From Ylistrum balloti (lineage: Eukaryota), in the NCBI RefSeq assembly GCF_031769215.1, contig NW_026782756.1:372001-436000 (forward strand): a stretch of 64,000 nt of DNA. The letters are read 5' to 3'. How positions within the stretch are numbered: the stretch's first letter is position 1; each line of letters begins with the position of its first letter. Made by a program: the position numbers and the translations under genes. This document shows, one piece after another, positions 1 to 64,000 of this stretch. The notes beneath the pieces were generated by a model, which searched no databases, was not told where the DNA came from, and worked only from the letters and a program-made list of their open reading frames with translations.

Positions 1-50
1 TAATGCTTATTTTTCAATAAATCAATATTCAATATCTTGTTTATAGTTAC

Positions 51-358
51 TTTCTGAGTCTTCGTCGATATATATCACCAAACTGACATGATACTATTTG
101 TACGTGTCACTTGAAACCTTATATTTAGCATAAAATTATGAGCGGTTTAGATAACCCGACCGTTCCAGTAAATCTACTGTCGTCACAATTATAAAAGGCA
201 ATCAATCACGGAACAGCTCGTTAACAGTAAAAATTCAATTTTAGCAAACTCTTAATCACTGACATTCGCTTAAATTCATAAAATGAACTATATTGCACTA
301 ATGACTATTAACTTTTGTTACTTACCCTTGGAGTAAGGGGTGTTCCCTGTGACGCCAT
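51..358 (-). CDS. First two coding exons of an unidentified gene running off the left edge (358..326 and 82..51; MASQGTPLTPR/FGDIYRRRLR...)
   Basis: Exon 367..326 has acceptor gtttttacag, ATG at 358 in ACAATGG context and donor AGG|gtaagt. Exon 82..51 has acceptor catgtcag and donor |gtaact and stays in frame. A strong minus-strand donor (TTG|gtgagt) near 2892 may mark an upstream UTR exon. No family recognised. Confidence 0.45.
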
Positions 359-3300
359 TGTTATGAACTGTAAAAACAAGTGAAATGCGTTGGACTAGAG
401 TCTGTAAGTTTTTCTTTGGTCTTTTACTGCACAAAGACACGACATTGATCATTGTGTACTTTATGACTGCAAGATCTTTACAAAGCCGTTAAAACTGTCA
501 CTAATTCGGTAACGCATTATGTAAAATCAGCTGGTACAGTTTCCATTATTAAACTTCCATTGTTGTTGTGATCATATTTGTTATACAAAGTATGTCATTG
601 TAATAATAAGAGGAATCTGTTACAAAATGCATTTATATTGTTTTAACTTAAATATCGGTTGACTTGCTGTATACTTACCACGAGTTGATTGTCTTGTATC
701 CAACTTGGTGTTCAGCTTCTTCATTAGACAATTGCAAGGCAGTTCATGTCCACTAAGAATGGGGAAAATCATATATTCAAAAATTAGAAACTCTTCCGCA
801 AGATTGTAAATTATACCTTTACATTCAATGTCATTATATCTCCTGGGGGCCAAAAATGTATATCAGCTGAACTACTTATACACAATGGAACACTCTAGCG
901 CCGTGCTTCGAAACATCTATTTGATGAGTGGCACACGTACAATGTTCCTTGAAGTTGTTTGTCTAATTCCTCAATAATTTATAATCCGATTATATGAAAA
1001 CGTCTGTCTCGGAGTGCTACAGTATTCAATACTTCCTTAACTTGAGCAAAATGTGTTCAGCAGACGTTTGTTATGGTAGATTCCTGTGTATCCCATTTTA
1101 TTGAGCTTAATCTCTGACCTTGACCTCTGCATATTGACTAGCAGCAATCATTGAACGATAGTGAGTAGGTACAAGATACTGATCGAAACTTGGATGTGTC
1201 CCAAAAACTCAAAGTCCCACTATCATGTGATAAGGTAAAATGTGTGACGAATGTATTTCTTTTCTACCAATGGCAGACTGTTCCACTACACACTCAGTAA
1301 ATATATCATTGGTTTGCTTTATGTTTCAAGTCTACGTGTGAACATTACGTTATATCACCTGCAATAAATTTTAAAAAGAATTTGGTAAGGCTTCATAAGT
1401 AATCTTTATGTCCGTATTCTTAAACTTGAAATGACGTAATAATATATTGGCAAAGTGCAATAAAAAAGAAACAGAAAATACTGACACATTAAGAAAATAT
1501 TCATTATAATTAAAAATATGTGAAGCGAGGAAGAAATAAATGAAATGCGGATTTGAAAGAAGACTTTTAAAATTAAAAAGTCAACAGGAGAGTCCAAGTA
1601 AGTATTACCACGAGGTTTGCCACAACCACCAGACAGACTAACGAGTATAGAAATCTTCAAACTTCATATCACATAAGGAAATAGAGTATTTTCAAATCGG
1701 ATCGCGTAGACGTGCATCTTGTATGATGTTAGTTAATCAGCCGTTGTCATCTCTCACGGAAATCGATATAGCATAAACACGCCGTAGACTATCAAATCAA
1801 CTGTGATATGTAAACATTACACTTTGGGGAAGTACGATATTTACTGTATAGAAATGGAAAGTTCACAGTCGAAAAATCGATATCATCACATTGTAAGAAA
1901 TGTGCTTCTGAAGGTTTCGTTGTAGACAATGATCGAGTGGCAGGACTTCCGTCGTGTTCTTTACTTCCAATTCTTGAGGGTATTTTTTGTTATTTTAAGA
2001 CCAGACAAATTCAATATGTCCAAAAGTGAGTATAGTAGGAAATATGAACGTCTTTACAATATGCAATACACAGTAATTGAAATTGATTTTAAATGGTGTC
2101 TGATCACTATATTTATTATATCCGGTACTTTAAACAGTCCGGGACTTTTATGGCGATACTTAAGAATACATTTTAGTTTGAAAGCATTTTTAATCCCGAG
2201 AAAGCGCGAACATCGAATTATCCTACTGTTTTTTTCACTGTTTGACAGAAAAAGATTCTACCAGAACACGGCGTTTCATGGCAGTTAATATCTCGTATCG
2301 ATGTAGAATTAAACAATGACTAATTCCCGGCTGATTATTTACAGAAAAATACCATATTACAGATATATAAACACATTACGTAAATGTTTCTGAAGGAATC
2401 GATTTACCAGATTAATCGAAATGCAAGTATGTTTAATTTTCAATTTAAGGCGAGAAAAAGTATTTCCCTTTTAAATTTGAAAATGTAAAATGATGATCAG
2501 GGTCGTGGTTAGGATGTCACAAAAGAAGTGAATAGTGTAAAACAACACTTGATGTTTAATGCATATGCATAAATTGAGAATACTGGAAATTAGGAAGAAG
2601 TATATCAACACCTTATTTTTCAATATTAGTCGGAAAATTGAGATACATGTTGAAGTTATCAATGGTTCATTCCAAGATCCAGAAATGTACAAATTTATGT
2701 TGGTTTATAAAACACAGACCCATATTAACATAAAAATTGTCTTTATTGATTTCTAACAAATAAATCCTTGTAATAAATAAATATATACTCTCAACATAAT
2801 ACTGTACCTGGTGAATAACATCGCGTATTATCATAAGCACAAAACATATACGACATAAAACATGAACAGTCATATCTAATGAATTCACTCACCAATAGCC
2901 CGGTATTATCTCTAGCAGGAAACAATTCTGGCCATAGTGAAGCTCTATCATTATAAAACAATCCCATCTTAACCTAAATTAAAACAATATTCACAATGAA
3001 ACACGACTTTATAATTTCAGGGATTTGTGTTTTTGATATGAATATCCTGTCTACAAACTAGAAATACAGATGATGTATCGATGTGAAATTGACGCCTCGT
3101 GGTTAGCAAATAAGTCGTTTCAACAAATGAAAATTTATCTATAACTAGATGCATGCCAACAAAGGAGCTTCATCCATTTCCAAACACGATTCATTATCAA
3201 AGATATGATAGGTTTGCATAAATCGGTAATTGGTTGTAGACTAGGTAAATATATTTCATCATACGTTTGTCGGGATAATTGATCATATAGGTTATCACAG

Positions 3301-4483
3301 ACATCTGTATTTCAAAAATACAGCTGAATGAGAAGTTTTAAAACAGAAAATATATTGCAAATAGACATTGTTGATAAGGGTCTCCATTAGTCACAATGTT
3401 CGGCAAAAGGTGACAATCAGGAGTCTTGCTGGTTGACAAGTGAAGTATCAAGTGGCTATTGCAGAATATCTAAAATCTAATACCAAAACTATTTTGATTT
3501 TATTAGGACATTTTCGGTAGACGCATGAACTTGTCGATAGCCTAAATTACCGCCTCAATGGCTCAGAGACTCCATTCAACACCCACCAAAGGCTCGGTCT
3601 TCAATAGACATTCAATCAATAAGTATTAATGGCTATGAAATATTCTATCATGCAATACATAATGGTATTGCTGTACACTATCCCAACCTGTTCTCCACAA
3701 TCGTTTTTCTGTGGACTATTTAAAACTAATATAAATACTATATGTGTATGTAAGCTCCAAACAAAACGACAGTGGAACCCGGTAATACACTCATTGTATG
3801 GGCACAAAATTCTTTTGAAACGAGCATAAAACCGAACATTGGCTAAGCACCGGTTACACAAAACTTTAAATCTATATATCGACCAGATACCTACTTATCT
3901 AAGGTGACACGACACCCGCTTTATTCAATATATGTCTAAACATCTAAAATTCGACGACTTTGTCGTTCATGTGAATATCAAATAATGAGTTTTATAAGTG
4001 CCGTTCGAACTTCATTCTAGTATGTTTTTTTCACATTTTATATCCTCTGTGTAGAGCTACAACGTGCAAAATTGTTTAAAGACTGACAAATATGCGTACA
4101 ACATATGACAACACCAAGTCTGAGGGGAGAACAAACACTTGCGATTACCACAAAATCATTCTCAGGCATCACTATAAGGCAGCCATGGAACAGTTTGACA
4201 TAAAATAATAAACCAGTTTTTAATTCTTAATCACCATAAGTCAGCGATTTAAACAGATCAGTCATTCTTTCCATGGTTTGGCCATCATGATTAACACAGT
4301 TTTTGTTTTTCTTAAATGTTTCCATTGTGGAATAAAAAGTATTCATGCCCTCTGAACTGACACACAAGATCCTTGGCTACGCCCATTCCAGTAAGGTAAT
4401 TTTCCTTATCACTTTTCACAGTCATCATTCTACCTCCAATAAAACGTATCCGAGCTACCTCATCACCCATACCTCACAATCCC

Positions 4484-4640
4484 TTTACATCCCCGCCTAG
4501 GAAAGTCCTTCTGCATCCCCGCCCGCAACAGAAAGCTTCATTACTCGTCTTCATAGTACTTCTACATCCCCGCCTGGAACAGAAAGTCTCATGACTCGTC
4601 ATTAACTGGCCTACATCCCCGCCTGGAACAGAAAGTCTCC
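4484..4640. repeat. Tandem duplications (about 49 bp, degenerating) of the profilin stop-codon region into its 3'UTR
   Basis: The core (t)acatccccgcc occurs near 4487, 4515, 4563 and 4612. The copy at 4562..4590 repeats ctacatccccgcctggaacagaaagtctc exactly. Confidence 0.85.
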
Positions 4641-5045
4641 GAGCTTCATCACCTGCTCATTACACTCCGACGCCACAGCGCGGGAATCATTAATACAAAT
4701 AAGAAGCAATGATTGCGTCCGACAAACGGTGCAGCCATATTCGTCCATTCGGGCGTATATACCCTGTTTGCCGTCCGCCAGACGGACTTCGTAATGCCGT
4801 CCACAGACTGTCACCCCATTTCTGTAAACTAGATCGGGGTACATCACTCCCTCTGCGATATGGCTTAGCTCACAAGCCTGGATCTTAAAATTGTCTGTGC
4901 CAATAATCAGTCGTTTAGTCCGACGGTCAAATATGGCCATCTGACATGAATTGGCCTCCACAATGTTCTCCAGCACATAATCCTCCCAAATTTTGAGGAG
5001 ATATTCTTCCTTCAGAGAAATACTGTCTATCCGTTGTAATTCCAT
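4611..5045 (-). CDS. Profilin-family protein (divergent, profilin-4-like), 144 aa, single coding exon
   Basis: Typical profilin length and motifs: WEDYV near the N-terminus, NGVTVCGRHY, GIYARMDEYGCTVCRTQSLLLI, and C-terminal helix VMKLGDFLFQAGM. A probable 5'UTR intron lies at about 5066..5165 (gtaag...acag). Confidence 0.8.
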   Translation of the reverse strand: MELQRIDSISLKEEYLLKIWEDYVLENIVEANSCQMAIFDRRTKRLIIGTDNFKIQACELSHIAEGVMYPDLVYRNGVTVCGRHYEVRLADGKQGIYARMDEYGCTVCRTQSLLLICINDSRAVASECNEQVMKLGDFLFQAGM

Positions 5046-6826
5046 ACTTGTCCGACAGTTAACTTCTGTCTACAGATATAGAGTGTCACCCGCTACTATC
5101 AACATACCGCCAGTGTGTGTGTGCGCTAAGCCGAATTCTACCCCGTCAACCGTGCCAAGGCTTACTGGTAATTAATAGACTTGTATATATTGGACGACAA
5201 TCAGTGTGTGGGAATCTCATGTTTATCCATAAGACACAAACCTTTCGTGACATAACCACGTACCGTATTTACTACTCAGAACTGCTACTGATCATAATAA
5301 AAAGAAGAATCTGTGTTAAGTGAGGAGATAATATCCGTTGCCATGTGGAAGTAAAGTGGAATGGTTATGCCCGCCCTATAGTGGTCTTGTTGATACTTAA
5401 TGCTTTGAAGGAGGTCATTCATAACCTGTTTGAAATGTATTGTTTACAATACCTACACTATAGTTTACGTTAGTGGAGGTCAGTTGTACACTGTAAAGAG
5501 ATAAAATAATTCACAGACGGGTACCTGTATCATTTTGCTATCTTTTTACGTGCTTCCCCAGGATTACATGTTAAAATTTACCATCAGATCCTGTTTTAGG
5601 TTATCATCATGTTCAACTAAAGGAAAGTCGATTTTCTATTTAAGAAAATGCGGGTTTTTAGTAACCAAATCTTATCACAGGGTGATTCATCAGAGATTAT
5701 CAATCAAGCTTATGTCCAACTATAAAGAAACCAACAGGTGGTTTCGCAGCTTTTCCAATATTCTTCTTGTCATAAACAGTTATATGATCTTGTGACATGT
5801 GTCTGACAATACGTCGTCTTACCAGGTAATAATAGATAAATAATTGATAGAAACTGTTATATGTATGTGTGTCTAGTAGACAACTTGTCATTTGACCCTG
5901 AAATCTAGGTCACTAACACGTCTCACACAATCACAATAATTACATTGTTTTAGTGTCTACCACTAATTGGATATTATGGATAATTAACTCATTGTGAAAT
6001 AACAGGACAGTGTAACATATGAGACTTTCTTACCGTTATTATTGAATCAATAACCTATCAATGATAAAACTGCATATTTGATTTTAATAATTGACCGAAG
6101 TAAATGGAATATATACTGAACATTGGCTCTCTGCAATTAACTTTTGTATAACTTGATTGCTTATTTAAAAATATCTAACAGTCTCTTTTTTATCAAAACG
6201 ATTTCATCGATATTAGAAATAATATGAGGTATGTAACGAAATCTTTTTATTTGTGCTTAATATTGGTTTTGTTATTTTGACTTTAATTCATGTTTTCTTA
6301 TATTCAAAATCCTGCTACTTCGGTTCAGCACGATTGATGATAAGCTCACGTATTCGCTTAAATATAACGGGATTTTGCATTGATTCACGAAGAATGTTGA
6401 CCTGAAGTGGCTGAGAATTCGATATTGGACATTATTAGCTACCACATGCTAATTTTAGAATACCAACGAGTCAACAGATTCTGAATTCAAACATAGTCGA
6501 TGAAACTAGGGCAAAATATGAACAAAAGATAAAAATACACAAAGACTCCTGAAAAGAACAAAGAGAATAAAATCAGGTAAGTTCGGATGGGTAGTCGTCT
6601 TCTGCTTCGTTGCCTTGTAAATACAGGTAAGTGATGTCACGTTCCAAAGTGAGAACAAAACAAACAACAACGGAAACAACAGGTATATTCTGCGATATAT
6701 AAGCGTCAAAGGTAGGAGATGAAGGATGTTGCTATCTATTATTTTAGGCGTCAAAATCTTGTTTAAAAAATATGGACCACAATATCTATGATACTAAACT
6801 CATTATTAATAGTTTTAAACAAAAAC

Positions 6827-6874
6827 CAAAGCGCAGAAACGTATATAACGTGTTATATACGTCTCTGCAAAGCG
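6827..6874. mobile_element. 34-bp palindromic insertion flanked by a 7-bp direct repeat (CAAAGCG); mini-MITE or transposon footprint
   Basis: 6834..6867 is CAGAAACGTATATAAC-GT-GTTATATACGTCTCTG (16-bp arms, 1 mismatch). CAAAGCG sits at 6827..6833 and again at 6868..6874. Confidence 0.6.
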
Positions 6875-7317
6875 TAGTTTTTATCATATAAATAATTAAG
6901 GATAAAAGATTTGGCCAAAAAAATAAACATCAGTCACTTTAAACAAACGGATAGAACAATAGAAAGACAACAACATCAGAATGAGATAAAACGTAAAACG
7001 TAATACAAAGACAAGGAACAGTACGAGACAACACTACAACAGGAATGTGCATCTTCTGTACACTGTTTGTGGGGTGGACTATCATCAGTATGTCACATTA
7101 GATGGAACACGTTACATAACTTGCTTACTATAGATCTGGTCGAGTGTTTGTGTTTCAATCGTCAGGGAAAACAGGTGGTTTTTATTAGCAATGAACCAGT
7201 CACACTTTATACGTCAAAAATTTGTTACTTCTATTAGTAAAGCATAATTGTATTTTAAAAGGCCGAATAAGCAGATAAATTTAGTGTGTATTCAGGTTCG
7301 TTATTAAAGATCACCAA

Positions 7318-7560
7318 TCACTTTGAACAACTCTACATATTGTCTCATTCCATAACACTTCATCCGTCACTTTATACAACACTACATAGTGTCTCATTCC
7401 ATAACACTTCACCCGTCACTTTATACAACACTACATAGTGTCTCATTCCATAACACTTCACCCATCACTTTGAACAACACTACATAGTGTCTCATTCCAT
7501 AACACTTCACCCATCACTTTGAACAACACTACATAGTGTCTCGTTCCATAACACTTCACA
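7318..7560. repeat. Minisatellite, 49-bp unit, about 5 copies
   Basis: Unit tcactttgaacaacactacatagtgtctcattccataacacttcaccca is visibly repeated. Confidence 0.95.
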
Positions 7561-8439
7561 TATTTTGACATTATTTGTTTTCAGAAGATCTATATAACGA
7601 TGTCAACATGGGCAGAAATAGCACTATTTCTTTCTGAAAGTTAAGTTACACCACATCTATGTGAAAATGTGAAAACATTATTAGAAATATGTCTCCATGT
7701 CGCGTGATCACAAGGACGATAACAAGGCGTGAAACCCTACCTGTATTAAAGTTTGTCGTTTTGTTCTGAGGCTGTCAGAGTTAACGAAATCAGTATATAT
7801 ATCAACTACTTCAGTACATAGGTGTATACGTGATCGATAGGTTTATCTGAAGTACAGCGACTACACACGAATACCACACGTTTACATGGGTAAACAAATC
7901 AACAATATACACACACAAGCGAGACGTGTCGAACAGTTTAACATAAATACACTCGTATCATAGGCCTTAATTTTTATAAACATCCTCCCGGCAAACATTT
8001 ATTTACCACATGATACTGGTAAAATTCTTCTTTACACGAGGAGAAGTATTTATCAAATCTACATGTATTGTTACTAAGACTTCATACATTCCAGCCAATG
8101 ATATAAAAATGTTAATTCTGATTCTCATAGAATAAAATGTCGTCATTTTCATGTACTTTGAATTGTGTCCATCATATAAAATATGTATTTTATGTCTGTT
8201 TTTATATGTGAGTAGCAAACTAGCATTTCTACGATTACGGCATTTTTCTCTTATCATATCCTAAATCTCCCATAAGTTTGAGATATATACGGAAAATATG
8301 AAATACATTAATTACCAAAAATATCCTGCATTGTTAAAGGACCTGGTCAAATCTAAATATATCACGGCTATATGAATCATCCATTTTGACTGGTTTTGCA
8401 TGTATTAATAGTTCCGTTATTGCACAACCAACTGTCATG

Positions 8440-8469
8440 CTTCTAGAAGCTTCTAGAAAAGTCCGGAAC
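8440..8469 (+). promoter_or_regulatory. Distal heat-shock element (4 perfect and 2 further alternating nGAAn units)
   Basis: cTTCt aGAAg cTTCt aGAAa aGTCc gGAAc, about 350 bp upstream of the HSP70 ATG. Confidence 0.9.
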
Positions 8470-8579
8470 TTATGTCATGGAAATTTAGGCCAATCACTCG
8501 GTATTTTCCGGTATAGTTGCTGGTATGTATGACGAAGTACGAGGGGACCCGAACGTTTTTAAACAATGAGAAAATTTCA

Positions 8580-8640
8580 CGAAGGTTCCAGCAACCCAGT
8601 TTTGAGCAATCTAGAATGTTCTTTTGGCGGGTTATATATA
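8580..8640 (+). promoter_or_regulatory. Proximal heat-shock elements and TATA box of HSP70
   Basis: cGAAg gTTCc at 8580..8589, aATCt aGAAt gTTCt at 8608..8622, and TATATATA at 8633..8640. Confidence 0.8.
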
Positions 8641-8815
8641 CCAGTCAGAGCCCAGCTTTGTCATTAGTCCTGGAAACAAACTCGACAGAGTGGTACTAAA
8701 TACTCTTGCTTGATTATAGACAGAGCTAGGTAATAATTTAGGTTTTACAAACAACCGTAGACTCTAACTTTTTTTCATTTCAACGAAATATTATTTGTGA
8801 AAAGAATTATTCGAT

Positions 8816-10717
8816 ATGGCTACAGCAATCGGAATAGATTTGGGAACCACGTACTCGTGTGTTGGCGTATTTCAGCACGGAAAGGTGGAGATCATAGCAA
8901 ATGACCAGGGGAACAGGACCACGCCTAGTTATGTGGCGTTCTCAGAAACGGAAAGATTAATAGGAGACGCGGCAAAAAATCAGGTTGCCATGAATCCTGA
9001 AAACACAATATTTGATGCGAAAAGACTGATTGGACGAAAGTTTGATGACCAGACGGTGCAGTCGGATATGAAGCATTGGTCATTTAGAGTTGTTGATTGC
9101 GGCGGTAAACCAAAGCTACAGGTACAATGTAAAGGCGAGACCAAACAGTTCAACCCCGAGGAAGTTAGCTCCATGGTATTGACAAAACTGAAGGAAACTG
9201 CTGAGGGATATCTGGGTCAAAAGGTTAAAAATGCCGTCATAACGGTACCAGCCTATTTCAACGACGCTCAGAGACAAGCAACAAAAGACGCTGGCTTCAT
9301 CGCTGGACTTAATGTCCTGAGGATCGTCAACGAACCGACTGCCGCTGCTCTAGCATATGGCTTGGACAAAAACTTGAAAGGTGAGAAAAATGTTCTCATC
9401 TTTGATTTGGGCGGGGGAACGTTCGATGTATCTGTTCTGAGCATTGACGAGGGTTCCATGTTTGAAGTGAGGTCCACCGCCGGGGATACCCACCTCGGCG
9501 GGGAAGATTTCGATAACAGGGTCGTAAGCCATTTCATACAAGAGTTCAAAAGGAAGCATGGTAAAGACATGAGCAAGAACAGTAGAGCTGTCAGAAGACT
9601 GCGCACATCGTGCGAACGCGCCAAGAGGACACTGTCGAACAGTAGCGAAGCCAGCATTGAAATAGACGCTTTGTTTGATGGTGTTGATTTTTACAGTAAA
9701 CTGACGAGGGCGAGGTTTGAGGACTTGTGTGCTGACCTTTTCCGTGCCACTCTGTTACCGGTGGAAAAGGCGCTCGTGGACTCCAAGTTAGATAAATCAA
9801 GGATTCACGAGGTCATTCTCGTAGGAGGCTCCACACGTATACCGAAGATTCAGAAGCTGCTCCAGGAATTCATGAATGGTAAACCACTTAACAAATCAAT
9901 CAACCCTGACGAAGCGGTAGCATACGGTGCCGCCGTTCAGGCCGCCATTCTTACTGGCGACAAAAGTGACGTCATTAAAGATGTTCTGCTAATGGACGTG
10001 ACTCCCCTATCATTGGGAATAGAAACAGCGGGAGGTGTGATGACGAACTTAATAAACCGTAACTCAACCATCCCGACAAAGACATCCAAAACATTCACGA
10101 CATACTCGGACAACCAGCAAGGCGTCCACATTCAGATTTTCGAAGGAGAACGTGCTATGACCAAAGACAATAACCGGCTTGGAAAATTCGACCTCGACGG
10201 TATCCCCCCAGCTCCACGCGGTGTACCTCAGATCGAGGTCCAATTCGACATTGACGCGAACGGAATCCTAAACATCACCGCTGCAGAGAAAAACAGTGGT
10301 AAGACAAATAGGATTACTATCACCAATGACCAGGAACGTCTCAGTAAAGACGAAATCGAAAAAATGGTTGCCGACGCGGAGAAATATAAAGATGAGGACG
10401 ACAAACACAGGCAGCGAATTGCCGCAAGGAACCAGTTTGAGAATTACGTTTTCAGTGTAAAAACGGCGATAGAAAATGCGGGCGATAAACTTTCTGCGGA
10501 AGAAAGAGCTACTGTCAGCCAGAATTGTGACGAACAAATCAAGTGGCTCGACAATAACACAACAGCAGATGTAGATGAATTCGAGTACAAACTGAAGGAA
10601 TTTCAAAACCTGTGCACACCTGTCATGACTAAACTTCATGGGGGTGCCCCACAGGGTGACAGTGGGAAGGCTACCGATAGTAAGAGTGGTGGTCCTATAA
10701 TAGAGGAACTGGATTGA
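8816..10717 (+). CDS. hsp70: Heat-inducible cytosolic HSP70 (intronless, 633 aa)
   Basis: All three HSP70 signatures are present ([37 protein letters not shown]), plus RARFEDL. No introns, upstream HSEs, no GGMP repeats; ends GGPIIEELD. Confidence 0.98.
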
Positions 10718-12687
10718 GCGCACTGACTGGAAGCAGGAAGTAGGATACTTGATAATAGAGGTCTATTAACAAGGACTATTGACTATTGTCTTTATTCAGT
10801 TTGAATATGTATAGTGCTGAATTGATACTCAGATGTTGTTCTGTCACTGATCTACTCTGTATATAATATATTGCTGTCGTACATGTTATACAATCATTGT
10901 TCAATGTATCGCTCTTGTTGTACTATCTATTTGAAATATTTGCTTTGACATTGTTATTTATGTTGTTCTGTCATTGTTCTATGTACTTCTCTGTCATTGC
11001 TGTTATTTTTCGCACTAGCTCTTTAAATCGCTGTACTCCTCTGATGTTTTGATTGGAAGTAAGACATAATTCAATATAGCAATCTGGAATTGTACTTATA
11101 AACTTGAAAAGGCGATTTTTGTGACGTTTTGAAGAAATTTCGCTAGTGGATTACTTTTTTACGACGTAGTTGACGGCGTGATTCGGTTGATAGCGTCAAC
11201 AATTTCAACGTTTGATGGTTGCTAAGGTAATTTTCTTGAGTATAACTTAGGAAATCTGCTATATATTTCAACTTAATTTTGTATCAGTTATCACCACAAA
11301 TTACAGATTTCAAATTCACTTTCCAAGATTTTTAGGACAAACGAATTATTCAGCTTATTTCTTAATCTTGGAAAAACTTAATATTCTGGAGTGAAATTGG
11401 AAAAAAATAATGAATAAATAAAATAACGCACAGTGACCCCCTACTTCAGTTTAATCATGAGAAGAATCATCGAAAATATCTCTATCCAAATATAGAAAAT
11501 ATTAAAAAAAATCAATACTGGAAGTCAAAGAAAGGATTTAAGTCATTTTGGAACATTCTCATTTTTTGGTTGCTATGCCGTTTCAAGCTCGTTGAAGCAA
11601 ATGAAAACTGATTATTTCGCATTATTCTTGTTTATTGATATCCAGGTATCATACCCTTATCTTATAATGAAAGACAATAATTTATTTGAAAAATAGTTGC
11701 CGCGAAAATAACAGGCAATGTATGTTATTCAGGAAAAAATTAGAAAAATATGTGAAAATGAATTATTTCTGACGCCTGTATTGGAAAAAGTAGTGTAGTA
11801 ACATATTGATTTTTCGCTTTTAATCAACTTTCTAATGTGAAGTCATTATGGCGAAAAAATCTTGTGATTCGTTTTTTTTTTTTTTTTTAATCTTTTTTTT
11901 GTTTGTTTTGATTATAGTTCAAAGCATGTGACGTATATAAAGAAAATCCAATAATTCATATGCTATGTTTTATGTTTAACAAAATGATATGATACTTATT
12001 CGAAATACTATGATTGTTATTGTTAAACAGGTGTTTTTCTGAATAATAAAAACTAGTATCATTAAAACAATAATCATTTTTTTGTTTTACTTCCTGTAGT
12101 TTGATTACATCAATACGTGCCACGTGACTCATATGAAGTAACAAACTTCACTGAACACTGAATTTCAGAAGCTAGAAAGTCATCAAGATACTCCTGCTAT
12201 TGTTTTTTTTCCGAAAGTTGCATCACCCTTTTAAATATCTTCTTGTTAAATCAACCGTAAGATAAAAGAAAAAACCAATAAAAACCAATAAAATTATATA
12301 GATGAAAATTATCGTGCTAAAAGGTTTGACATACCGTGACGGAAGGACGGACGGACGGATCTTAAGGTGGATGGCGTTTCGTTTGGAAAAAGACATTACC
12401 TTTTAGTTTCATATTCTTTCACCAACGAAAATGTTAGTTCAGGAATAATGAACTTCTGCAAGTTATCTCCCTTGTGATTTTCAAAGGTTTATTCATGTTT
12501 TCTAAAATCTGGTGTTATTTTGTTACAACAGAATAGAGCGAAATATCAAACAGGTCACTACAACTGACGCTAAAAAATTAACTAAAGAAATAGGGAATAA
12601 ACAACGCCGTAACATTTTTGTTTCGTTTTCCCTTTTCTTGTCATTGTCCGGATTTCTGGACATAAGCCGGTTCAGTTTTTAGTGTAA

Positions 12688-12790
12688 TTTCAAAACATAA
12701 ACTCTTCAACGGCGCCAATCAACACCTCGACAGCGAGAACCTCGCAAGAGACCAAATGACGGAAGTGGCCAAGGAACAGTGAACACGTAA
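12688..12790 (+). promoter_or_regulatory. Probable SMC6 core promoter and non-coding first exon region
   Basis: CpG-enriched stretch with a CHR-like TTCAAA (about 12689), GGCGCCAAT (E2F-like plus CCAAT, 12711), ETS motif CGGAAGTG (12760..12767) and a candidate donor cac|gtaata near 12787. The first coding exon acceptor is at 13284. Confidence 0.45.
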
Positions 12791-13291
12791 TACATCAATT
12801 TCACGTTACAAACTGTTATATGTACATACAGATATTGTCAAATGTGTTATTTATACAGGATTATTTGTCTTAATCAGTTGGTTTTGAGATTTGCATCATC
12901 GACATGCGTATCCCTTCAGTATTAGGCTTTACACTTTAATGACGGCAGGACTCTTCTCTTCTGTCAATATCAATGCACGAACATAGATATCTACATCTAC
13001 ACCCATGATCAAGGATATTGAATTTATTTATTATTAGAAGCTCAAGACACCCCATATCTAGTTAGCAACCTCAGGCACATGTGCACCGACAAGTGTCAAA
13101 AATATATAAAGGTCTGTCTATACATATCAATCCAAAATGTGGTTAAATGATTGCAATTTGACAGTGACTATGACACAAGTGCATATATATACCTACATCG
13201 ATTTAGCTGCAATGCCTTCTTGAATGATAGACATTCTGTACAGTTAAAACTTACATGTTTTTGCTATTTTACCCCATTTTTCAGTGAAAAA

Positions 13292-16200
13292 ATGTCCAAG
13301 CGAAAAGCAAGCACTGATGTAGCGGGAGAGAAGATCCCTCGGAAACGGCAGATCATAGAATCAGATGATGATGAAATGGACCAAAGTCAAGATATGGACT
13401 TAACCAGCCGAGCTGACTTTGATAAATCCTTGGTAAATTGATAGCTATTAAATATAGACTTAAAACTTGTGTAATCATTTTCATAATAATGCATTGTCCA
13501 CATTGCAGTTGTACTTGTGTCTGCATACATAAGATATATTAATTATCAATGATTGCAAATAACATGATTTTTTTAGCAATGTTCCTCAGTTGGTTACACA
13601 ATTATATGTTTAAACTTTGCATATATTCATTATTAATAATACCAAGTATCAAACCTTGTGTTGTCTACATATTTTGCACATTGTCAGAAATTTGGTCATC
13701 ATGATAAGATGCAGTTGGTGTTGACTAACTATGATTTATTGCATAGATTGAACTTGATACCCCATCAGGCCTAATTAAAGTACCATTTCTGTTTACTCAA
13801 CCAACTTGATACCTTTTTAACCAATTTCAAATTTTTGTTGACAATTTTCATTGATAATATTTTAGTGGAACTTTTTAAAATTTAAAGGATTTCCTACTAA
13901 GCTACCCTAATTAATCTGGGGTGTTAGAGGAAAGTTGTGAGCCTTGTATTGAAAAAAATCAGCAGGGATGTCCTTTTTCACCTATACTATTGCCTGACTC
14001 TTTAAGGCTGTGTTCCCCAAAGACTGGTGTCATTTGGGCAGAGGTAGCGCTCTAATTAAACAAGGCAAGTGACTTTTGCGAAATGGACAAAATCACTGAA
14101 AGAGCAGTGATTCCACATTTGCATAAGAAATGTCTAGCACCTAAGGATATTCATACTGATATGGTAGCAACACAAGGAATGATGCCCATTCATATGCTAC
14201 AGTGAAAAGGTGGGTGGTGGAATTTAACTGTGGCAGACAGAGCCTTGGGGATGATGCACATCCTGGAAGGTTGCAACCCCAGAATTAGTCAAATAAAGTT
14301 CATGATACTGTTATGGCTGACAGGCAAGTTGCAACAGTTGGGATTTCGCTTGAAAGAGTGCCCACGGAAGATCTTGCAATGAGAAAGATCCAGCCTGTTG
14401 TGGGTAGGAAGACTTATGACACAGAAGCACACCAGACAGACTTTTCGTGTGCTAATCTGAGCTATTTAGAGGCAGATCTGATAACTTTCTGAAGAGAATT
14501 GTGACTATAGACTATCATTTCACCCCAGAGGCCAAACAACAGTCTAAATAATGGAAGCACCCTGATTCACCTGTGCCAAAGAAGGCAAAGATTGTCCCAT
14601 CAGCTGCTAATGGTTATGACCTCAATTTTCTTGGAATGTGATGGTATTCTAATGGTAGGTTATTTGCAAATGGACAAGCAATCAATGGCACATGTGATGC
14701 ATCATTTCTGAGTCAGTTAAGAGATAATATTAAACTCAAACACATTAAAGGTGTTATTAAAGGTGTGTTGTTCCACAAGGACAAATCCCCTATTCACTAG
14801 TCTGTCATTGCCATGACTGACATTAATGACGGTGGCTTTGAATTGATGGAGGATCCACCTTATTCACCTGAGGCCATTTCCTTTAGCATCTTTCAGTCTG
14901 ATGATGACATCTAAATTTACCATTTAAACAAACATATGATAATTAATCTTGGGAAATTTTGTACAGATCGAGCTAGATATATACATAAATGTTTGTGCCA
15001 CCTGATTACATCATAACTGGTTTGTGTTGTTATAAGCCAAACAGAATGAAATATTTGTGTTAATTTTAAAATCAACATAAGAGCCTAATGCAGTAATAAA
15101 ATTGTAACCCCTGCAGAAATTTTAGGGAACAACAAACTTGTGTCGGCCTAAAATCTGTCTTATCCTTTAGTTCTGGATTTCCTCATACACTATATTCAGA
15201 CAGTTAAATTTATGTTGGCTTCAGACATTTTTCCACCAATTTATCTGTCCATACTGTCCACAGGAGAGATATTTTGATGCTAACAATAGTTTTAAAGAGT
15301 CATGAGAATGGCCAGATATTTTACAACTTGAGCAGAATATCCCTTTAAGTAGTATTTATTGTATCTTGAATTTAACATGAATAATTGGATGTTATTATAT
15401 TTTGTTTTGATAAAAGTAATGTATTGGTTGTTGGAATAATTGAATAAAATATTGGGATGATTTCTGTGTTTACAGGGAGAAGCAGACATTGGTATTGTGG
15501 AGAAGGTTAACCTTCGAAACTTCATGTGCCACCAGCGTCTAGATATAAGTTTAGGACCACATGTCAATTTCATCATGGGACGAAATGGAAGTAAGACACT
15601 TATTCACAAGTTTTAAATTAGATGTCACTTCATCTGAATAAATCCTTGATAAAATTTAAACAAAGCATATCGGCATCAAATGACATGGGTTGGTATATGG
15701 TTACCACCATGTACATATTGAATATTACTAGATTAATCTGTTTTCTCTCAGATCTTATCGCTACCTCTTACATTATTTTCTGATGTCCTGTTAAGTTCTT
15801 TTAATACCATCTCATTCAATGCACCTCAATGCACATATGATTCACTGATCATTTGTTTGATGATAGTGGCATTGTGGTCAATGAAATGTCATGCAGCAAT
15901 TTTATTATTCTGGCCATGTTTTATAAAAATTCATTAAATTTATTCTTACCAAGTGCTAGTGGCTTGTAAGTTATTTCTTGTATACTCTTAATTTTGTTTT
16001 GTCAGGTGGCAAAAGTGCAATTATCACTGCTCTGGTGGTAGGACTTGGTGGAAAAGCTAACATCACCAGTAGGGGAAATACTATCAAAAGTTTTATTAAA
16101 ACTGGAAAACAGTAAGTGTTGTCATAGTGAACAACTATACACTACAGAGTTACATCACTAGCAATTAGAAATACTGTATATTTATTACAGACAATGTTTT

Positions 16201-19200
16201 AACTATTGTTAATATGTTGTTTGAAATATCCATGGATATTGTATGCTAAGGAAAAGCTCTCTGTAGCTAAGCGGAATAATGTCGCTACATACAGTTTAAG
16301 TTTACCATTCCTTCTGTCCACACTTAATTTTTTCAGGAACGACTCGTTTCATTATGATTGAATTTTGATGACATAATTATATTTATCAAGTACAATAAAC
16401 AAAGACAAAGTTCCAAGCTATAGTAAATGGAAAGTCTATACACAGTATATTCTTGTAGCACTTGTAAAGTAAGGTAGATTTCTCTTGACGTGTCCAACGG
16501 AGTAGTACAGGAAATCCATTATACATTTCATTATTTAATGCATTTAATAAGAATATACATGGTTTAGAATAAACATCAGTTTCTTTTACCTCTGCTTTTA
16601 CTCTGTTGTGGGTTAGCAATGCTTTTTGTTTTTGATGTCACTCTATCATGATAAAGTTCTTTACAGAAATGTGGAAATACTAATTTTTTAGGACAGCAGA
16701 AGTGATGATCAAATTGAGGAATCGAGGTCCGGACGCTTACAAACCAGAGGAGTATGGCAATTCCATCATTGTTGAACGCAAGTTTGCCAGAGACGGAGGG
16801 AGCCATTATAAACTGAAATCTGAAGATGGTGAGAAATATTCACAATATATCTCATTGTATAGTGTTGTAGTTTAGATATTATACGCAGTTCTTTTTGTCT
16901 TAAATGGTTAGGAAATCAAGGCGTAGCATGCTATGTCACAGTAAAACCTAGGATTACATATAGGTGTATGGGGGCTTCATCCACAGCAACATTTAGAACA
17001 GAATTTAAGATCCCCACCATAGCTCTGAAGGAAGTAATTTGCATCAGAGAACATGAATGGAATTTGACAAACAATACATTCCTAGCTAATTCCGTTTCAC
17101 AAAAATTGCATGTTTACAGTCTTTGTCGCTTCTATCAATTGGAAATTGCTTCTGCCATCAAAATCAAATGTAACTGCTGTTTTGAAAATTGTTTGAGGTA
17201 TATACATATGTGTATATCATAGACACTCTGTTAGGGGTCATCTGCAAACAATTGGAGTGGTCAAACTGAACTTCTTGATGAACAATAGATAATCTATTGG
17301 CATCACTGTATTATTGGATATGAAATTGATATGTCCATTTAATTTCTAATATAATGTTTTAAAGGGTTTTTTTTGTGCTGTCCTTGATTTTTTTTTTTTT
17401 TTAAGTTAGAAGAAAATGAATTGTAATAAATGCGTTGGTTGTAATTGAGACATGCTGATACAGTTTTTAAATATGAACTGAACATAATATCATGTTATTG
17501 ATAGGAAGACCTATATAAGTTAACATGTATCAATAGTGTGATCACTCTAGTTCTAGTATTTCTCGGTGAATTTTTGTCTAACTTAGTATGAATAGACAAC
17601 AGCTTTTTTGAGGACTGTGTAGGGGCGATAAGGGACCCCAACCCATCTGAATAGGAAATATTTAATATTTAAGCCTTCTTCCTAAATTTGCATTTTACTT
17701 CTTGAAAATTTCTGCGGCAAAATGAGGAAATGCTTCTTATCCCCAAACAGGGAAAAAAATTAGGAATAACATTGAAGGAATTGATGTTTTGTAGGTCGAC
17801 TGATTTCCCAGAAGCGTGAAGATCTGACATACATTCTGGACCAATTTAACATTCAAGTTGACAATCCAGTATCAATCCTGAATCAAGAGACAAGTAAAAA
17901 CTTCCTCAACTCTAAAAGTCCACATGATAAGTATAAGGTAAGTATAGAGGTTCGTCATGATAAGTGATTACAATTGTTACAGAAAGTAAAATCTATATTA
18001 ATTCAGTTTCAGTACTTTGCTGTAATTTCACCTGAATGATCATTCAGATTATTTCAATCACTTCCATTGATTTGGTCTCTGCTCATATTGATAAGGGTAT
18101 AGCAAGTAAAAGCTCAAGAATATATTCCAATCTTCACATTACATCAAGATTGAGTTACAGATATTGAGCCACTATTTATAAACACATTTCCATGTGGATA
18201 ACATGGTACTAACATTACCTGTTTTTTGACAGTTTTTTCTGAAGGCCACACAGCTGGAACAAATGAAAATGGACTACTCCATGGCCAATGAGCAAAAAGA
18301 AATCACCCGAGAGATTATTGAAAAGAAAGAACAGGTAGAAAGATAGAGTAAAATAGAATATTTTCATTATGTTCAAGTGTGTGGTAAAAATAGTATCATT
18401 TATTGTGGGAATAACATAACCACATAATGCTGTCAGCCTCATTATAATTTTATGTGAAAATAGACTATAGGGAAAGTCTTCAAATAAGCAATGTTAGCAG
18501 TTCAAAAAGTGCATGCTGTTCTAATAGTGACAGTATTTCATGACCGTTCTATAGCATGTAGTTGTATCACATTAACATCAAAAACATAATCAAGTAATGG
18601 TTTTTCAATGCTTTTCACAGGTAATAATCTGACATGCATTTTACAAGTATGAAATTGATTTTGACACGATAAAAAGGTTGCCATTCACCATTGGTATTGA
18701 AATGCATGTATTGTTTATTCCTTGAGTTAACTTTCAAATATCATGGTCAATGGTCAAAGCCTTTTGCTACAAAAAGAAAATTTAAGTTTTAGCCATCTAT
18801 CATTAGCACCTAAATTTTCAGGTAACTCAGGTAAATGTTTCAATATGAATAAGAAAATCAGCCATCATCAACGGTTTGTAATATTATCAGTAATAATGTT
18901 GCAGTCACTGCCAATACTGGAGAAGGAGGTTCTTGATTGGGAACGAAAGTATAAATCTTTGACAGCTATTAAAGAACTGCAGAACAAGATCAAAGAGCTC
19001 AAGGACAGCATGGCGTGGGCTTTCGTCATGGAAAAAGAAAGGGTAAATAAAGGCTTCATTTGATCTGGAGAAGGCAAGTTAAGTGAGCTTTACTCTCACA
19101 TGGGTCATCATTTTTGCAGCATCATCATGGAGGAGAGTCAGTTAAAGTCTAATAGGAAATCTGTACCCTCCGAGGAGAAAAGCCTCGGTTAGACAGTTGT

Positions 19201-22200
19201 GAATCAATTCCTGGGGAAGGAACTTTCTGTCCTAACATCAAATTAGGAAGTGGTCCTTTTTTTACCTCATATCTCCAACACACTAGAATTATAAGAATAA
19301 TGAGACAGAGATGCTCACAGATATGGAAACGGTATCAGGCAGACAATGATTTTTATATTTATTTTGACTGATCTATAATCTTACAAAATCAATCATAATG
19401 ATGAATCATTGTCATATAACTTGTTTGAATAATTGAAAGAGGATCAGATACTGTCTTAAAATGATAATAGATATCAATCAGTCACATCTTCAATTTCCAA
19501 CTACTTGTTTAGCACATGTTTATGTTCTGTGTGTGCGGGCTGATTTACCCTTGCATGACATAGATATCTTACCTCCCTGAAAGTGTGAATATTTGTCAGA
19601 TGAGGGTAGAATATTTTATACTGGAGATTTTTCAAGAAGGATTGAGTTAGCTACAGACTTCAGTCTATTCCATACAAGGTTCTAAAGCACCATTCAACAG
19701 AACATTGATTAAACAAAAACAAAAAGCATGTTAAGGACGACCTGGAAAGGATCCAGTATGTAGCATTAGTTACAGCAGGAACATGTTGATATACACAATG
19801 TCTCTTTAATCATTAGAGACTTTTAATTGCACTGTCATATCTTATCCTCGCTTGACCTTTTATGGATATTGGCTTTTCATGCATGTTTTTTTTTAATATC
19901 TACTGTTGAAATCTGCTTTAGGGACTGCAACCTCTGACAAAGGAGCTTCAGCAGGAGGAAAGCAGACTGCCAAAATTTGTACAGAAGGTGGAGGAGGCCA
20001 AGGTAATTAAGTATCTTATATGTTGATGATTGTTGACAAGTATACCTAAATATTTAGCATTTTAAAAATAATGAAGCAGTAAAAAGTATATGATATGGGA
20101 GATTCAGATTGCCTAGTACTTTTGTTCCTGCTATTAAGAATTAATATGGATGTTCCCAGTCTAAGGTTGACAAGTGTGTCCAGCGTCAGAAGGACATACA
20201 GGAGCAGTTGAAGACGATGAGCGATCAGGTACAAGAACTCCGGCCAACATATAAATCTGCCAAGGAGGAGGTATCTGAGAAGAAGAAGGTGACGAGAAAT
20301 ACACAGAATGACCTCAGGAAGGTTGAGAGTTATTTACGGAAGGTACAAAGGGACAGGCATCTCCTCCAGGAAAAAATAAAGGAGATACAGAAAAGGTAGG
20401 ACTTAGGTTTATATAATCATATGGTTGTTGTCTCTTTAATGCTTAAATCAAATGATATGAAACAAGGATCTATATTTGTGTATCTACGGTTATGCTTGGT
20501 TTTGTCATCATTGGTGGAAATAAATGACTGTCAACCACATTCAAGATTGCAAGGATTAAATGTGTCAAGATCTTCAAACAGTTTTCTTTATAATCTGTCT
20601 CTTATAATTAATACAATTAGAAAAAGGGGGAAAACATACAATGTATGAGTGAAATATATTTTGTTCTTCAAGCTGATGATTTTGTCTCTGCTGATGATTT
20701 TGTCTCTACTGATGATTTTGTCTCTACTGATGATTTTGTCTCTGCTGATGATTTTGTCTCTACTGATGATTTTGTCTCTGCTGATGATTTTGTCTCTGCT
20801 GATGATTTTGTCTCTGCTGATGATTTTGTCTCTACTGATGATTTTTTGACCAGTGCACAGCGTGATTATGAGTCAGAGAGGAAGATGAGAGAAACAAAAC
20901 TAAAACAGAAAGAAGATGAGGTCAGTGCTTTGAAAGCACAACAAACTACAACAGAACATCAGCAATCACAGTACCGCCAAGCCATCACTCTGTTAAAACA
21001 GAGTGAATATTCTCTCAAGTTAGTATAGATTAAAGGGTTTAGATTTCACCAATGAACCAACTTTTTTCTTGTTTTCTGAAGTCTCTAAACATGATCACGA
21101 ACAAACAGGAATTGTTTGAAATTTCATATTGAAAGCTCTGGTGAAATATCCAGTTATTTTACAAATACCAACATGAAATCATGGAATAAGTGAAAAATCA
21201 GTTAACATCTGACCTTTATATAAGGAGTAACAGGTGCTTAAATTTAAGGGTCTTGCTTCTGAAATATACCAGCAAAGTTTTTAACTATCAGTCTTTCCTG
21301 AATAAATATAGTTATTAAGTATTTTTTTGTTGTGCCATTCTGAAATTGATGTTCATAGTATCATTCTTACTTAACTAGAAAATTATGGCATACTTGATTT
21401 AATGTTGCTTGGTGATCATTTACAACATGTTTTTATAGTGATCTCTATGTTAAGCTTTTCATTGTTAAACAAATTCCTCAGCGGACTTTTTCAGGGTTTG
21501 TGAGAATAAAACAACAGTACACCTTACTTATAGAAGAAATATGATATTTTCCCTAGTGCGGATAGACAGAATATGGATACAAGAGAAAGGCTGATCAAGA
21601 AGGATCTTCAGAATCTCTGTGCTGCTAAAAAGGACAACATCCGCCGGTTTGGAGCCTACATGCCAACACTATTACAACACATAGAGGAAAGATGTCGTCG
21701 CAATCAGTTCCATCGCAGGCCGGTGGGGCCTATAGGTAAAAAGGATAAAAAAGAACACATCAGTGTTACTCTAAACCTCTTTTTAAATTCACATCTATAA
21801 ATTCTTTTTGTATGTACATGGCACTATCAGGTGTTTATTAATTTGTTACTTCGTTATGTTATCATACAATCACACTGAATTTCTTCTATCAACATGGATT
21901 TTTTTGTAATTCTACTGAATGGTAAGATATGAGAGGGATTATCCACCCATTAGTTCTTTGGGTTGTTAATTATGTTGTCAGACCCTCCTGATATTGTTCC
22001 ATACTATTAATTTCAAGATGGCACTGATTTAGTTGTAGTCATCCCTCAGTGTCCTAGTCTGACAAAATTCTAGGTCAAAATGATAAAAGAAGAAGTTAAA
22101 CTTCATGCATTTTCTGATTTTCTTTCTTAACCAGGTATCTTAGTTTTTGACAAAATATTTGGATTTCAAATAAAGATTTATCTGTTTTCCGTTCTTTGTT

Positions 22201-25200
22201 ATAGGGTCATGTTTCAAGTTGACAGACATGGAGTGGGCGTTTGCGGTGGAACGATGCCTTGGAAACCTTATACATGCATTTTGTTGTCATGACCACCACG
22301 ATGAAGCAATTTTGGAGAAGATCTTTGATGATGTTTGTCCTGAGAGACATCGACCATCCATTATTGTCTCTGCATTTAAGGTATGTGTTCAGATATCTAT
22401 TTATTTTTAAACCTTTTTCACAGTTTGTCATGTTGCCATGGAGTTGATTTATTCTAATCACGTACTTGCTGTTTTAAACGTCAAAGTGTAATAATAAACC
22501 TTGATACCTTCACTTAATCAAAAATAGAACCTTGAGATAACATGTTTGAATATGGTTATAATTTTTGAAAAGTACTAAAAAAATTCACATTTAGATTCCT
22601 GTGATAAGTAAAGTTGCAATATGAAAGTTCATTAAGGTCTTTAACTGGGAATGTTGACAATTTGTCAATTTTCTCATAACATAATAGAGGACTTTAGAAA
22701 TCTGTTGCTGTCTCTATTGTTTAGATATTGTTACCAAATTACAATGGTAACAGGTTGTAATGTTCAGTTGTGAAAGCAGATAAAACATTCAAAATCTAAT
22801 CGTTTTATGATAAGAAAGTTGATATGGATATATATAAACATTGACAGTGTCTCAACACATACTGTAAATCATTTTGTGTGGGATCTTTTTTTGCATTAAT
22901 ATGCGAGGAGAACAAATTAAGGATTATTTGTATAAAAATAACTCTGGATAACATCCATGCTGATTTGGTTACCCATATCAAAATCCATATCTCTAAAAGT
23001 CAATGATTTGCGAATTTAAAATTATTTCGGACCACTGTTTGCAAAATCATATATTTGGGAATATGTCTGAAGAGGTAAGTCCGTGAAATAAAGTATTCGT
23101 GAAATCTAAGTGATTTACAGTAGTAAATGTGTGTTTCTACATCTGACATGGACATTACTTATTGATAATGTAGTATATACAGAATTAGTGTAAAAAGCTT
23201 ATTTCTACTGACTTATTTCCCTTTCAGGACAGAAGGCATGACATCAGCCGCGGAGTAAGTAGGATTACAGAGTAGATCTACCATATGTATAATGAAATGC
23301 AACGTCGATGAGATATTACCTTCATTTTATCAAAAGTGCCTCACCCTAGAACATAACCACAACAGCCCAGACAAGTCAGCTTCCTGAGAAACACTCTGAG
23401 ACTTCTTGTTAGGAAGGAAAATATTTTGATAAGTTATGAATACTGAATATTTATCACACACAAAATTATTTCAGGGAAAACAGACAATTTTTCAGTATAT
23501 GATTTGTACTACCTGATTTTCAAATTTTGACAATTTTTTAGTAAGGCAAAATGACTGAATTCAAGGCCTGAGAAAAATTGCAGTAGTGAAATAATTCCAT
23601 AATACATCATGCTCTCTCAGTATATTGCAGAAGTGCAAATCACTCTTACAGGTGTTATGTGTGGTACATGTAATTATAGGTATTTAATGTCAGCTACTTT
23701 AGATAGTCTGTGAACAGAATCATTTGAAATCTGACTTTTACAGCGTGTGACTGGGACTAAGTACAAGGCCGTGGTGGATGTGCTGGAAATGAATGATCCT
23801 GTCACTTTTAACTGTCTCATTGATCAGGTAATGTGTCATACAGAGGAGTGTAAGGTTTAGTGATCTTCATAACATAATTCTTTCTCAACTATCTATTTAT
23901 CCCATGTGAAACATATTTGCAGCGGATTTTAAATTGGACTGTATCTATCCGTCTGTGCATTGGCATTTTCATGGCCAGAAACTGTTCAAGATAACTACTC
24001 AAAACTTTGTACAGTTATCAAGCTAATACTCTAGTAGTACCTTTTGCTATGGAAAAGTTTCCCACTCAAGTACTTTTTTTGCCCTTAGAAACAGTCCAAA
24101 TTACAAATTTCTTTTATATGGACCATGACTTCAAAACCATTCAAGATAACTACCTGAAATGTTGTCTGCATATCATCCTATCATTCTAGTGCAACTTTTG
24201 TGGTTGGGAAGTTTTATTCTTGCAACCATAGTATCAATTAGACAATCTTTATTGTTACCACGGAAACAAATTGAAAACAAAGGCAAAATTACTTTCACAG
24301 CTTCCAGAGCATGTTAAGAAAACTGCTCAAAAACTTCCAGAAACTTCATACATTTTGTATGTACCAACAATCTCTTGGTGCGTTTTGCTATTTGAGGAGT
24401 TTTCATTGTGGATATGCTTCTTTTTCTGTTGTCTGTCAAAAATATCATAAATCATTGGCAATGTTATCCAATTTAATAAGTAACCCTGGTATTTATATAT
24501 ATGTCTAACGAACATTAATGTAATGGAGATTATTGATTTTGTAATCATTTTATTTGTAAATCATGCCAAACCACACTCAAAGTTTTCAACGGTAAAAAAT
24601 GATTAACATAAAGATATCAGTGACAGTGATGGAATGCAGTTAACCTGTTATTGTAATATTAACACATATATATGTGTTTGTCTGTGTGGGGAATAATAGC
24701 CTGCTTTGTGTTGTCTTGTTCAATTAATGGAAGATCTATTCTGTAAGAGGTACAACACCACATAATGAGACATTTCAATAAAACAGTAGTCGTTATTGCT
24801 GGAACACTGTCATGTTCACTTAGTACTCAGTCCTGATAGACAAGGAAACTGTTTTAAATTCATCCCAGAATCTTCCAAGATTTTAGATCAGATGTCACAT
24901 CATGAATGTACGACAGAATTATTTGATGTTTTTTTTAATTGATTTTTTATTTTTTTATTATTATTCATTTCAAAGAGGGGAGTGGAATGCATTCTCCTCA
25001 TCAAAGACAACAGGATTGCACGAGATGTGATGGACCCTGATAAAAAGCCAGGGCCACCCAAATACTCCAAAGAGGTAACTGTTATTTCACAATACATATT
25101 TATACAGCAAATATTTCTCTTGGGCTTACAGTAATACCAGATGTCAGACAGGATTAGGCTAATACATCTTACTCCAAAGCAGACGGTAATAATGATATTC

Positions 25201-28200
25201 AAGCCGAGTGCAAAACCTTATAGCAATATCCTATAAGACCAAGTTTTCTGTTGTGGTTTAAGAACTACAATATCTTGTTTCGACCAGTCAGTCTGTTTTT
25301 AGTCTTGTATTGAGTTTGTACCTACAAATATATACAGTATTTGGCATGGCAACCAATTAGGAATTATGGTAACTTTAGTAAATATGATAAAAGTCATGAA
25401 TGTTTGTGGAGAATTGGCTGATTTTGTTGCTTCTGAAATCAAAAGCCCTTGAACTACATATCTTTTCAAAAAACATTACATTTGAATCGCATGAAAATAG
25501 TGATTATATAGTAGCAGTCTAGCAGTCTTTAACTGTGAAAGATGTCAAAACTTTGAGTTACTCCGTATTGGTTTTGAACAGTGATTTGCATAACCAAAAT
25601 ATTAAAAACCCTGATACTCAATCTTTTTTTGTAAATCCACTTTATCTTTCAGCTATGAGATTTGTCAGAACTTTGAAAATGTTGCTCTGACCTCATCAGG
25701 AAATGTGTGTTTATTTTAACATGATTGTATTACCAGGCATTTACTGCTGATGGAGATCAACTGTACTGCCACCCATCCCTCAGGTACTACTCCTCCAGGG
25801 GAGGACATGCCCGCTTTCTCTCCACCAATGTGGAGGAGGAAATCTCCCGATACCAGGAGGAGTTGCATATTCTGAAGAAAGATATTGGAAGCATAGAACA
25901 GAAACGAGACAGCCTTAATGAGGAAATACGTACCAACAAAATAGAGAGCAACAAAACAGAAACTCAGTTGACAAAGATTGCTCAGAAAATCAGAATACTC
26001 AACGATGTATGTATACAACATGCTAATTAAAAAACTTGGGTATCCAATTAATGATGTAACATATCTCAGGCTTTATACATTCATAATTTTTTTAAAACTA
26101 GTTGTTAAAGATTTGAACAAAATGGAACCCAGTTTTAAAGTTTGGTGTTAAATTTGAACAGTCAATTTGCTTAAGAACCATTTGTTGAAGATTTCACATT
26201 GTGTATTTTCACATTGATGTTTCTAATATACCATGAATTTTCACATTGATGTTTCTAATATACCAGGAATTTTCACATTGATGTTTCTAATTTACCAGGA
26301 AATCCAGGATTTGAAAAGTATAGAAGACCCAGAGCCTGTCGATGTGGAAACACTGGTAAGGCTATGATTGGTTGGTATGATGAGCCGTTATATTTTAACC
26401 AGTCAAATTCTATTGGAATGAGCTGTAATTGCCTCTTTATGAGAGACAAATCCAAATTGGTATGAGCTGTTTGTCTGTTGATGAGTTCTTGAACTATTGA
26501 CTGTTTACATGTTGATGCATTCAGTCAGTCTAAATTGGTAATAGCTTACAAAAGCATTTTTTTTTCATAATAATTTTATTTGAGTTTATATTTTTTGTTT
26601 GTAGGAAGAAGAGGTACAGACCATGAATGATCAAATCAAAATCCATGAAGAACAGCTCATGGTCAAAAGCAATATACATAGTCAGGCCCAGCAAGAGCTT
26701 GAACTATTAGAGAAAAAATTTAAAGAGGTGGAAAATCAGATGAGGACAATGGCAGAGGGAGCTGACCCTCTAAAGGTGAGAAATTTTAGCTCCCCTAGGC
26801 TGGGAGGAGCAGGCCTGATAGCGGAAATAGAGTACATTCTTTCAAATCCTACTCCTTCTGTAGGAATGACTGTATAATGATCAAATTTGGTCTGAAGTAT
26901 TCTTAGGTGAAGGGAGATCAATCTCGTTTAGACATAATGTCTCCTTTCGCTAAGACAGGAGGGCCAGGGTAAAATATGGGAGAGTCATTCCTTAAAATTC
27001 TACTCCTCCTGTAGGAATGAATGGATGTTTCCTAAATTTGGTCTTAAGTATTCTTAGGGGAAGGGGACCCATTTCTGTTTAAATGGTTCATACCAACCCC
27101 CTGGGGCAGGAGGGGTGGGGGCCCAATATGGGAAATGTAAGTTCTTAAAACTCCTTCTTCTGTTCATAGATAATATCCAAGTTTGTTCTGAAGCAATTTT
27201 TGTTAATAGTGAATCTGACTTCTGTTTGACCCCAAGGCTGAGACCTATTAGGGAAATTATATCAGTAATTATTAATCATATTTGAAACTATTAAATGACT
27301 GAATAGCTAATTTAGCAAGATGAGCGATGTAGGCACCTTGGGACTCTTGTTTTGAAATCCTATTTCTCCTGTAGAAATGATGGGATTTTGCCCAACTTTG
27401 GTCAGAAATGTCATAGGTGAAGGGGATCAAGTTTATAGATATTGCTTCTCGGCTCCTAGGGGCCTGAGAGGCAGAACCAAAAAGGGGAATTTTGTAAGTT
27501 CATTAAAATCATACTTCTGTAGGAATGATTGGATGTTGTCCCATTTTGGTCTGGAACATTGTTGGTTAAAGGGGAATCAATTTTGTATAAAGGTGGATCT
27601 TAGCTCCTATGGGCAAGAGGGATGGGGTCCAATAGTGGAAAATAGAGAAAATTCTTTAAAGTCCATCTCCTGTAGAAATATTTGATTTTCTGTATTAATT
27701 TGGTCTGTAACATGCCCGGATGAAGGGAAATCAACTTGTATAAATGATGAATCTTTGCCACTTGGACTGGAGTGGCAGGGACAAATAAGGGTTAATAGAG
27801 TAAATTCTTTAAAATCCTTTTCTTCTGTAGATATAACAGGATTCTCAGGAAGTTCTTAAAAATCCTTCAGCCATACAAGGATATTGTGTATTGTATATTA
27901 CAAATAGTGAATCTGACTTCTATTTGACCACAAGGCCAGGACCCATTAGGGAAATTTTTTCAGAGAATATTTGTTATATTTGAAATTCTTTGTCAAATGA
28001 CTGAATAGCTGAGTTAGCTAGGCAAGCATTGGACCTCTCAATCCTCTTGTGTAAAGTTTGAAGGCAAACTAGCCAATAGATATTTGGATTTTCAAGGTAA
28101 GATGGTTTGGAAATACTTTGATAGTGTGTCATTGTAACAAAATTGGAAAATGTAATATTTATGTTTTAGGATGAATTGGGACATGCTCAAAATGAAATTG

Positions 28201-31178
28201 AGCAGTCAAAATCACACAAAAAGCATTATGAGCAGAAATTTAAGGAACAGGAACATAAAATTGCAGACCAGAAGAAAAAAGTAGAGATGTTGGAGAAAGA
28301 AATAGAGGTAAGACATGTTGGCAAATTGATTTTGTTTTCATTTTATGTTTTTCATGAAGCATCACCAATACTAAAGCTTGAAACAAATGTTGAACAATTC
28401 TTGTTTTATTTAACAGAATGATACAATGAAGGCAGAGCAGATTTGTCCACGTAAAGTCAATATGCGAAGGTCTGTGCAGAACTTAGAGAGCGAGATTAAT
28501 CAAATCACCAAACGCATCAAAGTGGAGGAGAAGAGGTATGATTTTAAATAGAAAAACATAAAATCCCTAATGTCTTATTAAATCAGTTTTGATGTAATTT
28601 TATATTCATTTGTATGTTAAAAGAAATTGATGTCGCATAGGAAAATGTTTGTAAAGTTAAAGGACTATTTTTGTTAATATCTTGTTACATTGACGTTCAT
28701 GTAATAAAATCTTCTTTACAATTAAATACTTGTTGTATATTACATCTAGATACAGAAGCACAATCAATGTAAACATAAGAAGTTAACCTTATTTACAGCC
28801 ATGGAAACCCCACCGAGATAACTAAAACATACTTTGAGAAGAAGAGTTCTTACAAAAAGATCCGAGACGAGGTCAAACAATTCAAAAGGTTCATGGATGT
28901 AAGTTGTGTTATTTAAATAATTTTACACGTCTGTAGATATAAAATGTTATCACATAACCTGCTTGTATTCCAGTGAATTTGCCCATGTAATAATTTTGCA
29001 TACATGTCACAAGTGTAATATACTCTAGAGCCTTTTTCATTGCTTGCCCCAGTCATGTGATGACATAATAGGGACAATGATGTTACATGATGGATTGGAA
29101 TTGGTACACCAAGATGACTGCTTCCTGTCAAAATGTAGGCTACCTGAGTGTTGAAAATATATCTGAAGTTTATTTTCATTTCATAAAAGATTTTATGAAA
29201 CTCCTCCCAAAGTTCACTCCTTTAATATCCTATTTGGAATGTGTATGGATATAAAACTGATCACGTTATACTATCAATCAGGTATGATATTTCTTTAAAG
29301 GAGGTTAGTTTGATGGGTTCTAATTTTAAACATTTTGGAGAATTTGAAAATTAGGAATTACTAAGGAAAAAATTACATTTTTTTATGATTTTTGTGAAAA
29401 ATATTTCTTTTTTGAACCTTTGAAAACAAAAACAACCCCCCAAAAAAATATCCCAAAAAATAGTAATTGATATGGACAGTGAAATCAATAGAAGAAAATG
29501 TGGGTGACATACCTTTTGGAGATAAACCTATATAAACACAGATGGAATAGATACATAGTCAGTTATCTTACAAGTTATCAAGGTGAAGGTCAAGGTGACC
29601 TATTTTTATATGTTTTACAGCGTTTAGAGAAGGTAATGGTACAACGACAGCAACAGTACTCCGAATTCAGGAAATCTATTGCCTTCAGAGCAAAGCATTT
29701 CTTTATAATTTTGTTGAGCAATCGCAAGTACAATGGGAAGATGACCTTCAACCACCCTAAAGAAACCTTGGAAATCTCGGTAAGCCATGGGAGGCCATCC
29801 TGAAAAGGGAAGGAAAGATAGACTTCAATTAGTCCTTTATTCAATATTACCTATGGTAAAGGAGACCGTAAATAGTCCTGTAAATTTTATTTCTTCACTC
29901 AAAGGCTGAGAAAATATTTCAGACACCCAGCCTATTTTCCATGTCTTGCTTTAGTGCAACATGATACATGTGGACAAACAACAAAATCAGTGGAAAAGAT
30001 AATTTGAAATTGCTTGTTTGGCTGTATGTGTGTTGAGTATGGATGTGTTCATTTACATGTAAACATTTGCCATAAAGGTACAACCAAACTCAACTAATGG
30101 AGATGGCGCCAAGGACATGAGGTCTTTATCCGGTGGAGAGCGATCTTTCTCCACTGTCTGCTTCATCCTTGCTCTCTGGGATGCTATGGAATCACCCTTC
30201 CGATGTCTTGATGAGTTTGATGTTTTTATGGTGAGTATGGTCAAATTTCAATGCTAAATTTTTAGACTGAATTCCATTGGAAAATAATTTTTAATTTACA
30301 TAGCAATGTGAGAGAAGTGTTGGTTCCTCTGCATTATTACAACAGTGTTGTCCCACAGCTTTCATAAACTTTGACAGGGTTAAAGTAGATAATAAAATGG
30401 AAGAGAGCAACTCTTGCTGTTTTACTATAATACAGGCTTTTCTCCCCAGGATATGGTGAACAGGCGTATTTCCATGGATCTTATGCTAAAGGTAGCTAAG
30501 CAACAGCTACATCGACAATTTATATTCATGACACCACAGAACATGAGGTAAGGTGTTTGTGAATTTTGTCTTTTGCAGAATTTATCTTCCTGGCCAAAAG
30601 AATATAATGCAAAAAACCAAGCAGCAGTGAAAGAACGTGGCATTTATTTAATCTTTTGATGTTCTTACAAACTGGTCACATGTTTTTATACGCCGCTGGA
30701 GGCGGTTGTATATTGGCGTCATCTTCTCCGTCGAGCCGTCCGTCCGTCAATTTCTTGTGAACGCAACTCCTCCTAAACCAATCATCAGATTTTTACGAAA
30801 CTTGCTCAATGTCACTACTACAATGGGTAGATGTGCATGAAGGGGCGATTTTACGGTTCATTGATTTTTGTAAGATTTATGCCATATCTTGATCTTTATA
30901 TTTTGTGGCAGCGTATATAGTATCCACTGCACTATTTTCGTATTTTGCTTAGTTACCTAGAAAAGTGGGGAAAACAACAGATGGTATTTTATTTTGAACA
31001 TTACAGTATGATGTCTCCAGAAAGCAATATATATCTTGGTGTTAATCTGCTTTACAGTGAGCTGGGGATCAAGGTGAAAGGATTGAATATCTTTCGTATG
31101 CCTGACCCTGACCGGGGACAGTCTGTGTTGCCATTTGAACCGTTATCTAGGCAACAGGAAGAGGAGGATGAAAATTGA
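13292..31178 (+). CDS. SMC6: Structural maintenance of chromosomes protein 6, 25 coding exons, about 1104 aa
   Basis: Exons joined in frame at GT-AG: 13292-13432, 15476-15590, 16006-16111, 16692-16828, 17795-17937, 18233-18334, 18905-19042, 19922-20002, 20160-20395, 20854-21018, 21557-21735, 22205-22380, 23228-23254, 23744-23827, 24976-25074, 25737-26006, 26299-26355, 26605-26775, 28170-28307, 28417-28535, 28799-28898, 29621-29779, 30078-30230, 30450-30547, 31058-31178 (total 3315 nt). Motifs: NFMCH, Walker [22 protein letters not shown], hinge RFG...[14 protein letters not shown], signature [10 protein letters not shown], Walker [10 protein letters not shown], and TPQ. AATAAA near 31248. Confidence 0.97.
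14083..14880 (+). mobile_element. Decayed mariner (Tc1/mariner) transposase remnant in the first coding-region intron of SMC6
   Basis: Frameshifted translation gives [10 protein letters not shown]...[10 protein letters not shown]...[26 protein letters not shown] (HTH region), [35 protein letters not shown] and [10 protein letters not shown] (mariner YSPDL motif). Multiple stops and indels. Confidence 0.85.
20673..20853 (+). repeat. 18-bp minisatellite (ctgatgattttgtctct[g/a] x9 plus one variant ending in the SMC6 exon-10 acceptor AG)
   Basis: Directly visible. It explains the spurious ADDFVS and MILSLL ORFs. Confidence 0.95.
26206..26301 (+). repeat. 32-bp triplication spanning the SMC6 exon-17 3' splice site
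   Basis: Three copies of ttttcacattgatgtttctaat(a/t)tacca(t/g)gaa at 26206, 26238 and 26270. Confidence 0.95.
26790..28060 (+). mobile_element. Two head-to-tail non-autonomous Helentron-like (HINE) elements with degenerate internal satellite-like repeats, in SMC6 intron 18
   Basis: The block aatagtgaatctgacttct.tttgacc.caagg...gactgaatagct is duplicated (about 27205 and 27903). The first ends gatgagcgatgtaggcaccttgggactcttgttt, a HINE-type 3' end. Internal aatttggtctgaa...gaagggg repeats are shared with 59160 and 63280. Confidence 0.65.
30683..30950 (+). mobile_element. Short HINE/MITE-like element with (GTCC)n microsatellite, in the last SMC6 intron
   Basis: Starts tttttatacgcc, carries ccgtccgtccgtc, and has a sub-terminal inverted match gcgtata near 30910. 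Confidence 0.55.
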
Positions 31179-32269
31179 TAGAAAGGAAAGACAACTCAAC
31201 TATAACAATGACAAGGATACTTATTAACTGAGCTGTGTGGACATTAAAATAAACACTTCTGGAATAGGCTGCAGTAGTTTCAGGATTTGAAACATACTAC
31301 ATGTTGTTAACTTTAATCATGTATGACTTTGAGAAAGTCTTAGTGCAGACACAAATGTTTGCATATATGAATCTGTCTAGTAGATAAGAATTATTCAAGT
31401 GTTGGAGAGAATGTTCTTAGATGTTTATTCTAAGTGAGTAAGAAAAAAGATCTACTTTTATTTCAATAGTTTGATTCAGCCCCATCCTTTTCCTATTTGG
31501 TAATTTACTCGAGCTCGATATCTTTCGAGCCATCGTAAATGTAGTGGTGTTGATACATACTTCTATACCTGAAAGGTTTTTTTTCTTTTATAGTAACATC
31601 TTAACCAATTAAATGAAACTTTTTCTTTCCAACTTTTTGTTATGATGGGGGCTGTTTATGAAGTTCATTGTGTTTAAGTGATATAGGAAATGTCTTTCAT
31701 TTCAGTACTTAAATTTACTTCAAGAGCGATGTTATTCTGGTCGTCGGAAATATTTATTTGTTGGTACAAATATTAGCACATGATTAAATTTTCTTCTTCA
31801 ATAATAAAAGAAAGAATCCATAAAGGTTTCTGCTTTTATACCTGTTGTTTTTGTAAGGACTATTACAAAATATCCAGTACATTGGTTATTTGTTTTAAAG
31901 ATGTCATAATCGTAATTAAGTTTTAAATCAGATTTTACCACAAAGTACTCATGACCATCACAGCGAAGTGTTGATGGTATCAGATTTTAGATGCAAAATT
32001 TCAGTTTTATCACTTTTTGAAAGGTTCACAAACTGATCAGTAGACACCATGGATGATTAATCGGTAAAGTACGACTAGATTTCAATTGTTATTTGTTTAA
32101 ATTAAAATCATAAAGATAACATGAGCTCTGTTTTGCATTTTGTGTATCGGTGTTAAATAAGGCTGCATTGCTCAGCTGTCAGTGACTCTCTCAGCAATCA
32201 CATTAAATTAATCTGTGTGATTATGTTGTTAAGTATTCAATAGTAAGAAGGGATTTAAAGATTCATTAC

Positions 32270-32760
32270 AATGTTGTCTTCTGGGCCTTTCCCTTCCTTT
32301 TGTTTAAATTCAGTCCCCTTTACACAAGGATACATTAGATCAGATTTTCAGAAAACACTTAACGGTATATATATCTTTTTAAAAAAAGTTTTAAATCTTC
32401 CTTTATTTAACTTATTGGTCCCCTGCCCAAGAGCTCAAGACCCTCAGTTTATTCTAAATAGATTCCCTCTTTCACAGGATACTGCCACCAAATGATCTTC
32501 TTTATACAAAGTTATATGCATCTCAACACTTTAAAGATGGATCCTTTATAGGGACCCCTCTCCTCAAACCTCAGAGAGAGGAAGGTACTCTCAGTAGACC
32601 CACAGTTTATACAAAATTCAGTCCCATTCTCCAAAAAGTGAGCGAAGGAGGGGTCTTGGCACTTACCGTAGAGAGAATTAGAAATGTATATGGTCACCAT
32701 GACCTTATGTTCCAAGATACTCCTCTTGTCCAAAATGTCCCTCCAGCTTGAAAAAGGGTG
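32270..32760 (-). mobile_element. Degenerate copy of the HINE internal repeat family, reverse orientation
   Basis: Reverse complement of the motifs seen at 26880-27700 and 63200-63900 (ccaaat...cccct, ttccctctttcacaggatact..caccaaat). Confidence 0.45.
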
Positions 32761-33300
32761 GGAGATGTGCAGAGAAAAAAGGTTTTTCTTCGAACAGTGT
32801 CAAACTAAAAAGGTCATGTAATGGGTCACAGTAACCGTTGTATGTCACACAGCACGTCATCTACATAGGACCCAATATGAAATGGAATAGGCTGAAGACA
32901 TTTTTCTTCTAACAAGGTTTTACATCACAGCGACTTTGTTTATGTATAAAACACTCTGTCTAACCAGGATTTACCTATATAAGATGTTTAATGACTACAT
33001 TAAATTGGGTTTGAAATATGCTCAGAATCATTCTTTTTAACAGATAAAAATATTGGTTCTGTTAAACACATCACCTTCTGCCAAAATGTTTCTACAGAGC
33101 AGGATTGATGATTCCTCATGAAACGTGGAAGGAGATATACATTGATAAGTAGAACAAGCTTTTGTAGGTTAGAATGACCTGCTTTTCCACCAATAAACTC
33201 TGATTTCCCAGGATATACCAACTGACCAAGTTCAATGACTTTACATGAAGTAGTTTACTAGATACACTCTCAAGCAAAATGTACATTACAAAAATATGTC

Positions 33301-33650
33301 AAAAACAAGGTAGATGCCACGGCATTCATTTTGAAAACTGGATCATATTGAAAATGGTTTGGGACCAACTTACGGAAATGCACTAATATTTGAACTTACA
33401 ACCTGATGGTTTTGGATAAGTAGCAATAACATACTTTACCTACCAAAACCCAATGTGGCCACTGGTGGCCATTTTGAAAATAAAATTGATATATCAAAAT
33501 TAGTGGAGCACCTAGGGACCAAGGGACACATACTGACAGTATGGAGAAGATACCATTGTTTCAGAGGAGTAGTGTTAAGAATTTTTCATGGATAAGGAGC
33601 ATGGACACAAAGTTATCTGATCAGCCTACCTTGTGCGACAGGGTGGTCAA
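33301..33650 (-). mobile_element. HINE/MITE-like element with sub-terminal inverted repeats
   Basis: ACAAGGTAG (33305..33313) and CTACCTTGT (33626..33634) are inverted. One end is AACAAG, the other a T-run on the minus strand. Confidence 0.55.
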
Positions 33651-34681
33651 AAAAGAAACATGGTAATTTTGATACCATGACATAAAAATCCTTTAAAACA
33701 AAGTGATTTTTATAACAACAAATTTATTGCCATTTATATAAAAGCACCCAATTAAAACAAAGTTGGATCTACATACACTGATGATTCTATTAAATGTATT
33801 ACCAGATATTGTTATTGTTAAAACAAAGATTCATTACAAAACAGTACAAAAAAAACACTTCAAAAACTTCTCTTTGTATTCTACTATCACATTAAAAAAA
33901 ATTCTAAAATGCTTCTACATATTTTTACCTGAAAGCCTAAATGAAAACACATGTTTTGACTGCTTTCAATCAATCAAATAAAGCTTACCCACTCTCAATG
34001 CAGTCGGACAAGTAAAACAAATTGATTGACACTTGAAAGACTTTCCTACAATTAAAACAATTTAACTGAAACTCAAATATCCTTGGACAAGTTTTCTACA
34101 CAGCTATCTACATTTCTATATTAGATCATTCTCGGGTGAAAAGTCACAAAAAGGAGAACAACATCTCGGTGGCACACCCTATCCAAAACGGATTTCAAAA
34201 TTGTTGACAAATGAAATAGTTCAGGATTTCTCAATGCTTTTTTGCAATGCTGATGCTGGATAACTTTCTGGAAACACTTGACAATTGATCCTGTTATCCA
34301 ATAGAGCGTTACTTCAGACATGGATGAATTCACAAATTGATCACATTACAAATTGCACCTATTCCTTCATGTATGGTTTAATAAAGCTATGACTAGGAAT
34401 CGCTTTCATTTTATAAACACATATAGGAAATTCCCCAGGAATTTTTTAAATTATAAAGACTGTATGTACACTTGCATGTAATTTTCTTAATAGATCACAA
34501 TGTTCAGATACTGTTTTGGAAATACTAGTAAGAATTATAACAGTCAGTTATAAAACGGAGTTGAATCGCCCCTTACAGTCTCACTTGACTGTCTGGAGTT
34601 ACCGATTTGGTTTACCGGTAAATGTATTCTGGCCATGGAGGTTTCACTTCAGCTGAATCAGCTTGTTATGAAAGTGACCCA

Positions 34682-37600
34682 TCAGCCTGGTTCACTTTTG
34701 ATGGATGGTGAAGTTCTGTCATCAGTCTCATCAGGTTGGTCAGTTTGACTTTGTTCTAACGGGGACAAAGTCACATTATCCATGGAAATGTCAAAAGTGA
34801 TGGGACGTTTGTTGACTTTGCTGGGTAATACCACTTCAGACTCTGGGATTCCTTCTGCAATGTATCAATAATATGCAGATTAATGTACCTGATACTACAT
34901 CTATCTTATTTGACATGTAACAGCAGTTCACATGCCCTTACCTGTGATTAATAATAAGCTATCTCTCTTCCACCTGTAATTCTAGTTAAATCAATACAAC
35001 TTCTGTAACAACAGTTTACCCCTATTTGCCTGTAATGGCAGTCAACTGATCTATGCCTTCTTCAAGTTAACTGGCTCTCACCTTTATTGCCAATTAACTG
35101 GCTTTCTCCTATAATGCCAATTAATTGGCTCTCTCCTATTCTGCCAATTAACTGGCTCTCTCCTATAATGCCAGTTAACTGGCTCTCTCCTATATTGCCA
35201 ATTAACAGGCTCTCTCCTATATTGCCAATTAACTGGATCTCTCCTATAATGCCAATTAACTGGCTGCCTCCTATAATCCCAATTAACTGGCTTTCTCCGA
35301 TAATGCCAATTAACGGGCTCTCTCCTATATTGCCAATTAACTGGCTCTCTCCTATAATGCCAGTTAACTGGCTCTCTCCTATAATGCCAATTAACTGGCT
35401 GCCTCCTATAATCCCAATTAACTGGCTTTCTCCGATAATGCCAATTAACTGGCTCTATCCCATAATGCCAATTAACTGGCTCTCTCCTTTATTGCCAATT
35501 AACTGGCTCTATCCTATAATGCCAATTAATTGGCTCTCTCCTATAATGCCAATTAATTGGCTCTCTCCTATTTGCCTGTAATGGCAGTCAACTGATCTAT
35601 GCCTTCTTCAAGTTAACTGGCTCTCACCTTTATTGCCAATTAACTGGCTTTCTCCTATAATGCCAATTAATTGGCTCTCTCCTATTCTGCCAATTAACTG
35701 GCTCTCTCCTATAATGCCAGTTAACTGGCTCTCTCCTATATTGCCAATTAATAGGCTCTCTCCTATATTGCCAATTAACTGGATCTCTCCTATAATGCCA
35801 ATTAACTGGCTGCCTCCTATAATCCCAATTAACTGGCTTTCTCCGATAATGCCAATTAACGGGCTCTCTCCTATATTGCCAATTAACTGGCTCTCTCCTA
35901 TAATGCCAGTTAACTGGCTCTCTCCTATAATGCCAATTAACTGGCTGCCTCCTATAATCCCAATTAACTGGCTTTCTCCGATAATGCCAATTAACTGGCT
36001 CTATCCCATAATGCCAATTAACTGGCTCTCTCCTTTATTGCCAATTAACTGGCTCTATCCTATAATGCCAATTAATTGGCTCTCTCCTATAATGCCAATT
36101 AATTGGCTCTCTCCTATTATGCCAATTAACTGGCTCTCTCCTATAATGCCAATTAACTGGCTGCCTCCTATAATCCCAATTAACTGGCTTTCTCCGATAA
36201 TGCCAATTAACTGGCTCTCTCCTATAATGCCAATTAACTGGCTTCCTATTACAGCAACAGTAACTTGCTTTTCTCCCCCAAAAACAGATAACTGGCACCT
36301 GTTCTTTAAAGAGAGTCAAGTGACACCCACTGGTAAAGGTAAATTATCTGGCTTCCTCCCATAAAGGTAATTAATTATCTCCCTCCTAAAAAGATAGCTA
36401 ACCAACATCCTTCTATAAGTGTAGTTAACTAGCTCCCTCCTAAAAAGATGGCTTACTCCTATTAAAGGAGTTAATTGGCTTCTTCAAATAACAATAGTTA
36501 AATGGCTCCCTCCTACAACAACTGTTAACTTGCTCCCTCTGAAGATGACAGTTTTCTAGTTCCTTCCTAAAAGATGATTAATTGGAACCCTCATTATAAA
36601 GGTAATTAACTGGCTTCTTCCGAAAATGAGAATTACTCGGCTCCCTCTTATAACAACTCTGAACTAGTACTCTCTTACAAGACAGGTCCTGTGTATACCT
36701 GTGAATTCGTTCACCCTTAGAAGGACCATTACATTACTTCACTTCGGCTGATAGCAAGTTTACATAAGCCCAACTATGGTTATGATGGTAGTTAACTTGC
36801 ATCTATGGACAAGGAGTAAGCTTGTTATTACCTACATAGGACACCTATAATGACTTCACTCATGCTGTCCTACTAATACAAGTAAACTCACTCCTGTAAA
36901 GATGATGAACTCTTGCACTAGTTACACTAAGTTCACACCTATAATATCAATTTACTCTATATATTTTGAACTTGCTCTTACCTATAGCAGCAACAAACTC
37001 CTACTTACAACAACGTCAGCTTACTCCTATACCAGGAGGAGTATTCTTTCAGTAAATAGACACTTTTGGCAAGTATAATATATTATACTTGTACAAGTCT
37101 CAGAACAAATTGGGGTTAACCTACAACAGTTGGTTCACTGCTGGCTAAAATGGCTAATCATTGCCTTCCTCTGTAATAACCAGTTCAGTTGATCTGCCTT
37201 CTGTGAGATCATTTTCTTTTGCCAATAATCTCACCTTCTCTCGCTATTTTCTTCACTTCCTTCCTGCGGTTGGCAAACCAGTTCAGCACCATATGTGGAG
37301 TCACCTTTTCTCTGTCATGTAGGGAACGATTTCCTAGAATCCAATTTAAATATTAAGTTACTAAAAGTTTTGGGTTTGAAATTCAGAATCTATCATGAAA
37401 TTTACTATTCAAGAAATCTTAATCAATGAGTTATCCATAAACATTCAGAAAATATACACCTGGTTACCTTGACAACTTACCCATATTACTAACAGCCATA
37501 TTGCACATGTGAGAGATGGCCTCTCGTTGCTCATGGGACGGATAGGCATTCTCATTAAAGCAGGTTTCCAGCACCTCCAGATGTTTTTCTCGAAAGGTGA

Positions 37601-39784
37601 ATCGTTCTCGTCGCTGATGGGGAATGAAGATTTCCTGACCATCAGGCAGTTTCACTTTCTGATTAATCATGGGAAGGGCACCTTTAAATTTACAAATAAA
37701 CAGTGAACAGTTTGAAATGTGATAAATACATATTAACTCCACCAGATTTAACATGATAAACATTCATACAGTTTTTATCACTATATGTGTACATGTGTCT
37801 ACCCTGTAATTTTTGATAATGTTGCCTTCATAAGATTGTCCATATTTTAAAGTTCTTACTTTGTGTTATGCTTAATATGATTATAATTAATAGGAAAAAA
37901 GGCCTTCAATTTGTCTATATTAATTCTTCTAGTACAAATATTCAAAATGCATTTTCTTAAGAAATTTCAACCCAGATATAATTTTTAGATCATTAGAATT
38001 GATCAGAGGTAAGGTAGTGTGGATACAACAATCATCTGTTTTTCATTACATTTAACAATTAAGTGCTTTCAGGACACAATTTTTTCCCATTATTTCACCA
38101 TTCCTAATATACACATTACTATTGCCTGTTCTATATTCACCTGTCTGCGTGTTGCCTGGAGAAGTTGATGGTGGTAGTGGAGCAGGAGTAGACACAGTTT
38201 TCTTGTAGGTGAGATACCAGGTGAAAAAACTCTGCATACAGTGTTGAGGAATACCACTGTATTCTCCCTGTAAAAACTGGGTAGCAGTAGCAAATGTCTG
38301 ACCTGGAAACAGAGACATTGCTATCACAGATAACAACTGCTTGCTGTTTGATGTGAGTAATGTACATGTAGAAGCCTATAGTGACTACTATTGGTGTATG
38401 TCTAATAAATATGATTTTACTATGGTACAATGAGAAGATCTGTTACTGAAATATTGTAAACCTACATATTTTAGTGGTACTCATATTTCAAAGCGAAAGT
38501 ACAGAGCTGAAATATTATTCCTGTCAGTTGCAGTTACTGCATGCTGTTTATATTGCAAACACTGTATATGCAAATATATCAATGTGTCAAATTGCTGAAA
38601 TGTGATCGTGCTTCAATTTAATTTAGTTCCTAGGTACCAGCGTAATATAAATAAACTGGTACCCATCCAACATACAACAGATATCTGTCATATACATACC
38701 CTTGTATACACCCATCATACCACAAATTTCTGTAATTTAATTATATAACTAATCCTTATAACTTCAATCACTCACCTGTCATGGTAGCAAGCTGTCCCAG
38801 CTGTACGTTGTACTGGGTTATAAACCAGCGAACCTCATCACCAGCCTTCTGGATACCTTGTCTGTTAGTGACATGTAAAATTTAGTGGTTTATCATTATA
38901 CAATCTATTAATATATTCTATTTGTTCCATTAAGGAACAAAATCATTTTTTTTTTAGGTTTGTTGGGGCCGATAATGATCCCTCTTCCTGCAGAAATTAT
39001 TTCATGTTAACACCAAACTCCCAAATTTTGCAATTTATTCCTCAAATTTTACTCCCTTGTTCGCCAATTTTCTTTCCAAAATGAGGGGAAATTGACCTGT
39101 ACAAAACCACTGAAAAGAAAACCCTGAAAATCTTATCATTCAGGGTCATGAATTTTTTATCTTGAGAAGGAAAAATACCTACTTTAAAAATTCTCGTAGC
39201 TCAGTCGCTATTTCCTCAGAGATGTTTGATATGGAAGCTGATGAGCTGGTGTTGCTATTGTCCTCATCAGTGACACAGTTAACTGTTGTGTCTATATCAT
39301 CTACCAAGCTTAAGTCTATGGTTTCAGTGCGTGCTCGTTTAGCTATCTGTCTTTCAGGGAAAGCTGCCTGAGATGGTGTACGTGAATTTGCGGTCATTGA
39401 CACAGGGTACACTTGACTGGATGAATGTGATCTGTACCCAGATATATTGTGTGACTGGGAGGCAGGGACATTATTTGCCTGTGTGGATGACAGTGAAAAC
39501 TGATGATCTCCATGGCCTGTTCCAGAATGGCTTGTCCTGGTGGCATTTGGTGTTGATGTACGAGGATGGAGGGACTGGGCAGGATTACGGCCTGCAGGCA
39601 CAGCTGACTGAGACAGGGATACAGGAACACTATACAACAGTCCTAACTCATTGTCTAAACGGTCAAATGAATCAAATGCCTGTGCCACCTCCTCTTTGGT
39701 AATGCCGCTGTTCCTCAGCCGCCGTATCAATTCAATCTGCTCTATGGAGAACATTTGTCTGCCACCGCCAACACGTCCTGACAT
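34682..39784 (-). CDS. HMBOX1: Homeobox-containing protein 1-like (HNF1-class/HMBOX1-like), 6 coding exons, about 440 aa
   Basis: Exons 39784-39183, 38861-38776, 38302-38141, 37681-37481, 37333-37235 and 34854-34682 join in frame at GT-AG. N-terminal FSIEQIELIRRLRNSGITKEEVAQAFDSFDRLD matches the HMBOX1 N-terminus as recalled. A POU-like region (LGQLATMTG...FFTWY) and an extended homeodomain (RRERFTFREKHLEVLETCFNENAYPSHEQREAISHMCN...VTPHMVLNWFANRRKE) follow. The true ATG is 39784; the ORF track starts at a TTG. Non-coding exon donor near 40259; polyA signal near 33723..33728. Confidence 0.9.
35085..36250. repeat. 27-bp minisatellite (ataatgccaattaactggctctctcct), about 40 copies with a 546-bp higher-order duplication; degenerate tail to about 37100
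   Basis: Directly visible. The unique spacer cctatttgcctgtaatggcagtcaactg... occurs at 35021 and 35567. It explains the IMPINWLSP ORFs. Confidence 0.97.
38945..39126. mobile_element. Small MITE-like repeat, related copy at about 17605-17765
   Basis: Both sites share ggggccgataa...aaaatgagg.aa. This copy ends in aaaaccctg, a CAGGG-type terminus. Confidence 0.35.
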
Positions 39785-40379
39785 GGTCCCCAAACCTCAT
39801 GGGTTGGATGATTGCTGTACAGCTCCAGAATACAATTGCTTCACTGCAAGCAATGAACAATACTCACGAAATCTGTATTTTATAAAATGTATACATATAA
39901 AGACTTAATTACAATGCTGTGTTTTTTTCAAGTTATAGATAAGCACAATAAAGGCATAATAAAGGAGTAATTGAATACAACGTCAGAAGAAGGTTGTATG
40001 CTAGTTAAAGTCGGTTTGGCCTGCTATGCGGCTGGAGTGTTATATCATCCATCATTTATTGTATTAATGCTATGACATATTCACTCTATCTATAAACAAA
40101 TATATTTCATACTGCATTTTATGTCAAAGTAATAGAGCATTCATTTCCAAGATCTAACACTTTAAACCATCGCTAATCACTGCCCTTTGTTCCGTGTATA
40201 TTTTACATCGCACTGGCCTCTTTGTTATAACCAGTGCCTCTGGTTGTTAGTCATTTACCTGCAGCGTAAATACTTTCGATTTTCTTCATTCCATGTGCAT
40301 CCCACTGATTCGATTACTAATTAATTACCTACAAAAAAGACTTAACCTCCAGAACCTAGTTAGGCGTCTCCATCTTGAA

Positions 40380-41000
40380 TATCATTATTGAACACGTTGA
40401 CATGCAAAACGAGGTTATACACGCTTCGTCGGTTTTCTAACACGTGGTTAGCCTTGTTGACATCGCGCTTACAAATGTTAGGTAACGCAGTTTAATGCGA
40501 CGGTGTATAAATAATTCATGTATTATTTAGTATACATTGTAATCAACTAAGTAAATCTTCGGGCATGTGATTGGCTACGGATGACACGACTCAGTGAGCA
40601 CACTCATACGCGGTTAGACATGAATGCCTTGCTTGTTTATTGCACACCAAAACCATGTGATAACGGGGGAGGTATATGGAACAGCGTATACACAACATGT
40701 TTGGATGCAAATTCTGAATTGTATAGAGAATGATATATAGGGAATATAAGTATTATAAATTGGCAAAAAATTAGTCACATTTAGAACGATTTCAAGTAAT
40801 CTCTGTACAAGTAAATTTAGTTTACCGTTTCACGTCGGAGAATAACGGAATAGCCATTTTTACCTAGACTTAAGCGACCTTATTGTTTGGTTTCTATGTG
40901 CTCGAAAAAAACGTGATCGGTGACGGAAATGTTAAAAAAGGGTCTTCTTTTGGGTTTAATTAGTGCACAAGAACAATTCACAGCAACGAATGAGAGGAAA
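40380..41000. promoter_or_regulatory. Probable bidirectional promoter between the HMBOX1-like gene (-) and the TIR-SAM gene (+)
   Basis: The genes are divergent, their inferred 5' ends lie under about 1 kb apart, CpG is locally enriched, and a reverse CCAAT (gattgg) sits near 40570. Confidence 0.5.
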
Positions 41001-41221
41001 CAGCAGTAGTCTGGAGCAACCAACGATGTCTTCCGCGGCAGTGTGAATGTTGTGTAGTTTCGGGATGAGAGCTTGCCAAGATGAACTGGGGGAGTCGGTA
41101 AGCGACCATGTCTCTGAACTGGTGCAGGCATGCAGGTAAAAGATCCATATAGTGTACTATGAAACAAAGACAGGTTCATAAATCGACATACCACGGTGAT
41201 TGTTAGCCCAAATAATAAATC

Positions 41222-44200
41222 ATGAATACCGAGCAGTCAGATGTGATTGAAAATTCCGTGACTGTGGAAATCAAAGACAAGACGGAAGACATCAACCAAT
41301 TTGATTCTGTGTCAAATGTGCGTTCTCAGCCGGATAGATCAAGAGAAATGGTATCAAAGCAGGCACTGAAAGATTCAACGAATACACAACACATGGACAG
41401 TAACAAACGAGTGGAGGGAGGAGGCACAACACAGAGCCATGAATCGGCACCATATGTGGCTCCCCCTCAAAAAATAAAAAAGATGAAGAGAGGGATATTC
41501 ATTTCTTACTCTCCAGATGCTGGGTTTGTTGAGAGGAAGTTTGTGGTGGACACAGTGCGGCAGCTGAAGGAAAACAATCTTGCAGAAGACATTTGGTTTG
41601 ATAAAGATGAAAAAAATACTGACAGTCCAGTGTGGTTCTCTTTGCGCATGGAGGCAGTGGAAAAATGCCGGGCCTCCATTCTCTTCTTTTCCCCAAGTTA
41701 CTTTTCTTGTCCTGTGTCAATGTATGAAAGTAAAACACTTCTACAAAGACGACGACAAGATCCACACTCTGTAGCCATATTTCCCATTATCTTCTCATCA
41801 TTAGACAACACTGAAATTCCAAAAGATTATTTTTTATTAATAAAACATGCTGTAGATTTAAGTAAAGACCATGTAAAAAAGAGTCTAGCTGAGAAAACGT
41901 CTGTTGTGATAGGGGGTATCATGGAAGAGCTAGATAAATATGCCTCCATGAACATCCCCCCTACACCTGTGACACCACCTGACACAGAGTTCACAGAAGA
42001 GTACAAAAAGAAAAAGATATGTCAGTGGAGTGCTAGTGATCTACAGGAATGGCTCTTCAATTTGGGAATAAAGGAATTTTATCGTCAAAGTTTGGCTGAA
42101 AATATGGTGGATGGATTTCTCCTGATGTCACTGACTGACCATGACATGATACAACACCTTGGAATTGATAGTCGTGTAGTTCGCAAAAAAATCATGCAGC
42201 AGATTCTTATTACTCTGGACTCTGAACACAAACAGAAAGACAACTGGCATCTACGAGCACGTGCTCTGCGTGCCAAACCTGATGTCATCTATCTGGTGTA
42301 TGATCCTGCAGATGTCCGTCTTGCACAGAACCTCAAAGCTGACTTAAAGAAGAAAAATCTGCAGGTAAGATACCTCAGTTGTACCAAGTAATTAAATTCA
42401 AAGTACGATTCAATTTCACAGTTCATGTTTTTCAAATATATGAAGCTGTGTCTGTTATGAGTACTGCTTTTCAAATATCTTAAAACTTGTAGAGTGGGTG
42501 CCCCAAGATGAAAATATATGATCGTCACTGAAATGGTTTGATTTTACTTACCGACTTAAGTAAAAAAAATAGCACTTATCTGCTGTCTCATGAATAAAAC
42601 ATTTCTGACAAAAAGTAATGAAATAACAAAAGCTGACAAACACTATTTAGCAAGTTACAGTAATATGCTTGGTACTGTCATATACTGACGCACTGTAACA
42701 CTCACATACTGACAAACCATAACACTCACATACAGACAAACTATAACACTCACATACTGACGCACTGTAACACTCACATACAGACAAACCATAACACTCA
42801 CATACAGACAAACTATAACACTCACATACTGACAAACTATAACACTCACATACAGACAAACTATAACAGTCACATACTGACAAACCATAACACTCACATA
42901 CAGACAAACTATAACACTCACATACTGACGCACTGTAACACTCACATACAGACAAACTATAACAGTCACATACTGACAAACTATAACACTCGCATACAGA
43001 CAAACTATAACAGTCACATACTGACAAACTATAACACTCACAAACTGACGCACTGTAACACTCACATACAGACAAACCATAACACTCACATACTGACAAA
43101 CCATAACACTCGCATACAGACAAACCATAACACTCACATACTGACGCACTGTAACACTCACATACAGACAAACCATAACACTCGCATACAGACAAACCAT
43201 AACACTCACATACTGACGCACTGTAACACTCACATACAGACAAACTATAACACTCGCATACAGACAAACTATAACACTCACATACTGACGCACTGTAACA
43301 CTCACATACAGACAAACCATAACACTCACATACAGACAAACTACAGCAGTTACAACTGCAAACTAGAACAGTTACACTTTGATAATAATAACAATCACAC
43401 TGACAAGTTATGTAGCAGTCACACTCAAACTGACAGTCACACAGAGAAAAATTTGGATGTGCGATAGCACTTAATATATAAAATTATAGATGTGTTTTTA
43501 TGTATTTTTTTCTGTTTTAGCTGTCTATCAGAATCATTCAGTTGTGAACTTAGAAAGTTTGTATTTTACTTGTCAAAACCAAAATCATGTCCAAATGTAA
43601 ATGGCTTATCCCAGTAGCGTATGTATATGATTGTTGTTTTACTGTATTTAAACATTAATGTGACGTTTGCTACAGAAGTTCATTACTTTAAAAACTATTT
43701 AAGAAATAACAACCAATAAGAAGAAATGATAAAAGTCTTCAATACCACAGATAAAATGGAGCACTCTTCCATAATGATATGTTTGTCAACTGTACCTTAA
43801 GTTCAAGAAAAACATTTCTGAAGTCAACATGAATTACGTGTTTTCACTTCTGCCTAGTAACATACAACTAGTAATTTATATTGGCAAAATAGAAATCATA
43901 GAAACTCATATAAGTAAACCATGTCATTCTTGTTATTTTTTCATCATTGAGTAAAACAATTTAAATTGAAGCAGAAGAATTTATAAAATTGCGGATTATG
44001 TGTTTTTGATAGCTGTTAGTATTACTAGTTTCACAACCTTACAAGGTTTAATGTTGACAGTTTTATCATTCAGAACTGTGTTCTGAATTTTTATAAAATT
44101 GTCTTCATGTTAGTCATAAATTTCCTCAAGTTAAATAACATTGGCATGAAATAGGATAAAGATTGAACAGGTCTGCATGTTATAAATTAAGATGAATCAT

Positions 44201-47200
44201 CTACAAGCTTTATTACATTTGATCAGGGAGATATGGGGAATGTTGGGCATGACAAAAGTGTCTGCAATTAATATACAGTTGATTATAATGTCACAATATA
44301 TGCTTGTATGCCTTTAATGTTGACCGTTGTACTACTGTTTACAATCTCGAGATGTCATGTTGGTTAACCTTGGAGTCTAAATTTAGAAATACAACTATTA
44401 TTAATGTAATACCATAGATAATAATAAACAAAACATTTGATATCACAGATCTAAAGAGATATCAAGAGCTTCTTCAGCTAAACAATGTAACCCATGCTGT
44501 ATAAGCATTTATGTTTTAAGACAATCTGCCCTATGTCAACATTGACTTACTGTACATAGCATGGTTTCATATTACTTGACAGGGTGTTAAAGTGGAACTT
44601 ATAATGATAACAATAGATGTTTTGTAGCAAATTTATTATGATTTACTTAGCAGTATTAAAAATATACATTCTTTCTTTAATTTAACGTCTATTTTTTATT
44701 TTTATTTTTTACCGTTTCTTATTGTAAAAATTGAAATGATATTATTGAAGGAGTGATCTGGCCATTAGTCATTGAGAATTAAGTCATAAAATGAAAGTTA
44801 AAATTTTCTTGCCTCCCATTGCAGATATTACAGTGTCAAAATCAGCACAATATTTAGCTAAAGGTGCTTTTAGGAGTATGGTTTCTCCTCTTCACAATTA
44901 AACTAAAAGTGTCTACTTGAGCAAGAACTTTTTTTTTCATATTATAAGTCTTTATAACAATATTGGGTCAACAATATTGAGTCCTTATGATTTATAACGA
45001 GGTGTAATTATAACGTTCTAGGTTGTTAATGAAAGTCTCAGTTAACATGGCATTTAGTATTGCCTATAAAGATCACAATAAATTGTCTCTGTCCAGGATA
45101 CATATTTTTATGGGTATTAGGTTCAACGTACTGACAACATTTACAAAAGCAATGTGTGTTACCATGTGTTGAGTATTGACACAGAGAAATATCTATCATC
45201 AAACAAACTACAGCACTCTATCTTCACAGGAGTATGTCAGATTTGATAAGCACATGAAGTTGAATGTTTTAAATATTGGTTTTTATTTTACAATTTCTAT
45301 GTTGAAGAGATTATCTGCGGCCCTTATATTATACCTTGGTGACCACCAAGTTGATCACAATCCGAGTTTAATTGACAATGTTTGTTACTTCAGTCGTAAG
45401 ATGTGCTGAAAACATGGTAAGGCACATTCTTTCATGTGAGGCCAACAACAGTGTTATTTAGATGTCAGTTTTATCCTTCACCAGTCTATTATGCCATATG
45501 TGAAAGTCCATTGTGTTTGCCCATTGATACCAGAAGAGATCGTCAAACAAAGCATGCCTTTCAGAGACCAATCCTACTGTAGAAACATATGATAAAAAAT
45601 CTATTTTTTTCATTACCCTTATTTTAAGACAGTTTGACATGAGTGACATCAACGCTCTTATTTCTGGTAACCATTTATGCCAGTTCTGTTCATTAATATT
45701 GATTTCAACAGAAATGAGTTGATTGTATGAATTCAATTGTATTTTTTATTTGTGAACTTGAGATTAATTTTATAATGTAAATATAAAATTAAGGATAAGT
45801 GGACAAAAGTTCACACATTGAATTTTGAATTTATATACAAATTATATTTATATTGTATTTTGATAAGCGTTTACATGCCAAGCTTGAATTAATTTTGATA
45901 AGGAAATCATTGTCAGAGAACATAAAATACATATAGGTGAAATATTCCTTCTTTCATATTAAGAGCATATAACTACTTGAATTTAACATGCTTAGTTTGA
46001 TTATATTTTACACTTGATAGTCTGTGAAAGGGAAGGGTCTCAGTTACTTAAAGTCCTCAATTTTCATGGGACTCAAACTTTTTTCATTGTACTTAAGAAT
46101 TCTACTCCTGAAAAATTTATCTTAAGTTTTGAACCGTTCATTATTTGGTCCACTAATAATGAAAGCTCGGGAACTATATGTACTTTATCTATCTGTCTGT
46201 CCATGCATTTGTGACAAAGTTTTTCTGCACTCTAGTGGCTTCATTGGATGAGGGATTATCATAAAACTTTACACAATTACATAAAAAAAACAACCTTGAA
46301 CAGTTCTGAGTTTCCGAGTTGATGAGTCAAAATCATTTATCATTTTCTAAAAACCTTAGTCAGTTCTCTGGGGGCTTCATTCCTTATGGGATCAAGTCAG
46401 CTCAAACACTTATAAATGACCGTAATACTGTTTTTAGAAAATTGTTATCATTGTTCAAGCAATAATCAATATGTTTGTGATTCATGGATTCATGGATTTA
46501 GAAGGACCAGTGAATGAAGGAGAATAAATGCCCCACAAAAATGATAGATTTTGTAGTAAGTTATCAACTCTATAATACATTGTCTTACAAGTGGTTGAAA
46601 CAATTCTGTGACAAGTACCAATAAGGATGAACATATGATGAAATGAGATATGACAGCAGAAGCAATGTGACCTGACATGAGTTCATTAGTCGTAATACCT
46701 TCCTCTTTATGACCATAATTTATTGAAGCAGGGACTGTAGTAAGTCTACCCACATCTTCTGGCTATTCCATAGAATTACCAACAAATGCTATTTCACTGT
46801 CACATAATAGCGAGGACCCTTACTTCAGGGGTAATGTGTCTCCTGACAATTTTTTCTGCTGTTGCAAATTTACAGTCCTTTACCTAATGCAGCTATAAAT
46901 GAATGTATGTTAATAGAAACAATTATTAATTAAAGTTTTTTCAAATATTTCCAATTTATTTTAGTAAATTACCAAAAAAAAGTGATTTTTTGAAAGTTCA
47001 AATGTAATAAAAATGTGTAAACTACATGTAATTTTAGTTCTGTATTTCAATCAGGTGATTTTAAAATTGAACTTTTGAGTCAACAGCTGAGTATAATTAA
47101 AAAGAAACAACATGTTTTGGTGGAAATTGAAAGTGATAAAAGCATAAATGGATGTATTCAAGAATACGTTGAACATTCATATTGAAATTTCAAGAAAGGC

Positions 47201-50200
47201 CTGTTATAAAGCAATAGTGAATGCATGTTTGATATTTTGGCAAACAAGTAAGACCTAATCAGTACTTGGTCAGCTACCCTATATCTCAGTGACAGATCTG
47301 CAAACTAATCTACCTTAATACAAGTGCAACATACACAATTATATATATATAATCCCATGTTGGTATGTGTGAATATTATTCTATGGCACAAACGACAACT
47401 CACTTTAAAGGATATTGTTAATGAGTTTATCACTAAAGTTTTTTCTCTTTCTAATCATGTCATGGTCACTGTGTTGATTTAGCTGTGTATGGTATTTATC
47501 ACTGTATGTATAACATTACCCACTGACTCACAGAATGGATGTTGACATTAGCGATAAATTGTTCATGGGACAAGAGTTCATTCAGGTTTACAATAGGTAT
47601 CCAGTTTTGTGGATCAACAATCAAAGTTTACAGCGGTGTTATGACACAGGCGTTTCAGTCAACACTGTTTCTATTGAATGTAGTCTATCAATTTTCTAAG
47701 TGATCCTTGATAAATGTTATTTGATATCAACTTCTCTGCCACATATCGTACCTGTGTAGGCTGGTCACAGCTCCATTACTACATAGTTCACCTTATCAAA
47801 CTGTGAGATATTTTTAATGCGGAGAGTGTCGGATGGAAAGGGTTAATAAATAGATAGTTAAAATCCTATACAGGTATTACACACATCAAGATTACCTAGT
47901 GAAAGATACCAATTACTAGCGTATAAATTAGATGTTAAGATTCAAAAGAATCATATTCTTAACCCAGAAAACTTAATTAAAAAGATTGGGATCCTTTTAA
48001 AGAAATATGACCATGAAATACACGCACTACTTATTTACTGGTTTGAGCCATACATAATGTTTAGTTATTGACTAGTCGTGCAGACAACAAATCAAATATA
48101 CAAGTAATCAATCAGAAAGTACCCATGAAAGGCTAATTCAATTAAAAAGATATCAACGACTCCTAAGCATTCTCAACATATTATCGTTATCCCCATTAAT
48201 AGTAATTTAATTTTATTGTTCTGTTATCGATCAATTAGTCTTGAAGATTTTTTTTCTTTGAGCGATTGAATAATTGCCTGGTTAACCCTGTGTTTATTTG
48301 TGTTTTGAAGAGAGCTAGAAGGATGTCTACTTTATTTCCCTTAATATTTAACAAAATTTGACTCTATTTCAAGCAATGTCATATTATGTATTTAATATCA
48401 ATATGGTTTCTTAATAATAAAAATGCTGAATCGAGGTTTGAAAGTCTTTCTTTCCAGATACATGACACAAACTGTTCAAATGTGCGGTAGTGGCACATAA
48501 AATCATACCAGTATACACGTGCAGCCAGAGAATGTAAGATGATATATGTATCTTGTTTAATTGTTAGCTTTGGAAGCATGTTGTGCAGATGACTTCCTGC
48601 ATTTTTAATGGTTTTTATGAAATGACTTTGTATGAGTTATCTACCTTGGTTTGTTTTTGTATTCTAGGTGCTTCACCATGACAGTATGAAGCTAGGAAAG
48701 TCAAAGGAAGAGTTCCTGCTCATAAATGGTCCAGTCATGGCGACATCCTCCCAAATTGTGGTCCTTCTAACAGAAGCTTCCACCACCTCTCCATTTGTCT
48801 TCCATGAAGTCTTGTTTGCAGACTGGCTAGGCAAGAAACTTGTCACTGCCATGTTTAAAAATGTCTGGATGAATTTCAGAGCTTCTCTCAAAGCGGTGCT
48901 GGGTAAGTAAATCAGTTAACAGTAATTAATATGATAGTAAAAGGAAGTAATATTAAGTGAAAAGCAGTCACATAAACATCTTGAGAAACAAGGTCCAGTG
49001 TGCATAACCAGTTAATATAGAATAGAAACATGACTCCAAAACCAATGGTTGATATTTCACTATTTGTGTCGGACATCTATTGAAAAATTACACGAGTTTC
49101 TGATATTAACAGGTGAATGCCCTTCTGTGGATTTTGAAACCAAAATGTATAATGAGAGTCTTGATGTGTTGGAGCACCATATCAAACCCTTAAGGCGAGT
49201 TCCAGGTGTGGTCCTTGAACAGGCGTACCTCAACAAGATGGCAGAGGGCCTAAAACCCCTTGAGGTCCTTGGCACTGTTTCACCAGGTAAAAAACTGCTC
49301 ACAACTTTCTGATAGCTAAAAAACATTAAATATTGTTTGTGAATTAGGTAATTCTAATAGGTGTCTGGTCAATACTAATTGTAGGAATGTTTTATCATTT
49401 AGACATATCTGTGTACTGATCTAGGAGCATCAAGTTTTAATCATCTCATAGTACCAATGTTCAATCTGTCCTGGTGTATATAGTTATTATACTAAATGTG
49501 TGACATCATTTTAGGTTCTGATTGAAGCTTCTTTTACTCTCATGGAAATCAGACCAGCACTTCCTGAATCTCATGTAATGCGCTAGGTGCAATGTTGTCG
49601 CCCTGACAAGATTACAATTTTATTTTTTATTTTGTTGTAAGGAAAAGAGGAGACTAGATATTAATATGAAACGTACTTCTAATTTTTTACATACATCAAG
49701 AAAACAATGTCAACCTACTAAATTGACCTTGTAACTTATTTTTTGCTATACTTTGAATTTATGTTCACGTCTGAAGAGCAAGTGTGATAGATTTATCATA
49801 GTATACACTACAGTGTTATACAATGATAATAAATTTGTTTCTGTGTACAGGTGGAACCCATTCTCAGTACTACAAGGAAGGTGAACCTCAAGTATTTATC
49901 AGTTACCAGTGGGATATGCAAGGGAAAGTGCTTGACATCAAACAAATGCTTGAAAACAATGGTCTTCAGTGCTGGGCAGATATCACAATGGCTAGTACTA
50001 CCCAACCACGTGGTCACAGTAGCAAGAGTAGCCGCAGTAGTGTAACACTGCTGGAGGTTGGGGGCGAGACATTGCAGAGTCAGATCCAGCGAAACATGAA
50101 GGCCTCAGCTGTAGTGGTATGCTGCATCACCCCGAAATACCTCCAGAGTGACAACTGCAAGAAAGACCTAACTCTGGCCGAGACATTCAACAAACCAATC

Positions 50201-50371
50201 ATTCCTGTACTCCTCAGGTTCTCTCCCCTTGAAAGTGCACCAGACCAGGTGCGAAAGATTATTGCCAAATATAGTTGTGTGGATCTGAGTAATGACCGCC
50301 TTTACAAACAGCACATGGCAGCAGTACTGGAGAGAGTGAAAAAGTATGTAGTGCCACGGGGATACAGCTGA
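41222..50371 (+). CDS. TIR-SAM-TIR-TIR multidomain protein, 4 coding exons, 690 aa
   Basis: Exons 41222-42364, 48668-48902, 49113-49286 and 49851-50371 join in frame (2073 nt). TIR1: GIFISYS...IWFD...FFSPSYFSCPVSMYE. SAM: QWSASDLQEWLFNLGIKEFYRQSLAENMVDGFLLMSLTDHDMIQHLGI. TIR2: IYLVYDPAD...IVVLLTEASTTSPFVFHEV...KKLVTAMF. TIR3: VFISYQWD...CWADI...VVVCCITPKYLQSDNCKKDL...KPIIPVLL. Confidence 0.88.
42662..43360. repeat. 24-bp minisatellite (ataacactcacatacagacaaac[c/t] and variants), about 28 copies, in intron 1 of the TIR-SAM gene
   Basis: Directly visible. It explains the YSLSVCEC and VSVMVCLY ORFs. Confidence 0.97.
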
Positions 50372-53300
50372 TTATTGAGGGCATTTATACCGGACGTTAT
50401 GTGATATTTTGTAAAGTTTATGTTTATATACACAGACCTAAGGTTTTTTTCCCAAAATTTGAGCCTGAAGAAATCTTAGCATTCAATACTTTATAAACAC
50501 TCCAGGAATTTGATCTTGTGCAGTATAGATGTGTGGACTATATTTTCAGATCACAGGCCAAAAGCTAATTCAGGTAATGGGGTCACCTTGAAATTTTACA
50601 CAACTAATTAACCTTAATTTCCTTTCTCACCGAGTTATATTATAACTATGTATATATTGTCTAAGTTTTACAACACCTATCTGATAATGTAATACTTCTA
50701 ATAATTTTGACCTATGACCTATATTGAAAGGTTGTGGAAACTGGAGTTCAGTCTAAAGAAATAAAAATCACAAGTTTCCTCACTGTTTGAAGACTTCTAA
50801 CAATTAAATATTAAAATGGCATATAAACAGCAGTGCCATCAATTAAATTAATACAAGGAGATAAGACCTTGTAGATAGTAACCAAACATGTTAAAGTGAC
50901 TTTGTATTGTTTGTGCTGCAACACTATCACAACAAACCCCTGCAATGCAATGATGTGTGATTGATATGAATGACACGGCACACTTTTCACCAAGTATCCT
51001 CTGAAACGTCTAAAAATCTGTATACTATCATGGAAGAATTCTTTTGTACATGTGAAATATCAAGGTTATGGCTGTGATTATTATAGTGATATTTGGTTGT
51101 ATTTGTGTAATTTTAAAACTTCATTGGTATATATGTGTGTCAGTTGTGTGTATGGTACATTTGTACCATATGTGTGTTTTAAATGTGCTGTGAATGTTAC
51201 CCTATGACTAGAAGATTATAATAGTTGTACACATTTATTTTTTGTACAGAATATATGTTCTTGTATGTATAAATAAACTGTAAGAATATACTTTACAATT
51301 TTTTAGAATTTATTTTCAAATTCGGGACTGTTTTAAGAAAAAATGTTTCTTTTGACATGTTTGATTGTGATGATCTTTTCCATATCAGCTGTCCGTGATA
51401 GAAAGTCCTTCTTGATTAATTCTTACATGTTTTATACTAATTTTACAGTATTTGTTGGTGATAACATTTTGATGATATTAAAGATATTATTTTAAGTAAT
51501 GCCTGGAATGATACTATTACAGAAGAGTGACAAGTTATCATACTAGATTAACATTCATTACCTGGTAACTTATTGTGAATAAAACCATTAAAACAAAAGT
51601 TGTATCTAATATGAAATATTAGTTAATAAAATATTTATATTTGACAAAACCATATTTTAAAGTTGAGGTTACCATAACGAATGCTACATGTAAACATTAC
51701 CTAAATCAATGCTTAATGCATTTCGTAACTGAACATATTCTTTCGCCCATTAAGGCAAAAATATGAGAAATCTCTTGCAAAGGTTGGAAGTATCTACAAA
51801 AGTTATTTGGGGGTGAAAGGACAAAATTAATTCAGACAGTTATAAGTCATTATGTTTTCTCAGTTAAAGAACTTTATTTTGTTTGCAAAATTCTGCTTCA
51901 CAGCTATGATGATCATATCCAAACAGAAACCAAGGTATAGATATACTGTGCTGAGCCTTCAAGTACAACAACTCAACCAAGGTTGTCTTTTGTCTCTGAA
52001 TATCATCATGATTCAATTCTCAAAATCAATGACTTTACTCAGCTCCAAGCTATAATTTGTCTTCTCTACACTGTGGTTTGAAGTTACAGAGACATATATG
52101 TCATGTATCTACTTCAGTCTAGTGGAACCATCTCATAAGTTGAGGAATCTATAAATATGAGTGATTATTATGAATTAAGTGAAATGATGATAGTGAGACG
52201 TTTGTATGTATGTAATGTAGAATCTTGGATGCCTGATATTTGGTATGTGTACCACTACAAAATAATTGGAACTTTGTTAGTCTGTACACTTAGTGATGTG
52301 TGAAAAGTGAAATGTTAAGATTGTGATATCTTTGATATCAAAAAGCCATTGAATAACATAATTTCACACTTAGAAGATGTTTAAGTTTTAAAATCAAGTT
52401 TTTTCACTAACAAATAATTACTGATTCAAATAGATTTTACTCTAGATTCAGCTGATGACCATACCTTGATCATGTTTTTATACTAAACCAGTGGTGAAAT
52501 AGAAGACCGTAATAATATTTGTGTTTGATTTTGAAATATCTACTTTCAGTTAAATTCGATAAAATGAATGTTAATAAACAGATAACATGTTTCATTTATT
52601 TTCTGGTAAATTTGATAAAGGTAATAAAAAAGTCCGGGTTTAATGTTACTATTTTTTACGTATGCAGCACCTTCATTAGTTTTTTGAGTTTTTTGGTTAC
52701 ATGTGATTTAAAGTAACACAAGAATTGTGAAAATTACAGATCTTGCCTAAGACTTGAGTTTAAACATGAGAATAGTTTCAAGATTTCTTACCCGAGAGTA
52801 GATAGTTTTATATGTTGTCAATTAAATTATGTCTTCCACAGTGTGTGTAAAGATTAACTGTTTTCAGTGATAATTGATTGTGATTTATCAAAGTGTTACT
52901 TACCAATAATATTTGACAGATTCTAGAATCTCAGCCGTTTTGTTGTAAAATGTAATTTACACAATTTGGGGGGTTTATTGAGCTAACGAACTATTTCATT
53001 TTTCTGTTCTGTGTTGAAATAATGGGTTCATCCAAATTTCTGGTATAGTAATTAAACAGCTGATACCCATTTACACTGTGATTTAATACAGTTTAAAATC
53101 TATACAATAAAGAGTTCCTCTGGTACTGTGTATACCTGAGAATCTATTCAATATTTTCTTTGTTTTGTGTACAGATACAAAGATACCATATAAATATTGG
53201 ATATCCTTTCTATCATGTACATGTGTGAAATTTGTATTGCGTATGTACACATGTTATTCCATCTTTAAGAAGGGATCCCTCATATATTATGTATAGATAC

Positions 53301-53928
53301 TTTGTCTTTACCTATCGTAACAAAGGGCTTCCCAATGTATTGTGTATAGATACAAATGTGTCAAGCCATCCTAAGAAGGGGAACCCCTCGTATTGTGTGA
53401 ATTTGCTAATCCATCCAAACAAAGAAGGGATCCTTTCATGGTGTACATGTCCAATAAATAGGGGATTTCCCTTGTATCTGAAACCAACTAATTAACAGTG
53501 GATCCCCATTTAATTTTCTGCACATGAGTGAATCATTCAGCAAGTCAACCTCTGTGTGGTGTGCACATCCCTACGAGAAATGAAGGTTTCTCCATCACTT
53601 GTGTGTGAAAATGAATATTTTATTGTATGGTGGATCAAATGACAATAACATCAATATAAAGTATATGCTAAAAATTCTGACAATTAAAAAAATTTACCAA
53701 TAAATATTGATTTTTTTGTTTTTTATTAAGAAATTTTACTCCTACACTACTATACAAAACATGATATGTTACGGTAACACAGAAAACAGACAGGACAAAC
53801 ATAAAGAATTGACATTTTGATAGGACACAACAACCCTAAAGTAAGTTATGAATTTACAATGTACTCAGTTTTACACAAGGGACTAGTTTCGATAGAGTAA
53901 CCCCTTACTGAACTATATTTTTATGTAA

Positions 53929-54368
53929 TTTTTAGCTCACTTGGTTCGAAGTGAGTTATAGGGACACTGTTTACCATCATGTCAACTCTTCTACAAAACG
54001 CTACTAGTCATGTACAACTGAGGGGATTTTGACCAAATTTTGTCAGAAGCATCCTTTTCTTAGAGGAACTGGAAACCCCAGAGACTTAGTTTCCTTGTTA
54101 TGTTTTTAAAGCTGTTGAGATCCCCACTCCTAAACCATATGGTACACTTCAAGGGATATCATTTCATATTTTTGCCAACCGTATAAACTCATACTGGGAA
54201 TCAAAAGAGAATGATATAAGAATTTACCCATTAATCTTGCTTCATAAAAGAGGTTATGTGAATGGGCTTTAATTTGGAAATTTTTGAAATACCCAGCCTG
54301 AAGTCATGAATACCATCGCTGGGCTTTAAGTTCCAAGTGAGTGATACAGGCCCTATGAGCTTCTTGTT
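53929..54368 (+). mobile_element. Non-autonomous Helentron-like (HINE) element
   Basis: 5' TTTTTAGCTCACTTGG and 3' CCAAGTGAG...AGGCCCTATGAGCTTCTTGTT: sub-terminal inverted repeats, an imperfect 3' hairpin and T-rich ends. Confidence 0.7.
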
Positions 54369-55619
54369 ACATGCAGTTGGACGTTTATATCCTTATAAAC
54401 AAAGGATCAGGTGCTTGGACAGTAATATTGTTGACACCAGCATTCCTTGATCAGTCAAAATCCTCGATCATTTTTTAATTATTTTAATGTTTACTCTTAA
54501 ATATAATATTGTTGAAACTAAACTATAACAGGTGGAAACAAACCTGCCAAACAATGGGTGATCGTAGGGAATAAGTAAAGATCACCTAATACCATGCCAC
54601 TCTCCTTCTGTTGCACAGAAAAGATAAAATTGCGTACTGCTATGGAAAACCAAATCGTAGCATTTAAAATATAGATTAATTTGTCTCCAATTTTCACAAT
54701 TTTTTTCTTTAATATCAAAATATTGCATAACCCCATTTTTTCACCCTCCATTTTTCTGCATGCATACTCAAAAGTGATTTCCATAAATGTAAAACCAGTT
54801 GTTTGAAATATCCAAAACTATTCATGCATTCAGAAACAATTCAGTGTATGCAAGATTTCAATTATTTATTTAGTTTAACTAATTTTCAGAACATACAAAC
54901 CAATAATGATACACATTACAGGTAATTAAAAGCTTTCAACTTTGAACATTCTTAAAAATTTCATGCTCAACCTTTCTCGAACTTTTTTTTCATTAATTCA
55001 TTGGCTGGCACCAGCTTTTGCAGCCTTTCAGCACAGACTTAGATACTTAGATTTCAGCAGATGAACCGCCTGGGTATTTTTGCCAGTACCATAAAAAGAA
55101 TTTCCCTTAACCTTACAGAATTCGTTTATGTACTATAGTTCTTTTTACTATGGCTATCGGTCCAACTTCATGTTATCAAAAGGTGGTCTTCAAAATGTTC
55201 ACAAGTGACATAAAATACATGAAATAACCACTGAGTATATCGATATACAAAGCAGTATTGTTTTACGGAAAATCGAAGCATTTTTATGGCAACATAGTTG
55301 CTGGAGAGTGCTAGATTGGGGGGAGGTATGAAGTGTAGGAAAATGAAGAAAAAAAAATGAAGTAGAAAGATTTTGCGAGTGAGCATCGAACCCATGCCTG
55401 CCACTTCGCTTTTTCGCCATGTAAAACGGTTCTTTTTATTTCATATTTGCTATATTATAGCTTTTAAGTAAGTGAAATATTATTTACAATGCAAAACCCA
55501 ATTCCCCTCCTTTTTGTTAACATTTTAAAATCTCTTACATAATCCCATTACGTCTAGCCAGAGACACATATAACACATACCCCACCTACGCCCTCCACCT
55601 ACACTCTCTCGAAGCTCTG

Positions 55620-55789
55620 GCAGTCACAGGCCGACAACGCAGAAGGCCTAACCACTAGTTAGCGTTCTGCAACAAACGTCAGCGGATGTTACAATCTGAA
55701 AGCTCCGCACTTAAAATCGGTCGTGGCTGGACTTCGCCGACATTATTTGAAATTTTAGGGTGACCAACGAGACAACGGCACAAACATTG
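55620..55789 (+). other. Probable non-coding first exon of the right-hand gene
   Basis: CpG-enriched stretch after a CT-rich tract, ending in the strong donor TTG|gtaagt at 55789/55790. Linkage to the exon at 61656 is inferred. Confidence 0.5.
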
Positions 55790-56744
55790 GTAAGTATAAC
55801 ATTCGATGGTTATTTTGAACACATACCTCAGTATTTCTTGTCAGCGAGACTAGAATTTCACTAAATTTGTGTATCTTTTTTTAGCACTATGCCAAGTTGT
55901 AACAAAAAATTGTCAACACAAAAATTGTTTTGTTTATCAGAAATAATCATCGTCTAAAATGTAAGCGAGATTTAAAACGCATCAGTGTGTGTGTGTGCAC
56001 AAAACCTTGCTAAAGCCACACTTCCAAGAACACTAATGAGTCGAAAGTGAAAGTAGATAGAAACTGAGTTCTTGGAATTCCAAATCGCCGAGATAACTTC
56101 TAATCTTTGTAAACCGCTAGTTCAGTTGAGTTACTAATATATGACCGATGACGATGTGTCAGTATTGTGAATACTTTTAATATCACTGAAATTCCAAGCA
56201 AACGCTGGAAATGAAAGATAATTGCGTCAATCTGGACGATTTTTTTAACGATATCAATAAAGACGGCACACAGACGTTCGTGAGACAACGCCATGCAAGA
56301 GAGTCAGCCAGCCAGTACTGGTTGACTTTTCACCTTACTATAACGCAATGTGCAGTGATTAGGCCTAGCAGACCATAACGTAGTAACAAAGACGTGCAGC
56401 CAAAAGCATATCAACTTTCCATTGAGGCCATGATTATAATGATAAGTATATAAAAACGTGTGTTCATGCGTGGATTCTTTAAAAGAGAATTAACGCATGT
56501 TTTTGAACATCTATATAATTTTTCCTTTACAACAAAATGGTACTTTAGGTCATATATATTTGTATTTATCAATAGTTCGGGTCAGTTTACCTAAAAGAAT
56601 CACCCAGTTTCTTTGTGAGATCACGTTGTTTGTTATAAGTACATGTGTATTTCGTAAAGTAATATCTAGCGTAAATGAGATACTGTGTATTTGAAATGCA
56701 GAAAACCTATACTTGTGTATAAAGACACAGAGCTCTCCAAGATA

Positions 56745-57150
56745 TTCCAGTCGTCATGCGCCGTTCATAAACTTTCCAATCAAACGCCTTCTTCTTAATA
56801 ACCAAAATGACCAAGGGTACTGATATTAGGCCTGTAGCATGCTCGTATGACTGACTATCAAACTTATTCAAATTAATGACAGTGATCTATTTTCAAGGTG
56901 ACACGGGGCAAATGTGTTAACATCTTCAAACGACCCCTCAATACACAGAAGTCCCAGAATATTGATTCTGAAACAGTTGGATAAAGAGGTATTCAAGTAT
57001 ACTCAATGATGGACTCTGGCACACTTTCAAAGTCACAGGGGTCAAATGTGTCGAGAACATAAACTTTCTATTTTCAACAAGAAGTAAGTCATGGGTCATG
57101 ATATTTGTGTAGTAGCATGGTGGAGGACTGAGATTTCAAGTTTGCGAATA
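56745..57150 (+). mobile_element. HINE internal-repeat fragment
   Basis: Similar to 62040-62240 (cttcttc..aataacc...gcctgtagcatgct...ttcaagg.cac). Confidence 0.5.
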
Positions 57151-57224
57151 TGGCTTTTTGAACCGACAAAGCTAAAACATTAAGATTCTGATCAGTAACC
57201 ATTCAATAGCTGTCACTACTACTG

Positions 57225-58310
57225 CTAGTACAGTGTACTACAGAGTAGTACAGTATACTACAGAGTACTACTACTGCTAGTACAGAGTACTACAGAGTAC
57301 TACTACTGCTAGTACAGAGTACTACTTCTGCTAGTACAGAGTACTACTACTGCTAGTACAGAGTACTACTTCTGCTAGTACAGAGTACTACTACTGCTAG
57401 TACAGAGTACTACTACTGCTAGTACAGTGTACTACAGAGTACTACTACTGCTAGTACAGTATACTACAGAGTACTACTACTGCTAGTACAGTATACTACA
57501 GAGTACTACTACTGCTAGTACAGAGTACTACTACTGCTAGTACAGTGTACTACAGAGTACTACTACTGCTAGTACAGTGTACTACTACTGCTAGTACTGT
57601 GTACTACAGAGTACTACTACTGCTAGTACAGTGTACTACAGAGTACTACTACTGCTAGTACAGTGTACTACAGAGTACTACTACTGCTAGTACAGTGTAC
57701 TACAGAGTACTACTACTGCTAGTACAGTATACTACAGAGTACTACTACTGCTAGTACAGAGTACTACTACTGCTAGTACAGTGTACTACAGAGTACTACT
57801 ACTGCTAGTACAGTGTACTACTACTGCTAGTACTGTGTACTACAGAGTACTACTACTGCTAGTACAGTGTACTACAGAGTACTACTACTGCTAGTACAGA
57901 GTACTACAGAGTACTACTACTGCTAGTACAGAGTACTACTACTACTACTGCTAGTACAGAGTACTACTACTGCTAGTACAGTATACTACAGTACTACTAC
58001 TGCTAGTACAGTACAGTGTACTACTACTGCTACTACTAGTAGTACTACAGTACTACTACTGCTAGTACAGAGTACTACTACTGCTAGTACAGTGTACTAC
58101 AGAGTACTATTACTGCTAGTACAGTGTACTACTACTGCTAGTACAGTGTACTACTACTGCTAGTACAGTGTACTACAGAGTACTATTACTGCTAGTACAG
58201 TGTACTACTACTGCTAGTACAGTGTACTACAGAGTACTACTACTGCTAGTACAGTGTACTACAGAGTACTACTACTGCTAGTACAGTGTACTACTACTGC
58301 TAGTACTGTG
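57225..58310. repeat. About 1.1-kb low-complexity satellite built from ctactgctagtacag, (t/a)gtacta and cagagtacta modules
   Basis: Directly visible; dense in AGTACT, GTAC and CTAG palindromes. Confidence 0.97.
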
Positions 58311-58497
58311 TGCCATTTATAGGTCTTTACAGGTCAGTTAGATGGTCGTTAGGACTATAATTATCTGTTTTTTAGATACCGTGATGTACAAAATGTACAG
58401 TGAGAATATGGCGTTTGGGGAACCATAAACATGTACCAGTATCGTAAGTGTTGATTTTTGTTTGCTGTTTTTGTTTTGTTTTGTTTGTTTGTTGTTG

Positions 58498-58503
58498 TTT
58501 TTT

Positions 58504-58544
<41 letters not shown>

Positions 58545-58561
58545 CTGGGGGGGGGGGGGGG
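58498..58561. repeat. Poly-T abutting poly-G tract (about 31 G, CT, about 15 G)
   Basis: Directly visible. Confidence 0.9.
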
Positions 58562-59159
58562 AGAGGGAGGCGGGTTGTTGGAGTGGAGGGAAGGGTAGGG
58601 GGTATAAAAAGTCACAAAATGTACTCATTACATTTTAAAATCCAGTTTAGATATCAAGAAAAATCCCAGGAAGAACATCATCTGAATTATTAAAAACCCA
58701 GAAAACAACATTTAGATCACATTCAACCTTGATTGGCATCTCCGATGGGTTGATATTTGACTTCCGTACCTGATTGAGATCCTAGTTTAATATAATGCAA
58801 TATTGTCAAATCACTATAACCTAGATCTGCTGACGTTCACATGCTAAATATAGTTTTTCATTAAGTACCATTTACTTTCAACACTGTCGGTTATGCATTT
58901 ATAATGTGTTTAACGGTGTTCTTATGCAAAGTATAAATGTACAGTCTATGAAGCAAATAAAAATATATTAATACATTTCAAAAATGCGATAAAGCTAATT
59001 TTCAATATTGCTTTTACACAAAAGTAACCTTCTAGACTAAAAGGTGTTTCTAAGAATAGCAATGTACTGAAAGTGAAAGTAGATAAACTAAAAGTTTACA
59101 TGGTCCGAATGGACGGAACCCAGGAGGGGAAAATTAGCAAATGCTTAAAAATCTCAATT

Positions 59160-59600
59160 CTTATGTAGGAATGCAAGGATTCTGTCCCAATTTGGTCTGA
59201 ATGCTTGGTTGAAGGGGGCTATTATTGTATAAGTGGAAGGTTTCTGTCCCAGGGATAGGAGAGGCAACGCCGGGCAAAATTGGGTGAATAGAGCTATTTT
59301 TAAAAAATTCTTCTCGTGGATGAATGGCAGGAGCGTGTCCAATTTTTTTCTCAGATTTCAAATTTTATTGGTACTCTCAGACATAAAAAGTATGTTACAA
59401 GAGGTCAGATTTAAAAAAAAAAAAAAAAACATTCTGAAGCATCATTTTGTAAACGATAAGCAGATTTTACGGAACCATGGGTGTCGGCCTCTTTTGGCGG
59501 GGGCGTGACCCAATCGGTGTCCTTTGTTTGGGAATGCTAAGATTATGTCCCAATTTCGTCTAGGCGTCCTTGAGGAATGGGAAATCAATTTTGCATAAAT
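59160..59600 (+). mobile_element. Degenerate HINE-family repeat units
   Basis: ggattctgtcccaatttggtctgaatgcttggttgaagggg and gattatgtcccaatttcgtctagg match the family at 26880 and 63280. Confidence 0.5.
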
Positions 59601-61775
59601 GATGGACATTCCCCATTATTATAATACATATTACAGTTTGGTCTACATTCCTTACTATCTAGTAGTAGAACAAACTAGCCCGGCAAAATCCGTCAGATGA
59701 AGGTTAGATAACATGAAACTTTATCTCAGTAGTCAGTAGACTTTTTCAATATCGGTAAGTTAATTAAAATAACTCGATACCAATTAAGTTTTAAGTCTTA
59801 TTGACAAGTATCGGACATCAAACGTACACCGACGATTCACTCAGAAGTTACACGAGTGTTTTCCACACACATATTATACCGTTCGTCACAACTGTAATTC
59901 TAAGAATAGAAAATGAAAGTAGACAACAATAGCGTAAGGAAAAGAGCTTTCTGAAAGCGTGACAGGTTCTTCCAGTAGCTTATTAAACATAAGTCACACA
60001 TATGTTAATTAAGGAAGCTTAACCTACTGAGAAATAACTACAGAATATGCAAGGTAAATACGTTAAATTAAGTAAGTGAAAGAAGGTTAAACTGGGTCAA
60101 ATAATGAAAGTAAACACAGTACAGTAAAGAACAGTAAATTACGTATAAATTCGGCAAGTTGAAGGGTTCATTGTAAAGTTAGGCTCCGATAAAAACGTTA
60201 ATGTACACCAGTAAAAACGTTTTTGATATCTATTAAATTTAATGCGTTAAAGTCTCTTGTTTATCTTTTCCTTCCCTTGTGATATATGTATATATTTTTT
60301 AACAAGTACATTAATATTTTCCTTGTATATGTCAAATGCATTTTTCTATGATTTGAGGATAGATGCTGGTATGCCGTAATATTCCACGAAGTAAATTTGA
60401 ACATCATATCAATTTTTAAGTGGATTTTCATCCATACATTCAGTCTTTAATGAAGAATATATGTTTATCTACCCATTTTTGATACGATAAAAACTGTTTA
60501 TCTTGATATCGTTTTTTAACCAAAACGGTTGTGATGATATTTCTGACGTGATTGAGCACGCTCTACAGAAGCCCATAATTACATCAGAAAGGACTGACCA
60601 TTTCTTCATAGGGTTTACTTTGTTCCATTGTCATATCTTTAATATTCACAATCACTTAATTTTCATCCACTACTAAATCAGGTATATCTGTATAATGTCG
60701 ATTTTCTTGGTTACAGAAACATCTTGTGCTCTTTTCCATTTTCCACTTTGCCTTTTACTTTAAAATCAACCCTTTGATATTTCTTCCCTTGTTGAATTAC
60801 GTACGCGCAACTACATTAAAAGTACGTTAAACTACTGGTACAGGATGATGATACGCTAAAGTATGTGAACGTACGTTACTGGGCGTCATTTTCGTTCAGG
60901 TACGTTCAATTATTTTTTTTGCTTGTCGTAGTTATCATTCGAACGTGTTCAAAATAAATCACCACTCAGGGCTTCAAGTTTTTCACAGATTATTCCCAAG
61001 TAAAACTACGACAGGCTACGGTAGTATGTTCATTAAAGTAAGTACGTTTGTTCTATGTATGTTTAGCTACGTTATTTAACACCAACACCTAACTGTGTTG
61101 ATGATTTACATAGATGTATATAAAAAGGTCAATTTTCTCACACTAATTATCAATTATACTTAATTGTTAAGCACGGATTAATGCTTATAGTCCGACAACT
61201 TCACCATTGTTTCCTATGAATTGTAGGTTATTTCGTGCCCCAAACAGTACTAACATGTGGTTAACATAGACTGTTCATCGGTGTAGAGGTTATTAGTGTA
61301 CTCTTCCTTTCAGGCAGGGATTAAAGAATACCGAGGCAATACAAAAATACATGTTAAATTCTAACCCTCAGATGGGATGTAAGTTGTTACTCTGAGAAGA
61401 ATGCTGAGAACGGATCAATTATCGATATCGATGCTGTAATTCACCGTTGATATTTCAAATTCCTGTTGATCTTGTTTCATTCATCGAATTTGCTTTAGAT
61501 TAACTGCACAGCTATTCTAAGTTATATAAGTATATATTCGTAATATGTCTAATCAAGAAAAGAAGACCACGTGATTTAAATTATATTTGGACACGGATAT
61601 TTACCTACATATAAGTCCGTGATTGTACCTGGTAACCTATTTTTTATTATTTCAGTTTATCAGTCAGCTAGGAGTCGCTGCATCTGAATTTTAACAGCTG
61701 AATATATTTGCAAACTGCTGAGCTAGGGTTGTTCTGTATCGAGACCAGTCTCTTTACAGCAACATAACTCGCACA

Positions 61776-62841
61776 AGTAAGTATACAAGTCACGTCATCT
61801 GATCTTCAGAATGTTGAATCGCCCTATATGGACTTTGGGAGGGCCCAAAAAGGGAAGGTAGACAAGATTTTGCTTCAAAATGCTACTCTTTCTCATTGCT
61901 TGAATGGATTTCAACCAAATTTAGAATTAACCATCACTAGGAGTGGGGAATCCTTACTAAAATTCAGAAAGTTGATTCGACCCCTAGTGAATAGAAATTA
62001 CCTTGATCTGCTTGAATGGTCACAAAGATCAAACCTGTTGAAATCTTTAAATGACTTCTTCTAAATAACCAACAGGCCAAAGATGATGATATCACGCCTG
62101 TAGCATGCTAGGATGAAAGACTACCAACTTTGTTAATATGAATGACATTGACCGACTTTCAAGGTCACAGGTGTTAACATGTTTCCATGACTTCTTCTCA
62201 ATAGCTAAAAGGTCAAGGGGTCTTGATATTGGGCTTGTGTCTTGCTTTTTCAACAAGCAATACGTCCACAGTTATGTAATGCATGTATAAAGAATATGAC
62301 TTTAAGTTTACAAAAAATGTCTTGATGAACAAACAATGTCTTCCATGTAAGCTGTAGAGCAATTGGACAATTTATTTAAGGTCTATTTTGCTTCTTTTAT
62401 ACATAGGTCTTTATAGTCAGATGACCGTTAAGGCCTAAGGGCCTCTTGTTTTTATTAGATATGACTAACAGGAAAACCGTGGTTTATGCCAGTATTTCTG
62501 TAATGGTTGTTTATTGAAGTGTCGAACAATGTTTAAAAAATATTTGTAATGAATGTCTACTTCATCCAATTAAATTATTAATTGATATCAAATATATATT
62601 ATACTTATTAAATGTACAATACATGCTCAACATCGAAAGCATTCTTTTAGTGGATTCTCGAAGACGTCAGCCTCTACAAGTACAGCAGCTGTCCGTGCAG
62701 CACCCCTTGGGGTACGGGCCGGTGGGAGGTGTGACAAATGTTGTTGGAGGTATCCCTGGAGTTACCACCATTGTAATTGGAGACTCCCAGATAAATATAG
62801 GATCATCGGGTTCCGCCACAGTGTCAGACACCACAGACAAG
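61776..62841 (+). CDS. 5' coding part of an unidentified gene with a split ATG (A at 61776, TG at 62651) and a RHIM-like motif; continues beyond the window
   Basis: Exon 61656-61776 (ttcag| ... cacaa|gtaagt) has no ATG. Exon 62651-62841 (ttttag| ... aag|gtgagt) is GC-enriched and open. Splicing creates ACA-ATG-G and the peptide MDSRRRQPLQVQQLSVQHPLGYGPVGGVTNVVGGIPGVTTIVIGDSQINIGSSGSATVSDTTDK. Confidence 0.65.
61790..62453 (+). mobile_element. HINE-like element in the intron that splits the start codon
   Basis: GTCATCTGA (61794) and TCAGATGAC (62417) are inverted; the 3' end has the hairpin GGCCTAAGGGCC followed by TCTTGTTTTT. Confidence 0.6.
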
Positions 62842-63149
62842 GTGAGTGATGTCAATTATCTATTTAAGTTATATTTAATTCTGTTCAAACCGTGGTGGGT
62901 CTTTCGTCAGTCATTCGTTTTCATCAGTCCGCCGGTATAATGGACGTTATCATTGCTGAAGGGATTAAAAGTTTGAGCAGGAAGGAACTTGATTACCTTT
63001 ACTTATTACCACAATTGTAACAAAAACACTTGAATGTCATCTTAGAGGTGTGTGACCCTTTTCAGCATTACGTTGTACAAATATGTGAAGCGTATATCTT
63101 AGGACTAAGGTAAGGTGAACGACTGAGCAGATTGTGCCCCAGTATGTTC

Positions 63150-63930
63150 TGAAACATCATCTTGTGAAGAGATTCAAGTTTGCATGAAAGGTCTCTGACC
63201 CAAGGGTCTTAGGGTGGGATCCACGTGGAGAAATGGAACAAATTCTTTAAACTCCTTCTGTAGGGATGTCAGGATTCTATCTCAATTTGGTCCGAAACAT
63301 TCAAGGATTAAGGGGAAACAAAATTCTATAAATGTTGGTCTGATTCCGATAGCAGGAGGGATGGGGGTCCAACAGGGAAAATATACGACGTGATTTAAAA
63401 GCTCCCTTCTTCTGTAGAAATGTCAGGTTTCTGTTCTAATTTGATCTGAAAAATTGTTGAGTGAAGGGGTAAACGGTAGGTCTTGGACTAGGAGGGCAGG
63501 AGGAGCAGGAGCCAATAGCGAAACGGAGCAAATTATTCAAAATCCTTCTTCATATGAAATGTCAATATTCTGTCGTAATTGGGTGTAAATCATTGTACGG
63601 TGAAGGAGAAACGAAGGACAAGAGAGGTGGGACCAAATAAAAGAAATAGGAAACTTGAAATTCTTCTTCTCTAGCAGGAATATCAGGATTCTGTTCTAGT
63701 TTGGTCTGGTGAGTCTCAGCCTGCTGGAGCTGAAGGGATGGGCGCCAAGAAGGAAAATTGAATAATTCGTAAAAATCGTTCTTCTTCTATAGGAATGGAA
63801 TACTGGATAAAGGAGAATCACTTTTGTATGTACAATGGCTTTGTTCCCCTGGATGGGTCAGACACGACCCAATAAGGAAGATAGAGCAAATTCTTTAAAA
63901 CAACAAGCCCCTTCCCCTGTAGTAATGAAA
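63150..63930 (+). repeat. Tandem array of degenerate 120-160-bp satellite-like monomers (HINE internal repeat family)
   Basis: Recurring aaa.tccttct(t)ctgtag.aatgtcagg.ttct...aatttggtc units near 63241, 63400, 63536, 63655, 63775 and 63895. Confidence 0.7.
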
Positions 63931-64000
63931 TGATTTTATTCCACTTTTTAAACATATTTTATTACAAATTTAGAGAAGATACAGTGCAGCCAAACATTGA

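What the first reader, a model, noticed from the sequence alone, without database searches (positions are those of the whole stretch)
41222..50371. TIR-SAM-TIR-TIR protein: a candidate self-contained, SARM1-like NAD-consuming immune enzyme with an unfamiliar architecture
Seen: the spliced 690-aa product has a disordered N-terminus, then TIR, SAM (about aa 266-330), TIR, TIR, with no LRR, ARM or transmembrane segment. All three TIRs align in register with the S-x-x-Y-x-x-S-x-W-C-x-x-E-L helix: TIR1 SPSYFSCPVSMYES (E169), TIR2 TEASTTSPFVFHEV (E428) and TIR3 TPKYLQSDNCKKDL (D623). Known: this Glu is catalytic in SARM1, plant and bacterial TIR NADases, and SAM oligomerisation activates SARM1 (ARM-SAM-SAM-TIR). 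Inference: SAM polymerisation could assemble two catalytic TIRs and one regulatory TIR into an NAD+-degrading or signal-producing complex. I do not recognise this domain order as a characterised animal protein.
Basis: partly seen in the sequence, partly recalled or inferred. Interest (0 to 1): 0.85.

Follow-up and report, generated by a model that had tools for sequence, protein, structure and literature searches.

The report
Ancient three-TIR, SARM1-type SAM protein
This is a real, intact scallop gene for a cytosolic protein with three TIR domains around one SARM1-type SAM domain; the same gene is already annotated, but never studied, in animals from sea anemones to lungfish, so whether it destroys NAD+ like SARM1 remains an open, testable guess.

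Summary
Four exons with GT-AG introns (41222-42364, 48668-48902, 49113-49286, 49851-50371, + strand) give a 690-aa protein. It is identical to RefSeq XP_060083267.1, an "uncharacterized protein" of the scallop Ylistrum balloti.

- **Domains:** All three TIRs and the SAM are real. Pfam calls TIR1, SAM and TIR3. The middle TIR scores below Pfam's threshold, but its AlphaFold model matches solved TIR domains (Z 15-16).
- **Acidic residues:** E169, E428 and D623 sit at the same place in the αC helix. They are conserved in 42, 41 and 41 of 42 orthologues.
- **Link to SARM1:** The SAM is specifically like SARM1 SAM1 (E 5e-15). TIR3 has the SARM1 TIR fold (Z 17.9), but Asp replaces the catalytic Glu. 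TIR1 is closest to MyD88 and TLR2.
- **Not a new architecture:** Orthologues occur in cnidarians, lophotrochozoans, echinoderms, hemichordates, amphioxus, tunicates, reedfish and lungfish. An amphioxus "TIR-SAM" cDNA was reported in 2008, and the Aplysia orthologue was listed as a "SARM" in 2022.
- **Function:** I found no functional study. NADase activity is plausible, most of all for TIR2, but it is unproven. A conserved Glu is not enough to show it.
- **Selection:** dN/dS is 0.015 and each species has one orthologue, which points to a conserved cell-biological role rather than a fast-evolving immune gene.

The parts
41091..41221 (+). 5' UTR, at least this much, contiguous with exon 1
   Evidence: The transcript-like contig L002 of a related scallop aligns without a break from 41091 into the CDS.
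41222..42364 (+). Exon 1 (aa 1-381): disordered N-terminus, TIR1, SAM and the first strand and helix of TIR2
   Evidence: ORF; donor CAG|gtaaga; Pfam TIR_2 at 92-216 and SAM_2 at 269-328.
41222..41482 (+). Disordered N-terminal region (aa 1-87), variable in length between species
   Evidence: pLDDT below 50 over residues 1-87; unconserved columns in alignment A1; dN/dS 0.076 against about 0.01 elsewhere.
41483..41941 (+). TIR1 (aa 88-240), MyD88/TLR2-like; the invariant E169 codon lies at 41726-41728
   Evidence: Pfam TIR_2 E 5e-9; profile against PDB gives MyD88 1e-4 and TLR2 3e-3; pLDDT above 90; E169 in 42 of 42 orthologues.
41999..42229 (+). SAM domain (aa 260-336), SARM1 SAM1-type
   Evidence: Pfam SAM_2/SAM_1; profile against PDB gives SARM1 SAM1 at E 5e-15, well ahead of liprin and Shank; 74% mean column identity.
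42266..42364 (+). Start of TIR2 (aa 349-381; βA, αA and the start of βB) at the end of exon 1
   Evidence: AlphaFold secondary structure: strand 352-359, helix 362-377, strand βB 381-384 beginning at the last codon of exon 1.
42365..48667 (+). Intron 1 (6303 nt), containing a 24-nt minisatellite at 42678-43343
   Evidence: GT..AG ends; tandem repeat of 27.8 copies.
48668..48902 (+). Exon 2 (aa 382-460): TIR2 from βB through the BB loop, αB, βC, αC and βD to αD; the E428 codon lies at 48806-48808
   Evidence: Acceptor ttctag|GTG and donor G|gtaagt; E428 in 41 of 42 orthologues.
49113..49286 (+). Exon 3 (aa 460-518): TIR2 βE and αE plus two extra helices (496-514)
   Evidence: Splice sites; secondary structure.
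49851..50371 (+). Exon 4 (aa 518-690 plus stop): TIR3; the D623 codon lies at 50165-50167
   Evidence: Acceptor tgtacag|GT; Pfam TIR_2 E 4.7e-17; SARM1 TIR Z 17.9 over model residues 529-683; D623 aligned to SARM1 E642.
49979..50071 (+). Disordered Ser/Arg-rich insert in the BB loop of TIR3 (aa 561-591) with the conserved motif RGHSSxSxRSS
   Evidence: pLDDT below 50 over 564-589; the motif is conserved in nearly all bilaterian orthologues (R571, S574, S577 and R579 at 90% or more).

Best explanation
The locus is the Ylistrum balloti orthologue of an ancient animal gene found once per species. It encodes a soluble protein laid out as disordered N-terminus, TIR1, SAM, TIR2, TIR3.

**Shown here**
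- The gene model is intact.
- There are three TIR folds.
- The SAM is specifically related to SAM1 of SARM1.
- The three TIRs are of different kinds:
  - TIR1 is closest to the scaffold TIRs of MyD88 and TLR2.
  - TIR2 is a cryptic TIR that Pfam scores below threshold, and it is the most conserved domain.
  - TIR3 has the SARM1 TIR fold, but carries Asp at the catalytic-Glu position and a disordered Ser-rich insert in its BB loop.

**Inferred mechanism**
- The SAM drives homo-oligomerisation, as in SARM1.
- That concentrates the TIRs so they form the head-to-tail contacts that switch TIR domains on.
- TIR2 is the best candidate for an NAD+-cleaving site. It keeps equivalents of SARM1 Y568, K597, L598, K602 and F603, an aromatic residue at W638, and E642.
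- TIR1 more likely docks onto other TIR proteins.
- TIR3 more likely acts as a regulatory or scaffolding partner. Its conserved RGHSSxSxRSS loop is a possible phosphorylation switch.

Whether the output serves immunity or a SARM1-like cell-autonomous stress or death programme is unknown.
For: - **Gene model:** Confirmed and identical to the RefSeq protein. Exon joins are seen in an mRNA-like contig of a related scallop.
- **TIR folds:** The full-length model has pLDDT above 90 in all four domains. TIR2 alone matches TIR structures at Z 15-16, with Foldseek top hits on SPARTA and SARM1 TIRs. TIR3 matches the SARM1 TIR at Z 17.9, rmsd 2.1 Å.
- **SAM:** Hits SARM1 SAM1 at E 5e-15.
- **Register of the acidic residue:**
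  - It is the 6th residue of αC in all three domains.
  - It lies 11 residues before βD in TIR2, TIR3 and SARM1.
  - TIR2 against TIR3 by hhalign gives E 2e-4 with E428 aligned to D623.
  - TIR3 D623 aligns to SARM1 E642.
- **TIR2 BB loop:** KLGKSKEEF aligns with SARM1 KLEAGKF.
- **Conservation:** E169 in 42 of 42, E428 in 41 of 42, D623 in 41 of 42. Mean column identity is 63% for TIR1, 74% for SAM, 75% for TIR2 and 47% for TIR3. dN/dS is 0.015.
- **Distribution:** From Nematostella to reedfish and lungfish.
Against: - No enzymatic, oligomerisation or expression data exist for any member that I could find.
- A Glu at this position is also present in TLR2-type scaffold TIRs (established knowledge). 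TirB and TirD of Dictyostelium keep it and show no NAD+ processing (PMC13142454).
- A direct profile alignment of TIR2 with the SARM1 TIR (E 0.004, probability 8%) chose a different register in αC, pairing W434 with W638 and K438 with E642. I rejected it only because it lays TIR2's predicted βD strand on SARM1's αC helix.
- The TIR2 profile finds no solved TIR by sequence.
- SARM1 needs two SAMs to form its octamer ring, and this protein has one.
- No RNA run of this species was available.
Confidence: 0.5

Rival explanations
1. It is a non-enzymatic adaptor or regulator. The protein is an oligomeric TIR scaffold that binds receptor or adaptor TIRs through TIR1, and perhaps the other TIRs, to relay or damp Toll/IL-1R-type signalling. 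This is the role proposed for other invertebrate-conserved TIR proteins and shown for the amphioxus TIR adaptors. On this reading the conserved Glu and Asp are structural.
For: - TIR1's closest solved relatives are MyD88 (E 1e-4), TLR2 and SIGIRR. Its invariant D127-K128-D129 aligns with the DRD of the MyD88 BB loop.
- TIR3 has Asp, not Glu.
- Conserved invertebrate TIR proteins are generally hypothesised to be adaptors or regulators (PMC6321704).
- The amphioxus adaptors bbtTIRA and bbtTIRC act as inhibitory TIR adaptors (PMC6043800).
- Keeping the Glu does not guarantee activity (PMC13142454).
Against: - The most conserved part is SAM-TIR2, not the MyD88-like TIR1.
- The SAM and TIR3 are specifically SARM1-like, and SARM1 is an enzyme.
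- TIR2 keeps several SARM1 BB-loop and αC residues.
- The gene survives in lineages with very different Toll receptor repertoires.
Confidence: 0.35
2. It is an enzymatic TIR with a different chemistry or substrate. One or more of the TIRs may act on something other than free NAD+, for example making nucleotide-derived signals or acting on nucleic acids as reported for some plant TIRs. An unknown downstream receptor would then read the product.
For: - The three divergent TIR types in one chain and the Asp variant in TIR3 are each conserved for hundreds of millions of years.
- Known TIRs have diverse outputs, and similar TIR sequences can make different ADPR isomers (PMC13142454).
Against: There is nothing specific in the sequence or the window: no partner gene, and no other TIR or sensor domain nearby. 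This reading is purely by analogy.
Confidence: 0.08
3. It is a gene-model artefact. Exon 1 (TIR-SAM) and exons 2-4 (TIR) would belong to two separate genes wrongly joined across the 6.3-kb intron.
For: - Many database entries stop at the end of exon 1, but these are prokaryote-style gene calls on genomic contigs.
- No RNA run of this species could be laid.
Against: - TIR2 spans the exon 1/2 junction and folds with pLDDT above 90.
- An mRNA-like contig of a related scallop joins all four exons at my exon borders to within 1-3 nt.
- Oyster transcript contigs of about 2.5 kb encode the whole 674-aa orthologue.
- Full-length colinear orthologues occur in more than 40 species.
Confidence: 0.02

Closest known systems
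SARM1 / C. elegans TIR-1 / Drosophila dSarm (ARM-SAM-SAM-TIR NAD+ hydrolase)
   Same: - The SAM domain is specifically SARM1 SAM1-like (E 5e-15).
- TIR3 superposes on the SARM1 TIR (Z 17.9, rmsd 2.1 Å).
- Full-length SARM1 chains align over SAM plus TIR3 at 20-22% identity.
- TIR2 shares BB-loop and αC motifs with SARM1.
- Both are soluble, occur once per species and are strongly conserved.
   Different: - There is no ARM autoinhibitory or NMN/NAD+-sensing domain; the N-terminus is a disordered stretch plus a MyD88-like TIR.
- It has one SAM instead of two and three TIRs instead of one.
- The SARM1-like C-terminal TIR has Asp where SARM1 has the catalytic E642.
- True SARM1 orthologues exist separately (for example P0115 and P0096).
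Amphioxus 'TIR-SAM' transcript (model Brafl1_131196; source of the database name 'Bf-TIR-SAM-like protein')
   Same: - It has the same TIR plus SAM combination, recovered as cDNA (PMC2575513).
- Elysia and Plakobranchus orthologues of this scallop protein carry the name 'Bf-TIR-SAM-like'.
- A Branchiostoma orthologue, P0183, has the same three TIR_2 stretches plus SAM.
   Different: Only the domain combination and its expression were reported. The paper gives no three-TIR description and no function. I did not verify that Brafl1_131196 is the same gene as P0183.
[quoted passage not shown] 2017
   Same: It is a cytosolic TIR protein conserved across invertebrate phyla with no assigned function, which is how that class is described in PMC6321704 and PMC8662601.
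   Different: - I could not read the defining paper, so I cannot say which family number, if any, this is.
- The class is described as absent from vertebrates, yet this gene has orthologues in reedfish and lungfish.
MyD88 / TLR-type scaffold TIR domains
   Same: The TIR1 profile hits MyD88 and TLR2 TIRs best, with a DKD motif aligned to the DRD of MyD88's BB loop.
   Different: There is no death domain, LRR or transmembrane segment, and TIR1 has Glu where MyD88 has Gln.

Membership tests
SARM1 family | N-terminal ARM-repeat autoinhibitory domain | tested here: not met
   Pfam finds no Arm repeat. Residues 1-87 are disordered and are followed directly by TIR1. True SARM1-like proteins in the same search do show Arm, two SAMs and a TIR (P0096).
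SARM1 family | Tandem SAM1-SAM2 forming the octamer ring | tested here: not met
   There is a single SAM at 260-336. It matches SARM1 SAM1 strongly (49 bits) and SAM2 only weakly (8 bits).
SARM1 family | C-terminal TIR of SARM1 type | tested here: met
   TIR3 against the SARM1 TIR gives Z 17.9, rmsd 2.1 Å over 126 residues. The profile search puts SARM1 as the best solved hit, though weakly (E 0.04).
SARM1 family | Catalytic Glu (E642) in the C-terminal TIR | tested here: not met
   D623 aligns with E642. It is Asp in 41 of 42 orthologues and Asn in one.
Catalytic TIR NADases in general | TIR (flavodoxin-like) fold | tested here: met
   All three domains model as TIR folds.
Catalytic TIR NADases in general | Glu in the αC helix at the catalytic position | tested here: inconclusive
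   E169 and E428 are in structural register. However, one direct TIR2-SARM1 alignment gave another register, no residue-level 3D superposition was available, and TIR3 has Asp.
Catalytic TIR NADases in general | NAD+ cleavage that depends on oligomerisation | not testable with these tools
   This needs biochemistry. An oligomerisation module (the SAM) is present.
ecTIR-DC families (Gerdol et al. 2017) | TIR protein conserved across invertebrate phyla and lacking vertebrate homologues | tested here: inconclusive
   It is conserved across Cnidaria, Lophotrochozoa and Deuterostomia. Orthologues also occur in Erpetoichthys and Protopterus. The defining paper is not held.

The most novel reading that the evidence does not exclude
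This family is a second, overlooked SAM-TIR NAD+-consuming lineage of animals and a sister to SARM1. Its catalytic module would be the cryptic middle TIR that Pfam misses. A MyD88-like TIR would provide the input, and a SARM1-like Asp-variant TIR with a phospho-regulated BB loop would act as the brake. The family has persisted from cnidarians to lungfish and reedfish and was lost in ecdysozoans, teleosts and tetrapods.
Probability: 0.3. Interest if true: 0.75.

Novelty: new variant of a known kind. Interest (0 to 1): 0.45.

Why it matters
SARM1 is the only animal TIR enzyme studied in depth, and it is a drug target in axon degeneration. A second, equally ancient and equally constrained SAM-TIR protein would be useful to the field. 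It has a different input end (a MyD88-like TIR instead of the ARM sensor) and three unlike TIRs in one chain. It would be a natural experiment in how TIR assemblies are switched on and kept off.

It would also show that TIR-based NAD+ signalling in animals is broader than SARM1, in the very phyla (molluscs, echinoderms, cnidarians) whose mass mortalities matter for aquaculture and reefs.

If instead it is an inert adaptor, it still marks a conserved node of invertebrate Toll-type signalling with no mammalian counterpart. For this window in particular, the gene is an ordinary, correctly annotated orthologue.

Tried and rejected
1. **RNA evidence in this species.** The run search found one strong holder, X6. 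Laying it showed even coverage of the introns, so it is genomic DNA. Intron 1 (6303 nt) is also longer than the 6000-letter limit for read laying, so the exon 1-2 joint could not be spanned. I relied instead on the mRNA-like contig L002 of a related scallop.
2. **TIR2 profile against PDB sequences.** It returned only a chance phage hit, so the fold had to be shown by structure prediction.
3. **Direct hhalign of TIR2 with SARM1 TIRs.** It gave a conflicting αC register. I rejected that register on secondary-structure grounds, but I record it here as a weakness.
4. **TIR1 against SARM1 by hhalign.** Only the βA strand aligned.
5. **The defining bivalve TIR paper (Gerdol 2017).** It is not held. 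The supplements of two citing papers gave no architecture table.
6. **Literature searches.** I searched by locus names, 'TIR-SAM', 'SARM-like', 'ecTIR-DC' and 'bbtTIRA/C'. They found only in-silico listings.
7. **Tandem family expansion.** I looked for other TIR or SAM copies in the window and found none.
8. **Transmembrane segment.** The single hydropathy peak is a buried strand of TIR2.

Full report
**1. What is in the sequence**

Between 41222 and 50371 on the + strand there are four coding pieces. Their borders are canonical:
- exon 1 ends CAG|gtaaga at 42364;
- exon 2 runs 48668-48902 (ttctag|GTG ... G|gtaagt);
- exon 3 runs 49113-49286 (taacag|GT ... G|gtaaaa);
- exon 4 runs 49851-50371 (tgtacag|GT ... 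TGA).

Joined, they give 2073 nt with one terminal stop, that is 690 aa. This product is identical to P0249, RefSeq XP_060083267.1, 'uncharacterized protein LOC132562537 [Ylistrum balloti]'. The Mizuhopecten yessoensis model is colinear, 690 aa long and 95% identical.

**2. Are the exons joined in RNA?**

- No RNA run of this species could be used. The only strong holder, X6, covers the introns evenly and is genomic DNA.
- Intron 1 (6303 nt) exceeds the 6000-letter limit for laying reads, so I did not try to span it.
- Indirect evidence is strong. A 3456-nt Logan contig from a related scallop (L002, protein in the same 90%-identity cluster as this one, 97% identical) carries an uninterrupted 691-codon ORF. 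It aligns to the window in four blocks: 41091-42366, 48666-48904, 49112-49287 and 49848-50373. These end at my exon borders to within 1-3 nt.
- The oyster orthologue is found on dozens of transcript-sized contigs of about 2.5 kb.
- TIR2 itself straddles the exon 1/2 junction and folds confidently.
- The 'two genes' rival is therefore negligible.

**3. Domains**

- **Pfam on the whole protein** gives TIR_2 in three stretches (E 4.7e-30) and SAM_2/SAM_1 at 268-328.
- **The middle TIR taken alone** reaches only 19 bits (E 0.002, cut-off 28). Its profile finds no solved TIR by sequence.
- **AlphaFold with 42 orthologues** gives mean pLDDT 81, with values above 90 across four compact domains:
  - TIR1, about 92-240;
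  - SAM, 260-336;
  - TIR2, 352-484 plus two helices running to 514;
  - TIR3, 532-684.
- **Disordered parts** are residues 1-87, 517-527 and 564-589.
- **TIR2 modelled alone** (pLDDT 86) matches TIR domains first in an unbiased structural scan: Hydra TRR-2 Z 15.8, IL-1RAcPb 15.7, SARM1 15.2, TIR-1 15.1 and MyD88 14.3. The related nucleoside deoxyribosyltransferase folds score lower, at 10-13. Foldseek agrees, with SPARTA and SARM1 TIRs on top.
- **TIR3 in the full model** matches the SARM1 TIR at Z 17.9, rmsd 2.1 Å, and SPARTA at 17.5.
- **No LRR, ARM or transmembrane segment** is present.

**4. The three TIRs are not alike**

They are barely alignable with each other by BLAST.

- **TIR1.** Its profile hits MyD88 (E 1e-4), TLR2 and SIGIRR, which are scaffold TIRs, and more weakly the plant enzyme RUN1. 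The invariant DKD at 127-129 aligns with the DRD of MyD88's BB loop. E169 aligns with a Gln of MyD88.
- **TIR3.** Its profile hits only SARM1, and weakly (E 0.04). The segment NCKKD-LTLA aligns with SARM1 WVHKE-IVTA, so D623 takes the place of E642.
- **TIR2 against TIR3** by profile-profile comparison gives E 2e-4 over 127 columns, with E428 opposite D623.
- **TIR2 against TIR1** puts E428 opposite E169.

Structure supports this register. In every domain the acidic residue is the sixth residue of the long αC helix that follows a short helix after βC. In TIR2, TIR3 and human SARM1 it lies 11 residues before the first residue of βD. The SARM1 numbering here was derived from the sequence printed.

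One result disagrees. A direct hhalign of TIR2 with two true SARM1 TIRs (E 0.004, probability 8%) slid αC by ten residues, pairing W434 with W638 and K438 with E642. That would lay TIR2's predicted βD strand on SARM1's αC helix, so I regard it as a local sequence coincidence. Only a residue-level 3D superposition would settle it.

In the N-terminal half of that same alignment, TIR2 keeps equivalents of these SARM1 residues:

| SARM1 | TIR2 |
|---|---|
| Y568 | Y360 |
| K597 | K389 |
| L598 | L390 |
| K602 | K394 |
| F603 | F397 |

With the structural register, F424 also takes the place of W638, and E428 that of E642. All of these TIR2 residues are invariant or at least 90% conserved, except K394, which the conservation lists do not include. 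That these SARM1 residues line its active site and BB loop is my recollection of the SARM1 literature, not something tested here.

**5. The SAM**

The SAM profile hits SARM1 SAM1 at E 5e-15 (59 bits) and C. elegans TIR-1 at 6e-12. The next families are liprins (6e-10) and Shank (2e-5). This is the firmest homology link to SARM1. Full-length SARM1 chains also align over SAM plus TIR3 at 20-22% identity. SARM1 has two SAMs and this protein has one, so the oligomer geometry cannot be inferred.

**6. Conservation and distribution**

A word-indexed search with the Mya orthologue and an exhaustive HMMER scan with exon 1 both recover a single family. Named members come from:
- bivalves and gastropods;
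- Lingula;
- annelids;
- a nemertean;
- a bryozoan;
- hemichordates;
- all echinoderm classes sampled;
- amphioxus;
- tunicates;
- Nematostella (720 aa, 40% identity, same layout);
- the vertebrates Erpetoichthys (646 aa) and Protopterus (partial).

No named hit is from an ecdysozoan, teleost or tetrapod. Many hits are unnamed, however, so absence is not proven.

Identity between scallop and deuterostome orthologues is 51-61%, 43-44% for tunicates and reedfish. Mean column identity by domain is 63% for TIR1, 74% for SAM, 75% for TIR2 and 47% for TIR3. E169 is invariant. E428 is Glu in 41 of 42 orthologues (Gln once), and D623 is Asp in 41 of 42 (Asn once).

Against the related scallop cDNA, dN/dS is 0.015 overall, 0.004-0.013 in the domains and 0.076 in the N-terminal tail. 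dS is about 1.2, near saturation. This is the signature of a tightly constrained gene found once per species. It resembles SARM1 more than the expanded, fast-evolving immune families of bivalves. No second TIR or SAM copy lies in the window.

**7.

TIR3 carries a disordered insert of about 30 residues exactly at its BB loop, between βB (558-560) and αB (592-602). The insert contains a motif, RGHSSxSxRSS, that is conserved in nearly all bilaterian orthologues even though the flanking insert varies in length. The BB loop is the element that mediates TIR-TIR assembly and gates the SARM1 active site (established knowledge). A conserved basic and Ser-rich motif at that spot is a plausible phosphorylation switch. 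This is inference only.

**8. What is known already**

- An amphioxus cDNA with the 'TIR-SAM combination' was recovered in 2008 (PMC2575513). That is presumably why sea-slug orthologues are named 'Bf-TIR-SAM-like protein'.
- The Aplysia orthologue LOC106011731 (P0165) was counted among three 'SARMs', purely by a TIR-plus-SAM rule (PMC9334734).
- Automatic UniRef names such as 'NAD(+) hydrolase SARM1' and 'ADP-ribosyl cyclase/cyclic ADP-ribose hydrolase' appear on several orthologues.
- Conserved invertebrate TIR proteins were classified by Gerdol et al. 2017 and are thought to be adaptors or regulators (PMC6321704). I could not read that paper.
- I found no experiment on any member.
- A 2026 preprint is a useful caution. 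Dictyostelium TirB and TirD keep the putative catalytic Glu but process no NAD+, whereas TirC does (PMC13142454).

**9. Verdict**

- The architecture and the kinship with SARM1 are real.
- 'Two catalytic TIRs plus one regulatory TIR' is a hypothesis. TIR2 is the most credible catalytic candidate and TIR1 the least.
- 'Immune' is unproven.
- The architecture is catalogued in public data, not new.

I rate it a variant of the SARM1-type SAM-TIR kind: interesting as an uncharacterised ancient family, ordinary as a locus.

**Earlier scan notes.** My identification agrees with it and was made independently. The scan had not, as far as its index shows, reported this gene before on other DNA.

Noticed in passing
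window 39179-39793 (-): The first coding exon of an HNF-1 homeobox gene (Pfam HNF-1_N) lies head-to-head with the TIR gene, about 1.3 kb from its 5' UTR. The same neighbour sits upstream in Mizuhopecten (L001), so the divergent pair, and possibly a shared promoter region, is conserved among scallops.
   Followed up: partly
window 8816-10717 (+): An uninterrupted 633-aa HSP70 ORF (Pfam HSP70, E 1e-253), which looks like an intronless, inducible-type HSP70 gene.
   Followed up: no
window 4611-5045 (-): A 144-aa ORF with a full-length profilin domain (E 7e-21).
   Followed up: no
window 42678-43343: A 24-nt minisatellite of 27.8 copies (86% matches) lies inside intron 1. It creates two spurious ORFs of about 225-230 aa of repeated 'SVCECY' on the minus strand.
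   Followed up: partly
proteins P0211 (Erpetoichthys) and P0092 (Protopterus): Vertebrate orthologues of this gene exist in a reedfish and a lungfish. [quoted passage not shown]
   Followed up: partly
window 50343/50344 (inside exon 4): RefSeq isoform X2 in three other scallops replaces the last residues from position 683/684 onward. At the matching place the window has AAAAA|GTATGT, a good donor-like site. That suggests an alternative terminal exon which changes only the C-terminal tail.
   Followed up: no
window 44839-45079 and 48537-49544: The DNA run X6 of the same species carries a 241-bp deletion allele in intron 1. Between 48537 and 49544 it has five base changes and a 1-nt deletion, all of them intronic. 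None falls in exons 2-4.
   Followed up: no
protein P0054 (Bryopsis sp., green alga): A 673-aa algal protein with two TIR_2 stretches and two SAM domains was a weak hit (E 6.5e-26) to exon 1. This is a TIR-SAM combination outside animals.
   Followed up: no
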